From positions 1 through 46,592 of the forward strand of contig DEYT01000031.1 in the NCBI GenBank assembly GCA_002364975.1: 46,592 bases of DNA, in the 5' to 3' direction. Shown here one piece after another: positions 1 to 46,592 of the stretch. Within the stretch, counting starts at the first letter, position 1. Every line of letters begins with the position of its first letter. This stretch comes from Opitutia bacterium UBA3151. GTDB taxonomy: Bacteria; Verrucomicrobiota; Verrucomicrobiia; Opitutales; Seribacteraceae. The notes under the pieces were generated by a model. That model ran no database searches. It had not been told where the DNA came from and saw only the letters and a list, made by a program, of their open reading frames with translations. The position numbers were made by a program, and so were the translations under genes.

Positions 1-105
1 AACCCATTTGATGTCGCACCCAAGCCTTCAGTAAATCCTTTTGAATCTGCTCCAGCTCAAGTCCCTGTGCCACCAGTCAATCCTTTTGAACAGGGGTCTG
101 AGTAA
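1..105 (+). CDS. 3' end of a gene entering the window; Pro-rich tail with three NPF motifs
   Basis: Frame 1 reads NPFDVAPKPSVNPFESAPAQVPVPPVNPFEQGSE then TAA at 103-105; it converges on the next gene with a 7-nt gap. Confidence 0.6.
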   Translation, partial: NPFDVAPKPSVNPFESAPAQVPVPPVNPFEQGSE

Positions 106-112
106 AAAGGGC

Positions 113-1471
113 TCAATAGGGTGAAGATTTCCAGGTGGTCAAAGAAGACTTACCGCGTAGAAAGAGCTTGGAGCCATTATTCATCAACCAGTCTGCTTGT
201 GAGGAACTTCCTTCCTCCCAATCTCTAAGTATCTTAATTCGTTTAGCAAAGATTCTTTTGTCCAAGGTATCCGTATTTTCTTTGCTGGGACTACTCCAAA
301 ATATATCAATAATTTCTCCTTTTTCATTAAGACCAACAATATCTACGGATGCCCCATCTTGTATGTATGCATCTATTCTTGGATCCTGACTAAGATCGAG
401 TTGAACCATCCACTCTTCAGTGAAAGGAATGACCTCATCCAAATACGCTTCATAGGTAGTTTTGAGAAATTTTTTGGGCAAAAGAAAGCCATCTAAATTT
501 CGAACCGCAAATTGTTTTATGTGAGAGGACCAAATGGGAACAATTTCATTGCCCCTACTATCAATCGTGTAAACCAGAGCCGGTTCCTTATCTTTATTTC
601 TGTAAGCCGGGATTTCGAGGATTGACTTGGTTGCCTCATCAATGGCCCGCGAAAACCCATCTCTAGTGGTGGGATGAATGGTATCCAGCCTGACTTTGTC
701 GGGGAGAATAACAACGAGACCTGAAGCACGGGGATAATAAAAACGCTGTTGCTCAATCAATTGACCCTTACTGCGGTTCAAATCGGAGAAGAAACCATCT
801 TCCTTTAATAATTCTTCCTGACTGAGTTGAAGATTACCTGGATGAAAAAAAGCACGATAGGGACCGACTGGAAAATCTTGATGAAATTGGGCCTCTAGTC
901 GCAAATGGTTGGTGACCTTGATTTCTTCGGGATCAACTTTTTCGGAGGAAAATAAATTTTTCAAGCGATTCCAAGAAAAATAAGATTTCTCTGAGCGGAC
1001 TTCATATAGTTTTTCGAAGAATCGAGCCTTATCACTGTTAGACGCGGGATAATACAAGGTGAAATTTCCATCCAATTTGTCATTAATAAAGCTTTTACTG
1101 TAAACGATTTCCCCAATTTTTCCATACGCGGTGAAAAGACCGTCCCTTTTACCCTTGGCATAGGATCCAGTTAGCTCTGGTAACCCATTTGTTTGCCAGA
1201 ATTCGACTTTTCCGTCCTTTAAACCATTAACAAAACCAATCTCAAAACGGACTTGTCCGTTGTCATATTTTTCAGTCACATAAGCCCGTTTTCCTTGGCC
1301 AAAAGGTTCATCGTCATCAATGGCATAAAGGATTTCATTTCCGAAGTCATCTTTGCGATATTCCACATCATCCGATGACAATCTTTTTTCTGAACAGGAA
1401 TCAAATAAAGCCAGTAGAAAGAAGCTAGCTGACAACCTCCAAGCGATAGAGTTTTGCACGGATGGAAACAT
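113..1471 (-). CDS. Exported MORN-variant repeat (YwqK-like) protein, possible lipoprotein
   Basis: 452-aa ORF; hydrophobic N-terminus ending in SC; MORN-like repeats (YDNGQVRFEIGFVNGLKDGKVEFW, NGLPELTGSYAKGKRDGLFTAY, GEIVYSKSFINDKLDGNFTLYY). Confidence 0.7.
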   Translation of the reverse strand: MFPSVQNSIAWRLSASFFLLALFDSCSEKRLSSDDVEYRKDDFGNEILYAIDDDEPFGQGKRAYVTEKYDNGQVRFEIGFVNGLKDGKVEFWQTNGLPELTGSYAKGKRDGLFTAYGKIGEIVYSKSFINDKLDGNFTLYYPASNSDKARFFEKLYEVRSEKSYFSWNRLKNLFSSEKVDPEEIKVTNHLRLEAQFHQDFPVGPYRAFFHPGNLQLSQEELLKEDGFFSDLNRSKGQLIEQQRFYYPRASGLVVILPDKVRLDTIHPTTRDGFSRAIDEATKSILEIPAYRNKDKEPALVYTIDSRGNEIVPIWSSHIKQFAVRNLDGFLLPKKFLKTTYEAYLDEVIPFTEEWMVQLDLSQDPRIDAYIQDGASVDIVGLNEKGEIIDIFWSSPSKENTDTLDKRIFAKRIKILRDWEEGSSSQADWLMNNGSKLFLRGKSSLTTWKSSPY

Positions 1472-1519
1472 ACGAATTTTATATTAGGATGCTCATATCA
1501 GAGTCGGCAATGTTAAAAC

Positions 1520-2293
1520 TTATTGATTTCTAGACCGGACTTGTTCTGCAATTTCCATAATATCCTCTATCGGAAGGGTGACAACCTCAGTCGGTCTTCC
1601 AGAATCCATTTTATAAACTACCACCCCTAACCACCGACCCCGCTGGTCAAATACTGGGGTTCCTGGTTCTGTGTTCTCGATCACGAAGTATGGGCGAGGT
1701 TTTTCGATCACGGCATTAACCCATCCTCTTCGGAGGGTGGATTGGCGATATAGATTACGACCTAATTTTGAAATTGAAACTACTTCGTTCAGAATTTCAG
1801 GAGTAGGGGGGGTTTTAGCACGATTCCAACCTGGAGTAGCAGAGAAGGTGAATTTCTCGGAACTTTCATCAGTTCCCGTGATTGGGAGGAGAAAAGCCAA
1901 ATCTAAATCCATGTCTTTAAGAAGTAAGCGGGCCGGAATTTCACTGCCGTCCTGCATTAATATCAAAACTTCAGTGTAATGAACTTGTACAGATGCTCCT
2001 GGGCTACGAAGTCGGGAGATGATATTCGAAGTTGGGTCGACTTTGGTAAGGGAAAGGACCGTTAGGCCATCATCTGCAATAATGGTTCCCAGGGCTTCAA
2101 GCTTTTGTTCTTGGGGAGGGAGGCTTCTGCCGCCTACACTTACCTCAACTCGCACGGTGGCCGATACCCAAGTTACACAATTTGCATTTTCTGTGAGCAA
2201 AGTGCGCCAAATCGATTCAGAATTTTTCTTTTCTGTGTTTTTTCCATGACAAAAGATCGAGGTAAGTAAAAAGATAAAAAGAAAAAATTTCAT
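1520..2293 (-). CDS. Secreted trypsin-like (S1C-fold) protein, probably catalytically inactive
   Basis: Start set at ATG 2293 (MKFFLFIFLL signal peptide), 7 nt after the upstream stop; LGTIIADDGL, DLDLAFL and PGTPVFD..G..LGVV align to HtrA motifs, but catalytic His and Ser are absent. Confidence 0.7.
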   Translation of the reverse strand: MKFFLFIFLLTSIFCHGKNTEKKNSESIWRTLLTENANCVTWVSATVRVEVSVGGRSLPPQEQKLEALGTIIADDGLTVLSLTKVDPTSNIISRLRSPGASVQVHYTEVLILMQDGSEIPARLLLKDMDLDLAFLLPITGTDESSEKFTFSATPGWNRAKTPPTPEILNEVVSISKLGRNLYRQSTLRRGWVNAVIEKPRPYFVIENTEPGTPVFDQRGRWLGVVVYKMDSGRPTEVVTLPIEDIMEIAEQVRSRNQ

Positions 2294-2300
2294 GATCAAT

Positions 2301-4322
2301 TTAGCCCTCTTGATCCCAATCCGGTTCGAGCTCAAGAAAGAGAGTGTGGATGCCCCTGCGGATAAAAAATACAACACTTTTCTTTCTCTGGGTAATGAGT
2401 CGATTCATAATCTTTTCGAAGCCATCTACGGAATCCACGGAATTCTTCTCTACTCGAAGGAGAAGATCACCTTGCCTAAGCCCACCTAAGGCTCCCCAAC
2501 CTGCCGGTTCAACATTTTCGATGACTAGTCCGGATTGGTTTAAATCTAGGCGACGGTTGACACGATCTCCAAAGGAAAGCTCACGAAGGGCGAATTCAAA
2601 GGTTTCCTCTTCATACTTGGGGAGTTCATTGGGCGGTTCAGGCCGCTTATTGAGAGTTACCTGCAAATCAAATGCTTCACCGTTTCTTTGACCACTTAGT
2701 GTAATCGTAGAATTGATTTTATATTGCTTGAGCATGTTTCCAAATACTTCTGCGTCTTCCACTCGGTAAGACTGAATAACTTGTCCATCGATTCGAAAAA
2801 GAAGGTCATCACATTGAAGCTCAGATTGCTCGGCGGGAGATTCTGGGAAAACTTGAGCAACTCGGACGCCACGGGTGGTTCGTGGTAGCCCCAGAGCGGA
2901 TGAAAGATCTCGTGTGATTACTTGTGTGGATACACCCAACCATGGCTTCCATGCTTGTACGGGTTGATTTTCTTCCGCCTCCGGGCCGATTTTTACAACC
3001 GTAAGAAGTTGAGCCAAATTTCTCTCGAAGCGAACGATTACGGGAACGGGTTCCCTCTTGCCCCGAGTTAGTTTTCTGGTGGCTTCAATAAGATCCTTGG
3101 TATGATCAATCGGAGTCCCATTCACTTCTAAGATTACATCGCCAGGAACTAAACTTGGCTTTGCACTTGCTGAAGGTCCTCCCCGGTTCGTGGAGTGCAC
3201 CTGAACCCCCGTTTTTTTATTTCTTTGAGCTTCTAGGGAGGACATCAAGGTAAAGTTTCGGATGGTAAGGCCCCAACTTTTTAGTTCTTTTTCCTTCGCG
3301 TATGCTGGTTCTCGATGAGTAGGGGTTATTTTCCATTCTTTTTTTAAGCCATCTCGAAGACCCAGAACTTTTACTTCTTTATTTGCCGGTTTGGAATAAA
3401 CGAGCTGGTTGAAAATGGGGATATCTTCGGGGATTGTGGCCGATACTTTTTTTTGGTCGTATTGAGTAATTAAGTCACCCGCCATAATCCCGGCTTTCTC
3501 GGCTGGAGAGCCCGAGATTACTCCAGAAACCAAAATGCCAGAAGTTTTATTTTCAATCAGTGGTTGGCATTCGAGCCCAATCCAAGAACGGGAAACATAA
3601 CCTTGCGACTCCAATTTCTTAGCCACTGATTTTGCCAAATTAGAAGGGATGGCTCCACCGAGGCTTCCGATTCCGACTTCATTGATTCCGATGATCTTCC
3701 CAAATCGATCTACCAGCGGGCCACCACTATTGCCTGGGTATATTACGGCGTCATGCCCCAGCCATCTTACAAGTTCTCCAACATTTTCACCATCCAAGCG
3801 AAAGGATTGGCTACCCGCTGAAATCAAGGCAACATTGGAAATAATTCCTTTGGTGACCGATTGAGATAAACCAGCTGGACTACCCATTGCAAAACAAGTG
3901 TCGCCAACCTTTACTTTTTGTGAATTTCCAAACTCCGCGATCTTGAGTGGTTTCGAATCGGATCCATTTTCGTTCAAACGGAGGCGTAACAAAGCAAGAT
4001 CAGTCATGGCATCTGCACCAAGCAAATCCGCCATTAATTCATCTCCATTGTGAAGGCGACAGGTCAAACGGGAGGCTTTGCCAGCTACATGATGGTTAGT
4101 TAAAACAAGTCCGTCTTTGCTGATAATTACTCCACTTCCAGTGGAGCGTGCTTTCATCATTCTTCCTCCCGAGCCTTTTTCTGAAACTACTTCGATACGA
4201 ACAATCGCTTGATAAACACCCCTAACTTCATCCGTAAGAGAAAAGTTTGAATGCTCTCCTGTCAGTAAAAGGTTGAATGTATGGGCAAGCAGGGTAAAAA
4301 ATAAGAATCGAGTGAAAGCCAT
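2301..4322 (-). CDS. HtrA/DegP-family serine protease with four PDZ domains
   Basis: Signal peptide; GSGVIIS, TNHHV (His), DLALL (Asp), GNSGGPL (Ser); four PDZ-like segments (SPAEKAGIMAGDLI, SLVPGDVILEVNG, SPAEQSELQCDDLLFRIDG, GLRQGDLLLRVE). Confidence 0.92.
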   Translation of the reverse strand: MAFTRFLFFTLLAHTFNLLLTGEHSNFSLTDEVRGVYQAIVRIEVVSEKGSGGRMMKARSTGSGVIISKDGLVLTNHHVAGKASRLTCRLHNGDELMADLLGADAMTDLALLRLRLNENGSDSKPLKIAEFGNSQKVKVGDTCFAMGSPAGLSQSVTKGIISNVALISAGSQSFRLDGENVGELVRWLGHDAVIYPGNSGGPLVDRFGKIIGINEVGIGSLGGAIPSNLAKSVAKKLESQGYVSRSWIGLECQPLIENKTSGILVSGVISGSPAEKAGIMAGDLITQYDQKKVSATIPEDIPIFNQLVYSKPANKEVKVLGLRDGLKKEWKITPTHREPAYAKEKELKSWGLTIRNFTLMSSLEAQRNKKTGVQVHSTNRGGPSASAKPSLVPGDVILEVNGTPIDHTKDLIEATRKLTRGKREPVPVIVRFERNLAQLLTVVKIGPEAEENQPVQAWKPWLGVSTQVITRDLSSALGLPRTTRGVRVAQVFPESPAEQSELQCDDLLFRIDGQVIQSYRVEDAEVFGNMLKQYKINSTITLSGQRNGEAFDLQVTLNKRPEPPNELPKYEEETFEFALRELSFGDRVNRRLDLNQSGLVIENVEPAGWGALGGLRQGDLLLRVEKNSVDSVDGFEKIMNRLITQRKKSVVFFIRRGIHTLFLELEPDWDQEG

Positions 4323-4438
4323 TAGTTGATAAAGCGTTTCTGATCTAGTGATTCGTTTGACTTGGTTTCATAGAACGGACATGAAAGGATATATCTCTTT
4401 ATAAATTCAAATGGCAAACAAACACAAGGAAACTACAC

Positions 4439-5812
4439 ATGAGTGAAGAAAATAAATCCGGTTTTTTGTTAGGTGAGCGACAGGGGCAGTTCTTGGCATT
4501 CGTACTTTGTTTTGCCGGGGTTCTTACATTGGGATGCTTACTGACTTTCGTGGTCTACATGCTAAACCAAGCTTTTACCTTTTTTTCCGGAGTAATTTGG
4601 TCGCTTGCCCTTTCTGGAATGCTTGCAATTTTGCTTCGCCCGATTGTTACATTACTGGAAGAAAAAATGGGAATGGGACGATTTCTTTCTATTGTTACCC
4701 TTTATTTTTTAGTGCTTGCTACTGCTGGCTCGGCGACTTGGTTCTTGGGAGGGAAAATTATTCGGCAAACGCAAGACTTTATTGGTTCCGCTTCGGAGTG
4801 GCCTGACCGGTTGGAAGAGAAAGGTAAGGAACACTTACCACCCGAAACTTGGGAGTCAATTTCAGGCCAGTTTGAATCCTTTAAAGAATACTGGGGGACT
4901 ACCTTAGCTCCAAGTCAGGGATCTAGCCGATTGGATCTCAATGTATCCGAAAAGGAAATATATGTTACCTTGTCCATCGAGGAACGTACCACCTTTCGTG
5001 AACTGGGAGACTTGGAAAAAACAGAGTTTTTCACTTACGAGACAGAAGCTGATCGCCTTGCTTATTTAGATCAAAAGAGTTTGGAAATGAAGAACCAGAC
5101 CATGGAGACCCTCGAAAGCAAAGGGGGAGTTATTGCAGAAAAATCTGCTGAGGTTCTAAGATCCGCCTGGCTCGGTTTAATGGGTATATTTACCAAAATG
5201 ACCTACCTCGCAGTCATTCCTATTTATTTGTTCTACTTTCTTAGTTCCAACCGTAATTTACTTGAGGACTTGGAAAAAGAACTCAGATTCATATCTGCCT
5301 CGGTGCGAGAGGATATCATTTTTTTAGTGCGTGAGTTTGTAGGAATTTTGGTAGCGTTCTTTCGAGGGCAGTTACTTATTGGGTTATTGATGGGGGTAGG
5401 CTATGCCATTGGATTTAGTCTGAGCGGATTGAAGTTTGGCATTACCTTAGGTCTTTTATTTGGCTTATTAAATATTGTGCCTTATCTTGGATCAATTGTT
5501 GGAGTGATCGTGACTTTACTCGTTGCCTATTTGCAACCGGATGGAATTGCCGAGAGTGGTCAATGGAACTTATTGCTTGGATGTGGCCTTTCCTTTGCCA
5601 TTGTTCAATTGATTGAAAGTTATTACCTGACACCCAAAATTATGGGACAGCAGACTGGTCTACATCCAGTGGTGGTAATCGTTTCGATTTTCTTTTGGGG
5701 AACTGCCTTGGGAGGAATTCTAGGCATGATTTTTGGTATTCCGCTAACCGCATTTTTCATCATTGCTTGGCGACTTCTTTGCCGGAAATATTTCAATCAT
5801 TCCGCTTGTTAA
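4439..5812 (+). CDS. AI-2E (PerM/TqsA) family transporter
   Basis: Multi-TM protein; FFRGQLLI, LLNIVPYLG and ESYYLTPKIMG..GLHPVVVIVSIFFWG...GILGMIFGIP are family-typical motifs. Confidence 0.9.
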   Translation: MSEENKSGFLLGERQGQFLAFVLCFAGVLTLGCLLTFVVYMLNQAFTFFSGVIWSLALSGMLAILLRPIVTLLEEKMGMGRFLSIVTLYFLVLATAGSATWFLGGKIIRQTQDFIGSASEWPDRLEEKGKEHLPPETWESISGQFESFKEYWGTTLAPSQGSSRLDLNVSEKEIYVTLSIEERTTFRELGDLEKTEFFTYETEADRLAYLDQKSLEMKNQTMETLESKGGVIAEKSAEVLRSAWLGLMGIFTKMTYLAVIPIYLFYFLSSNRNLLEDLEKELRFISASVREDIIFLVREFVGILVAFFRGQLLIGLLMGVGYAIGFSLSGLKFGITLGLLFGLLNIVPYLGSIVGVIVTLLVAYLQPDGIAESGQWNLLLGCGLSFAIVQLIESYYLTPKIMGQQTGLHPVVVIVSIFFWGTALGGILGMIFGIPLTAFFIIAWRLLCRKYFNHSAC

Positions 5813-5865
5813 AAAATTTTGAGAGCTGTAAAATTCATTTTTTGGAGTTCATTTTTGGCACTAAA

Positions 5866-8709
5866 GTGAATAAACTCCATCTATTTTTCTTTTGTGTTTC
5901 AACTTTATTGATTCCAGATCGATTTATACTTTGTAACCAAGATATCGATCAAAATTCCATAGTGGTGACCAGTAATTGGAAAGCCAGTTCATGGTTCGGT
6001 TATTATTATGATAATGGGTCGGAATGGATTTACCATGAGGACTTAGAGTGGGTTTATCCATCTTCAGTAGATGGAAACTCGGTATGGTTGTTTTTGCCTT
6101 CGTTAGACTGGGCTTGGACGAAGCAGGAACATTTCCCCTGGATCTACTTCCATAAACTTCAGAATTGGAGATATTATGATTCTACCGGAGGTTTTTACAA
6201 TTTTGAGACCCTGAGTTGGACACCGAAAGAAGAATTTGAATTAGAGTTGAAAAATTTAGGGGGTGGAACCGGAGGGCAAGAATCCAATAGTACAACCGGA
6301 AATAATGGTACTACCGATTCGAATCAAACTTCTAGCAATTCCTTTTTATTGACGGTCAATAGCGGTACAGGAGGATCGGTGACGGGCGGTGGAATTTATT
6401 ATTCAGGGGATACGGCAACCATCAGGGCAAGCCCGGATACCGGTTATGAATTCTTAAGTTGGGTGGGTGCAACGGTTGGAGATTCGGTTGCGAAAACTAC
6501 CTCTGTAATTTTGGATCAAAACCTAAGTGTGACTGCTACTTTTTCATTGGTTGACTATACCCTCGAATTAATCGCTGGTGTGGGTGGATCGGTTACCGGT
6601 GCGGGGGTCTATGAATATGGGAAATCGGTTTCAATAAGTGCAAGTCCAAACCCAGGATATTACCTACAGAATTGGACCGGTGCTACCTTGGCAGATTCCG
6701 CTGCTTTAACAACCACGATTTTAATCGACCAAAATCATAGCCTAAAGGCCAACTTTTCACGTGTGCAACCGAGTCTTTCCATTACCCACGGATTGGGGGG
6801 TATCGTTTCTGGTGGTGGTTCTTATGATTATGATTCCAATGTTTCGATTATTGCCACCCCTGAAAATGGATATTACTTTCTCGAATGGAGTGGGGCTCAG
6901 GTAGCAAATTCAAGTGCTGCAACTACCACCATTCATTTGACCAAAGATTCAAATTTAACCGCTACTTTCGAGGCAAATTCAACAAGCTCACTTTCTAAAA
7001 TTGATCCCCATGAAATGGTCAGGCGAATGGGAAGAGGGATTAATCTTGGAAATGTCTTGAGTGCTCCAGAAGAGGGAAAATGGGCTCCTGCAGCTACGCA
7101 ACAATACTTCATTGATTTAAAAGATGCGAATTTTAGCAATGTTCGACTGCCCACCGATTTTTACGGTACCCGTACTACTGGGGATACGAGCATGTTTTCC
7201 ACTCTTTCAGGAACTTCGGCAGATTTCAATGGTTCGATGGATGATTTTGTAGTTTCCTCCGAATACCTCGACCGGATTGAAGAAATAATTACTTGGTCTC
7301 TCAATCAAGGCTTAATCACCATACTTGACTTCCATGGAGCAAATCTAAAATCAGAATTTCTGCATACTTTTAATGCAAGCAGTAGCGATTATATTGAACC
7401 AACTTCGGCTAGACGGGCTGCGGATTTAGTTAAGTTCCAATCCATTTGGCGGGCCATTGCCAATCGTTTCAAGGATTACCCACCCGAACTTCTTTTCGAG
7501 GTTGTAAACGAACCCTATTTCGAGCTTTCTGCGCAAGAAATGGATCAACTGAATGCCCTGATTATTTCCGTCATTCGGGCGACTGGTGGAAATAATGCCG
7601 ATCGAAATCTGATCCTTGTGGGTGGGGGTGAAAACTCTTACCTTGCTCCCCAACAGATTGATTCCTCTATTTTGGCATCCGACGATCAATTGATTGCAAC
7701 CTTTCATTATTATGACCCTTTTAGTTTTACTAGCTCCCAGAAAGATCAGTACGATGACAATGATTGGGGTACAGTGGAGGATATTGAAAGCATTCAAACT
7801 CATTTTGATACCGTCAAGTCCTGGTCGGAAACCAATCAAATTCCCATCTATCTTGGCGAGTTTGGAGCGGATAATGTAGGGGGTTACAATTATGGCTCGG
7901 GTACCCTACGAAAGATAAATTCCAACACCACAGGATACGCAGATGGTGGGCCAGATTCAGAATCCCGTCTTCTCTACCATCAGCATGTTGCTGAGGAAGC
8001 GATTAATCGCGGTTTTGCTTTTTCGGTATGGGATTCCGGTCCTACCTCGAATAAGACTATACATAAAAGAAATGATTCGAGCCTCACTTCTAATTTCGAT
8101 CTTTCATCGTTCGCGGTGAGTTCCTACGAAGAGCCCACGGTTACTGTGAGCACGGTGGTAGACTCGACTACTTGGGTACCCGAGATCAAAGATGCGATTC
8201 TAAACCATGGGACTTGGCCTGGATGTTACGGACCTTTGGGCGTGATCAAAAATCCCGGATTCGAATGCAGTCCGTATGATGAGGGCTGGAGCCTTAAGCT
8301 GGTTTCCGGATCGACCGCAGAAATTTCGAATGTTGGAAGTTCGATCTCCCGAACGGGTAATTCGGCCATGCAAATAAAGGTGAGTTCAGACCTTGGTTAT
8401 AACAAAGTTCTTCTGGAAAACACAGCTTTTGTTAGTGACTTTAATGGACAAAGAATCACGGTTGAATGCTGGATTAGGTCGAGTGTACCTGCTGAATTCA
8501 GAATGCAACTCAAAATTACCGAAAAGGAGGGAGTTGACTATGGCAACAAATTCCCCAGCTCTGACATTTTTTCGACCACCACGGAGTACCAAAGGTTTAT
8601 ATTCAGGCATACTGTCAGCAGCTCAATCGATGCGGTCCAATTTAAGTTGTTACTGGGAAAAACCCCGGCGACTTTTTTCGTGGATGACTGCTCTGCGTTT
8701 GTCGAATAA
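5866..8709 (+). CDS. Modular glycoside hydrolase family 5: Trp-rich N-terminal domain, three beta-repeats, GH5 catalytic domain, CBM4/9-like C-terminal domain
   Basis: Likely GTG start at 5866 (the 5695 start overlaps the upstream gene); MGRGINLGN, FEVVNEP (acid/base), TFHYYDP, IYLGEFG (nucleophile); C-terminal domain begins IKNPGFE and ends FFVDD. Confidence 0.88.
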   Translation: MNKLHLFFFCVSTLLIPDRFILCNQDIDQNSIVVTSNWKASSWFGYYYDNGSEWIYHEDLEWVYPSSVDGNSVWLFLPSLDWAWTKQEHFPWIYFHKLQNWRYYDSTGGFYNFETLSWTPKEEFELELKNLGGGTGGQESNSTTGNNGTTDSNQTSSNSFLLTVNSGTGGSVTGGGIYYSGDTATIRASPDTGYEFLSWVGATVGDSVAKTTSVILDQNLSVTATFSLVDYTLELIAGVGGSVTGAGVYEYGKSVSISASPNPGYYLQNWTGATLADSAALTTTILIDQNHSLKANFSRVQPSLSITHGLGGIVSGGGSYDYDSNVSIIATPENGYYFLEWSGAQVANSSAATTTIHLTKDSNLTATFEANSTSSLSKIDPHEMVRRMGRGINLGNVLSAPEEGKWAPAATQQYFIDLKDANFSNVRLPTDFYGTRTTGDTSMFSTLSGTSADFNGSMDDFVVSSEYLDRIEEIITWSLNQGLITILDFHGANLKSEFLHTFNASSSDYIEPTSARRAADLVKFQSIWRAIANRFKDYPPELLFEVVNEPYFELSAQEMDQLNALIISVIRATGGNNADRNLILVGGGENSYLAPQQIDSSILASDDQLIATFHYYDPFSFTSSQKDQYDDNDWGTVEDIESIQTHFDTVKSWSETNQIPIYLGEFGADNVGGYNYGSGTLRKINSNTTGYADGGPDSESRLLYHQHVAEEAINRGFAFSVWDSGPTSNKTIHKRNDSSLTSNFDLSSFAVSSYEEPTVTVSTVVDSTTWVPEIKDAILNHGTWPGCYGPLGVIKNPGFECSPYDEGWSLKLVSGSTAEISNVGSSISRTGNSAMQIKVSSDLGYNKVLLENTAFVSDFNGQRITVECWIRSSVPAEFRMQLKITEKEGVDYGNKFPSSDIFSTTTEYQRFIFRHTVSSSIDAVQFKLLLGKTPATFFVDDCSAFVE
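6343..6969 (+). repeat. Three tandem ~70-aa InlB B-repeat-like ('bacterial repeat') domains within the GH5 gene
   Basis: Repeated pattern L..G.GGSV.G.G.Y..G..V.I.A.P..GY.F..W.GA.V...TT.I.L....L.A.F occurs three times. Confidence 0.8.
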
Positions 8710-8876
8710 TGATGATCTCATCATTCTCTCAAAAGACGAATGGCGATTCTTGATCATTTAGAGATTCTTCCCTTTCAAAACGGAAGGGGGTTGAGGCTTG
8801 TACCATAAATGTGCGCAAGATTGCCTTGTAAAGCACGAGTTTGATGTTTGAAACTTAAGAATCTGAAAAATTAATC

Positions 8877-11800
8877 ATGTCGAACAAGGATAAGGATTTT
8901 GTGCATTTGCATGTTCATTCGGACTTTAGTCTGTTGGATGGATGTTGCCGAATGGATCGCTTGATGGAACGAGCGGTAGAGTTGGGAATGTCTGCAATGG
9001 CTCTAACCGACCACGGTAATTTATTTGGAACCGTTTCCTTTATTAAGCAGGCGGAAAAGCATGGGATTAAGCCTATCATCGGATGTGAAGGGTATCTGGT
9101 TACGGACCATAAGAATGATGAAAAACCGGGCCGCGAGAATCATAAATCTTACCACTTGGGATTATTGGCAAAGAATTTTGAAGGCTACCGCAACCTTTCC
9201 AAAGTGGTTTCCGATGCCCACGTTGATGGTTTTTACTATCGACCTAGAACTGACTTGGAGACTCTAGCCGAACATGCAGATGGTTTGATCGGCTTTACAG
9301 GATGTATGCAAGGATGGATTCCTCAAAAGATTTTACATGGCAAAGACGGGGAAGCAGAGGAGGCGATGGGGCAAATGGTCGATATCTTTGGCAAAGAGAA
9401 TTACTTTGTTGAATTGCATAACCACGGTATTGAAGAGCAAGCTCAGTTGGTACCTGAGCTTTTAAAATTGGCTAGAAAATTCGATCTCAAAGTAATTGCT
9501 TCCAATGATGTCCACTATGTAAAAGGTGAGGACTGGGCCCCTCACGACGCACTGCTTTGCATCCAGACGGGGTCCAAGCTAGATGACCCCAAAAGGATGC
9601 GATATGACGCCCGGGAGTTTTATCTTAAGTCAAGGGAGGAAATGGAGGAACTTTTCAAAGAAGCACCCGAGGCCATCACCAATACCTTTGCAGTTGCCGA
9701 AATGTGTGATGTTAAACTTCCATTTGGAGAAAATAACTATCCAGTTTTTACCCTGCCACCGGAAATTTCGAGTGAGGTCGAAGATAATGGTTCTTACTTG
9801 CTTTCTCAATGTAAGGAGGGGATGAAAAGCCACTACGGTCTTGATTATCTGCCACCCGAAGTTCGGAAAGAAGATGCCGAAGACAAAATTCGAGAATTAA
9901 GTGAGCGTTTGGACTATGAATTGGGAGTTATTGCAAAAACTGGATTTAATGACTATTTCTTGATTGTCGCTGATTTCATGCTTTGGGCCCGGGAGCAAGG
10001 AATACCGGTAGGTCCAGGTCGTGGATCGGGTGCAGGTTGTTTGGTCGCATACCTTCTTGGGATAACCGATATTGATCCTTTGAGATTCGGTCTCTTATTT
10101 GAAAGGTTTTTAAATCCTGAAAGAGTATCGCCTCCTGATTTCGACATTGATTTCTGTATGCGCCGAAGGAGCGAAGTTATTGAATATGTTCGTGAGAAAT
10201 ACGGTCGAGATTGTGTAGCCAACATTATAACCTTTGGAACCTTTGGTGCAAAAATGGTAATGCGTGATGTGGCTAGGGTTCGTGACCTGCCCTATGCAGA
10301 AGCTGATAAGTTGGCTAAGATGGTGCCTGATGACCTTAATATTTCTCTGGATGAGGCACTGGAAAAAAGCCATGAATTTAGAGAAGAATATGAAAAAAAT
10401 CCGATTGCCACCCAGATTGTGGATACAGGGAGGGTGATCGAAGGGATGGTTCGGAATGTGGGCACGCACGCTGCGGGTGTAATTATTGCAGACCGGCCCC
10501 TTAAGGAACTTGTGCCTCTTACCACGCAGGATGGAGTTCTTACCACTCAGTTTCCAAAGGATCCAGTTGAAGACCTAGGACTTTTGAAGATGGATTTTCT
10601 TGGTCTGAAGACCCTTACGGTAATCGCTGAAGCGGAAAGCCATATCCGCAAAAAGAAAGGTTTTGAAGAATTTCGCGTCACACAAGCACAACTGGAAGAT
10701 GAAAAGACCTTTCACCTGCTCAATGAGGCTCGAACCATAGGAGTTTTTCAATTGGAATCTGATGGTATGCGCCGTCTTTGTCGTCAGATGAAGATTTCAA
10801 ATATTGACGAAATCATTGCCTTGATTGCACTTTACCGTCCTGGTCCAATGGATTGGATTCCGGATTATATCAAAGGGAAAGAAGACCCATCCACCATCAA
10901 ATTCCCCCATCCATTACTCGAGGACATATGTTCGGAAACTTATGGGGTTATGGTGTATCAGGAGCAAGTAATGGAAGCGGCCCGGTTAATTGCTGGTTAC
11001 ACCCTTGGTAGGGCGGATATTTTGCGCCGGGCCATGGGCAAAAAAAAGCCCGAGGAAATGGCCAAGCAAAGAGAAATCTTTGTCAAGGGAGCGAAAGAGA
11101 CGAACAAGATCGAGGCAAAGAAGGCAAATGACATCTTTAACATCTTGGAGAAATTTGCTGGTTATGGATTCAATAAATCTCATTCTGCAGCTTACGGAAT
11201 AATTAGTTACCAAACTGCTTTCCTAAAAGCGAATCATCCAGTCGACTTTATGGCTGGGGTCTTGGCTTGTGATCTTGGAAACTCAGATAAGCTCTCTCAT
11301 TTTATCGGCGAATGTTCGGAAATGGGAATCTCGGTGCTTGGTCCTGATGTCAACGAGTCCGGTGAAAACTTTACCCCTTTGGTATCCAAAGGCGAAGGGG
11401 TTGGGTCGATTCGTTTTGGACTGGCTGCGATTAAAGGAGTCGGGGATATCGCCGGAAAAATCATTGTGGAGGAGCGGGAGCAAGCCGGTGCATTTGAAAG
11501 CTTTACCGACCTGGTTGAAAGAGTGGATGGAAAAGCGGTGAACAAAAGAGTTTTGGAATGCTTAATCAAGTCGGGAGGCTTTGATGCATTGGAAGGGAAT
11601 CGAGCCGCTTTGCTAGCGGACTTGGATCGGGCGATGGGCGAGGCTCAGCTGAGAAGGAAGGATCGCGAGGCCGGTCAGGTCAACCTGTTTGACATGATGG
11701 GCACCGACAAGGATCCGTCTAATTCAGGAACAAACAACAACTTTTCTCCGGGTAATAATCTTCCGAAAGTAGATGAGATGGATGAGTTGGAGAAATTAAA

Positions 11801-12470
11801 GCTTGAAAAGCAACTTTTAGGGTTCTTTTTAACCGGGCATCCGGTAGATACGCTTGGCGGGCTTGGTCCTTTGTTGGATACAATAAAAGGGGAAGATCTT
11901 GAAAACCTAGAAGGAAAAAGATCCTTTCGTCTTTGTGGAGTACTGGGAGATTTGGAAAGAAGGTACACCAAGAAAGATGCAAAACCTTGGGCGCGTTTTA
12001 CCTTGATGACCAAAGAGAAAGATTTTTCTCTCCCCATGTTTACCGAAGCTTATGAAAAATTTGGGCCAAAGTTGGAAGAAGGCGATATTATGGTAATCGA
12101 GGGAGTTGCTTCCCATCGAAATGGCGAAACTCGAATAACGGCAAACTCTGCGTTACCTGTGGATGCCGCGTTGAATGACTTAATCGAGGAGATTACTTGG
12201 CTACTTGATCCGGAATCAAAAGACATTGTTTCCTTTTTGGAAGAAATCTTCGTCCTTTCAGATAAGGGCTTGGGGAAAACTTTGATTCGTCTTGGATTTT
12301 CGAAAGAAAATGAAGATACTGGGTTGGTTGCTGAAGTGGATGACCGTTTTACAATGCGAATCACTTCTGAAACTTTTCAGAGGTGGAGAGCAAAAGCACC
12401 AGTTAGAGCCGCGAGGATTAAGATCAAACCACCAGATCCTCCCCAAGAGAGAACCCATTCTCAAAAATGA
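8877..12470 (+). CDS. dnaE: DNA polymerase III alpha subunit
   Basis: [18 protein letters not shown] start, [33 protein letters not shown]-terminal OB fold; 1197 aa. Confidence 0.99.
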
Positions 12471-12495
12471 GAAATTTCTTTGTGATTCTTCCTAC

Positions 12496-12523
12496 TTGAC
12501 CAGATTCGCAACTTTGATAGGTT
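12496..12523 (+). promoter_or_regulatory. Sigma70-like promoter of rpsU
   Basis: TTGACC (12496-12501), 16-nt spacer, extended -10 TGnTAGGTT ending at 12523, 12 nt before the ATG. Confidence 0.5.
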
Positions 12524-12535
12524 GTAATTTTTCCT

Positions 12536-12736
12536 ATGACAATTGAAATTAAACTTCGTAAAGGCGAACCCATGGATCGTGCCATTCGGCGCTTGAAGAA
12601 GCGCTTGGACAGAGAAGGTGTTATTCGTGATGTTAGGGCAAAAAGATATTTTGAGAAGCCCTCTGATAAGAAGCGTAAAGCACGAAAAGTTGCTGCCTTT
12701 ACTCAAATGCTACGAACTAGATACGAGAAAATGTAG
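12536..12736 (+). CDS. rpsU: 30S ribosomal protein S21
   Basis: 66 aa; GEPMDRAIRRLKK...RYFEKPS.K.R bS21 signature. Confidence 0.97.
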   Translation: MTIEIKLRKGEPMDRAIRRLKKRLDREGVIRDVRAKRYFEKPSDKKRKARKVAAFTQMLRTRYEKM

Positions 12737-12808
12737 TCCCCTTTATCGCAATTTGCGGTTGGATTTTTTCTCGTAAGTTCTCAAATTATAGCATTAACTA
12801 ATTGGAGA

Positions 12809-14767
12809 ATGTCCCAATTAGCCAAACGCCACACCCTAAGCTTACGTCAGCAATGGAGGGTGTTTGATAAACAAAATTCATCACCAAAAGCTTACCTAGA
12901 TCTTTGTGGCAGGATGATTCAAGTAGGGGAGTTTCTTTTGGCTCACGATGTGGCTAAAGAAGGCTTAGAAAAGCATAAGAATGACTGGTCCCTTTCCCAA
13001 AAAGCGGCTCATGCTCTTTGCAAGGCAGGCTCTCCGATGATGGCCACAAAAATTTTAGAGGAACTTGTGACCTCAGGGGTACGAGATGTTGAGACTCAAA
13101 GTCTTTTGGCCAGTGCCTATAAAGATCTTTGTGAGTATTCCATTAATCCGGAGAACAAAAGTCACTACGCAGAGCTCGCAATTTTCCGTTACAAAGAGGC
13201 ATTTGTTGCTCAGCTTGAGGAAGCGGAAAGTGGAGTTGATAACTTAGATAGCCAATATTATCCATGTATCAATGTGGCTTTTATGCATTTTGTTTCTCAT
13301 AACATTCGGAAAGCTCATAAATACGCAAATTTTGCCCGGGAAATTTGTCGGACTCTGAGAGAAAGAGGGGATGCTTCTTATTGGGTTCTGGCAACGGAAG
13401 CGGAGGCAAGTTTGTTACTTGGTGAAATTGATGAAGCGGTACTAACCTACACTGGAGCCGTAAATCTTGAAGAGGCTAAACCCTCTCATATTGCCAGTAC
13501 CAGGAAGCAAGCTCTTCAAATTTCTTCCCTTTATACAGATTCGTCTATTCGGGATAAAATTGCCGCTGCTTTTCCAGTGCTGGGAATTGTGGCTTGCTCC
13601 GGTCATGTGATTGACAATTCAGGTGCCAATCGTCGATTTCCCCCTGAAGCCGAAAAAATCGCAAAGCAGAGAATCGAAGAATCCTTGGAGAGGATAGGGG
13701 CAAATTGCGGTTACAGCTCTGCTGCTTGCGGCACTGACATTTTATTTCTTGAGACTATGATTGAGAGGGGAGGGGAAACGCATATTTTCCTTCCATTTGC
13801 AAAGGATGAGTTCATTGAGACAAGTGTTAGGAGAGCTGGTGGTGACTGGGTTACAAGGTTGGAGAATGTATTGGATCACGCGACCTCGGTTCACTATGTA
13901 ACCCATGAGGGATATTATGGGGACGATTCTCTTTTTTCATTTTGTAATCAGGTGATGATTGGTTTCGCTGCGATGCGTGGAAGAGGCTTGGATGAAGACC
14001 CTCAACTTCTGGTTTTCTGGGATGGTAAACCCGGATCTGTTGGAGGTACTGGAGAACTAGTGGACTCGTGGAAGTCCGTTTTTAATGAACCTGTCATTAT
14101 AGATGCCAATGAGGTTTTGACCGATTTACCGGGGTTGAAAGCAGCAAGGGTTGTGGATGCTTCATTAGAAAGTGAAATGTATCATGATGGATTTGGTGAT
14201 GATTTGAAACCATCCCGTTCCGTGAAAACAATGATTTTTGCTGATGTTGCTGGCTTTAGTGAAATTACGGAGGATTTAACCAGTCAATTTGTGGGTGCGT
14301 TTCATGGAGGCGTTGCCCAAATGATCGATAAACTTCCCAACCAGCCTTCTTTTGTTAATACTTGGGGAGATAGTTTTTTTGCCGTTTTTGAAGATTTGGA
14401 AAGTGCATTGAAATTAGTGCTTGGAATGAGGGACTATTTTACGGATGGAAAATGGTCCGAATGGTTGCCCAATGGAAATATGGATGTGCGAATTTCAATG
14501 CATGCAGGTCCGGCATATGAAGAATTTGATCCGATTCTTAAGCGAAGAAACTTTTTTGGTAGTCATGTTAATCAAGCTGCTCGGATTGAGCCCATTGTTT
14601 TTCCAGGTTCCGTTTTCGTTTCTGAAACAGTTGCGGCTTTGATTTCTTTTGGATATGAAGAATATGATTTTGAATATGCTGGGAACATTGATTTAGCCAA
14701 AAAATATGGAACTTATCCAGTTTACATTCTACAACGGAAAGGATATTCGGATAAATTAATTTCATAG
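12809..14767 (+). CDS. TPR (TPR-S/DUF4071-like) + SLOG-like + class III adenylate/guanylate-type cyclase
   Basis: Helical N-terminus with ETQSLLASAYKD, YYPCINVA and YWVLATEAEA; middle domain SGHVID...SSAACGTDILF...LPF...FWDGKPGSVGGTG (SLOG-like); C-terminus FADVAGFS, WGDSF, RISMHAGP, FGSHVNQAARIE; GGAG RBS. Confidence 0.85.
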   Translation: MSQLAKRHTLSLRQQWRVFDKQNSSPKAYLDLCGRMIQVGEFLLAHDVAKEGLEKHKNDWSLSQKAAHALCKAGSPMMATKILEELVTSGVRDVETQSLLASAYKDLCEYSINPENKSHYAELAIFRYKEAFVAQLEEAESGVDNLDSQYYPCINVAFMHFVSHNIRKAHKYANFAREICRTLRERGDASYWVLATEAEASLLLGEIDEAVLTYTGAVNLEEAKPSHIASTRKQALQISSLYTDSSIRDKIAAAFPVLGIVACSGHVIDNSGANRRFPPEAEKIAKQRIEESLERIGANCGYSSAACGTDILFLETMIERGGETHIFLPFAKDEFIETSVRRAGGDWVTRLENVLDHATSVHYVTHEGYYGDDSLFSFCNQVMIGFAAMRGRGLDEDPQLLVFWDGKPGSVGGTGELVDSWKSVFNEPVIIDANEVLTDLPGLKAARVVDASLESEMYHDGFGDDLKPSRSVKTMIFADVAGFSEITEDLTSQFVGAFHGGVAQMIDKLPNQPSFVNTWGDSFFAVFEDLESALKLVLGMRDYFTDGKWSEWLPNGNMDVRISMHAGPAYEEFDPILKRRNFFGSHVNQAARIEPIVFPGSVFVSETVAALISFGYEEYDFEYAGNIDLAKKYGTYPVYILQRKGYSDKLIS

Positions 14768-14776
14768 GGCGATGTT

Positions 14777-16258
14777 ATGAAGCTATCACATTCCATGCAA
14801 AGCACAGCGGATATTCCTCCACCTTTTGAATCTTATTCAGGGGATGGACCCTACTCTTTTATTAGCTATGCTCACGCCGATAAGGTAAAAGTGTACAAAA
14901 CCATTCGGGGTTTCAGGGAAAAAGGGATTAATATTTGGTACGACGAAGGGATTCCCCCAGCTGGTGAATGGGTGGATGAACTTGCCCAAGCTATCAAGAA
15001 ATCTTCCTCCTTCGTCGTTTTTGTATCCCCTCGCTCGGCTGATTCCAGATATGTTCGAATGGAAGTGCAATATGCCCTAAGCGAGAATAAAGAAATTCTT
15101 ACAATTTTTCTTGAAGATACTCAACTTCCGCCCGGTCTTTCTTTGTGCCTTCAACAGTTTCAGTCCATATCCATCAAAGAGAATTATTGGGCAGAAAATG
15201 CTTGTAAAGCCTTGCTGATAAGGCAGGATTCCTACGAGTTTAATCCCCCGAAACAAAAACAACAGGAGAACGCTGTTGATGAAGAAGAAATTGATTACGC
15301 TATTCAATTGTGGTCTTCATGGAGTAAAGCCCTGGATGCTCAAAACCGGAGGTTTGAAAAGAGGCACAACCTTAAGCCAAACCCTAAATACCGAATTCCA
15401 GAAACTGTTTTTGAACCCGTAGCTCCACCTCATCCAGAGTTAATAAAAACCGCACCACCGTCACCAACCGAGGACAAATCCAATAAAACGAGACACCCCT
15501 TTGCTCTGGATGTCACGATTACAAAGCAATCGAAAAAGGAAATAGTTGAACCACAAAAGCCACACTTAAATGATTATGCTGGTACCTTTAAGTGGATACC
15601 GCCCGGGAAAATTACGATTTTGGTCCCTTACACTGATGAAAAAAGGCTCGTTCATGTAAGGGATGGCTTTTGGCTTGGTGAATATGTAGTTACCCAGTCT
15701 ACATATACAAAGATTATGGGTGCGAACCCCAGTTTTTCTGAATTAAGATTGGGTGAAGATTCCGACAATTATCCCGTAAATAATATCTCTTGGCTGGACG
15801 CAGTTTCCTTCTGTCGTGCTCTTACCATGCTTGCGAATAATGAGGGCACATTGCCCGCAAAGCATGAGTACCGTCTCCCCACTGAAGTAGAGTGGGAATA
15901 TGCATGCCGAGCTGGTTCCTTAACTGATTATTATTTTGGAGACGATCCAAGCGAACTTCACAAACACGGTTGGTTTCGCGGGAATAGCCGTAAGCAAATG
16001 CATCCGGTTGGTTTGAAATTCGCAAATGACTGGGGACTATTTGATCTTTACGGAAATGTTCGGGAATGGGTGGGTAATTCGTTTGTAAATACTCTTCTTA
16101 ATGACAGCGAACAAGATGAGTTTAGAATTAGTAGGGGGGGTGCTTACATGAAACCCGCAGTTGAGTGCAAGTCATCCTCTCGATCCACAAACTCCTTGCA
16201 TCACCGATTCCGCAACCTTGGCTTCCGGGTCGCCCTGGCACCGTCTCCAACCTTATAA
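14777..16258 (+). CDS. TIR domain + Pro-rich linker + FGE-sulfatase (SUMF1/C-lectin fold) domain protein
   Basis: FISYAHAD, IWYDEGI, VVFVSPRSADSRYVRMEVQYA (TIR with Glu96); YRLPTEVEWEYACRAG, GLFDLYGNVREW, RGG, LGFRVAL (FGE fold); starts 9 nt after the cyclase stop. Confidence 0.88.
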   Translation: MKLSHSMQSTADIPPPFESYSGDGPYSFISYAHADKVKVYKTIRGFREKGINIWYDEGIPPAGEWVDELAQAIKKSSSFVVFVSPRSADSRYVRMEVQYALSENKEILTIFLEDTQLPPGLSLCLQQFQSISIKENYWAENACKALLIRQDSYEFNPPKQKQQENAVDEEEIDYAIQLWSSWSKALDAQNRRFEKRHNLKPNPKYRIPETVFEPVAPPHPELIKTAPPSPTEDKSNKTRHPFALDVTITKQSKKEIVEPQKPHLNDYAGTFKWIPPGKITILVPYTDEKRLVHVRDGFWLGEYVVTQSTYTKIMGANPSFSELRLGEDSDNYPVNNISWLDAVSFCRALTMLANNEGTLPAKHEYRLPTEVEWEYACRAGSLTDYYFGDDPSELHKHGWFRGNSRKQMHPVGLKFANDWGLFDLYGNVREWVGNSFVNTLLNDSEQDEFRISRGGAYMKPAVECKSSSRSTNSLHHRFRNLGFRVALAPSPTL

Positions 16259-16336
16259 CAAATTTAAGATTCTTACCTGCCAGTTAGGCTTTTCCCATTG
16301 TCTTCACTGACAAAAAAATACATATTTTTGTGTTTT

Positions 16337-17824
16337 ATGAACAAAGAGTCGACAGCCCCACAACAGCCAAGCCAGAATTTGGACGGTAGTGATCAAGTTG
16401 CGGTCCGCCAAGACAAGTTACTTCGCATGCGTGAGGAGGGGTTAGACCCTTTTCTTACAAATTGGGATCAAGCCCATGTTTCAACCGAAGCGATCGGCTT
16501 GTTGCCTGAGGACGAGGAACAAGGTCCGGAAGTCTCCGTGGCTGGAAGAATTGTTGCTTTTCGACTGATGGGAAAAGCATCCTTTCTAAAAATTTTGGAC
16601 CGCTCTGGCAAAATTCAATCTTATGTTAGAAGAGATGAGATCGGTGAAGACCAATACGCGTCATTCAAGAAATTAGACCTGGGTGACTTTATTGGAATTC
16701 GTGGCCCCCTTTTCCGAACCAAGACGGGGGAGGTCACCATTCGGGCCAAAGAATACAAGTTAGTATCCAAGGCCCTTCGACCTTTACCAGAGAAGTGGCA
16801 TGGTCTAACCGATAACGAGCAAATCTATCGACAACGATATCTTGATTTGATTGTAAATGATGATTCCCGGAATCGTTTTCGTGGAAGAAGCCAAATCATC
16901 CGAGAGATTCGGGAGTTTTTTTGGAGTCGGGATTTCTTGGAGGTTGAAACTCCGATGCTTCAAGCGGTTTCAGGTGGAGCTGCAGCCCGTCCATTCCGTA
17001 CCCATTTTAATGCTTTGGATTGTGATTTTTCGATGCGGATTGCATTGGAACTTCATCTCAAGCGTCTTTTAGTTGGTGGTTTCGATCGGGTATTTGAAGT
17101 CGGTCGAGTTTTTAGAAACGAGGGCCTTTCCAGACGACATAATCCTGAATTCACCATGCTCGAAGCCTATCAAGCTTATTCAGACTACCGTGGGATGATG
17201 GAATTAACCCAGTCCTTAATCCAGCATGTTGCAGATAAAGCCATAGGTTCTTTAACCATCGAGAGAACAGAAGGGGAACCTATTGAACTTGCAGGTCAAT
17301 GGAGAGAAGCAAAATATAAAGACCTCATTATTGATGCGGTTGGGCAGGAAGATTGGTTTAATTTAGAAAAGAATGAGAAGTTAAAAAAGTGCAAAGAAAT
17401 GGGGATCGAGGTAGATCCAGAATTGGAAGATTTTGAAGTTACAAATGATGTTTTTGAAAAAGTGATTGAGCACACTTTGATACAGCCCACTTTTGTCACC
17501 CATATTCCTCGTGAGCTTTGCCCCCTTGCTAAAATTACGGAATCAGACCCCTCGACCCTCGATGTGTTTGAACTTTGCATTAACGGCCAAGAAATTGCAC
17601 CTGCTTATTCCGAGCAGAATGATCCTGATGTCCAACGGGAAGCGTTTATGATTCAGTCCGGTGAGGAAACGCAAGAACTGGATGAAGATTTTCTGACTGC
17701 ACTTGAACACGGTATGCCACCGGCTGGGGGGATGGGTATGGGCATTGATCGACTGGTAATTTTTCTAACCAATGCCGCAAACATTAGAGATACCATTCTA
17801 TTTCCTACTCTCCGTCCATCTTAG
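16337..17824 (+). CDS. lysS: Lysine--tRNA ligase (class II)
   Basis: YRQRYLDLI, GGAAARPF, FRNEG...HNPEFTMLE, GMPPAGGMGMGIDRL; ATG 16337 preferred over TTG 16298. Confidence 0.98.
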   Translation: MNKESTAPQQPSQNLDGSDQVAVRQDKLLRMREEGLDPFLTNWDQAHVSTEAIGLLPEDEEQGPEVSVAGRIVAFRLMGKASFLKILDRSGKIQSYVRRDEIGEDQYASFKKLDLGDFIGIRGPLFRTKTGEVTIRAKEYKLVSKALRPLPEKWHGLTDNEQIYRQRYLDLIVNDDSRNRFRGRSQIIREIREFFWSRDFLEVETPMLQAVSGGAAARPFRTHFNALDCDFSMRIALELHLKRLLVGGFDRVFEVGRVFRNEGLSRRHNPEFTMLEAYQAYSDYRGMMELTQSLIQHVADKAIGSLTIERTEGEPIELAGQWREAKYKDLIIDAVGQEDWFNLEKNEKLKKCKEMGIEVDPELEDFEVTNDVFEKVIEHTLIQPTFVTHIPRELCPLAKITESDPSTLDVFELCINGQEIAPAYSEQNDPDVQREAFMIQSGEETQELDEDFLTALEHGMPPAGGMGMGIDRLVIFLTNAANIRDTILFPTLRPS

Positions 17825-17865
17825 TTGCAAAGATTATTAGAATTTCAACACATTCTTAAAAGCTT

Positions 17866-18336
17866 GTGGGTAAGACCAAGAGGAAAGATTTTATCGTAAT
17901 CAAGCCGATCTGGTGGAGGCAACTTGGCTTTACTTTGTTTTTATTTATTTGTTCCATTTACTTCGCATTTATGGACTTTTTAGGACCTGTAGCCGGTTGG
18001 ATTATTACGGTTTTGGCACTGTTAATTTCGATCCTTAATTTTGCGGACCAATTGCTTACCTGGTCGAGGTTAAGAATCGACCGAGATGGTTTTGACTTGA
18101 GAACTTGGTGGGGAAGAAAAAAAGTACCTCATCAAAATATTGAGAGTTTTGAATGGGAAGAATATATGAACCGCAAGCTGATCATGGTGAGGTTGAGGAG
18201 CCGTGTCGGGGATGAGCAAGCTGGCAAGGAAATTCCTTTTCCCTGTGCCTTTGGCCGACCGGTTGATGAAGTCATCAAAGTTTTGAGAGATGGACTGGAC
18301 AAGACCCCAAGGCAATCCCTCAATCAAAAAGAATGA
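17866..18336 (+). CDS. Membrane protein, two TM helices followed by a bacterial PH-like domain
   Basis: Two hydrophobic helices, then LRIDRDGFDLRTWWGRKKVP..I, typical of bPH domains. Confidence 0.6.
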   Translation: MGKTKRKDFIVIKPIWWRQLGFTLFLFICSIYFAFMDFLGPVAGWIITVLALLISILNFADQLLTWSRLRIDRDGFDLRTWWGRKKVPHQNIESFEWEEYMNRKLIMVRLRSRVGDEQAGKEIPFPCAFGRPVDEVIKVLRDGLDKTPRQSLNQKE

Positions 18337-18337
18337 G

Positions 18338-20563
18338 CTAACCAGTTTTGATACTTGGTCTTCTAAAAAGGATCGGCACGGTATAGGCCAAGGCAATCAG
18401 AACAACTTGGGAAACAATAAAAGACATCAATGGATTGAAAGCCTTGTCCATAAAGCCATAAGAGTGAAGCCCGACGCCTAACATGTTGGTGCCAAACCAA
18501 GACCAAGATGTGACTACATTTCCAAAGATGGCCAAGGTAGAAATTCCGCGGATCCGTGCAACACCGGACCACCTGGCGTGGAGAATGATTGCATTCCAAA
18601 TAACAATAAGCAAAGCACCATTCTCTTTGGCATCCCATCCCCAAAATCGACCCCATGATTGATCTGCCCAGATTCCGCCCAAAACGGTTCCAATCAGGCT
18701 GAAAAATAAGGAGAAACAAGTAATTCCAAAAATCATGGATCCCAAAGTTTTCTCAACTTGCTTGCGTGAGGAGGAAAGAAGGCTTGATAATTTACCATTA
18801 CTGTTGGGAGAAGTAGTGACTTGAAAAAGGAGATAATGGATCACATAGGCTATGCCTAAGAATCCAGCTAGAAAAGTGGTGGAGTATCCAATAGTGACCG
18901 TGACCACATGGGTGGCTAACCAAAAATTTGAGTCAAGCACAGCTCTCATCATTTCCATGGTGTCACCCGTTGGATTAAGGGAGGAATCCAAGCTCAGGTT
19001 GTGAGCGATTACCAAACTTCCACAACCCACTACTGCACCCATCGCGGAAGCGATTCCGAGCCTTAGGTATTTTTCAGTAAACCAGCAAAGTAAAACCGCA
19101 CCCCATCCAATGAAAAGGGCCGATGAATAGAGGTTGGTAACCGGAGGCCTGCCTTCAATATACATTCTCCCCAACAAACCAAAAGTGTGAGCTAAAAGGA
19201 TGATCAAGGTCAGTTGATAGGCAACATTACGAAAGCTTGTTGCGTGCTTTGAATTAAATTTTGCACTATCAGAAGCGAGGCAGAGCCAAGAGAGGCAGGC
19301 AGAGACAAAAATAATAATGTAGGCCAAAGAGCTTCTGTAAAAAGGTTCGTATTCATTGTAAGTTTTTTCGAAAATAATCTTCCCAACTTGGTCAGGTGCA
19401 CGCTCTTCGCATGCATTACGAATCGAAGCAACTGCAGAGTTGAATCGGACTGGATCGTTATCAAGGAATGAGGTCCTGAGGTCTTCATAAGATTGCAGGA
19501 TAGGGTCAACTTCTCTGCGAAGCTTGATTGCCTCAGCATACTGAGCGGCGAATAGGGCACTCGGGTTCATCTTTTCGGTTTCATAAATGAAATCGATTTT
19601 CTTTTTTAATTCATTTGGCTCGGTTAAAACCAATTCACGGAGGAGGGAAGAGAACTGAACAGGATCAAGGTTTCTCTTTTCTTGGGAGTCGAGAGGTTCT
19701 TCACCCACCAATGACTCACCCACTTTTCGCCATTTTTTCTTGGTATCCTCAGGCTCTGGAGGCACAGGGAAAAATTCAGACCATAGATTAGCCCTCGAAT
19801 AATGGTCGAGCATGAAAACCACCTTGGCGAATTCATTACTTCCCATTCGGATCGAATCTGCATCCTTAGAGATAGCCTGGGTTAGGTCTCGAAAGCGTTG
19901 GTATTCAGAAATCAGATCAGGGTCAGTTTCGGGGTTGAAAAACAGGTCCTCAATACCCAAGTCGGCAATCATTTCACTATCGGATGGTGGGGCGGGGGGG
20001 GAGAGGGTGTGCTTAAGTTTTCGGTAAAGTATTAAACTACGGTAGAGATCGATAATATTCTGATCAAAACTATCCTGTTTTTCCCTTTCCAATTTGCCCG
20101 ACTCCCGGGCACTTTGATCAATCTGCTCTAAAAAGGGTTCGAGGTCATTGTACGAGTAAAATTTTCCATCCTCTGCAAACTTTCGATTTAGTAGACCAAG
20201 GACTTGATCATGGTCTACAACGAAAGTCTTTAATTTATCTGCTTCTTCAGGATTAAACAAAACTTTGGCAAACCATTCGATCGCTGGGATTTTGGTACCA
20301 CTTTCATCCAGAGCAGTCCTTTTGTTTCGAAGAACCAGTAAGGTATTGCGGGCTACGCTATCCATTGGCTTGACTCTTCCGCCCCGGAGGACTGGGATGT
20401 GGGAGAAGCCTTCCAAATCTATAATATCAGTTTCAGGTTTGGATTCAGGAGTGAAAAAATCGAACAAGGACGACCTTGTAGATCCCATCGGCAAAATAGC
20501 TACATAAAGACCCAGGCAAAAAAGAAATCCTGGAAATATGGGAAACTTAGTCAGGAAATTCAT
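18338..20563 (-). CDS. ccsA: Cytochrome c biogenesis protein CcsA/ResC (system II) with large periplasmic domain
   Basis: GRPPVTNLYSS, WLATHV, WWD motif WADQSWGRFWGWDAKE, GLHSYG; ATG 20563 overlaps the upstream stop (ATGA). Confidence 0.92.
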   Translation of the reverse strand: MNFLTKFPIFPGFLFCLGLYVAILPMGSTRSSLFDFFTPESKPETDIIDLEGFSHIPVLRGGRVKPMDSVARNTLLVLRNKRTALDESGTKIPAIEWFAKVLFNPEEADKLKTFVVDHDQVLGLLNRKFAEDGKFYSYNDLEPFLEQIDQSARESGKLEREKQDSFDQNIIDLYRSLILYRKLKHTLSPPAPPSDSEMIADLGIEDLFFNPETDPDLISEYQRFRDLTQAISKDADSIRMGSNEFAKVVFMLDHYSRANLWSEFFPVPPEPEDTKKKWRKVGESLVGEEPLDSQEKRNLDPVQFSSLLRELVLTEPNELKKKIDFIYETEKMNPSALFAAQYAEAIKLRREVDPILQSYEDLRTSFLDNDPVRFNSAVASIRNACEERAPDQVGKIIFEKTYNEYEPFYRSSLAYIIIFVSACLSWLCLASDSAKFNSKHATSFRNVAYQLTLIILLAHTFGLLGRMYIEGRPPVTNLYSSALFIGWGAVLLCWFTEKYLRLGIASAMGAVVGCGSLVIAHNLSLDSSLNPTGDTMEMMRAVLDSNFWLATHVVTVTIGYSTTFLAGFLGIAYVIHYLLFQVTTSPNSNGKLSSLLSSSRKQVEKTLGSMIFGITCFSLFFSLIGTVLGGIWADQSWGRFWGWDAKENGALLIVIWNAIILHARWSGVARIRGISTLAIFGNVVTSWSWFGTNMLGVGLHSYGFMDKAFNPLMSFIVSQVVLIALAYTVPILFRRPSIKTG

Positions 20564-21849
20564 ACCGCAGGAGCCGCTTTCGCTTGTTTTCGTAAAAAGG
20601 AAATTAAATGGAAACTGAATTGCCAGAGAAGTCCGATTGAAACCAAAATACAGGCAATGTAGGGAACCAACCAACTTGGGTTACGAATTACTTGGAAAAC
20701 GGAGTAGTCAGCTGCTTTATTCATTTGGTATTGATAAAAAGTTTTCCCGGCATGACGAAGTGGGGTGTTCATGTACACCAGTGCCTTTCGCTTCTGTCCA
20801 CTTTCAAGATTCAGGTTGATATGGCTCTCGAAATTATGAGGAATATCCGTGCCTTGATAAAATTCGTTTTCAATTCCAAGTAATTCGATTGAGAAAGGGA
20901 GATATTCACGTTTTGCTCTGAGTTCCATCCCCCATAGTCTACCGTCATATCGGATAGGTTGAAAAGAAAGACCCGCAAGTTTTGGATGGATTGATTCCCA
21001 CCTACTGTTGCCAGCAGGATGTGCCACCGCGGTCCAAGTGCCCAAACTCTCACTTTTGTCCAGAAGTTCAAATACCGCATAACTAAAATTGACACCTTCT
21101 GCACTAAAATCTTCCTCGATTGGCGTGATCGATAAATTCGATGAGACACCAACCCCGCGATCCACCCCAGCTGTTATATTTCCTCTGTTTTCTCCACTCT
21201 CTTTCAAATCAAAATTACAATTGGGACCAAAGCTCTTAACCCGAACCTTCAAAGGGAATTTTGGGGTGTTCAAAGTCCGCCCTACTTCAAGCATTTCCTC
21301 AGGAATTGCTACAACCTTACTTTCAGAAGCATCGGTAATGTCCGTAAACACCAGTTCGACCCCATGGAAGCGTTCCAAATAATTACTGGTCTCTCCCTTG
21401 TTGATTTGCATTCTTGATTCAACTTGAATGGCTTGGGTTACCATTTGACCAATTAAAAGAAGGATGATCCCCAGATGAATGATTTGGATCCCCATCTTCT
21501 TGTATGTCATTTGGAAGCGGGTAATAAAAGCCGCAATTAAATTAAGGATTAATAAGCCACCGAGCAAATATCCTCCCGGTATCGGGAGCGGGATGAAATT
21601 TAGAAATGATCCACCCCAAAATTCAGTGGGGTAGTACCAAATACCAAAAAAACTCTCAAAATACTCGGCCTGGGCTCCTCGAATTCCGATCCGAACCTGC
21701 TCGAGGGTGGCAACAAAGATTAAGACCATCGAAAGGCTAAGGAGGACCAAAGTGAGCCGAACCGACGACAAAGGAACTAGCCATGGGAAAGCCTTTTTAC
21801 GAACTCCTAGTGAAAAAGGACTTTTATTTTTTCGAGAATTAGCACACAT
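20560..21849 (-). CDS. ResB/CcsB-like cytochrome c biogenesis protein
   Basis: LSSVRLTLVLL, IIHLGIILLLIG (heme His), YMNTPLRHAGKTFYQ, C-terminal TM; translationally coupled to ccsA. Confidence 0.85.
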   Translation of the reverse strand: MCANSRKNKSPFSLGVRKKAFPWLVPLSSVRLTLVLLSLSMVLIFVATLEQVRIGIRGAQAEYFESFFGIWYYPTEFWGGSFLNFIPLPIPGGYLLGGLLILNLIAAFITRFQMTYKKMGIQIIHLGIILLLIGQMVTQAIQVESRMQINKGETSNYLERFHGVELVFTDITDASESKVVAIPEEMLEVGRTLNTPKFPLKVRVKSFGPNCNFDLKESGENRGNITAGVDRGVGVSSNLSITPIEEDFSAEGVNFSYAVFELLDKSESLGTWTAVAHPAGNSRWESIHPKLAGLSFQPIRYDGRLWGMELRAKREYLPFSIELLGIENEFYQGTDIPHNFESHINLNLESGQKRKALVYMNTPLRHAGKTFYQYQMNKAADYSVFQVIRNPSWLVPYIACILVSIGLLWQFSFHLISFLRKQAKAAPAV

Positions 21850-21877
21850 GGGTTTAAGTTACATTAGAAAGCATGGG

Positions 21878-22909
21878 TCAATGATCATGGAAACAGACAG
21901 TACTCAATAAAGTAAGAAAATTTTCTTTCTCAACTCTTGCCAGCTCAGAATCGCCGATAAGTTTAAAAAACCAAGACTGGGATGGTCCAAAATAAAGAGC
22001 ACCGTAGACCGATTTTTCCTCATTTTCTGCAATCAATAACTGGGCAGATTTCTCGTCTATTATAATTTCGGAAACATATTTTGATTGAGAGTTGAGATTG
22101 ACCTCGGGAAGATTTACCTGCCCAAGCCAGCGGTTAATGTTGGGAAGCAAACCACCAACATCTCCCGGAAATGTGGTAATGGAAAAATCTAGCTCCATTC
22201 CATTTCCGTCTTGTACAAGAAAACTACCAACTCGCATTGAGGATGCCTTACCCGGTAACCAATGCTTTGGAGTCTCCCAAGTTGGATTTCCACTTGCTGT
22301 GGGAACCGGGGGGGGTGGTAATGCGGGCACAACCGCCCGAATTTCCTTTTTTCCAGCCCGTGCAATGATTGACCCAAGGAAATTGGTGAAAGACTCCATT
22401 TCCGCGTTAATAAGCTGAGCATCAGCGATAAAGGGAAAAAGCCAGGTATCCTGATCATTTCTCAAGATCGCAAGGAGAGCGGTGTTTGGGTTTTCACTCT
22501 GTACTCTTTCGGTTAGGCGAATCCAGTCGAAATTTTTACCCTCAATTTTTTTTACTTGAAGTACCTGATTCAAGGATTCTTGGTTAAACCCTTGGTATCC
22601 AAGTTCCATGCCAAACATATTGGTAATCTCCAGAGATGAGACCGCTTCACGAAAAGGCATCACTCCAATTCTTCCTTTCGGCCCAGAGTCTGTTTTGACA
22701 TGGAATGAACCAGCAAGAGGACCAGAAAGTTCCGGATTTTCACCCCAGTGATCGGGCAACTTCCAGACAATCACTGGGCCATCGTACTCGGGAGTGATGG
22801 AGTAGCTTTGAATTTCTGGATCTTCGCTACAGGAGCCAAAAAAACTTAGGATCCCCAAGAGAATACAAAATCTTCCGAGTGTGTTTGGGCTTAAATTGGA
22901 GAGGCACAT
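21878..22909 (-). CDS. Putative lipoprotein with two similar domains, co-transcribed with resB/ccsA
   Basis: Lipobox-like FFGSC; duplicated pattern (WKLPDHW / WETPKHW; TWLFPFIAD / SWFFKLIGD; F..FL.SI / FL.LL.TV); start 22909 or 22951. Confidence 0.65.
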   Translation of the reverse strand: MCLSNLSPNTLGRFCILLGILSFFGSCSEDPEIQSYSITPEYDGPVIVWKLPDHWGENPELSGPLAGSFHVKTDSGPKGRIGVMPFREAVSSLEITNMFGMELGYQGFNQESLNQVLQVKKIEGKNFDWIRLTERVQSENPNTALLAILRNDQDTWLFPFIADAQLINAEMESFTNFLGSIIARAGKKEIRAVVPALPPPPVPTASGNPTWETPKHWLPGKASSMRVGSFLVQDGNGMELDFSITTFPGDVGGLLPNINRWLGQVNLPEVNLNSQSKYVSEIIIDEKSAQLLIAENEEKSVYGALYFGPSQSWFFKLIGDSELARVEKENFLTLLSTVCFHDH

Positions 22910-22963
22910 CTGAACTGAAATATGTAGGCAACAGGCAACGAAGGCAACCATCAGAAGGAGAAT

Positions 22964-24067
22964 TTAGGCATTACATTTGAATAGGGCGACATCGCCATCC
23001 ATGAAAATATATTCCTTTCCTTCCAACCGAAGTTTACCATTTTCACGGGCCGCTTGCATGGACCCAGCGGTAATCAAATCAACATAGGAAACAACCTCTG
23101 CTTTAATGAAGCTCTTTTCAAAGTCCGTATGGATAACCCCTGCACACTGAGGTGCGGTCATTCCTTGCTTGAAAGTCCAGGCTCTTGCCTCTTTCTCTCC
23201 TGCTGTCAAATAACTGGCCAATCCGAGTAGTTGATAAGAAGCACGAATGAGGGATGTAACCCCAGAATCTTCCACCCCCATCGCCTCTAAATATTCTTTC
23301 GTCTCCTCGTCAGAGAGATCGGATAATTCCTCCTCCATTTTCGCTGAAATGATGCAACAATTTGCATCCTGTTGTTTACTCGCCCACTCCTGAAAGCCCG
23401 CGAGGTTTGGGTTTGATTCAGGATCGGCAACTTCATCTTCTTTCAAATTGCACGCATAAAGCATTGGTTTCGAGCTTAGTAGGCAAAATGACTTCATCCG
23501 AGAGCGTTCATCTTCATTCATCTCCAATAAATTAGCCGGTTTTCCCTGATCTAAATGAGGCATCAAACGCACGAGCAACTGAGCATTTGCAGCGGCTTCC
23601 TTATCCTGCCCCCTTGCTTTCTTCTCATTTTTTTGAAGTTGGCTGGTTGCAGATTCGACATCCGCGAGTACCAGTTCGGTCATTATTACTTCAGCATCTG
23701 CAATCGGATCAACCCTGCCCATGTTGTGAATGACATCTTCATCCTCAAAGCAACGCACTACATGCACGATCGCATCCACCTCTCGTACATTGGCCAGAAA
23801 TTTATTCCCCAATCCTTCCCCTTGACTAGCCCCCTCAACCAAACCGGCAATGTCCACCATTTCAATTGCTGCAGGGACTAGTGTTGAGGTACCCACAATC
23901 TTGGCAAGTGGTACAAGACGGGAGTCGGGCACCAGTACGACTCCAACATTGGGGTCAATGGTGCAAAAAGGATAATTAGCTGCCTCCGCCTTCCTTGTTT
24001 TGGTCAGGGCGTTGAAGAGAGTACTTTTTCCCACATTGGGTAAACCGACGATTCCTGCTTTTAGCAT
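22964..24067 (-). CDS. ychF: Redox-regulated ATPase YchF
   Basis: [45 protein letters not shown]-terminal TGS domain. Confidence 0.98.
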
Positions 24068-24084
24068 AGCATTAAAAACCGATT

Positions 24085-24113
24085 AGTATGTCTGAGTCCT
24101 TGCAGTTGGTCAA
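24085..24113 (-). promoter_or_regulatory. Sigma70-like promoter of ychF
   Basis: Minus strand TTGACC (24113-24108), 17-nt spacer, CATACT (24090-24085). Confidence 0.55.
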
Positions 24114-24188
24114 GATTGCTTGCCCTAGAAACTGTAAGCTTTGGAATTGACGCTACCATCCTGATTCATAACCTTATACTTACATTGT

Positions 24189-24266
24189 GGCGATAGTAGC
24201 TCAGTTGGTTAGAGCACTGGTTTGTGGTACCAGGGGTCGCGGGTTCGAATCCCGTCTTTCGCCCCA
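24189..24266 (+). tRNA. tRNA-His (GUG)
   Basis: Cloverleaf with G-1:C73, D-arm GCTCAGTTGGTTAGAGC, anticodon arm CTGGT-TTGTGGT-ACCAG, T-arm GCGGG-TTCGAAT-CCCGT, encoded CCA; one U:U mismatch in the acceptor stem. Confidence 0.97.
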
Positions 24267-24641
24267 CTTTGTTCCTCATGAAAAAATGTGAAGTGAGCTG
24301 CAATCCCTCTTAAATAAAAGGAACTGGAGGAATTCATATTTATAAGTTATTTTTTCTTGAGTTTTTACACTACTTGCAACAACTACACCCTTTTTGGCAT
24401 ATTTGGGCAAAGTGACAGAAAAAAAAGGGTGGAGGGAGTCTGCTTACATCCTCAGGCCGTATCCTACTATCGATTTATCCCCGGGAAAAAATTTCGACAA
24501 TGGCAAAAAATGAGGATTTTTTGCTCAAATTAACTGTAACTTGTAAAGCTATTTTCCGATCAAAATGCCGTAAATGTGCTATGACACATATGACATTGTG
24601 TAAGGTGGCTAACAAAATTGCCAAGCCCTTATTCTGCTCGG

Positions 24642-24833
24642 ATGAGCAAAAATACAGAAAAATCAACATATACGGACAAAGAGTTAGTCGCCTTGATTCC
24701 GACGAAGAGACAACCTGGTGAATCGAAAAGAGTGTGGTCTACACGAATCGCCAATCAGTTCTTCGAGGGATTGCTAAGGCATTACGAGATTCACGGGAAT
24801 TTGAAGCAACCGAGGCCTGAGAGGAGGGAGTGA
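24642..24833 (+). CDS. Small hypothetical protein (63 aa)
   Basis: ATG-started ORF MSKNTEKSTYTDKELVALIP...; protein-like composition; no recognisable motif. Confidence 0.4.
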   Translation: MSKNTEKSTYTDKELVALIPTKRQPGESKRVWSTRIANQFFEGLLRHYEIHGNLKQPRPERRE

Positions 24834-25391
24834 TTGGAGCGAGTTTGGCTGTAGGCAGTTGATAACGTTACGGGATCTACTTGCAAGAAGTTTCGGGATA
24901 TATTACTAATTTATTAACGAGTTTGAGGGACGAAGAACTTATTGAAAACTATAGTTTTTCAAATATTATTTTATTATCCTTATTTTATCATTGAAACTTT
25001 TATTTTATAATACGATATGATTATGAAATGAAACTTATTTTTGATTCAAATATTTGTAGATTTGCTAATCGAAATTATTTCAATTTTAAAATTAGAGTGG
25101 CATGCGGAGTAAGTAAAAACTGGGATACAGCTTTTCTACTTATTCTCGACTTGCTGGATTTTTCAAAGAAGTTGAGAATATGGTTTTCGCCTATCATCGA
25201 GAAAATAAAAAGAGAACAACCAAATGGATATTAAATATGCCCAAAACTTTCAGTGAAAAATCATAGAAAGGCCAGTCATCAAATTCACCTTTTTGGATTT
25301 TGGATAAAAGTTCAATTACAGTCCGCGACAAAACCGATTCCCCCTAGTAAAAGCAATTATTTTAAAAGTGAACCTCCAACAATAAAGCCAA

Positions 25392-26510
25392 ATGATATGT
25401 CCAAAATGTGATTCTGTAACTAAATACAGAGACGCGTTTTCCAATTTAAAACTGGAATGTTCTTCCTGTAGTTATGTATATGCATTGGACCCAAAACAGA
25501 TGGGCTTTTCAGACCGACGCGTATGGAAAGTGGCTGAAAAACTTTCCAAAGGCGGGCGTTACTTTACTGAGCAACAACTTGCATGTGCCTGTCTTTCAAA
25601 GAGTGAAAGAAAAATTACCACGGGAACGCTCATTGGAGCAATCTGTGGATTGATTGCTTCATTATTGTTAACATTCAATGGAATCCCTATCCATGAATCG
25701 ATTATTATCGGAGTGGTGATAGGGCTTATTATCGGAGTATGCCTTACCAATTCTGGAGAAAAAGCCAAGCTTTGGACGGGAGTTCAGACCTATTGCTATA
25801 AAAAAGGTCACCAGTTTCTAATCACCCCTAAAAATGCCGAAGCAATCATTGGAAGGTTGGAAAAGAAAAACAAACTTACCTTTCAGGATTTTAATCCTGA
25901 TAAAGCCTTGATTGTGGATGACTTGGAATTCGTAGCACTATTATTACTTAACAACTTTCACAGAGACAGTAATTGTCTGATCCTCAGTGTGAATCATAAA
26001 AGTGGCCCTTTTTATGAATATTTCCTAAAACGCCAGCAATCCGAAAATAAACTACTTGTTTTTGCAGTGCATGACGGAGGTGCAGAGGAGGAGTTGATGG
26101 TTTCCAGAATCCAGAAAGACCCCAAATGGATAGGATGCGAAGAAATTACAGACCTTGGTTTGAGCAGAGAAACATTAACTAACTATAAAAATGGCACTTG
26201 GATAAATGAGGGAACGGGGTCTGTGCAGACCCACTCTCCCAAAAAGATAGATGAAAAATATCAAGGGTCCTGGCTCTTTCCGGTCGACTGCATTCCACCT
26301 GAAAAACTTAATCTATCTTTGAATGCCTGTATGGTAGGTGGATTTGAAATGCTGTCGCCACAAATGTTTGGGGCCATCGGCATGGCACCATCGACAGCTT
26401 CAAACAACACTGCTGGCGGCGATGGTTCATATTATGGCAATAGTGGCAGCGGTGCATCTTTTTCTTCATCAGATTATGGTGGCGGTGCAGGCTTTGATGA
26501 CTTCGGGTGA
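25392..26510 (+). CDS. Hypothetical membrane protein: N-terminal Zn ribbon, TM hairpin, TOPRIM-like alpha/beta domain, Gly/Ser-rich tail
   Basis: CPKC...CSSC; two TM helices; ALIVDD..., LVFAVHDGG and ITDLGL resemble TOPRIM-like elements (tentative); tail GGDGSYYGNSGSGASFSSSDYGGGAGFDDFG. Confidence 0.7.
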   Translation: MICPKCDSVTKYRDAFSNLKLECSSCSYVYALDPKQMGFSDRRVWKVAEKLSKGGRYFTEQQLACACLSKSERKITTGTLIGAICGLIASLLLTFNGIPIHESIIIGVVIGLIIGVCLTNSGEKAKLWTGVQTYCYKKGHQFLITPKNAEAIIGRLEKKNKLTFQDFNPDKALIVDDLEFVALLLLNNFHRDSNCLILSVNHKSGPFYEYFLKRQQSENKLLVFAVHDGGAEEELMVSRIQKDPKWIGCEEITDLGLSRETLTNYKNGTWINEGTGSVQTHSPKKIDEKYQGSWLFPVDCIPPEKLNLSLNACMVGGFEMLSPQMFGAIGMAPSTASNNTAGGDGSYYGNSGSGASFSSSDYGGGAGFDDFG

Positions 26511-26554
26511 ATTTTTCTCAATTTCGATATTCTTAACCCAAGAAAAATAAGGAA

Positions 26555-28237
26555 ATGTTTGGATTTGCTGGTGTCATTTCAAAAAAGCAACTGGAGAATC
26601 GAATCCGGCAGCAGAGTCAATTTTGCCTGGACGAATTCAAGTTTTATTCAAGCTTTAAGATAATTTGCGGTGAAAAGCCTGTAAATGATCAGAAATTTTT
26701 ATTTGCCGATGGTTCCTTACTACAAATCTTAGGACTTTTTTTTTCAGACTTTACCCAGTCTGAATCACTTCATCATTTCGAGGAAGTTGCAGACGGTGCT
26801 TTCACAGCTTTAGCGGTAACTCCCAATGAATTTCGCATTTATGCAGATCCATGCGGATGGCGATCAGTATATTTTCGGGAAGAAAATGGCTTCTTATATC
26901 TCGCATCTAACATAAGATATTTCCGGGAGTATTTTGGCTTACTCCTGGAACCCGCTACTGAAAGATCGATCGATTTCCTATGCACCAGTTTTATTCCCGG
27001 TCAAGAGACCCTAACAAGAAATGTTTTTCAACTACCTATGGGTCATGTACTCGAATGGAAGAGCGAAAATAATTCGACCATCAGAGATTACTGCAAGTAT
27101 GACACTATCCCCAAAGTGCAAAATACTAGTGCCGAATCAGCAAAAGATCTACACTCTATTTGCCTCGAAAACACTGAAAGAATAAAAAAATCCAGTGGAA
27201 AAAGCGAATGCACAGTTTTCTTGAGTGGTGGATTGGACAGCACTTGTGCCCTAGCTCTAGCGATTGAAATATTCGGACTAAAAAACATAAAAACTATTTC
27301 AGTCCATTTCGGTGGCCATTTGCCCAATGAAAATGAATACATTGATGAAGCCGTTAAATACTTTGGTTGCAGTCATCAATATCTTGAAATTTCCCCTGAT
27401 TCATTCCTCTCGGAAATGGAGACAATCTATACATGGATTGATGATCCCATTGGCGACCCGGTGGTAATGCCTAATTATATGATGAACCGTGTCATTGATC
27501 CTAAAGAACAACTTGTGATTACTGGTGAGGGAGGAGATCCCTGTTTTGGTGGTCCAAAAAATGTATTCATGACCAACTCAATGGAATTCAGTGGTTTATA
27601 CGAAAATAGTGATAACAACGAGTTTCTTGCTACTTGCTACCTTGAGAGCTTCAAGAGAGCTTATGATGATGCCGCTCAGATTAGCCGATTCAATGAAGAG
27701 TCTTTCGAAAGTAGATTAAATGAACTTCAATCCAACCTTAATTTACACCTTACAAATCAAAATTGGGATAGCTTCCTCGATCGTTTGTTATTTGCAAATA
27801 AATACCTCAAATCTAATTCCCTGATCTTACCAAAAGTACAAAAGACCACGCAGCCATTTTCCCGGTATTCATTATCTCCACTTTTTTCGAGAAAAGTCAT
27901 CGAATTCTGTGCCCGAACTCCAATCGAAATAAAATATCCGAAACTTCAGGAGAAACATATTCTTAAACGTGCTTTCCTAGAAAAAATTCCTCAATCTATA
28001 ATCGACAGAGAAAAGAGTGGCATGAGAGTCCCCATTCGCTTCTGGCAAGGTAACAAAATAAAGGCGTATAACCGAAAAATACTTTTGCGTGAGAATAAAA
28101 AATTAACTTCGAAATTTTTTAACATAAAAGAAGTTAAAAATCTTTTAAAGCATCCGCGTTCTAGGCAAGGTCTTAAAACATGGATGCTTACCACTTTTAT
28201 TTTAACTGCTAAAAATTTATATGAGCCCGAAAGTTGA
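26555..28237 (+). CDS. Asparagine synthetase B-like amide ligase lacking the N-terminal catalytic Cys
   Basis: MFGFAG in place of MCGIAG; DGAF and DPCGWRSVY (Ntn domain remnants); FLSGGLDS PP-loop; TGEGGDPCFGG; EKHILK; REKSGM. Confidence 0.88.
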   Translation: MFGFAGVISKKQLENRIRQQSQFCLDEFKFYSSFKIICGEKPVNDQKFLFADGSLLQILGLFFSDFTQSESLHHFEEVADGAFTALAVTPNEFRIYADPCGWRSVYFREENGFLYLASNIRYFREYFGLLLEPATERSIDFLCTSFIPGQETLTRNVFQLPMGHVLEWKSENNSTIRDYCKYDTIPKVQNTSAESAKDLHSICLENTERIKKSSGKSECTVFLSGGLDSTCALALAIEIFGLKNIKTISVHFGGHLPNENEYIDEAVKYFGCSHQYLEISPDSFLSEMETIYTWIDDPIGDPVVMPNYMMNRVIDPKEQLVITGEGGDPCFGGPKNVFMTNSMEFSGLYENSDNNEFLATCYLESFKRAYDDAAQISRFNEESFESRLNELQSNLNLHLTNQNWDSFLDRLLFANKYLKSNSLILPKVQKTTQPFSRYSLSPLFSRKVIEFCARTPIEIKYPKLQEKHILKRAFLEKIPQSIIDREKSGMRVPIRFWQGNKIKAYNRKILLRENKKLTSKFFNIKEVKNLLKHPRSRQGLKTWMLTTFILTAKNLYEPES

Positions 28238-28931
28238 TTTTTTTTACAAAGAAGAGTTTTCATCCTTTTTCAATGATCTGCACCGCGGAAATTTTGGTCG
28301 AGCATGCCCTGATCAATCAGACAAACCGCATGATTTCCCCGGACGAGGTGGTACAGTTTTTTGCGTCGCGACGGGTAATCAAACCGTCAGGATTACAAAT
28401 GAGGTATCCAAGTATGAAATGCAGCCTGGTATGTACGGGGCAATTCAGACGCCCGCCAAAATAGAAGGCGGAATGTTTTGGTATGTTTTTGTGGAGGGGT
28501 ATGAATGCCTAAATGGAATCGGGGGTCCCCTTGAGCATACTGGTAGGCTGCGCTATATTGACGGTTGCACGGACTCTCTGATTCTACCACCTGTAATCAA
28601 AGGAGACCCATGCCTTAATCTTCTCTACTTCCCCCCTTCCACGGATCAGACTTTTCACACGCACCCAAGTTGTCGAATTGGCCTAGTCGTTTCCGGTCAC
28701 GGTATCTGCCATGAAAAGTCTGGAGAAACTATTCTTGAAGAAGGTTTAGCCTTTTATCTTCCCAAGGATGCCATTCACCGCTTCGAGACAAAAAGTGAAT
28801 CTCTTCGGGTTGTTGCCTTCCACCCGGATAGCGACTTTGGACCCGAGCACGATTTCCACCCAATGATCAACAAGACCATGGTGGATGGAACCTCAGCACG
28901 CCATATCGAAGCCATTCGCACCAGTTTATGA
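28221..28931 (+). CDS. Cupin-domain protein (metal-binding, probable bicupin)
   Basis: QTFHTHPS.RIGLVVSGHG and LEEGLAFYLPKDAIHRF cupin motifs; overlaps the upstream gene by 17 nt. Confidence 0.82.
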   Translation: MSPKVDFFYKEEFSSFFNDLHRGNFGRACPDQSDKPHDFPGRGGTVFCVATGNQTVRITNEVSKYEMQPGMYGAIQTPAKIEGGMFWYVFVEGYECLNGIGGPLEHTGRLRYIDGCTDSLILPPVIKGDPCLNLLYFPPSTDQTFHTHPSCRIGLVVSGHGICHEKSGETILEEGLAFYLPKDAIHRFETKSESLRVVAFHPDSDFGPEHDFHPMINKTMVDGTSARHIEAIRTSL

Positions 28932-29986
28932 ATAAGCAATTTCTTTTTCTTAATAAGTTTGCCGCTATTAATCGGTCTGAGATTTTTGACTTAAGTTCCG
29001 ACAATTATGTCAATCTCGTGAAATTTTTCGAAACTGGAGCAATCGACAGAACGCACACTTTAGTTTCTGGTTTCAAATACAATGTTATAGATCCTATTCC
29101 CGAGATTACATCCTCTCGCCCTCCCATTGATGAGCTTATGCTGGAAACTGCTCGGGAGATTCTGAAGCTTGCAGAGAAAAAAAAGCAAAAAATTCTTGTT
29201 CTATGGAGCGGAGGAATCGACTCGACTGCAGCATTGCTAGCACTTCTTGAAATATGTGGTAAGAATTCAACTGACATCATTAGCCTTGGTTCTTCCCATG
29301 GATCATTCGTGGAATTTCCAGAATTCGGGAAGTACCTAATGGAACAAAACATTGAAATTCTCCCGATGGTTCATCCAGTATCGAAATACCTTCCGCAGGA
29401 TTATATCGTTGTTACTGGAGAGCATGGTGACCAGTTGTTCGGCAGTGACAAGATGTTACCACTTGTCGACTCCGGTTTGGGAGACCTGCCATACAAAAAA
29501 TATTTGCCGTTCTTCATTGCCGAAAAGCTCGGCAATATTAAACAAGTATCGCACTTGGTGGAATACCTTGAGGCAATCATTGAAAAATGCCCATTTACCA
29601 TCACAGATATCTGTCAATGTCTCTGGTGGTTTAACTTCGTATTAAAATGGCAGCAAGTTTCATTGCGCATTCCGGTATGGTCGGGAAAAAATGTGAAACA
29701 GGTTTTTGATCAATGCGAACATTTTTACAGAAACGAAAAATTCCAGCTTTGGTCTCTTGCACGGGAGCGTAAGAATCCCCACACAGTGGATAGATATAAA
29801 GCAGAACTGAAAGAATTTATTAATCAAAGATTTGTATGCGAAAAATATTTTCTTCGTAAAAGAAAAGAAATAAGCCTGCGTCCAAGAGCCGAGAAAAAAT
29901 GGTGGGAATTAGCAAGACATCGGTGGAGCTTTGTTATGGATGAGACATGGAATCTCGAGAAACAGATAATCCCTCACTACCTGTAA
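28928..29986 (+). CDS. Stand-alone AsnB synthetase-like N-type ATP pyrophosphatase (PP-loop)
   Basis: VLWSGGIDST and VVTGEHGDQLFGS; no Ntn domain; ATGA overlap with the cupin gene. Confidence 0.8.
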   Translation: MNKQFLFLNKFAAINRSEIFDLSSDNYVNLVKFFETGAIDRTHTLVSGFKYNVIDPIPEITSSRPPIDELMLETAREILKLAEKKKQKILVLWSGGIDSTAALLALLEICGKNSTDIISLGSSHGSFVEFPEFGKYLMEQNIEILPMVHPVSKYLPQDYIVVTGEHGDQLFGSDKMLPLVDSGLGDLPYKKYLPFFIAEKLGNIKQVSHLVEYLEAIIEKCPFTITDICQCLWWFNFVLKWQQVSLRIPVWSGKNVKQVFDQCEHFYRNEKFQLWSLARERKNPHTVDRYKAELKEFINQRFVCEKYFLRKRKEISLRPRAEKKWWELARHRWSFVMDETWNLEKQIIPHYL

Positions 29987-29988
29987 AA

Positions 29989-30704
29989 ATGAATGCATTG
30001 AAAGAGCCTGACCTATTTTCACCAGTTATCGAAAGACTTTTAGCCACTGTGGTAATATTGAGCGTCATCTTTTATGTTCTGGAGGTAGAATATGGGGGCT
30101 CTGCCCATAGTCTAGAAGGGCACACCTTTTGGTTGTGGATGGAATGTGTGGTTGCAGGCATCCTAACAATAGAAATATCTCGCCCGGTGGAAAAAAGGAG
30201 GAAAAGAGTATCCCTACAGTCGGTTAGGAGTGATAGATCTAGCATCCGTAATCCCCTTTTGGCTGGGTTTCATTGTTCCCCCTGCATGCTTGGGATTGAT
30301 TCGATCCATGCGTGTCCTGCGTTTACTAAAACTCTACCGGCATAGCGGGGTAATGCGAGTATTTGTTCATGCATTTCTCCTATCTAGAAAGCACTTAATG
30401 GGGATGTTTCTGATCGTTTTTATTTTGGTTTATTTTGGTGCAGTGGGAATTCGTGAAATCGAAAGGGATGATCAACCGGATGTTTTTGGCAGTTTATTCA
30501 ATTCTATCTGGTGGACCATTGTCACACTGATGTCGGTGGGTTATGGACACAGTTCCAGTAACTCCGATTGGAAAAGGATTTGCCCAGGTGGATATGGTAT
30601 TTTGCTTGGGATTGACTGCAGCATTTATTGGGATTGTGGGGAGCAATGTGTATACACAGGTACAGGAAATCAAAGACGAGAAAGATGATAACAACCAAGA
30701 GTAA
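29989..30704 (+). pseudogene. 6-TM voltage-gated K+ channel, two frameshifts
   Basis: S4 LIRSMRVLRLLKLYRH; pore WWTIVTLMSVGYG; removing one A at 30173-30175 restores TIEYLARW; adding 2 nt near 30547 restores GYGDTVPVTPIGK through to TAA at 30702-30704. Confidence 0.88.
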
Positions 30705-30803
30705 GTTTGTCACTGCAACCCCAGGATTCATTTGCAGAAAAATAATCTTTGCGAAAACTCAGCAGCCTGAACAACCAGAGATTTTTTCCTCCCATAGGTT
30801 ATC

Positions 30804-32102
30804 ATGACAAATTTTCGCATTTATGCCCTGTCCACCTTATTTGGCATCCTGTTCGTCATCTCGTCATACTTTTTATTTTTTAACGAAGAGAAAAAAAGCT
30901 GGATCATAGGTGGTGGTGAAGAAGGTGGATTGTATGATGCCAGCGTATCTGCCATTTCAAAAGTGCTTAAAAATAAAAATGGCTGGAATGTGGAGGTTCG
31001 CAGAACCTCAGGTAGCGTTGAAAACATGAAAGGCCTGAATGAAGGGAGTCTCGATCTCTGCTTGCTTCAGAATGATTTACCTGGCAGCGAAAAAATCAGG
31101 TCAATTGCGACAATATATGAGGAAGTCCTGCACATCATCGTAAAAGATAAAAACGCTTCTCTTGCCAGCCTGGTTGGTAAAAACATTTCAACCGGGAAAA
31201 GTGGAGGTGGCACCTACTCTCTTGTTTCAGCAATCTTTCCGAGCTTAGGTATAAAAGAAGGCTCAGTGACCTGGAAAAAAGAAAGTCTCAAGGAGGGCAT
31301 TAGTAACCTTCGCCAAGGAAAGCGTAAAGCTGTTTGTATTGTCACCAGTATTGGTAATCAAATGGTGGCATCTGCTTTGGCTGGGGGCGACCTCCATTTG
31401 CTAGAAATTGGAGAAGGCATGTCAAGTGCGGCAACCCGCTCTTATCCATTTACTCAATCCTCATTTATTCCACAGAATTCTTACCCGGTGAGCCCGGGAA
31501 TTGCTATCCCCAAAGCCAAAATTACCACCGTTGGTACATGTGTTGTACTCGCCTGCCACGATGAGTTGGATGAAAGCGACACCTACAAGCTTGCCAGTGC
31601 GATTCATGAAGGAAGAGTTTCCTTAACCAGACAAATTCCTGTTCTTTCAACTATTTCGCACATTGGTGATAATCAAAAAATACAATTTCCCGTGCATGAG
31701 GGAGCTAGAAAATATCTCCTGAGGGATGAACCAAATTTTCTTCAGAATTGGGCGGAACCGCTTGCTCTTATTCTTTCTGCTATTGTCATTGCATGGGCAG
31801 TCGGAGTGGCATTACGCGAATTCCTAGTCCAGCGAAGAAAAGATAGTCTTGATGTTTATTTTGAGCAACTCGGACTCCTCATTACAGAACTCGTTGATCT
31901 CAAGGACAGTAACCGATTACAGGCTATCAAAATCGAAATTCATAAAATCAGGCAGGAAACCACCCAAAAATTAGTTGCCGAACAACTCCTTGCCAACGAA
32001 TCCTTCATTATTTTCCAGAATCAGCTATTGACTGCTCAACGAATGGCCAATGATTGTACTTCTTTTGCTGAAAAGAAAGATTCCCAGTCTCTTGAATCCT
32101 GA
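30804..32102 (+). CDS. TAXI-family TRAP solute-binding protein with C-terminal TM and helical domain
   Basis: GGEEGGLY, TSGSVENM, DLCLLQND, IYEEVLHIIV, STGKSGGGT, FPVHEGARKY; then a TM helix and a helical tail. Confidence 0.85.
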   Translation: MTNFRIYALSTLFGILFVISSYFLFFNEEKKSWIIGGGEEGGLYDASVSAISKVLKNKNGWNVEVRRTSGSVENMKGLNEGSLDLCLLQNDLPGSEKIRSIATIYEEVLHIIVKDKNASLASLVGKNISTGKSGGGTYSLVSAIFPSLGIKEGSVTWKKESLKEGISNLRQGKRKAVCIVTSIGNQMVASALAGGDLHLLEIGEGMSSAATRSYPFTQSSFIPQNSYPVSPGIAIPKAKITTVGTCVVLACHDELDESDTYKLASAIHEGRVSLTRQIPVLSTISHIGDNQKIQFPVHEGARKYLLRDEPNFLQNWAEPLALILSAIVIAWAVGVALREFLVQRRKDSLDVYFEQLGLLITELVDLKDSNRLQAIKIEIHKIRQETTQKLVAEQLLANESFIIFQNQLLTAQRMANDCTSFAEKKDSQSLES

Positions 32103-32104
32103 TT

Positions 32105-32710
32105 GTGAATTTCATACCTACATCCAGAAATCAATCATGGAGCATATTGCCGTTAGTCCTATGCTTTCTTGCATTGAGTTGTAGTACCGATCAAATACCT
32201 GAGACTCTTTCCGCAAACCGGGAAGTATCAAAAAACGAACGCGAGTATCAGGCAGTATGGGGAATTGATGGAATTGATTTCCTGGAAGCCACTCTGGTAT
32301 ACCACGGGAAAACGCCAGATTCGCCTTCTGAAAACTTGGATTCTTTCGATCAACAAAAGCACAACGCTGACTTTTACAGTTACACGCTGCGCAACCTCAC
32401 TGATCTTCCCATCGAGATTTCATCTGCCCATTTTTTTTCCGAAAAAGGAAAGCGTGAAATCAACAAAAAGAGCTCATACATTACGAAAAAATGGGGAACG
32501 AACCTGCTTAAACCTGGACAAACAATAACCAGGCGAAATTTATGGGTTTGGGCAAATACCAGTCATAACCGTTTAATCATCACCTATCAGGCAGAGTTTC
32601 TTAATTCTCCAAATAAATCATCCATTGAAAGACTAGCTGAAAAAGTGGAGGAAAGCAGTGGAGCAAGTCTTATGTTTCCGTTTCAGGTGATACTTAAATT
32701 TTTAAGATAA
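32105..32710 (+). CDS. Hypothetical lipoprotein
   Basis: Lipobox LALSC; Ig-like beta pattern YSYTLRNLTDLPIEI...LKPGQT; starts 2 nt after the TAXI stop. Confidence 0.65.
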   Translation: MNFIPTSRNQSWSILPLVLCFLALSCSTDQIPETLSANREVSKNEREYQAVWGIDGIDFLEATLVYHGKTPDSPSENLDSFDQQKHNADFYSYTLRNLTDLPIEISSAHFFSEKGKREINKKSSYITKKWGTNLLKPGQTITRRNLWVWANTSHNRLIITYQAEFLNSPNKSSIERLAEKVEESSGASLMFPFQVILKFLR

Positions 32711-32835
32711 ATGAGAGGGGACTCTTAACCAATCTAAATACTCATCCTGCCTGAAACTAATGACAATAGTTTCACCATTCCCATCACATAGAGACCCTAG
32801 GAGGTACTAATAATTCTGTAAGGTACTATTTCACC

Positions 32836-32855
32836 CCCCTCTTTCTCCCCACTTT
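32836..32855 (+). repeat. Degenerate copy of the tRNA-His 3' end (att-like direct repeat)
   Basis: CCCCTCTTTCTCCCCACTTT (32836-32855) vs CCCGTCTTTCGCCCCACTTT (24251-24270): 18 of 20 identical, intergenic. Confidence 0.65.
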
Positions 32856-33067
32856 TTTTATCAAGTTGGTAATTGATTCTTCGTAAATGAATCTTAATTT
32901 TCGCACCCAAGGTAAAAAACTAAAAAATAGGGAACTTGCAAGCAACCGCAAATTTAGCAACTTACACACTGAAAACCTTCTCAAGATGAGAAATTTTAAA
33001 ATCCCCATCAAAGATAGGGGAACACCCATTTATTAGTGTAATTAATTTTTATCAAGAATCTGCTTCA

Positions 33068-33101
33068 TTGACTACTTTGTACTTGATCTTCTAGGATCAA
33101 G
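33068..33101 (+). promoter_or_regulatory. Sigma70-like promoter with overlapping inverted repeat, probably leaderless
   Basis: TTGACT (33068-33073), 18-nt spacer, TAGGAT (33092-33097), ATG 6 nt later; CTTGATC/GATCAAG inverted repeat at 33082-33101. Confidence 0.5.
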
Positions 33102-33103
33102 AG

Positions 33104-33823
33104 ATGCAGGTCTTCGTTCATATCGGCGGGAAGAACTACGGCCCTTATTCCGTCGAGCAACTACGCTCCTTTGTCAAAGCAGGCAATTGTAAGGAAGATC
33201 AACTAGCCTGCTACGACGGTAAGAATTGGGTTTGTATTCGTGAGGTTCCTGGTTTTGCAGTTAAGCTAAACAAGCAAGAGGTAAAACCGCGAACCGCTTC
33301 CAAAGCGGTACCCAAAAAAACTAAGAAGCAACGATTCAAGAAGTTGGTATTTGTTTGCCTGTCAGTAACAGTTGCTCTGTCGGTGGTGATTCTATCTGTT
33401 GCTTGGGCAACGGGTTATCTACTTGAGGAGAAAATGGAAGAAGGGATGCTCTCCAAAGAGAACCTCTTCATCCTTACCCCCGATCAGATCGCAGAGGTGT
33501 ATGACGGGGACACCTTCAAAATCAACTTACCCAAGCAAGTTCCGATATTTGGAGATAAACTTTCTATTCGTCTTGCGGGTGTCGATACCCCGGAAATGAA
33601 GGGTACGAGCGACGAGGTGAGGGCATTGGCGAAACAGGCCCGGGAACTGACTGAAAAGGCACTTCAGGGTGCGGATCAGATTGAACTCCGGAATCCTCAG
33701 CGAGGGAAATATTTCCGCATTGTAAGCGAGGTATGGATCGATGGAGAATCCCTTGCCGATATGCTAAAGGAAAAGGACTTGGCCAAGGATTATGATGGGG
33801 ACGGTCCTAGACCCGAGTGGTGA
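33104..33823 (+). CDS. GYF_2 (DUF4339)-TM-thermonuclease (SNase) fusion
   Basis: GGKNYGPYSVEQLR..V..G....W (GYF_2); TM helix; VYDGDT, IRLAGVDTPE and GKYFRI (SNase). Confidence 0.85.
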   Translation: MQVFVHIGGKNYGPYSVEQLRSFVKAGNCKEDQLACYDGKNWVCIREVPGFAVKLNKQEVKPRTASKAVPKKTKKQRFKKLVFVCLSVTVALSVVILSVAWATGYLLEEKMEEGMLSKENLFILTPDQIAEVYDGDTFKINLPKQVPIFGDKLSIRLAGVDTPEMKGTSDEVRALAKQARELTEKALQGADQIELRNPQRGKYFRIVSEVWIDGESLADMLKEKDLAKDYDGDGPRPEW

Positions 33824-33909
33824 AGGAATAAAATTTTTCAATCTTCATATCCCGAAAAACTAATTTGCGAATTTAAGATTCAATTCGCCTAAGGAAAACC
33901 CAAACTAAT

Positions 33910-33938
33910 TTGACCTTGGGAAAAACCTTGTTTAAAGT
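33910..33938 (+). promoter_or_regulatory. Sigma70-like promoter, probably leaderless
   Basis: TTGACC (33910-33915), 17-nt spacer, TAAAGT (33933-33938), ATG at 33944. Confidence 0.5.
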
Positions 33939-33943
33939 AAAAT

Positions 33944-34459
33944 ATGGTTTTAAGAGTCACCCTTTACCTGATTACTTCATTTATTTTGGGATGTGCAGGA
34001 GATTTAGACGATCAAACCAAAAAGCAGGATTTAAATGAAGATGAGACCGTTGATTCCAATGATTCGCTTCGGGTCACTCCGCAAGTGAAAGTTGAAGTGG
34101 ACAAACTAATTCCTACAAAAGCTCCCGGGATACCAAAAGAAGAGTTGGAATCTCTTCAAGCAGCCAACCCAAAGCTACTGCCCAAATCGGAGGCTGTGAT
34201 ATCACCCGAGGTTCAGCCTAATTCCAATGAGCCGAAGAATACCCTGGAAGAAGATGATGAGCTTGTGGCCGAGCCAGCTCCAGTGGTTGAGAAATTAGTT
34301 GAATTTGAAGTGTCGCCCACTGCTAATCCAACGCCGGCTAAAAATACGAACGAATTATTTTATCCAAGTGCCTCTTCCGAGTCCCCTTCACGAGTGTCTG
34401 GCAATAGAGCCCGTCTCCATCGGGGAATGCCTGCTCTGAACCTTAGTTATTTGAAGTGA
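33944..34459 (+). CDS. Hypothetical Pro/Glu-rich lipoprotein
   Basis: Lipobox FILGC, then low-complexity, probably disordered sequence. Confidence 0.6.
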   Translation: MVLRVTLYLITSFILGCAGDLDDQTKKQDLNEDETVDSNDSLRVTPQVKVEVDKLIPTKAPGIPKEELESLQAANPKLLPKSEAVISPEVQPNSNEPKNTLEEDDELVAEPAPVVEKLVEFEVSPTANPTPAKNTNELFYPSASSESPSRVSGNRARLHRGMPALNLSYLK

Positions 34460-34591
34460 AATTGATCTGATCGTTTGACCTTTTGATAATATTAAAATGG
34501 TTATGGGTTTAAATTTTTTTACCGGATCTGTATCAAAGGAGTCTGCTAGAACAGGGTAAAACCAAAATACTTATGATCAAAATCAGGAGGT

Positions 34592-35404
34592 CTAAACTTC
34601 TTTGTTTCCTGCTAATTTTGCTCGAATGGACTTTCTAACCTTTTCTCCGGTCAGGTCGAGAAGGGTGACGATGAGAAGCATACAAATCAAGACGAGGGAA
34701 AATTTATTCCAACTATCCGCGGATTCCGCATAAAGTTTAAGATGGAGGCCAATACCACCAGCCCCAACATAGCCAATGATACTGGCAGAGCGAACATTAT
34801 ATTCGAGCATCCAAAGGCAATGACTCCAAATTACCGGTTTTAAGTTGGGCCAAAGACCATATTGAAATGCCTGCCATCGATTGGCTCCCAGAGATTGCAA
34901 CGCTTTCTGAGCCTTAAGATCGGCGGATTCAAAGGCTTCGCTGAAGAATTTGGCAAGGTATCCGACGCTGTAAAAACTTAGGGCAATTACACCAGCCAGT
35001 GAGTTTGATCCAACTAGGACAACCGCAAGTATTGCCCAAAGTAGGCTGGGGATGGTACGAATCATATTTAACACCATTCGGGTGATCATTACCAGCCATG
35101 CGGGGCTGATGGTTCGGGCGGCAGCAAGGGATAGGAAGAGAGAAATGAAGGATGCTAGCAAGGTGGAGATTGCAGCAATCTGGATGGTCTCCCAAAGCCC
35201 TTCCATGGTTTGTCCAAGGATCGACCAATCGGGTGGGAAGAATTGATCCAGGAAGCGGAGAAAGTTTCCAAGGTAGTCAAGATCTCGACCCGAGCCTTCC
35301 AATGCAGGAATGGAACCCAAGGCAAGGAGTAAAAAGAGTACGAATGTTATACCGGGAAGATCAAACCGACTATGCCACGGAATATTTTTGATATCGTTCT
35401 TCAT
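34592..35404 (-). CDS. phnE: Phosphonate/phosphite-type ABC transporter permease
   Basis: FFPPDW, ETIQIA, RTIPSLLWA, AKFFSEAFE, EYNVRSASIIGYVGAGGIG. Confidence 0.92.
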   Translation of the reverse strand: MKNDIKNIPWHSRFDLPGITFVLFLLLALGSIPALEGSGRDLDYLGNFLRFLDQFFPPDWSILGQTMEGLWETIQIAAISTLLASFISLFLSLAAARTISPAWLVMITRMVLNMIRTIPSLLWAILAVVLVGSNSLAGVIALSFYSVGYLAKFFSEAFESADLKAQKALQSLGANRWQAFQYGLWPNLKPVIWSHCLWMLEYNVRSASIIGYVGAGGIGLHLKLYAESADSWNKFSLVLICMLLIVTLLDLTGEKVRKSIRAKLAGNKEV

Positions 35405-35413
35405 GGGACGAGG

Positions 35414-36094
35414 TTACGAGAGCTCTTCCACTTTCCAATGTTCGGGCCTAGTGGAATCAATTCGGATGACCTTATCCGCAAATTCTTCAACTTGTTTGGG
35501 ATCATGTAAGGAACAAATGACTCCAGCCTGTTTTTGCTTTGCGAAATCCTTTAGCAAATTAAGGGTTTTTATGGCCCGATCGGAATCGAGACTGGCTACG
35601 GGTTCATCAGCCAGAAGAATTAAAGGCTCTGCCAGAAGAGTACGAACAATCGCCAACCTTTGTCGTTCTCCTCTGGATAGAGTCGAGGTCCACTGGTTGA
35701 CTTTTCTGGAAAGATCAAAGGTATCTAGAAGTTTTTGGGCTTTTTCTTTTTCTTCTTTTGGAAAGCCAAAAAGAGTATCCGTCCATGAATGACGGAGCAG
35801 AGAACCACTTAGGGCGTTATTCAAAGCCGTCGAACCCTCGGCTAATTCTAGGTCTTGGGGAATCATACCTACTGGGAGTTGCGATTCGGCCCATATTTCA
35901 ATACTCCCGGATTCGGCCTTGGCCTCTCCATTGATCGCTCGAAGCAAAGTGGTTTTACCGGCACCTGAGCTTCCGATGATGCCAATGAATTCTCCTTTTG
36001 AAAGAGAGAAGGAAAGGTCTCGTGCAAGCCAGCGATCTTCGATACGAAGATGAAGTTTTCTTACTTCGAGTAAACAGCTTTCTTGGGGCTTCAA
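35414..36094 (-). CDS. phnC: Phosphonate/phosphite-type ABC transporter ATPase
   Basis: Walker A GSSGAGKTT, LSRGERQR, LILLADEPVASLD, SLH. Confidence 0.88.
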   Translation of the reverse strand: MKPQESCLLEVRKLHLRIEDRWLARDLSFSLSKGEFIGIIGSSGAGKTTLLRAINGEAKAESGSIEIWAESQLPVGMIPQDLELAEGSTALNNALSGSLLRHSWTDTLFGFPKEEKEKAQKLLDTFDLSRKVNQWTSTLSRGERQRLAIVRTLLAEPLILLADEPVASLDSDRAIKTLNLLKDFAKQKQAGVICSLHDPKQVEEFADKVIRIDSTRPEHWKVEELS

Positions 36095-36104
36095 GTTTGA
36101 AGAT

Positions 36105-37040
36105 TTATGGTTTTAACTTCTTCTGGAATTCTAAGGCTTCACGGGTTACTTCAAGATGCTTATCCTGGTTTACAATTATGAGTTCGCCGTTGAATATGCG
36201 ATCCCTAAGTTCCGGATTTTCTTGGTTCATAGATAGGAGTGCATCCTGCAGTATCTTCCGATCACTTTTGGAAAGGGTAGACCTAGCGCAAAGCGTGTGA
36301 GCAGGTACGGGGCCTTGTTCCTGGACAATTCGAAGTTGAGCTTTCTGAGAGTCATCCAAGTACTTATTATTTCCCTTGAAAACATAGTCGCTTACCGCGG
36401 CCGCTTCCACTTCTCCGCTCAATACTTTTTCAACGGCGGAAACATATCCAGTTCCATAGAGGGTTAACGAAAAGAAGTCGGTCAGAGAATTTTGGGATCC
36501 GATTAAGCCTTTTTTCATCATGTCCCAAGTAGGGATTAAATAACCAGATGTGCTAGAACGGCTGGCAAAAGCAACGGGTTTTCCTTCCAACTCATCTATA
36601 GAATTATATTCCTTATTCTTTTTTGAAAGCCAGATACTTTGGTAGTGAGGTTGTCCGTTTTTTAAGTGAACCAGCAGAATGTCCGCCGTCTCTTGACTAA
36701 GGTTTCTAGCCGCATCCGTGGAGCTTAAATATCCCAAGTCCAAAGTTCCGTTACGGAAGGATTCAACCACAACACTGGAATCGCTTGGAATCATCACCTC
36801 TACCGGTCGTTGTAATTCCTCAGAAAGATAAGCTTCAAGATCTTGTTTTTCAACGAGCATACTTGCAGGTTGTTTGTTTGCCTTGAGGGCAATGACCACT
36901 TTCTTCAGGCTGAGTGCTTTGTTATTTTCCTCCGATGGAAGATCGGAATCGGGACCTCCGCAAGAAAACACGCATAAAGTAAAAACTAGAAATAAAATGC
37001 GTAGGCGTGAGATGAAGGTAGGATTTTTTGAATTGGTCAT
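36105..37040 (-). CDS. phnD: PhnD/PtxB-family substrate-binding lipoprotein
   Basis: Lipobox VFSC; L.GKPVAFAS.SSTSGYLIP; GEVEAAAV; ATG 37040 preferred; clustered with phnC and phnE. Confidence 0.85.
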   Translation of the reverse strand: MTNSKNPTFISRLRILFLVFTLCVFSCGGPDSDLPSEENNKALSLKKVVIALKANKQPASMLVEKQDLEAYLSEELQRPVEVMIPSDSSVVVESFRNGTLDLGYLSSTDAARNLSQETADILLVHLKNGQPHYQSIWLSKKNKEYNSIDELEGKPVAFASRSSTSGYLIPTWDMMKKGLIGSQNSLTDFFSLTLYGTGYVSAVEKVLSGEVEAAAVSDYVFKGNNKYLDDSQKAQLRIVQEQGPVPAHTLCARSTLSKSDRKILQDALLSMNQENPELRDRIFNGELIIVNQDKHLEVTREALEFQKKLKP

Positions 37041-37052
37041 AAGGAAAATATT

Positions 37053-37077
37053 CTTATTGATACTCAGTCTCAATAAG
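37053..37077. promoter_or_regulatory. 12-1-12 palindromic operator, Fur-box-like, upstream of the phnD-like gene
   Basis: CTTATTGATACT-C-AGTCTCAATAAG, 11 of 12 arm positions complementary; core TGATACTcAGTCTCA resembles the Fur 7-1-7 TGATAATnATTATCA. Confidence 0.65.
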
Positions 37078-37129
37078 GAAAAACGCCTGACGGGTCAATG
37101 GGTGAATGTAAATTTAGCGAGGAAACTTT

Positions 37130-38419
37130 TTAAATTTCCAGTTTTTTCTTGATTACTTCCAGAGTAAATGCAGAGGGAGAGCCCTGCTTTTCCATCCACT
37201 GAATACAAGCGAGCTTTAATTCCTTCCTCCTGTTTTCACTTTTTGCAAGTTGAAGAAGTTGTTTTATCACTTCGCTGCGATCTTTGGTTTTTATTGCGGC
37301 TCTGTGTAAAAACATATCGGTACAAGTTTCATGGAAATTCTGGTAGTTTGGTCCGACCACTAAAGGGATGCCTAACGCAATCGGTTCGATTGGATTTTGC
37401 CCACCTTTATTTGGGGGTAGGGTTTTACCCATGAAGCCAAAATCAGCAACACCTACGAGACTTGCGAGTTCTCCAGTTGTATCCGCAAGGTAAACCACAT
37501 TTCCCCCCTTGGCATTTTTGTTTCTGGTTCTTACTTGGAAGGGGAGTTCACAAGTTTGCAGGGTGCCCACTACTTCCTCTCTTCTCTCTGCGTGCCTTGG
37601 AACGAGTAAAAGCCTGATGTCGAGATTTTCCAGGCGTAATGTCTGCACGATTTCGATAAGTAGTTTTTCTTCGCCCTTCCAAGTTGAGATACCAGCTAAA
37701 ACGATGGAGCTTTCTTCAAACCCAAATTCATCGATCAGTTGATTTCGCTTTGAGCTTTTAAAGCGATTCCGACCGACTGAATCAATTTTAAGATTTCCGG
37801 AAGTATAAATTTCTTTATCCGAAAGTCCCAATGCCTGCCATCTTGCGTATTGTCTCTCGGATGCAGTTACTACGGTTAGATTTTCGGGAAACAGGAGGGA
37901 GTGGAAGCATTTTAATTTAATCAGTCTGGAAAAAGTTCGATCGGATAACCTGGCATTGATGATGAATATTGGAATCCCTCTATCAGATGCCTGTTGAAAA
38001 TGTTCGGGCCACAATTCACTATCAACCATTATCACTAAGTCTGGATCAATCTGCTTCCATGCTAGGCTGGAAAAGAGAACCCAATCCAGAGGAAAAGGAC
38101 CATGGGCAGTCAGTAAATGACCAAATTTTGACTCCGCGAAATTCAAACCCGTACTGGTTGTTCCAGAGAGAACGATTTCAATATTCTTCTCCTCTGACAA
38201 AGAATTTAAAAGTTGTGAGATGGATGACACTTCCCCTACGCTAACCGCTTGTATCCAAATTCTTTTCACGCCTATCTTTTTAGGACCTAATTTAGGCCAT
38301 CTGCCCAAACGGTAGGCGATTTTATTTCCGTATCCACCCCGCCGAAGCATTCTCCTCAAGTAGTACGGAGAGAGCAGAATTGCGATGATAGGAAAAAAAA
38401 TGCGGTAGAATATGGACAA
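37130..38419 (-). CDS. waaA: 3-deoxy-D-manno-octulosonic acid transferase
   Basis: IWIQAVSVGE, SELWP, INARLSDR, VPRHAER, DTTGEL, GGQNPIEP, GPNYQNF. Confidence 0.95.
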   Translation of the reverse strand: MSIFYRIFFPIIAILLSPYYLRRMLRRGGYGNKIAYRLGRWPKLGPKKIGVKRIWIQAVSVGEVSSISQLLNSLSEEKNIEIVLSGTTSTGLNFAESKFGHLLTAHGPFPLDWVLFSSLAWKQIDPDLVIMVDSELWPEHFQQASDRGIPIFIINARLSDRTFSRLIKLKCFHSLLFPENLTVVTASERQYARWQALGLSDKEIYTSGNLKIDSVGRNRFKSSKRNQLIDEFGFEESSIVLAGISTWKGEEKLLIEIVQTLRLENLDIRLLLVPRHAERREEVVGTLQTCELPFQVRTRNKNAKGGNVVYLADTTGELASLVGVADFGFMGKTLPPNKGGQNPIEPIALGIPLVVGPNYQNFHETCTDMFLHRAAIKTKDRSEVIKQLLQLAKSENRRKELKLACIQWMEKQGSPSAFTLEVIKKKLEI

Positions 38420-38498
38420 AATAAATTGGATAATAGGCCTTTCTTTACCATTGCCAAATACAGGGAGGATACGAGATTATTCAACTCTTTTTGACTTT

Positions 38499-39305
38499 AT
38501 GGAGACTACAGACCGAATCACCCAACTTTTTTCTAAATGCAAGGATGCCAACCGAGCTGCTTTTATAGGCTATGTTTGTGCATGTGATCCAGATTTCGAC
38601 ACCTCGCTTGAAATCTGCCGTACCTTAATCGAAAACGGTGTGGATCTTTTGGAGCTTGGGGTTCCATTCTCGGACCCACTCGCGGATGGCCTAACGAACC
38701 AGTTAGCGGCACAAAGAGCATTGGAGTCAGGCTGCAAAGGTGAAGATGTATTGAGACTGGTTGGAGAAATTCGAAAGTTTTCCGAGATTCCGATCGTTTT
38801 CTACACTTATTATAATTTGATTTTCTCGCAAGGGGTTGAGGATTATGTAAGCAAAGCAAAAGATGTGGGTGTGGATGGCTTTCTTACTCTTGACCTTCCT
38901 CCTGAAGAATCCAAGGAGCTTGTGGAAGTTTCTCAAAAATTTAAAATTAAAAATATTTTCATTATTGCTCCTACCACTCCGGAGTCTCGAATTCCTAAGG
39001 TAGTCGAGCAAGCCGGTGGTTTCATTTATTATGTTTCAAGAGAAGGAGTAACCGGGGCAAGAGATGATTTAGCCAGTGATTTAGATCAGCGGGTATCCGC
39101 CATTCGTGAGCATACTGACTTGCCGGTTGTGGTGGGCTTTGGTATCTCGAGCCCGGAACAAGTTCGTGAAGTCGCCTCCTGCTCGGATGGGGTTGTTGTG
39201 GGGAGTGCTTTGGTCAATTGTATTTCTGAGAACTTGGGAAATTCTTCTCACATTGTCCAAAAGATTGGAGAGCGAGCTCGTTTGTTGACTACGGGATTGA
39301 TCTAA
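38499..39305 (+). CDS. trpA: Tryptophan synthase alpha chain
   Basis: LELGVPFSDPLADG, YYVSREGVTG, VGFGIS, DGVVVGSA; ATG 38499 avoids overlap with waaA. Confidence 0.97.
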   Translation: METTDRITQLFSKCKDANRAAFIGYVCACDPDFDTSLEICRTLIENGVDLLELGVPFSDPLADGLTNQLAAQRALESGCKGEDVLRLVGEIRKFSEIPIVFYTYYNLIFSQGVEDYVSKAKDVGVDGFLTLDLPPEESKELVEVSQKFKIKNIFIIAPTTPESRIPKVVEQAGGFIYYVSREGVTGARDDLASDLDQRVSAIREHTDLPVVVGFGISSPEQVREVASCSDGVVVGSALVNCISENLGNSSHIVQKIGERARLLTTGLI

Positions 39306-39328
39306 TCTCCGCAATAGGAGGTTTTGCA

Positions 39329-40270
39329 ATGTCTGAATCATCTCCAACCCTTTATTTCATAGCGGGGGTAACCGCAGTCGGGAAAACGAAAATAGCACTT
39401 GAGTGGGCGGAAGGAAACAATGCGGAAATTCTATCTTGTGATTCGATATCCATTTATCGTGGGATGGACATAGGCTCGGCCAAGCCAAGCCTTAAGGAAC
39501 AAAAGAGAGTTTCTCATCATGGTATCAATCTTTATCCAGTCGATAAACCTTGTGATGTCGGACAATATGCGAGTTACGCACAAGAAAAAGTAAGGGAGAT
39601 TCAGCAAAGGGGAAATACCGTCCTCGTCGTCGGAGGCAGTGGGTTTTATCTGCAATCTTTTTTTTCGCCTGTGGTGGATCAGGTTGAAGTTTCAGTTCAA
39701 GTCCGGGAAGAAGTTGAAATCTTTTATAAAGAAAATGGCTTGCATGCCGTTTGTGATCGGTTGTTAGCCTTAAATCCGAGAGGACTTGGGGATTTGGACA
39801 GGCTCAATCCAAGAAGAGTAATCAGGTCACTCGAGCGTTGTATATCTTCGGGTAAATCACTTGAAGAGCTCAAGGATGCATTCCAGAAATTGCCTAAACC
39901 CTATCCCCAATTCGATAAGAAAGTAGTCTGGTTAGATCGTGAGAACAGTGACTTGGAGGAGAGAATTTCAAGAAGGACTCAAGAAATGTTAGATTCAGGC
40001 CTCCTGGAGGAAACACGAGAAATCCTGAACCACGGACTTTCTAATAACAGTGCCGCTTCTGCTTCCATCGGATACAGAGAGGCGATCGCTTGCCTTGGGG
40101 GTGACATACCAGAAGCAGAATTAGGGTCCAAAATTAATTTATCCACTCGTAAACTTGTATCCAAGCAGCGAAAGTGGTTTCGAAAACATCTTCCTAGAGG
40201 TTCATTCATCAGCATACCAAAGGGAAAAACTCTGCAGTTTCACGATTTACTTTGGATTACGGATACTTGA
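39329..40270 (+). CDS. miaA: tRNA dimethylallyltransferase
   Basis: GVTAVGKT, DSISIYRGMDIGSAKP, VGGSGFY, IGYRE, KQRKWF; GGAGG RBS. Confidence 0.96.
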   Translation: MSESSPTLYFIAGVTAVGKTKIALEWAEGNNAEILSCDSISIYRGMDIGSAKPSLKEQKRVSHHGINLYPVDKPCDVGQYASYAQEKVREIQQRGNTVLVVGGSGFYLQSFFSPVVDQVEVSVQVREEVEIFYKENGLHAVCDRLLALNPRGLGDLDRLNPRRVIRSLERCISSGKSLEELKDAFQKLPKPYPQFDKKVVWLDRENSDLEERISRRTQEMLDSGLLEETREILNHGLSNNSAASASIGYREAIACLGGDIPEAELGSKINLSTRKLVSKQRKWFRKHLPRGSFISIPKGKTLQFHDLLWITDT

Positions 40271-40329
40271 CCATTCTCTATTCCTTTGGCTAAATTGTAT
40301 TTGTTCGTTATTTTCATCACTAATATTAC

Positions 40330-41148
40330 ATGCAAGCCCTCCGAAAAATAGCTATTATCAGCAATGCCTCGAAAGAAGGTGCTGAGGATGCAGGTTTACA
40401 TTTGAAAACATTAGCTGAAAATCATGGATTAGAAGTTGTTATCACGGAGGAGTTTCCTGCACCGGATGGATTTCTTAAAGGAACGGATGCTTGTTTTGTA
40501 ATGGGGGGGGATGGAACTTTATTAAGCCTCATGGAACAGGCAGTGAACCAGGAGGTACCGGTAGCAGGAGTACGTTATGGAAAGCTCGGTTTTTTAGCCA
40601 CTTTTTCACCCGAGGAGTTAAATGTGCAAATGCCCAAAATTTTCGATGGTGCTTATAAAGTTTGTCATCGAAGTCTTTTATCCTTTAAGCAAAAATCTGG
40701 AAAGAGCTGCTTGGCGCTAAACGACTTGGTTGTCAAAAGTGGTTCTAATGGTCGTCTCGCTCGTTTTTCAGTTTTCGCAGGGGACGAACTAGTTGCGGAC
40801 TATGCTTGCGATGGAATCGTATTTTCAACCCCAACCGGTTCAACCGCTTACAATTTAGCTGCTGGTGGACCTGTCGCACATCCTGATGCAAGGGTTGTCT
40901 TGATGACCCCTATTTCTGCCCATACCTTAACCAGTCGGAGCGTGGTCTTTCCCAGCGGGGTTACCTTGCGAATTCATGCGTTTGACAACCCGGATCCGCC
41001 TTTAGTATCAGCAGATGGCCAAACCGTTTTTGATCCTTACCCTCAATTCCCCCTTGAGGTCTCCGCTGCAGAATCTACTTTCCCACTTCTCGAGGAAATG
41101 AATCATTCTCATTTTCGGGTATTGAGAAATAAATTGAAGTGGGATTAA
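40330..41148 (+). CDS. nadK: NAD kinase
   Basis: GGDGTLL, GKLGFL, ALND, DGIVFSTPTGSTAYNLAAGGP. Confidence 0.96.
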   Translation: MQALRKIAIISNASKEGAEDAGLHLKTLAENHGLEVVITEEFPAPDGFLKGTDACFVMGGDGTLLSLMEQAVNQEVPVAGVRYGKLGFLATFSPEELNVQMPKIFDGAYKVCHRSLLSFKQKSGKSCLALNDLVVKSGSNGRLARFSVFAGDELVADYACDGIVFSTPTGSTAYNLAAGGPVAHPDARVVLMTPISAHTLTSRSVVFPSGVTLRIHAFDNPDPPLVSADGQTVFDPYPQFPLEVSAAESTFPLLEEMNHSHFRVLRNKLKWD

Positions 41149-41182
41149 CACATTGGGCTTAAAAGAATAACTTTCTACTAAA

Positions 41183-42826
41183 ATGCTTTCTTCTGGTACC
41201 CGCATTGGCCCTTCCCGTATCGAGTCTTGGTTAGGAGATGGATCTTGCGGTCAGAGTTATGAAAGTGTTGAGATGGAAGGCGAAGCCAAAGGAAGCAAAG
41301 TATATGTGAAGCTCATTCCCCGTGAGATATCGGAAAGAAAAGGCTTTAGCGATTATTTTCTTCAAGAGTGCCAAGCTCTTGAGCAACTTGCTGGACCAGG
41401 AATTTGGCCGGTTCAAAAATTCGGGGTTATGAAGTGGAAGCATTGGGCTTATTACCCTTGGTTGGACGGCAGAAAGATCAAGGTTAAAAAAGTTGTGAAA
41501 CCCGATCACGAGGAGGAAGAAGAAATTGAAGTTTCTCTTAGAACGCTTGCCGATTTCTTGGAAAATGATCCGGAAAAAATTAATCCAGACACCGTTCTTG
41601 ATATTATGACCGGTTTGCATCAAGGCATTAATCGAGCCCATCTAAGCGGAGTGGTGCACGGTAATCTAAAACCCAGTAATATTCTTATTCAAAATAACTC
41701 AGATGGAGATTATGAATCCTGGGCTACCGAATTCGGACTTTGGAAGATGAAAGCCTATGTTGGGATTGGTGGGGAAGAGGATGCCGCATCGGTGGTAAGC
41801 ACGAATCTTGAAGTGCAAGCTTCCATTGAAAAAACCGCATATTTTCGACCCGAAGGGCAGTCTTCATCTGAATTGCCCTCGGAGGCATCGGATCTTTTCG
41901 CAGTCGGGAAACTAGTCATCTGGATCATCGAAAAGAAAAAAGCTCAATCTTCTTCTGAATGGAGTGAGTGGTTGGAATGGGCAAACCAAGCGACTTCCAA
42001 GAAAGGCTTTCGCGATATTGCAGTTTCGATGCAGTCCATGCCAGGCATGGTCGACATATCAGATTTTGGCATGAAGGTTAAGGATAGTGGAAATGAACCC
42101 ACAATTAATGATGATGAGGTTCGAATCAAGCGGAAGCGAGAGTGGGATCTTACCGAGAAACTAGAATCCCTGCGATTTCGTCGTAATATGACGGGCCTAG
42201 TAGGAGGAATTTGCTTATTGAGCTCATTATTTACTAGTCTCTATACCACTTTCTGGCCGAGGCCATGGTCTGAGTATTCCATCGATGGAATCTTGGACAG
42301 TTATCAATTAGGCTTGGGAGTCTGGAGTGGTCAAGCTTGGGGAATTGTACCCGCCGCATACGACAATAATGACAAAGGGGGGCAAAATGTGGTTGGGGAG
42401 TGGGAAAAAGAAGAAGGCTTATTTAAACTGAGCTTTAGAAAATTCAAGATCAACCCAAAGGAGGAAGGGGATAAGAAACTCTGGCAGTACATTGGCACCG
42501 GTAAAACAAGCCCGGATGACTATCACAATTGGCAGGATTACCTCCGTTTCGATCAAGGTAGTGAATCCTTGATTTTGGTTAAGAGAGTGGATGAGCACAA
42601 TGAGTATAGGCCGGGAAGATTGGGAGACTCAGCACCAAGGTTGTTTCCTGTGGAAAGATTCAAGGCTGAAGATACCAAAATTATTGCAGCAGAGCTGGCA
42701 TTTGTTAATCAAGATAGAAATGGAGTCAGTTGGGTTTTGTTTTTCTCGATTGTTTTTTTACTTTTAACTTCTATTTATCATCGGGAAATGAAGAAAACTG
42801 AAATAGAGCAAAGCGGAAATGGTTGA
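41183..42826 (+). CDS. Membrane-anchored Hanks-type protein kinase-like protein, probable pseudokinase
   Basis: LGDGSCG, VYVK, FLQE, HGNLKPSNILI, TEFG, SDLFAVG; two TM helices flank an extracytoplasmic domain. Confidence 0.8.
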   Translation: MLSSGTRIGPSRIESWLGDGSCGQSYESVEMEGEAKGSKVYVKLIPREISERKGFSDYFLQECQALEQLAGPGIWPVQKFGVMKWKHWAYYPWLDGRKIKVKKVVKPDHEEEEEIEVSLRTLADFLENDPEKINPDTVLDIMTGLHQGINRAHLSGVVHGNLKPSNILIQNNSDGDYESWATEFGLWKMKAYVGIGGEEDAASVVSTNLEVQASIEKTAYFRPEGQSSSELPSEASDLFAVGKLVIWIIEKKKAQSSSEWSEWLEWANQATSKKGFRDIAVSMQSMPGMVDISDFGMKVKDSGNEPTINDDEVRIKRKREWDLTEKLESLRFRRNMTGLVGGICLLSSLFTSLYTTFWPRPWSEYSIDGILDSYQLGLGVWSGQAWGIVPAAYDNNDKGGQNVVGEWEKEEGLFKLSFRKFKINPKEEGDKKLWQYIGTGKTSPDDYHNWQDYLRFDQGSESLILVKRVDEHNEYRPGRLGDSAPRLFPVERFKAEDTKIIAAELAFVNQDRNGVSWVLFFSIVFLLLTSIYHREMKKTEIEQSGNG

Positions 42827-43626
42827 ATTTGTCTCTTCCTGTCATTAATCAACAACATATGACATTCCGTCTATTGAATGCCTTAAAAAGGAATCTAGTT
42901 GTCGTTGGTTTGCTTTGCTTAGTTTCCTGTTCTAATCAGTCTCCAGTTGGAGATTACAGTGGGGAGATTAAAGATTGGGTTCACGAGGTTTTTAGGGGAA
43001 AATATATTACTTCGAGCAACGAAAGCCCAATTGATTTGATTCTTCGTCAAACCCCAAACGGGATGCTTGCTGAAATGACTTTTAGCCATCCCAAAATTAA
43101 AACGGTTAAAAGAACTGGTACTTGGGAGGTGGGAGATGGGGAAAGAGTTATTCGCTTTGAGGATGGCAAAAGCCCATCTGAATTTTTTTTGATCAAGCGG
43201 GGAGTTCGGTTTGCTTTTCAAACCAAAGAGGGCTTAAGTAATGAAGATGGATCTCCGATTCTACTAATAAGAAATGTGGGTGCATCGAGGAAAGCCGCTT
43301 ATCCTTTACGAATTAAGTTTATGGATGGTGGAGATGCGATGGTTGAGGGAGGAGCTGCAAGATCTACCATGTCCGGTGAATGGAGGCAAGCAGGGCAGGG
43401 ATTTGTTGTGGTAACCCAACTGCCCCCCGATCGAAATGATGACCTTGGAGATGAGGCCCTTGAGACCTATAAATATTTTTTAGAATGGGCCGGCGACGAA
43501 TCTAGGGATTTAGTTTTAAAGAAAATTGTTCTGATGAGGCCTTTCTTGAGAAAAGATGGTTCCAAGAGGCAGAGCTGGATGAGTTCGTTGATTTTTGCTG
43601 ATAATCCTAGGCTTAAATTGAAATAA
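42823..43626 (+). CDS. Hypothetical lipoprotein with beta-barrel-like repeats
   Basis: Lipobox LVSC; GDYSG, GTWEV and GEWRQ NlpE/lipocalin-like elements; start 42823 (TTG) or 42859 (ATG). Confidence 0.65.
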   Translation: MNLSLPVINQQHMTFRLLNALKRNLVVVGLLCLVSCSNQSPVGDYSGEIKDWVHEVFRGKYITSSNESPIDLILRQTPNGMLAEMTFSHPKIKTVKRTGTWEVGDGERVIRFEDGKSPSEFFLIKRGVRFAFQTKEGLSNEDGSPILLIRNVGASRKAAYPLRIKFMDGGDAMVEGGAARSTMSGEWRQAGQGFVVVTQLPPDRNDDLGDEALETYKYFLEWAGDESRDLVLKKIVLMRPFLRKDGSKRQSWMSSLIFADNPRLKLK

Positions 43627-43711
43627 AAAGATTGGTTCTTCGAGTAAGTCTAAAGTTTGACGTCCTCGCTAAGTTTAGTAATGTAATAACCTTTTTTTCA
43701 GCAAGCTTTAC

Positions 43712-46237
43712 ATGATTACTGCCCTCCAAAATTTTATATCTAGAAAAGGAAAACCCGTTTTCTTATTTCTCTTAATCGTTGTCTGTGTTTCCTTTGTCCT
43801 GTACCTCTCCCAAGGTACTTCGATCTTTGATTTCATGCCGGATCCCAACCGTGAGAAAAAAGAGTTTTATGGAACCGACTTAAATGACCCAGAACAAAGG
43901 AGAGTTCTGTCGGTTACCAATAAAGTCGCGGCCGACTTGGGTGCGATTATCAGTCCGACCCGAGAAGTCTTAAAAGAAGCGGATATTCGATATTTTGAAA
44001 ACTTACAGGCCCGACTAAGGGCCGCATATCAGCCAGAAAATCGCGATAAAATTGATCAAGAAGCCTTGCAGAGCATGTTTGGCTACATGCAGTCGTGGCG
44101 AAATTTCCCGGATGCAGTTAAGGTAATGGCGATTGCTCGAAGCGGTGATTACGACTACGAATTTTCAGAGTCATCCATCCGGGCGAAGATAATTATGGAT
44201 AGTTTGGCTGAGGATTTTGGTTTTTTACCTTTGGTGCTAAATGATTCAGCAATCAATTCTCTCTACCACAATTTTATAAATCAGATGAACCCTATGCTTG
44301 CAGATGACGAAAACCGCTCGAATGCCTTCCAGAATCTAGCCAGATTACGCGGGGTTGCGCCAAGAGATGTAGATTCCATCCTCTACGAACATTACCGGGC
44401 CCACCAGATCGATCGAATTTTTACAAATTCAGGATATTCTTTAGACTTGGAAGGTGAAATTGAATTACATCGGGATCAATTTGCATGGGATGCAGAGGCT
44501 ATCTCGTTTTCTTCCGATGATTTTGATTTCAATGAACCCTACTTCTTTACCGTCAAGCTCGAAGCACAGCCCAGTCCAGGGGAGCATTTAGCAATTGATC
44601 TGGGTGGCAACAAAGCTACTTTTGAATTTACTGCTTCCAGTAAAGAAGCCAATGGTTCGAAGTATTTTGTATCGATTGGTAAAGATAGATCGGCTTCCCT
44701 TAAAGAACTGAGTCTGGTCATGGATTCTTCCAGCCTTGGAGTGAAAGGTAGTATTTCTGAAAATGTTCTTTCCGTTATGAGTGATGGCAGTACGCTATCT
44801 TCCAAAATCCCTTCTTTTCGAACGAATGCATCCACGATAAAAGTTGTTTTTGCTTTGCAAGAAGAATTGGAATCTTTTCACGAGGAAGTAAAGCTGGACG
44901 CTAGATTTGTTCAACCTGCTCGCACATATGCCACGGTTGTAAGCTTTGAGTCAGGCGATTTTTATACTCCCCTGCCTGAGCCGGATGAGGCACGCATGCG
45001 ATCGTATTTTGAGCGTAATAAGATGCTCTTTGAACCTTTGCCTCCTATGCCCTCCATCGATTCGATCAAGGAAGATGCAGGGGCGAAGGGGCCTACTGGT
45101 GAGAAAGGAAAAGAGAGCGAAACAAACAGTAGCCAAATAGAGCAAGTAGACTTATCCACCTTGGAAATTGATTTGGAAGAACAAACAAATCCAAAAGTGG
45201 TATCTTTTGAAGAAGTAAAAGAAGAGGTCATGAAGCGAATTATGGAAGGGGATAAGATTGATGCTGAAAGAGAAGCGGCTGAACTAACCCAACAAGCTGC
45301 ATTAGACTTTCTTGATTCAATCAATTCCATTGGAGAAAAAGCCCGTTCTCAATTTCCAAATTACCAAGAGTTTAGGAATTCAAAAGAACTGGAGAAACTT
45401 ATTATGACTTCAGGTGCCAAGTTGAAAAAGATTTCCTTTGCAAAACGGGATATGGCCATTCAGTCGAAGGTTCTAGGCCTAGAGACAAGAGAAAATGAAA
45501 GAAGAACAAACCGTGATCCTTTGGTTGAAGTCGATGCTCTCAACAACAAGCTTTTCTTTACAAGATCCATTCGGAAATCGAAAGATGGCTATGTAGTTTT
45601 TATTTTGGATCGAAAGACCGAAGAGGAACCCAGTCAATTTAATGAAGTTGAATTCTCTACTCTATACGCTGAGTTTGTTAAAAAGCAAAGGGCAAATGCG
45701 TTTGGAAAATGGATCGATCAAGAATTTGAAAAACTTGTTCAAGGCAATTTCGAACTTGGTGAAGCTCAAACCTTGAATTTGAATGCCAAAAGCTCCCAAG
45801 CGGTCCGAGCCTCCTATGATGCTAAAAGTTCTAAGATCCGAAATCAACTCCGTGAGCTTCAGGATGAAAGAACTGAAATTTCTTCTGCGGAGCGTGAATC
45901 CAATGCCACAGCTCAGCAAAAACAAAGAAAAGTGGTTCTCGACCAGGAAATCGAAGATCTGCGTGAAAGCCAAGCGGCAGTAAACCGCGAAAGATTATTG
46001 GCCAATCAATTATTGGATGTTGTGAATACCTTGAAGCCCGATGGTGTTTGGGTAGAGCAAGAAAGGACAGAGGAGAGTGTATTGTTTGTACGTTTGAATG
46101 GGGTTTACACACTTCGAGCTAAGAAAGCAGACCCAGAACTGATTACTGGAAGGGTTCGTGATTTGGAGTATTCACGATCAGAAAATGTTCGGAGTTTATT
46201 GGTGGATGACTTGATTGCTGCCGGTCTTAATCCATAA
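43712..46237 (+). CDS. SurA N-terminal domain / PpiD-like membrane-anchored chaperone
   Basis: MITALQN..., N-terminal TM anchor, E..MRSYFERNK..F, SFEEVKEEV, DGYVVFIL; PPIase active site not recognisable. Confidence 0.6.
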   Translation: MITALQNFISRKGKPVFLFLLIVVCVSFVLYLSQGTSIFDFMPDPNREKKEFYGTDLNDPEQRRVLSVTNKVAADLGAIISPTREVLKEADIRYFENLQARLRAAYQPENRDKIDQEALQSMFGYMQSWRNFPDAVKVMAIARSGDYDYEFSESSIRAKIIMDSLAEDFGFLPLVLNDSAINSLYHNFINQMNPMLADDENRSNAFQNLARLRGVAPRDVDSILYEHYRAHQIDRIFTNSGYSLDLEGEIELHRDQFAWDAEAISFSSDDFDFNEPYFFTVKLEAQPSPGEHLAIDLGGNKATFEFTASSKEANGSKYFVSIGKDRSASLKELSLVMDSSSLGVKGSISENVLSVMSDGSTLSSKIPSFRTNASTIKVVFALQEELESFHEEVKLDARFVQPARTYATVVSFESGDFYTPLPEPDEARMRSYFERNKMLFEPLPPMPSIDSIKEDAGAKGPTGEKGKESETNSSQIEQVDLSTLEIDLEEQTNPKVVSFEEVKEEVMKRIMEGDKIDAEREAAELTQQAALDFLDSINSIGEKARSQFPNYQEFRNSKELEKLIMTSGAKLKKISFAKRDMAIQSKVLGLETRENERRTNRDPLVEVDALNNKLFFTRSIRKSKDGYVVFILDRKTEEEPSQFNEVEFSTLYAEFVKKQRANAFGKWIDQEFEKLVQGNFELGEAQTLNLNAKSSQAVRASYDAKSSKIRNQLRELQDERTEISSAERESNATAQQKQRKVVLDQEIEDLRESQAAVNRERLLANQLLDVVNTLKPDGVWVEQERTEESVLFVRLNGVYTLRAKKADPELITGRVRDLEYSRSENVRSLLVDDLIAAGLNP

Positions 46238-46238
46238 A

Positions 46239-46592
46239 TTACCCTGATTGAGTTTCTTTGCTCCAAACCAAGAAGTATTCAAGGTTTCCATCGGTTCCAT
46301 TTGGTCTTGCTTCCATCTCGAAGAAAAGTGAGGAACCATCCAGCTTTCGTTCTGCAAATTCTATAATTTGTTTTTTTACCCTTTCGTGGGTTTTCACGGA
46401 ACGAATGATTCCCTTTCCTGCAGATGCCTCCTCCCTTGTACATTCGAACTGAGGTTTAACCAAGGCCACGAGCTTTCCTCTTTCTGCTACAAAATCCCAG
46501 GACTGAACCAGTACTTTTTGCAGTGAAATAAAAGACAGGTCCATTACCACAAGGGGAAAGGGGGCATCCTCAACATCGTTTTGCTGCAATGA
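46239..46592 (-). CDS. tlyA: TlyA-family RNA methyltransferase, 3' part (truncated by window end)
   Basis: MDLSFISL, ALVKPQFE, GTDGNLEY. Confidence 0.9.
   Translation of the reverse strand, partial: SLQQNDVEDAPFPLVVMDLSFISLQKVLVQSWDFVAERGKLVALVKPQFECTREEASAGKGIIRSVKTHERVKKQIIEFAERKLDGSSLFFEMEARPNGTDGNLEYFLVWSKETQSG

Follow-up and report, generated by a model that had tools for sequence, protein, structure and literature searches.

The genes between rpsU and lysS of this marine Opitutales genome raise the question whether a TIR protein and a nucleotide cyclase form one signalling pathway, in which direction a signal would pass between them, and whether it would serve defence. The window, i.e. 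the whole stretch of DNA that was analyzed, comprises 46,592 nucleotides. Gene 1 (12809-14767, 652 aa) and gene 2 (14777-16258, 493 aa) lie on the plus strand with a gap of 9 nt, and open reading frame coordinates together with Pfam confirm this co-oriented, rpsU/lysS-flanked arrangement, as given in a preliminary description made from the letters alone. That description had assigned a TPR, a SLOG-like domain and a class III cyclase to gene 1, and a TIR with Glu96 plus an FGE/C-lectin-fold domain to gene 2. Both assignments hold, the former by Pfam and an AlphaFold2 model, the latter by Pfam and alignments; the TPR is refined to a TPR-S domain and the lectin-fold part to a non-catalytic relative of TvpA. 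The features are as follows.

12536..12736, plus strand: rpsU (ribosomal protein S21), upstream neighbour, by Pfam
12809..14767, plus strand: gene 1, 652 aa, TPR-S, predicted YpsA-type SLOG and class III nucleotide cyclase, no membrane helix
12827..13588, plus strand: TPR-S helical domain, residues 7-260, by Pfam PF20308 and a fold match to ASK1
13577..14131, plus strand: predicted YpsA-like SLOG domain, residues 257-441, by AlphaFold2 model alignment and conservation
14210..14743, plus strand: class III cyclase, residues 468-645, by Pfam, structural alignment and conservation
14777..16258, plus strand: gene 2, 493 aa, TIR, variable linker and lectin-fold (FGE-like) domain, no membrane helix
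14822..15211, plus strand: TIR domain, residues 16-145, by Pfam and alignments; Glu96 codon at 15062-15064, Tyr92 four residues upstream
15212..15568, plus strand: linker, largely disordered, 28% mean pairwise identity, one conserved helix at about residues 173-192
15569..16246, plus strand: C-type-lectin-fold (FGE-sulfatase-like) domain without the FGE cysteine pair, by Pfam; TvpA is the closest solved relative
16064..16237, plus strand: end of the lectin domain, residues 430-487, near-invariant; by alignment its counterpart in TvpA is the C-terminal part varied by diversity-generating retroelements (DGR)
16298..17824, plus strand: lysS, downstream neighbour, by Pfam and synteny

Residues 7-645 of gene 1 are wholly assigned to TPR-S, SLOG and cyclase, a SIR2 domain is absent, and the AlphaFold2 model has a mean pLDDT of 84.7. 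Pfam TPR-S (PF20308) matched residues 53-159 with an E-value of 2.8e-11 (44.3 bits, cut-off 27.6), and the modelled domain aligned with the central regulatory region of ASK1 (5ulm) at Z 20.3 and rmsd 2.9 over 229 positions. Five of its residues (K105, Y128, N155, W192 and E199) were kept in 94-99% of 152 distant homologues. TPR-S domains are predicted sensors of NAD-derived signals, and hence the SLOG may be neither the sole nor the main receptor of this protein.

The preliminary description had let its proposal stand or fall with a SLOG fold in the middle domain. Profile searches with this domain against Pfam and PDB returned no match. On the predicted model the fold is of YpsA-type SLOG: residues 257-441 aligned with B. 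subtilis YpsA (2nx2) at Z 18.8 and rmsd 2.8 over 161 of 178 residues. DUF1273/YpsA clusters, at 0.90 and 0.84, were also among the ESM Atlas neighbours of the region, which we treat as a lead. G265-H266, D269, R276, G308-x-D310, E315 and R350 were conserved in 97-100% of the 152 homologues, including the GxD/E motif (G308 100%, D310 99%) and first-loop H266 (97%). A GxD/E motif and an aromatic residue in the first loop are described for the YpsA clade (PMC6459960, in excerpt); judged by motif and position, G308-x-D310 would correspond to G53/E55 of YpsA.

The C-terminal part matched Pfam Guanylate_cyc (residues 474-640, E 1.7e-11), and cyclases dominated the Foldseek matches of gene 1. Its fold is closest to CyaB (Z 20.7), above the PycC structures (Z 14.8-16.1), and the PADLOC model of PycC gave a marginal match (E 0.048 over 61 residues). 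Metal ligands D479 and D521 and the transition-state residue R592 were found in 99-100% of the 152 homologues, and K631 is kept along with R592. Asn588 is present here, while only 39% of the homologues have Asn at this position; the Ma1120 cyclase is active without it (PMC4215837). Neither the adenylyl nor the guanylyl base-selecting pair is found, as the site that is Lys in adenylyl and Glu in guanylyl cyclases is N517 and the second base-selecting site is N581. The Lys/Asp pair of adenylyl cyclases (cf. PMC4215837) is thus absent, which we count against a relay that ends in this enzyme. The likeliest guess for the product is cAMP. In M. tuberculosis, the adenylyl cyclase Rv1900c has Asn in place of this Lys.

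In gene 2, Pfam TIR_2 covered residues 28-145 (E 7.7e-21). Glu96, at the catalytic position, was invariant in 34/34 aligned orthologues and 102/102 database homologues, and position 92 was Tyr or Phe in 90 of the 102. Every cyclizing TIR tested carries an aromatic residue at the equivalent site (bioRxiv 10.1101/2022.05.07.491051), and Tyr92 is thus compatible with a cyclic TIR product. Neither a Pfam cNMP_binding match nor a membrane helix was found in gene 2. The linker evolves fast compared to the flanking domains. When long fused forms of the TIR region were sought, no match scored, which is weak evidence, and a predicted complex of gene 1 (residues 10-645) with the TIR (residues 12-155) scored 0.00, informative neither way. 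An apparently TIR-less gene 2 in one genome (G363) was rejected, being an assembly gap of Ns.

The lectin-fold domain matched Pfam FGE-sulfatase (residues 291-486, E 2e-32) and TvpA (Z 16.2, rmsd 3.4, 189 residues), the latter on a low-confidence model of gene 2 with pLDDT 63 and values under 50 for residues 426-480, the region of the lectin pocket. Formylglycine-generating catalysis was rejected: compared to human FGE, the domain has a single Cys (C464), lacks the Cys-x4-Cys pair and carries a loop that is three residues shorter. Residues 430-487 match a TvpA segment that we take to be its variable binding site. Here, no other part of gene 2 is as conserved as this face, whose mean identity of 87% compares with 66-68% for the remaining domain and the TIR and which is more conserved than lysS. 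R450, K459, R469, H476, R477 and R479 are near-invariant, and the face is recognizable even in homologues of 37-38% overall identity. Such conservation implies one fixed ligand. We also considered a diversified DGR target and rejected it, since the region is near-invariant and the 92%-complete genome contained neither a copy of the template repeat nor an RVT_1 match.

Within the marine Opitutales group the two genes are single-copy core genes. Among 50 close loci (a set that includes the own locus and counts some genomes twice), 46 have gene 2 immediately after gene 1; two stop at a contig edge and two are without gene 2. Genes 1 and 2 were present in 39/44 and 38/44 genomes of the genus, respectively, and in 14/14 good genomes, the gene 1 SLOG in 9/9 other sampled genomes of the family, and the gene order was the same in 3/3 sister-genus loci having downstream sequence. 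The pair keeps a fixed, single-copy position among the housekeeping genes dnaE, rpsU and lysS. Both genes are under strong purifying selection, with a pN/pS-type ratio of 0.02-0.07 in all folded domains against a 98%-identical relative (lysS 0.05). Some losses count against a relay. Two group genomes have lost gene 2 at the locus and kept gene 1, both with a TIR of the same clade elsewhere; G359, a 95%-complete genome, encodes gene 1 and gave not a single Pfam TIR_2 match; and none of six homologue stretches examined from other Opitutales families, one of them without downstream sequence, contained a TIR.

The locus is no defence island. Pfam recognized no defence family among the scanned ORFs of the window, and PADLOC, which covered the two genes only, reported the TIR as a partial match to its ThsB and SAVED-TIR models. 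RNA-library contigs from three runs (12541-13079, 12545-12923 and 12672-12822) run continuously from rpsU into gene 1. Parts of both genes were covered in 4/4 runs examined from three studies, a result to be read with possible DNA carry-over, with 4 of the 16 runs found and without a silent control stretch for comparison; none of the contigs listed bridges gene 1 and gene 2. Scans for promoters (12 against 10.5 expected) and terminators (6 against 6.3) were at chance level, and a hairpin at 12745-12759 was accordingly discounted as a regulatory signal.

The wider family of gene 1 comprises 2933 clusters at 50% identity (E up to 1e-30), and nearly all of the best 150 carry the three domains. 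A literature search, with Burroughs 2015 and Burroughs and Aravind 2020 outside its scope, returned nothing on a combination of TPR-S, SLOG and cyclase or of TPR-S and SLOG; Burroughs and Aravind (2020; J Bacteriol 202:e00365-20) are said to have predicted TIR/TPR-S systems. We searched 85 distant loci with gene 1 homologues for TIR ORFs in six frames. Forty TIR ORFs lay within 400 nt of the homologue, at 38 of the 85 loci, while only four were found at 0.4-2 kb, two at 2-4 kb (141 kb of flank) and none at 4-8 kb (156 kb). Recurrence of the pair, on which the preliminary description had also staked its proposal, is hence borne out by close and distant loci alike. The adjoining TIRs belong to at least six separate clades and occur across separate branches of the gene 1 tree (built with FastTree only, with an unresolved backbone and long-branch warnings), and the TIRs of Opitutales and those with a Lys/Arg-rich tail form one clade. 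Their accessory domains differ (Lys/Arg-rich tail, TPR, Sel1, DUF4062, GH25, lectin), all 40 partner TIRs examined retain the catalytic-position Glu, and no Pfam cNMP-binding domain was found in them. The family-wide module is gene 1 plus any TIR, and only in this lineage is the partner a TIR with a lectin fold. With unrelated clades and accessory domains and a common Glu, the partners are most simply united by a shared product. This survey favours a TIR signal that acts through SLOG/TPR-S on the cyclase over the reverse order. It also holds counts that speak against a relay: of 66 distant loci whose downstream sequence reaches 900 nt or more, 31 have no adjacent TIR; an adjacent TIR occurs in 20/41 clusters at 70% identity and in only 5/17 at 50%; and a single clade supplies 23 of the 85 loci. 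In addition, the Lys/Arg-tail partners have Asn, not an aromatic residue, at the equivalent of position 92, so that either the partners do not all make one and the same cyclic product or the aromatic rule fails.

We consider the pair a likely two-step relay, with a probability of roughly one half. The domains, the residues at catalytic positions, the linkage, the purifying selection and the recurrence with unrelated TIRs are observed, and we infer each binding and catalytic step, the direction, the on or off effect and the cellular role. The lectin-fold domain would likely bind one fixed cytoplasmic ligand and thereby cluster the TIR, and the clustered TIR would cleave NAD+ to an ADP-ribose-type signal. 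This signal would likely bind the TPR-S and/or SLOG of gene 1 and switch the cyclase, whose cyclic nucleotide may act on the general cNMP-binding proteins of the cell; the genome encodes five. From the relay of the preliminary description the direction from TIR to cyclase is retained, while the SLOG may not be the only reader and the lectin partner turned out to be local to the lineage. In this lineage, the pathway likely serves physiological regulation and not suicide defence.

An anti-phage system of the same direction would need a lectin-fold domain that senses a conserved phage component and a cyclic nucleotide that brings about dormancy or death via an effector elsewhere. TIR, SLOG and TPR-S are parts of immune systems, lectin folds on TIR and STAND proteins have been proposed as invader sensors (PMC10907252, in excerpt), TIR-NACHT, nSTAND1-TPR and DUF4062-NACHT-WD40 genes occur at distant loci, and the partial ThsB and SAVED-TIR matches fit as well. 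We nevertheless find it rather unlikely, given the fixed single-copy site in 14/14 good genomes, the low amino-acid change with a binding face more conserved than lysS, the reverse transcriptase and template repeat missing from the 92%-complete genome, and a window whose scanned ORFs show no defence family. A defence role, which had been offered as one option, is thus not supported for this core, single-copy and slowly evolving pair, which has no killing effector and no recognized defence genes nearby. It is quite unlikely that the SLOG/TPR-S part is itself an NAD/ADPR-processing enzyme, or is switched by contact with a TIR that serves as adaptor or regulator and not as signal source. Both enzymes and sensors are known among SLOG domains (PMC9503650), and this one retains H266, D269, D310 and E315. 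In BcTir/BcTpr the TPR protein, not the TIR, is the reported NADase, and the complex of both was reported as necessary (bioRxiv 10.1101/2023.05.26.542521, in excerpt), which counts against the relay. However, one shared interface is less likely with at least six partner clades, and the Glu kept in 40/40 partner TIRs is reportedly missing from BcTir (same source).

The order could also be reversed as in Pycsar, gene 1 sensing a stimulus and its cyclic nucleotide binding the lectin face, so that the TIR becomes an NAD-depleting effector. A near-invariant Arg/His-rich face, recognizable at low overall identity, is what a pocket for a small anion might look like, and the base-selecting residue of the cyclase is unusual. 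Still, this order is very unlikely: the lectin partner is lineage-restricted, the other partners carry unrelated domains of which none binds cNMP, the two nucleotide-sensor domains of gene 1 would be left without a source of ligand, and, by Z score, ordinary cyclases fit the fold better than those of Pycsar, whose PycC model matched marginally. Finally, both genes might have entered a housekeeping operon in a single insertion and then been inherited without a functional link. Linkage within the family is a single ancestral event, and about every second distant locus, as well as two group genomes, has gene 1 with no TIR beside it. In contrast, TIRs concentrate directly beside gene 1 across separate gene 1 branches and come from unrelated clades, and the 2.6 Mb genome holds two TIR genes, which renders a pair without functional link extremely improbable.

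If the relay from TIR to cyclase is real, ADP-ribose signalling would control cyclic-nucleotide signalling; two messenger systems would be joined and bacterial TIR signalling would gain a physiological role. We know of no characterized bacterial TIR signal that ends in anything other than a killing or arresting effector. Tentatively, and with more doubt than confidence, we imagine a widespread non-immune pathway in which one cyclase hub, gated by TPR-S/SLOG, receives an NAD-derived messenger from many different TIR receptors. The Opitutales would then possess a domesticated, core circuit linked to a ribosomal operon, in which a lectin that abandoned diversification reads one fixed intracellular ligand and the Asn-site cyclase may make a non-standard cyclic nucleotide. 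With two genes and both products cytoplasmic, this version is well suited as a test case for the large gene 1 family, which appears uncharacterized in the literature searched. It could reveal the signal-binding domain, TPR-S or SLOG, with bearing on the regulatory domain of ASK1, which shares the TPR-S fold, and the ligand of the invariant FGE-like lectin face.

By definition the pair is neither Thoeris nor Pycsar. This mismatch had been pointed out before and is upheld by a TIR without cNMP-binding domain and a SLOG fused to a cyclase instead of SIR2. With Pycsar and Pucsar it shares a class III cyclase gene next to a TIR gene (bioRxiv 10.64898/2026.08.12.744502, in excerpt), but the TIR here has neither cNMP-binding domain nor membrane helix, the cyclase resembles CyaB and Rv1900c more than PycC in its fold and is fused to two sensor domains, and the direction is likely opposite. 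DGR-diversified sensors, TvpA and putative antigen sensors of multicellular bacteria, have the same C-terminal fold after an N-terminal effector such as a TIR (PMC10907252, PMC7159879, both in excerpt); in gene 2 the corresponding region is near-invariant instead of variable, and the 92%-complete genome yielded no retroelement. The YpsA family shares the fold, the GxD motif and the aromatic or His residue of the first loop, whereas the SLOG here sits between TPR-S and cyclase and gives no sequence-profile match to YpsA. Adenylyl/guanylyl cyclase is among the YpsA-family architectures or neighbourhoods named in a figure legend (PMC6459960, Figure 1), so that a link between YpsA and cyclases is in some form already published.

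A survey lists 29 putative types of Thoeris (bioRxiv 10.64898/2025.12.03.692087, in excerpt, also for the following). Type VIII and BcTir/BcTpr (bioRxiv 10.1101/2023.05.26.542521, in excerpt) likewise place a TIR gene beside a TPR-scaffold protein. The type VIII effector ThsI, a CMP-hydrolase with a TPR, is activated by cADPR, and a role of this TPR in TIR signalling was predicted by Aravind and colleagues; as we read the citation, it would be the Pfam TPR-S. The output here is a nucleotide cyclase and not a CMP-hydrolase (deoxyribohydrolase), TPR-S and enzyme are separated by a SLOG, the TIR has a lectin fold attached, and the pair is core and outside a defence island. For Thoeris of any type, the catalytic-Glu TIR is present with the invariant E96, while the only recognized enzyme domain of the partner is a class III cyclase rather than a killing or arresting effector, and housekeeping neighbours conserved across the family take the place of defence-gene enrichment. 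Type I Thoeris shares a catalytic-Glu TIR beside a SLOG-bearing enzyme and the logic of TIR signal, SLOG sensor and enzyme; the SLOG of its ThsA binds 3'cADPR. Compared to ThsB and the SIR2-SLOG protein ThsA, the SLOG here best matches YpsA, SIR2 is absent, and the task of the enzyme would be second-messenger synthesis, not NAD depletion.

The two co-oriented genes of the preliminary description are present as open reading frames separated by 9 nt:

12809-14767, plus strand: gene 1 (652 aa), with a TPR-S domain (residues 53-159, Pfam), a SLOG-like middle domain and a class III cyclase domain (residues 474-640, Pfam)
14777-16258, plus strand: gene 2 (493 aa), with a TIR_2 domain (residues 28-145, Pfam), a fast-evolving linker and an FGE-sulfatase-like lectin-fold domain (residues 291-486, Pfam)

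The order at the locus is dnaE, rpsU, gene 1, gene 2, lysS, and the GC content of the pair is close to that of the remainder of the window. Closest relatives of the stretch are Opitutia/Opitutales genomes (top identity 98%), and the sequencing runs that contain it are marine metatranscriptomes. Contigs from RNA libraries covered parts of both genes in all four runs examined (three studies), and a contig reaching from rpsU into gene 1 was present in three runs. Since such a contig need not equal one transcript and DNA carry-over is possible, this is weak evidence for transcription of the pair. No defence family was recognised among the scanned ORFs of the window. Upstream of dnaE, a GH5 cellulase-like protein with three InlB B-repeat domains (5695-8709) is found at this place in only some relatives. 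A cluster of lower GC content (25392-29986; 0.36-0.43) contains a cupin and an asparagine-synthase-like gene alongside two ORFs for which Pfam gave no match. Two short, overlapping ORFs at 29947-30688, the second matching positions 70-196 of the 241 of an ion-transport profile, are possibly a frameshifted potassium-channel gene.

An AlphaFold2 model of gene 1 (65-row alignment, mean pLDDT 84.7) was compared with 48,161 solved chains. Residues 7-260 resembled the central regulatory region of ASK1 (Z 20.3, rmsd 2.9, 229 aligned), and residues 462-646 resembled CyaB (Z 20.7) and Rv1900c (Z 20.1). The SLOG-like fold proposed for the middle domain was recovered in the model, where residues 257-441 matched the SLOG protein YpsA (Z 18.8, rmsd 2.8, 161 aligned). 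At sequence level this domain had no match in Pfam or PDB, and its language-model neighbours provide a lead to DUF1273/YpsA. Among 152 homologues (27-38% identity) all three domains keep polar residues: K105, N155 and E199 in TPR-S, H266, D269, R276, G308-x-D310 and E315 in SLOG, and D479, D521, R592 and K631 in the cyclase. Asn517 is 91% conserved and the second base-selecting site is variable; according to passages on these sites in PMC4215837, the Asn517 position holds Lys in adenylyl and Glu in guanylyl cyclases. With these residues the cyclase looks active, and its product is not readable from sequence. For gene 1 and gene 2 alike, hydropathy gave no convincing sign of a membrane helix (maximum over 19 residues 1.7 and 1.1, respectively).

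In gene 2, Glu96 indeed occupies the catalytic position of the TIR and is invariant in 34/34 and in 102/102 homologues. The C-terminal domain has the expected FGE/C-lectin fold, and its nearest relative, both in sequence and in fold, is TvpA. Catalysis of the FGE type was ruled out, as the FGE cysteine pair is absent. The last 58 residues are the most conserved part of gene 2 (mean pairwise identity 87%, compared with 66-68% in the TIR and the remaining lectin domain), and their non-synonymous divergence was lower than that of lysS in 8/8 comparisons. They align with the end of TvpA, which we take to be its hypervariable binding site. The genome, 92% complete, yielded neither a template repeat nor a reverse transcriptase. 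Conservation of the lectin end, together with this negative result, suggests that the domain binds a single, fixed ligand, in contrast to the lectin sensors of PMC10907252, which diversify. Three TIR-FGE proteins of 37-47% identity (P0386-P0388), two of them named as Opitutales, retain the invariant lectin end motif.

In this lineage the pair has the character of a domesticated core module. Within the genus, gene 1 was found in 39 and gene 2 in 38 of 44 genomes, with 14/14 among good genomes, and both are nearly always single-copy. Among 50 close loci, a set that includes the own locus and counts some genomes twice, gene 2 comes directly after gene 1 in 46; of the other four, two are cut off by a contig edge, while L021 and L033 run directly to lysS. 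The genomes of these last two, which lost gene 2 from this locus, still encode elsewhere a GYF-TIR protein whose TIR belongs to the gene 2 clade. The sister genus has the same gene order in 3/3 loci with downstream sequence, one with an N gap across the TIR. Compared with the nearest relative, beyond which synonymous sites are saturated, the folded domains have non-synonymous/synonymous ratios of 0.02-0.07. With the SLOG profile, all nine other genomes sampled from the family gave a match, compared with only 17/201 across the order. Two gene 1 homologues (L041 in genome G022, L137 in G231) are stop-interrupted or split into two frames, by assembly error or decay.

A mobile GYF_2-TIR cassette also occurs in the genus (loci L152, L154, L155, L156 and L160), fused to differing C-terminal parts: membrane helix with FGE and Ig-like domains, 3-keto-disaccharide hydrolase, or a repeat domain. 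In genome G003, two overlapping frames encode the GYF-TIR part and the FGE part separately. Locus L153 (842-2401, genome G007) encodes a single polypeptide that combines GYF_2, a TIR belonging to the clade of gene 2, and a class III cyclase; this cyclase is of ordinary type, unlike that of gene 1.

When 1.84 billion representatives were searched with a gene 1 profile, 2933 clusters matched at E up to 1e-30; of the 150 best matches, almost all extend across the three domains. We compared 85 distant loci, namely five from Verrucomicrobiota genomes and the best 80 of 559 confirmed metagenome matches, for which the ranking criterion was similarity to a protein attributed by its source to a spirochaete. 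Excluded were the own locus, two duplicates, one split gene and one cyclase-only match. The pairing recurs outside this genome, as an adjacent TIR was found in 37/85 loci, in 35/66 with at least 900 nt downstream, and in 20/41 and 5/17 clusters at 70% and 50% identity. A broader profile revealed 40 TIR ORFs within 400 nt of a gene 1 homologue (38 of the 85 loci), four at 0.4-2 kb, two at 2-4 kb (141 kb) and none at 4-8 kb (156 kb); being made from partner TIRs, it favours near ones, and most near ORFs were Pfam-confirmed while only some far ones were Pfam-scanned. In a quick tree (SH-aLRT support only) the partners separate into at least six TIR clades, and they carry a long Lys/Arg-rich tail, TPR, Sel1, DUF4062 (with an nSTAND1-TPR gene next) or GH25. 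All 40 keep the catalytic-position Glu, and Pfam found a cNMP-binding domain in none.

The Lys/Arg-rich tail (120-290 residues, histone-H1-like) occurs in one large clade of homologues source-named spirochaetes (L051-L073 and L084, e.g. L068:8951-9760), joined to a TIR that groups with the TIR of gene 2. This gene follows the cyclase in 20/20 loci of the clade with room downstream, and its tail might attach to nucleic acid and bring the TIR domains into clusters. An RyR domain is added in 14 of 19 long gene 1 homologues scanned (L074, L081, L087, L101, L102, L104, L106, L108, L109, L115, L121, L122, L126, L128), N-terminal in 13 and C-terminal in L121 and protein P0119; at L074 the next genes encode a further RyR protein and a DUF4062-NACHT-WD40 protein. 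Further contexts (L078, L082, L124, L090, L100) include a RelA/SpoT-domain gene directly downstream (L078:4526-5713), a C-terminal HATPase_c_2 fusion (L082) and TIR-TPR genes at a distance of roughly 700-800 nt (L090, L100).

The common factor of these unrelated, Glu-bearing TIRs is most simply their product. Two gene 1 domains are predicted to bind TIR products. According to bioRxiv 10.64898/2025.12.03.692087, the SLOG of type I Thoeris binds 3'cADPR, and cADPR activates a TPR-bearing effector in type VIII. We therefore favour a relay from the TIR to gene 1 (probability about 0.7). The lectin domain would bind its fixed ligand, the TIR would produce an ADPR-type signal, and binding of this signal by TPR-S and/or SLOG would change cyclase output. 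A cNMP could then reach the genome's five cNMP-binding proteins (L141-L145; contigs C166, C111, C71 and C60), which include fusions with glutaminase, a mechanosensitive channel (MscS), a receiver domain and a probable transporter (probable Na/H exchanger); Pfam reported no CRP-like HTH partner among them. The genome holds three cyclases besides gene 1.

A physiological role for this relay has about an even chance. The same direction serving against phage is unlikely: the pair had been put forward as a signalling or defence candidate, and the signalling half stands as the favoured relay, while the defence half is not supported for this locus, where neither a defence island nor a killing effector was recognised. 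For an enzymatic SLOG, or direct contact of the TIR with gene 1, BcTir/BcTpr is a precedent; set beside partners from several TIR clades, we consider this improbable. The reverse order, with the cyclase upstream of the TIR, could draw on the basic and invariant lectin face and seems more doubtful still, the partner TIRs having no recognised cNMP-binding domain. Obligate pairing is counted against, because about half of the loci have no adjacent TIR, none of six gene 1 homologues in other Opitutales families has one, and, while four of five genomes tested encode TIRs elsewhere, one 95%-complete genome has none (Pfam TIR_2). That the two genes are functionally unlinked is very improbable; the pair is real and conserved, and its genes are in all likelihood functionally coupled.

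As previously proposed, the pair matches neither Thoeris nor Pycsar. On the input side it would work like Thoeris types I and VIII. It does not belong to Thoeris, because the SIR2 of type I, the CMP-hydrolase of type VIII, a killing effector and a defence island are all missing, and it is not Pycsar/Pucsar, because a cNMP-binding TIR is absent. Parts of the module are already anticipated in the literature. The preprints bioRxiv 10.64898/2025.12.03.692087 and 10.1101/2023.05.26.542521 credit TPR scaffolds beside TIRs, YpsA-Tpr assemblies included, to Burroughs and Aravind 2020, and the Figure 1 legend of PMC6459960 includes a cyclase among YpsA contexts. In the literature searched, no paper named TPR-S, SLOG and cyclase together, and primary papers may already depict this architecture. 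New from this locus are the core-gene status, an all-cytoplasmic TIR partner and a lectin face with a putative fixed ligand. The pair represents a putative new form of second-messenger signalling by TIRs, one in which a cyclase would provide the output.

Follow-up and report, generated by a model that had tools for sequence, protein, structure and literature searches.

Four co-oriented, intact open reading frames, called on the + strand, make up one compact 4.6-kb operon in the marine bacterium Opitutia bacterium UBA3151. The operon is a mosaic: a core made of a membrane protein (P1) and an AsnB-type ligase (P2) is joined to a pair made of a cupin (P3) and a stand-alone AsnB synthetase domain (P4). 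The reading we favour, tentatively and at somewhat less than an even chance, is that the two ligases adenylate and amidate the C-terminal carboxylate of P1, with a nucleophile supplied by the cupin replacing glutamine. The window in which the operon lies is the whole stretch of DNA that was analysed, 46,592 nucleotides of contig DEYT01000031.1, and the features that matter here are the following.

24190..24266, + strand: tRNA-His, left border of the inserted island (ARAGORN)
24267..34591, no strand: variable insertion of ~10.3 kb between tRNA-His and phnE (synteny)
25392-26510, + strand: P1, 372 aa
26555-28237, + strand: P2, 560 aa
28221-28931, + strand: P3, 236 aa
28928-29986, + strand: P4, 352 aa

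The sequence-only reading of this DNA had described overlapping, co-oriented genes carried on an island, and both descriptions hold. P1 and P2 are separated by 44 nt, P2 and P3 overlap by 17 nt, and P3 and P4 overlap via ATGA. The island at tRNA-His is confirmed, with synteny as its sole basis. In 17 of 20 stretches from congeners, phnE/phnD/kdtA-trpA-miaA lie within 12 kb after the tRNA without any of the module genes (the other three stretches are short or uninformative), and in the closest relative (92% DNA identity at ychF) a homologue of 33104-33823 comes directly after the tRNA. Alongside the four-gene module the insertion holds unknowns, a TAXI-like protein and a channel gene that is broken. 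A search of the genome turned up no att repeat, and the ORFs of the window, inspected by eye, included no recognisable integrase; in GC and GC3 the four genes stay within the range of the genome, between its 10th and 88th percentiles. Promoter and terminator scans at the operon gave results at chance level. In three marine RNA runs, twelve short pieces of contigs, at a depth of 2-6, fall on P1, P2, P3, the P3/P4 junction and directly behind the tRNA; DNA carry-over is possible, so we take them as no evidence of operon expression.

A lack of co-occurrence of the four genes in other taxa had been named as what would refute a module. The identical order P1-P2-P3-P4 recurs in 12 of 80 metagenome loci retrieved with the cupin, across five lineages and down to 26–50% identity (four further loci are interrupted by contig ends), and this co-occurrence is confirmed to exceed chance. 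A GTDB scan with one cupin sequence gave two loci, and breadth among named taxa amounts to two plasmids plus protein labels. The module is conserved, but it is not a fixed unit: P2, which we call an a-type AsnB, is the invariable partner of P1, while what fills the slots of second ligase and cupin differs between loci. The a-type motif is found in 22 of 28 P1 loci, the other six being short or cut contigs; a P1 homologue is present on just two plasmids, and these also carry the two best by E-value of 525 AsnB matches on plasmids; and the identities of P1 and P2 correlate across seven loci (rho 0.83, with kin that are not independent). On a plasmid of Gloeothece a PLP decarboxylase takes the place of the cupin. 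P4 and a b-type AsnB never occur together in the 28 P1 loci, which counts as one event, not a statistic, because the P4 loci form one clade.

P1 had been seen as a Zn-ribbon, transmembrane and flexible-tail protein. All three features are there: a CxxC...CxxC Zn ribbon with a helical subdomain at the N terminus, a two-helix membrane hairpin (hydrophobic helices at about 80-98 and 100-118) and a Gly/Ser/Asp-rich tail (330-372), predicted to be flexible (pLDDT <50), that ends in DDFG-COOH. That description missed a Toprim domain and the conservation of the FG end. From the predicted fold and from profiles, residues ~165-320 correspond to a Toprim domain of the Topo VI-A/Spo11 type with an eroded catalytic motif. 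The fold comparison gives 1d3y (Z 8.5, rmsd 4.4, 148 aligned), 2zbk (Z 8.1), 2q2e (Z 7.3) and 8b7f (Z 6.1). Foldseek with the P1 model puts 1d3y first (E 0.0097), the P1 family profile finds it at E 3.5e-4, and PF21180 matches 12 of 20 family members at E<=1 (best 8.6e-7). The position of the Toprim Glu is D176, which is Asp in 14 of the 20 aligned members; the DxD position reads D228-G-G230, with the second Asp lost in all 20 and G, S or T at the third position. As for the catalytic Tyr (5Y-CAP), the fold match spans only 152-320, and C65, the candidate position for the motif, is Tyr in seven and Cys in seven of the 20. P1 thus shares fold and residual sequence similarity with Topo VI-A, Spo11 and JetD (MksG), whereas the eroded acidic motif, the inserted membrane hairpin, the Zn ribbon and the FG tail set it apart. 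The island contains no recognisable Topo VI-B or SMC partner, and P1 has no entry in the ESM Atlas.

The sharpest feature of P1 is its end. Phe-Gly closes 18 of the 20 aligned members while the rest of the protein drops to ~20% identity, a pattern of conservation that shows selection on the last two residues; in the genome as background, 3 of 1592 ORFs end in FG. One of the two exceptions is a row cut by its contig and the other a tail-less paralogue, which sits in an array of P1 genes whose other four copies end in FG. Among 40 fetched homologues 12 do not have the FG end, eight of them from the tail-less paralogue subfamily and four apparently truncated or chimeric. A Streptomyces plasmid carries three P1-like ORFs without a tail (one by tblastn, two by eye) and, directly upstream of an a-type AsnB, a separate 179-aa protein that ends in DDFG.

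Both ligases carry the features of the PF00733 superfamily (SGGxDS PP-loop, GExxD, two Lys and the synthetase fold). P2 is a full-length AsnB-fold ligase (Pfam Asn_synthase E 1.7e-40, over the cut-off) with the a-type motif GEGGDPxFGGPKN, and it is Cys-less as first read: it starts MFGF, and the glutaminase cysteine, Cys1 once Met is removed, is missing in every a-type row. Its ATP site is intact, with S224, D228, E325, D328, K467 and K487 invariant in 12/12. The best solved relative by family profile is TsnB9 (7ylz, E 1.2e-43); phmmer with P2 alone found no match in the PDB. A weak PAPS_reduct match (E 0.049) reflects the common PP-loop. The substrate loop of P2 reads D-P-C-F-G-G-P, as against D-E-x-F-G-G-Y in asparagine synthetase, and both Pro are invariant in 12/12. 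Mapped by spacing, Pro/Pro in P2 and Gln/Asp in P4 stand at the positions of E352 and Y357 of E. coli AS-B, presumably the Glu-Tyr dyad beside the ATP site, and with these replaced free aspartate is an unlikely substrate of either. Ordinary ammonia-dependent asparagine synthesis beside incidental neighbours is therefore a reading to which we give hardly any weight, even though the genome has no full-length PF00733 match besides P2: besides the Pro/Pro loop, P2 reaches 132.6 bits against a cut-off of 267 for TIGR01536, it is strictly linked to P1, and a search of congeners did not find the module. The score, the loop and the missing Cys1 likewise led us to reject a glutamine-hydrolysing asparagine synthetase B. 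A lasso peptide cluster was rejected too, since the score for the NF033535 cyclase is 60.7 bits against a cut-off of 525, none of the four proteins matches a peptidase or RRE family, and the short ORFs upstream are not precursor-like by eye.

P4, first described as a second PP-loop ligase, is indeed an AsnB synthetase domain by predicted fold (model pLDDT 93), but one whose loss of the whole Ntn (glutaminase) domain had been overlooked. It has no Pfam match below E 0.02 and matches five AsnB-family structures at Z 10.7-14.1; compared via Z it reaches 14.1 for TsnB9, 12.8 for human ASNS, 12.0 for beta-lactam synthetase and 10.7 for E. coli AS-B. By sequence and fold, P2 and P4 best match TsnB9 hydroxyamidotransferase, beta-lactam synthetase (1jgt) and CarA (1q15), AsnB enzymes repurposed to use a nucleophile other than ammonia, which belong to antibiotic clusters and act on small molecules. 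Unlike them, P4 has no N-terminal domain at all. Its family is large, mostly phage-borne and without a name (1148 representatives, at least 520 viral stretches), with S94, D98, D168, K291 and K313 retained in 90-94 of 94. A bacterial subfamily (15 representatives) has an acidic tail of its own, in which an LW motif is conserved, and, in most members, an N-terminal hydrophobic helix. A helper gene of ~200 aa that often precedes P4 elsewhere is missing from the operon. Phages keep the cupin and P4 as a pair near tail genes, a cupin being present in 39 of 79 viral P4 loci.

The cupin was read correctly as a His-triad protein: P3 matches Cupin_2 at E 3.4e-9 and has H146, H148 and H186. A degenerate N-terminal half is followed by a His-rich C-terminal barrel, putatively metal-binding, and Y112, C116, Q143, H146, H148, R152, H186, H201, H213 and M215 are invariant in 203/203 locus sequences. 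P3 has 2879 homologues. No close solved relative was found (best E 5.6e-6). The nearest named ESM Atlas cluster beyond the P3 family, of (S)-ureidoglycine aminohydrolase-type bicupins, is a lead only (score 0.88), and P3 differs from it in an Arg at the motif-1 Glu position and in its invariant Cys116, His201 and His213; by analogy, an ammonia-releasing cupin would fit amidation of the P1 tail. As a partner P3 is portable, its kind being found with PP-loop enzymes of three different families. Its family is common to the operon, to the phage IbrA/IbrB (YbdN/YbdM-like) cassette and to the phage P4 pair, the last with the same P4 family; both phage systems are uncharacterised and do without P1 and the a-type AsnB. 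A quick cupin tree sets the four-gene clade apart from the other P1+AsnB cupins and lends no support to descent of P3 from the P4-linked cupins of phages.

The main rival to tail modification is a small-molecule pathway in which the cupin and ligases would make an amide metabolite or a cell-surface decoration and P1 would be a scaffold whose FG tail docks the enzymes; we hold it to be possible, on the unlikely side. Relatives of the cupin adjoin NRPS, AMP-binding, aminotransferase and oxidoreductase genes, and in 3 of 301 genomes of another phylum P4 sits in clusters that by eye are of MBOAT, acyl-carrier or desaturase type, where a cupin is present in two of four loci and P1 in none. TsnB9, the nearest relative of solved structure, takes a small acid as its substrate and uses a nucleophile made by a partner (PMC13418202). 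Against this, the operon contains no transporter, carrier protein or precursor-supply gene, and a free DDFG protein appears where P1 has no tail, which docking could also explain.

Modification of nucleic acid, possibly against phage, would have P1 bind DNA or RNA, through its ribbon and Toprim domain, at the membrane and the ligases alter bases or some component of a phage, as suspected for the phage cupin-IbrA-ParB cassette. The Topo VI-A-like fold of P1 fits, as does the patchy island at a tRNA, and of 80 viral loci with the cupin family 76 have it next to genes for IbrA-like PAPS reductases, often near terminase-like genes. We nonetheless consider it decidedly unlikely. The Toprim motif has lost its second Asp throughout and mostly has Asp for Glu, no relative of P1 was found in viral contigs, and the neighbours are transport genes, not defence genes. 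PADLOC (2023 library) returned only weak QueC and PDC-M25A matches (E 0.006-0.012) and no real one. The operon is not a phage IbrAB-cupin cassette either: none of the four proteins matches DUF3440 or ParB. Of the peptide or protein, small-molecule and nucleic-acid options left side by side by the sequence-only reading, an undescribed modification module stands; nucleic acid and defence have gained no positive support.

How tail amidation might proceed can be set out in four steps. The cupin (elsewhere a PLP decarboxylase or a different cupin) would make or release an amine; P2 would adenylate the P1 tail; P4, in the optional second-ligase slot, would add a second amide or build the amine donor; and the eroded Toprim domain and the ribbon of P1 would serve binding or sensing, not DNA cleavage. 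The earlier proposal of P1 as a possible substrate or scaffold is supported. Tail amidation itself is favoured by an FG end held while the rest of P1 diverges, by the free DDFG protein beside an a-type AsnB in Streptomyces, by the strict linkage of P1 to that AsnB, and by the Pro/Pro and Gln/Asp replacements, the Gloeothece decarboxylase and the tailed P4 subfamily. By analogy it may also draw on AS-like enzymes that act on ribosomal peptides: TsrC and ScdTA form an amide, PesC a nitrile and FzmA a hydrazide at the C-terminal carboxylate (PMC13060819, PMC13622209). These enzymes share the PF00733 fold and ATP site with P2 and P4 and are linked to a ribosomal protein with a conserved C terminus, of which the FG end is the putative counterpart. 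Here, in contrast, a membrane Toprim protein of 372 aa takes the place of a short leader-core peptide as candidate substrate, there is no recognisable RRE, peptidase or exporter, and P2 has neither Cys1 nor the Glu-Tyr dyad.

PesC requires that dyad, Y368F being inactive (PMC13060819); by the spacing-based mapping it is missing from P2 and P4, and P2 might then work in another way or be a pseudo-enzyme, though beta-lactam synthetase likewise has no Glu-Tyr dyad. Other points also weigh against tail amidation: all cited precedents retain a glutamine/glutamyl donor route, which P2 and P4 do not have; 12 of the 40 fetched homologues end otherwise than in FG, and conservation of the end might reflect docking or a protease signal instead of a substrate role; the cupin occurs in NRPS, AMP-ligase, MBOAT and IbrAB clusters without an FG protein, which fits small-molecule chemistry; and the four-gene cupins branch apart in the tree.

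Ubiquitin- or Pup-like conjugation would instead adenylate the terminal Gly of P1 and join it to a lysine of a host or phage protein, tethering that protein to the membrane. The AsnB fold catalyses isopeptide bond formation in lasso cyclases, P1 has a conserved terminal Gly on a flexible linker, the ligases have no internal ammonia source, and relatives of P4 lie near tail-fibre-like genes of phages. We think it very unlikely all the same, as the operon encodes no target protein and no deconjugating protease, and partners such as the cupin and the decarboxylase suggest that the nucleophile is small. A bolder combination, which we regard as unlikely, is that P1 is a dead topoisomerase-VI-derived membrane protein with a ubiquitin-like Gly, conjugated by glutamine-independent AsnB ligases, and that one cupin family is, in bacteria and phages alike, an interchangeable module that supplies the nucleophile to PP-loop enzymes of the AsnB, stand-alone synthetase and IbrA types. 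If true, the operon would be a tractable system and would also account for the orphan cassettes of phages.

No description of the four-gene combination was found in the literature searched, as first surmised; subscription papers lie mostly outside that coverage, and the published AS-like network and its supplements may include the families. The passages on IbrA in PMC4490671 only annotate it. The probable modification of the end of a membrane protein is of a type that did not turn up in the literature searched. What the operon offers is the union of an orphan cupin and two orphan ligase families with a candidate substrate whose end (DDFG) is sharply defined. Phages very commonly carry members of the cupin and P4 families, beside terminase-like and tail genes, so a single result on this operon would inform hundreds of viral loci. 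If tail amidation is true, the C-terminal chemistry of AS-like enzymes, recently demonstrated for short peptides of RiPP pathways, would reach an entire membrane protein, with a donor other than glutamine.

Our window carries a real, intact and mobile operon. The four open reading frames proposed by the sequence-only reading, with their sizes and overlaps, were borne out by ORF calls; they encode a membrane/Toprim protein (P1), an a-type AsnB, the class without Cys1 (P2), a cupin (P3) and a stand-alone synthetase domain (P4). The P1/AsnB core is joined to P4, all catalytic motifs are intact, and synteny comparison places the region as an insertion after tRNA-His. Housekeeping genes on either side (ychF, dnaE, lysS, trpA and miaA, recognised by eye), together with the labels of homologues, indicate that the host is a marine member of the Verrucomicrobiota.

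24642-24833 (+), 63-codon protein-like ORF within the 1.1-kb gap from tRNA-His to P1
25392..29986 (+), the operon, P1 to P4
29947-30688 (+), potassium-channel-like ion transport gene with two frameshifts

For the 63-codon ORF, just a 42-nt piece was matched, in one of 43 congeners. The channel gene is a real pseudogene, because the same frameshifts occur in an independent contig (L006, 99.6% identity) and relatives L009-L015 have the gene intact.

In its AlphaFold model (pLDDT 76), P1 has an alpha/beta domain along with a Zn ribbon, a helical subdomain, a hydrophobic hairpin of two helices and a disordered tail. The alpha/beta part matches the Topo VI-A Toprim domain: the Z value for 1d3y (Z 8.5, rmsd 4.4, 148 residues) is modest, but three other results concur. 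2zbk, 2q2e and MksG rank lower as fold matches; 1d3y is also the top Foldseek match (E 0.0097), the family profile against the PDB gives E 3.5e-4, and PF21180 matches 12 of 20 family members at E<=1 (best 8.6e-7). Membership tests placed P1 outside active Topo VI-A. Since Asp replaces the catalytic Glu and DxD has lost its second Asp, DNA cleavage by P1 seems unlikely; a nucleic-acid or defence role for the operon, which falls outside PADLOC systems, is improbable. The hairpin is not universal, a strong hydrophobic segment being missing in 4/20 members. Despite ~20% overall identity, 18 of 20 aligned members end in FG, as do 28 of the 40 homologues fetched, compared with a background of 3/1592 genome ORFs; of the other 12, eight form a tail-less paralogue subfamily and four seem truncated or chimeric.

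P2 has the full AsnB fold without Cys1, lies under all curated NCBIfam cut-offs among its AsnB-type matches and has TsnB9 as its nearest solved structure. Its ATP-site residues are invariant in 12/12 a-type rows, and the loop matching, by spacing, the E352/Y357 loop of E. coli AS-B reads D-P-x-F-G-G-P-K-N. P4 returned no family in a Pfam search, and its confident model (pLDDT 93), which has no Ntn domain, matches the AsnB synthetase domain in five structures (Z 14.1 to 10.7). Its family counts 1148 representatives and at least 520 viral stretches, with some long, apparently eukaryote-like members (by eye). Proteins of one bacterial subfamily (P0177-P0200) carry, fused at the C-terminal end, an acidic Gly tail in which an LW[DE]xL/V motif is conserved, and most also have an N-terminal membrane helix; these are possibly self-contained ligase-plus-substrate proteins. 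In the cultured Pseudomonas phage Cygsa01 (L247, PP179332.1), an experimentally accessible P4-like gene after the baseplate genes is annotated 'MnmA', probably a misannotation, and adjoins a second 'MnmA'.

After collapse at 85% identity, the four-gene form comprises five lineages, and one locus cut by a contig end falls in their clade (support 90, quick tree); their P4 proteins form one clade, and the order persists down to 26%, 38%, 50% and 46% identity for P1 to P4 (L021). Other loci are arranged differently.

Variant loci by gene order (b-type AsnB, the second-ligase alternative to P4)
cupin-P1-AsnB: L035, L053, G279
cupin-AsnB(b)-P1-AsnB(a): L043, L066, L078
P1x5-AsnB-cupin: L077:238-6020, a tandem P1 array followed by a single a-type AsnB and the cupin

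Four of the five L077 paralogues end DGFG. Among 525 plasmid AsnB matches, P1 is present on only two plasmids, the two best by E-value: that of Gloeothece verrucosa (twin AsnB, P1 ending QSFG, PLP decarboxylase, methyltransferase) and one of Streptomyces (a different cupin, a-type AsnB, three P1-like ORFs lacking the tail, an aldehyde-dehydrogenase-like ORF, partly by eye), which also encodes a separate small protein ending DDFG. Of 401 genomes of the host phylum, two contain the cupin, the same two contain P1, and one contains P4; the cupin was found in 0/36 congeners, many of those genomes being incomplete.

The constant pair across loci is the FG-tailed protein and a-type AsnB, the second ligase (b-type or P4) and the small-molecule enzyme (cupin or decarboxylase) being exchangeable. 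The nucleophile would have to come from outside, because P2 and P4 both lack a glutamine route. Some AS-like enzymes are now known to act on ribosomal peptides by adenylating their C-terminal carboxylate, namely FzmA (PMC13622209) and PesC, TsrC and ScdTA (PMC13060819). The simplest reading, tentatively preferred, is therefore that the terminal Gly of P1 may be amidated or conjugated; protein-to-protein tagging is an unlikely alternative. Against amidation or conjugation, the Glu-Tyr dyad required by PesC is replaced, and cupin and P4 occur too in clusters without an FG protein; a small-molecule pathway is a possibility, if a somewhat less probable one.

The cupin family numbers at least 2879 proteins, ten residues (including five His, Cys116, Gln143 and Arg152) being invariant in 203/203 locus sequences. 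The 80 metagenome loci found using the cupin, many of them near-copies, carry P1+AsnB+P4 (12), P1+AsnB (10), P1 only (3), AsnB+P4 (3), AsnB only (7), P4 only (4), an IbrA-like gene (18) or none of these (23). An IbrA-like gene is present in 76/80 viral cupin loci; the operon itself falls outside IbrAB. An independent search with P4 gave 79 viral loci; 39 of them also have the cupin, mostly adjacent to P4, and viral P4/cupin loci often lie close to tail-fibre-like genes.

Other neighbourhoods were also seen. L034:3873-11956 combines P4 and the cupin with an MNIO (MbnB/TglH family) and a C39-peptidase ABC exporter in a RiPP-like cluster. In Bdellovibrionota-type genomes (L308-L311, L001, L002), P4 and/or cupin sit within clusters of MBOAT, acyl-carrier, AMP-ligase or desaturase type, and P4 is often preceded by a ~200-aa helper that resembles phage helpers (by eye). 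In L004:9827-13004 (Burkholderia plasmid), the cupin adjoins ProRS-like and GTP cyclohydrolase II-like proteins; in L037, L044 and L048 its neighbour is a third AsnB subfamily of short-Ntn type, in single or double copy, along with a small conserved ORF.

The putative action of the operon resembles that of AS-like C-terminal modifiers and of TsnB9; by membership tests, P2 lies outside glutamine-hydrolysing AsnB and the operon outside lasso clusters. No paper on the gene combination was found in the literature searched, which leaves out most subscription journals; in those sources the operon is undescribed. Its enzymes belong to known superfamilies, the arrangement is new, and its chemistry is directly testable.
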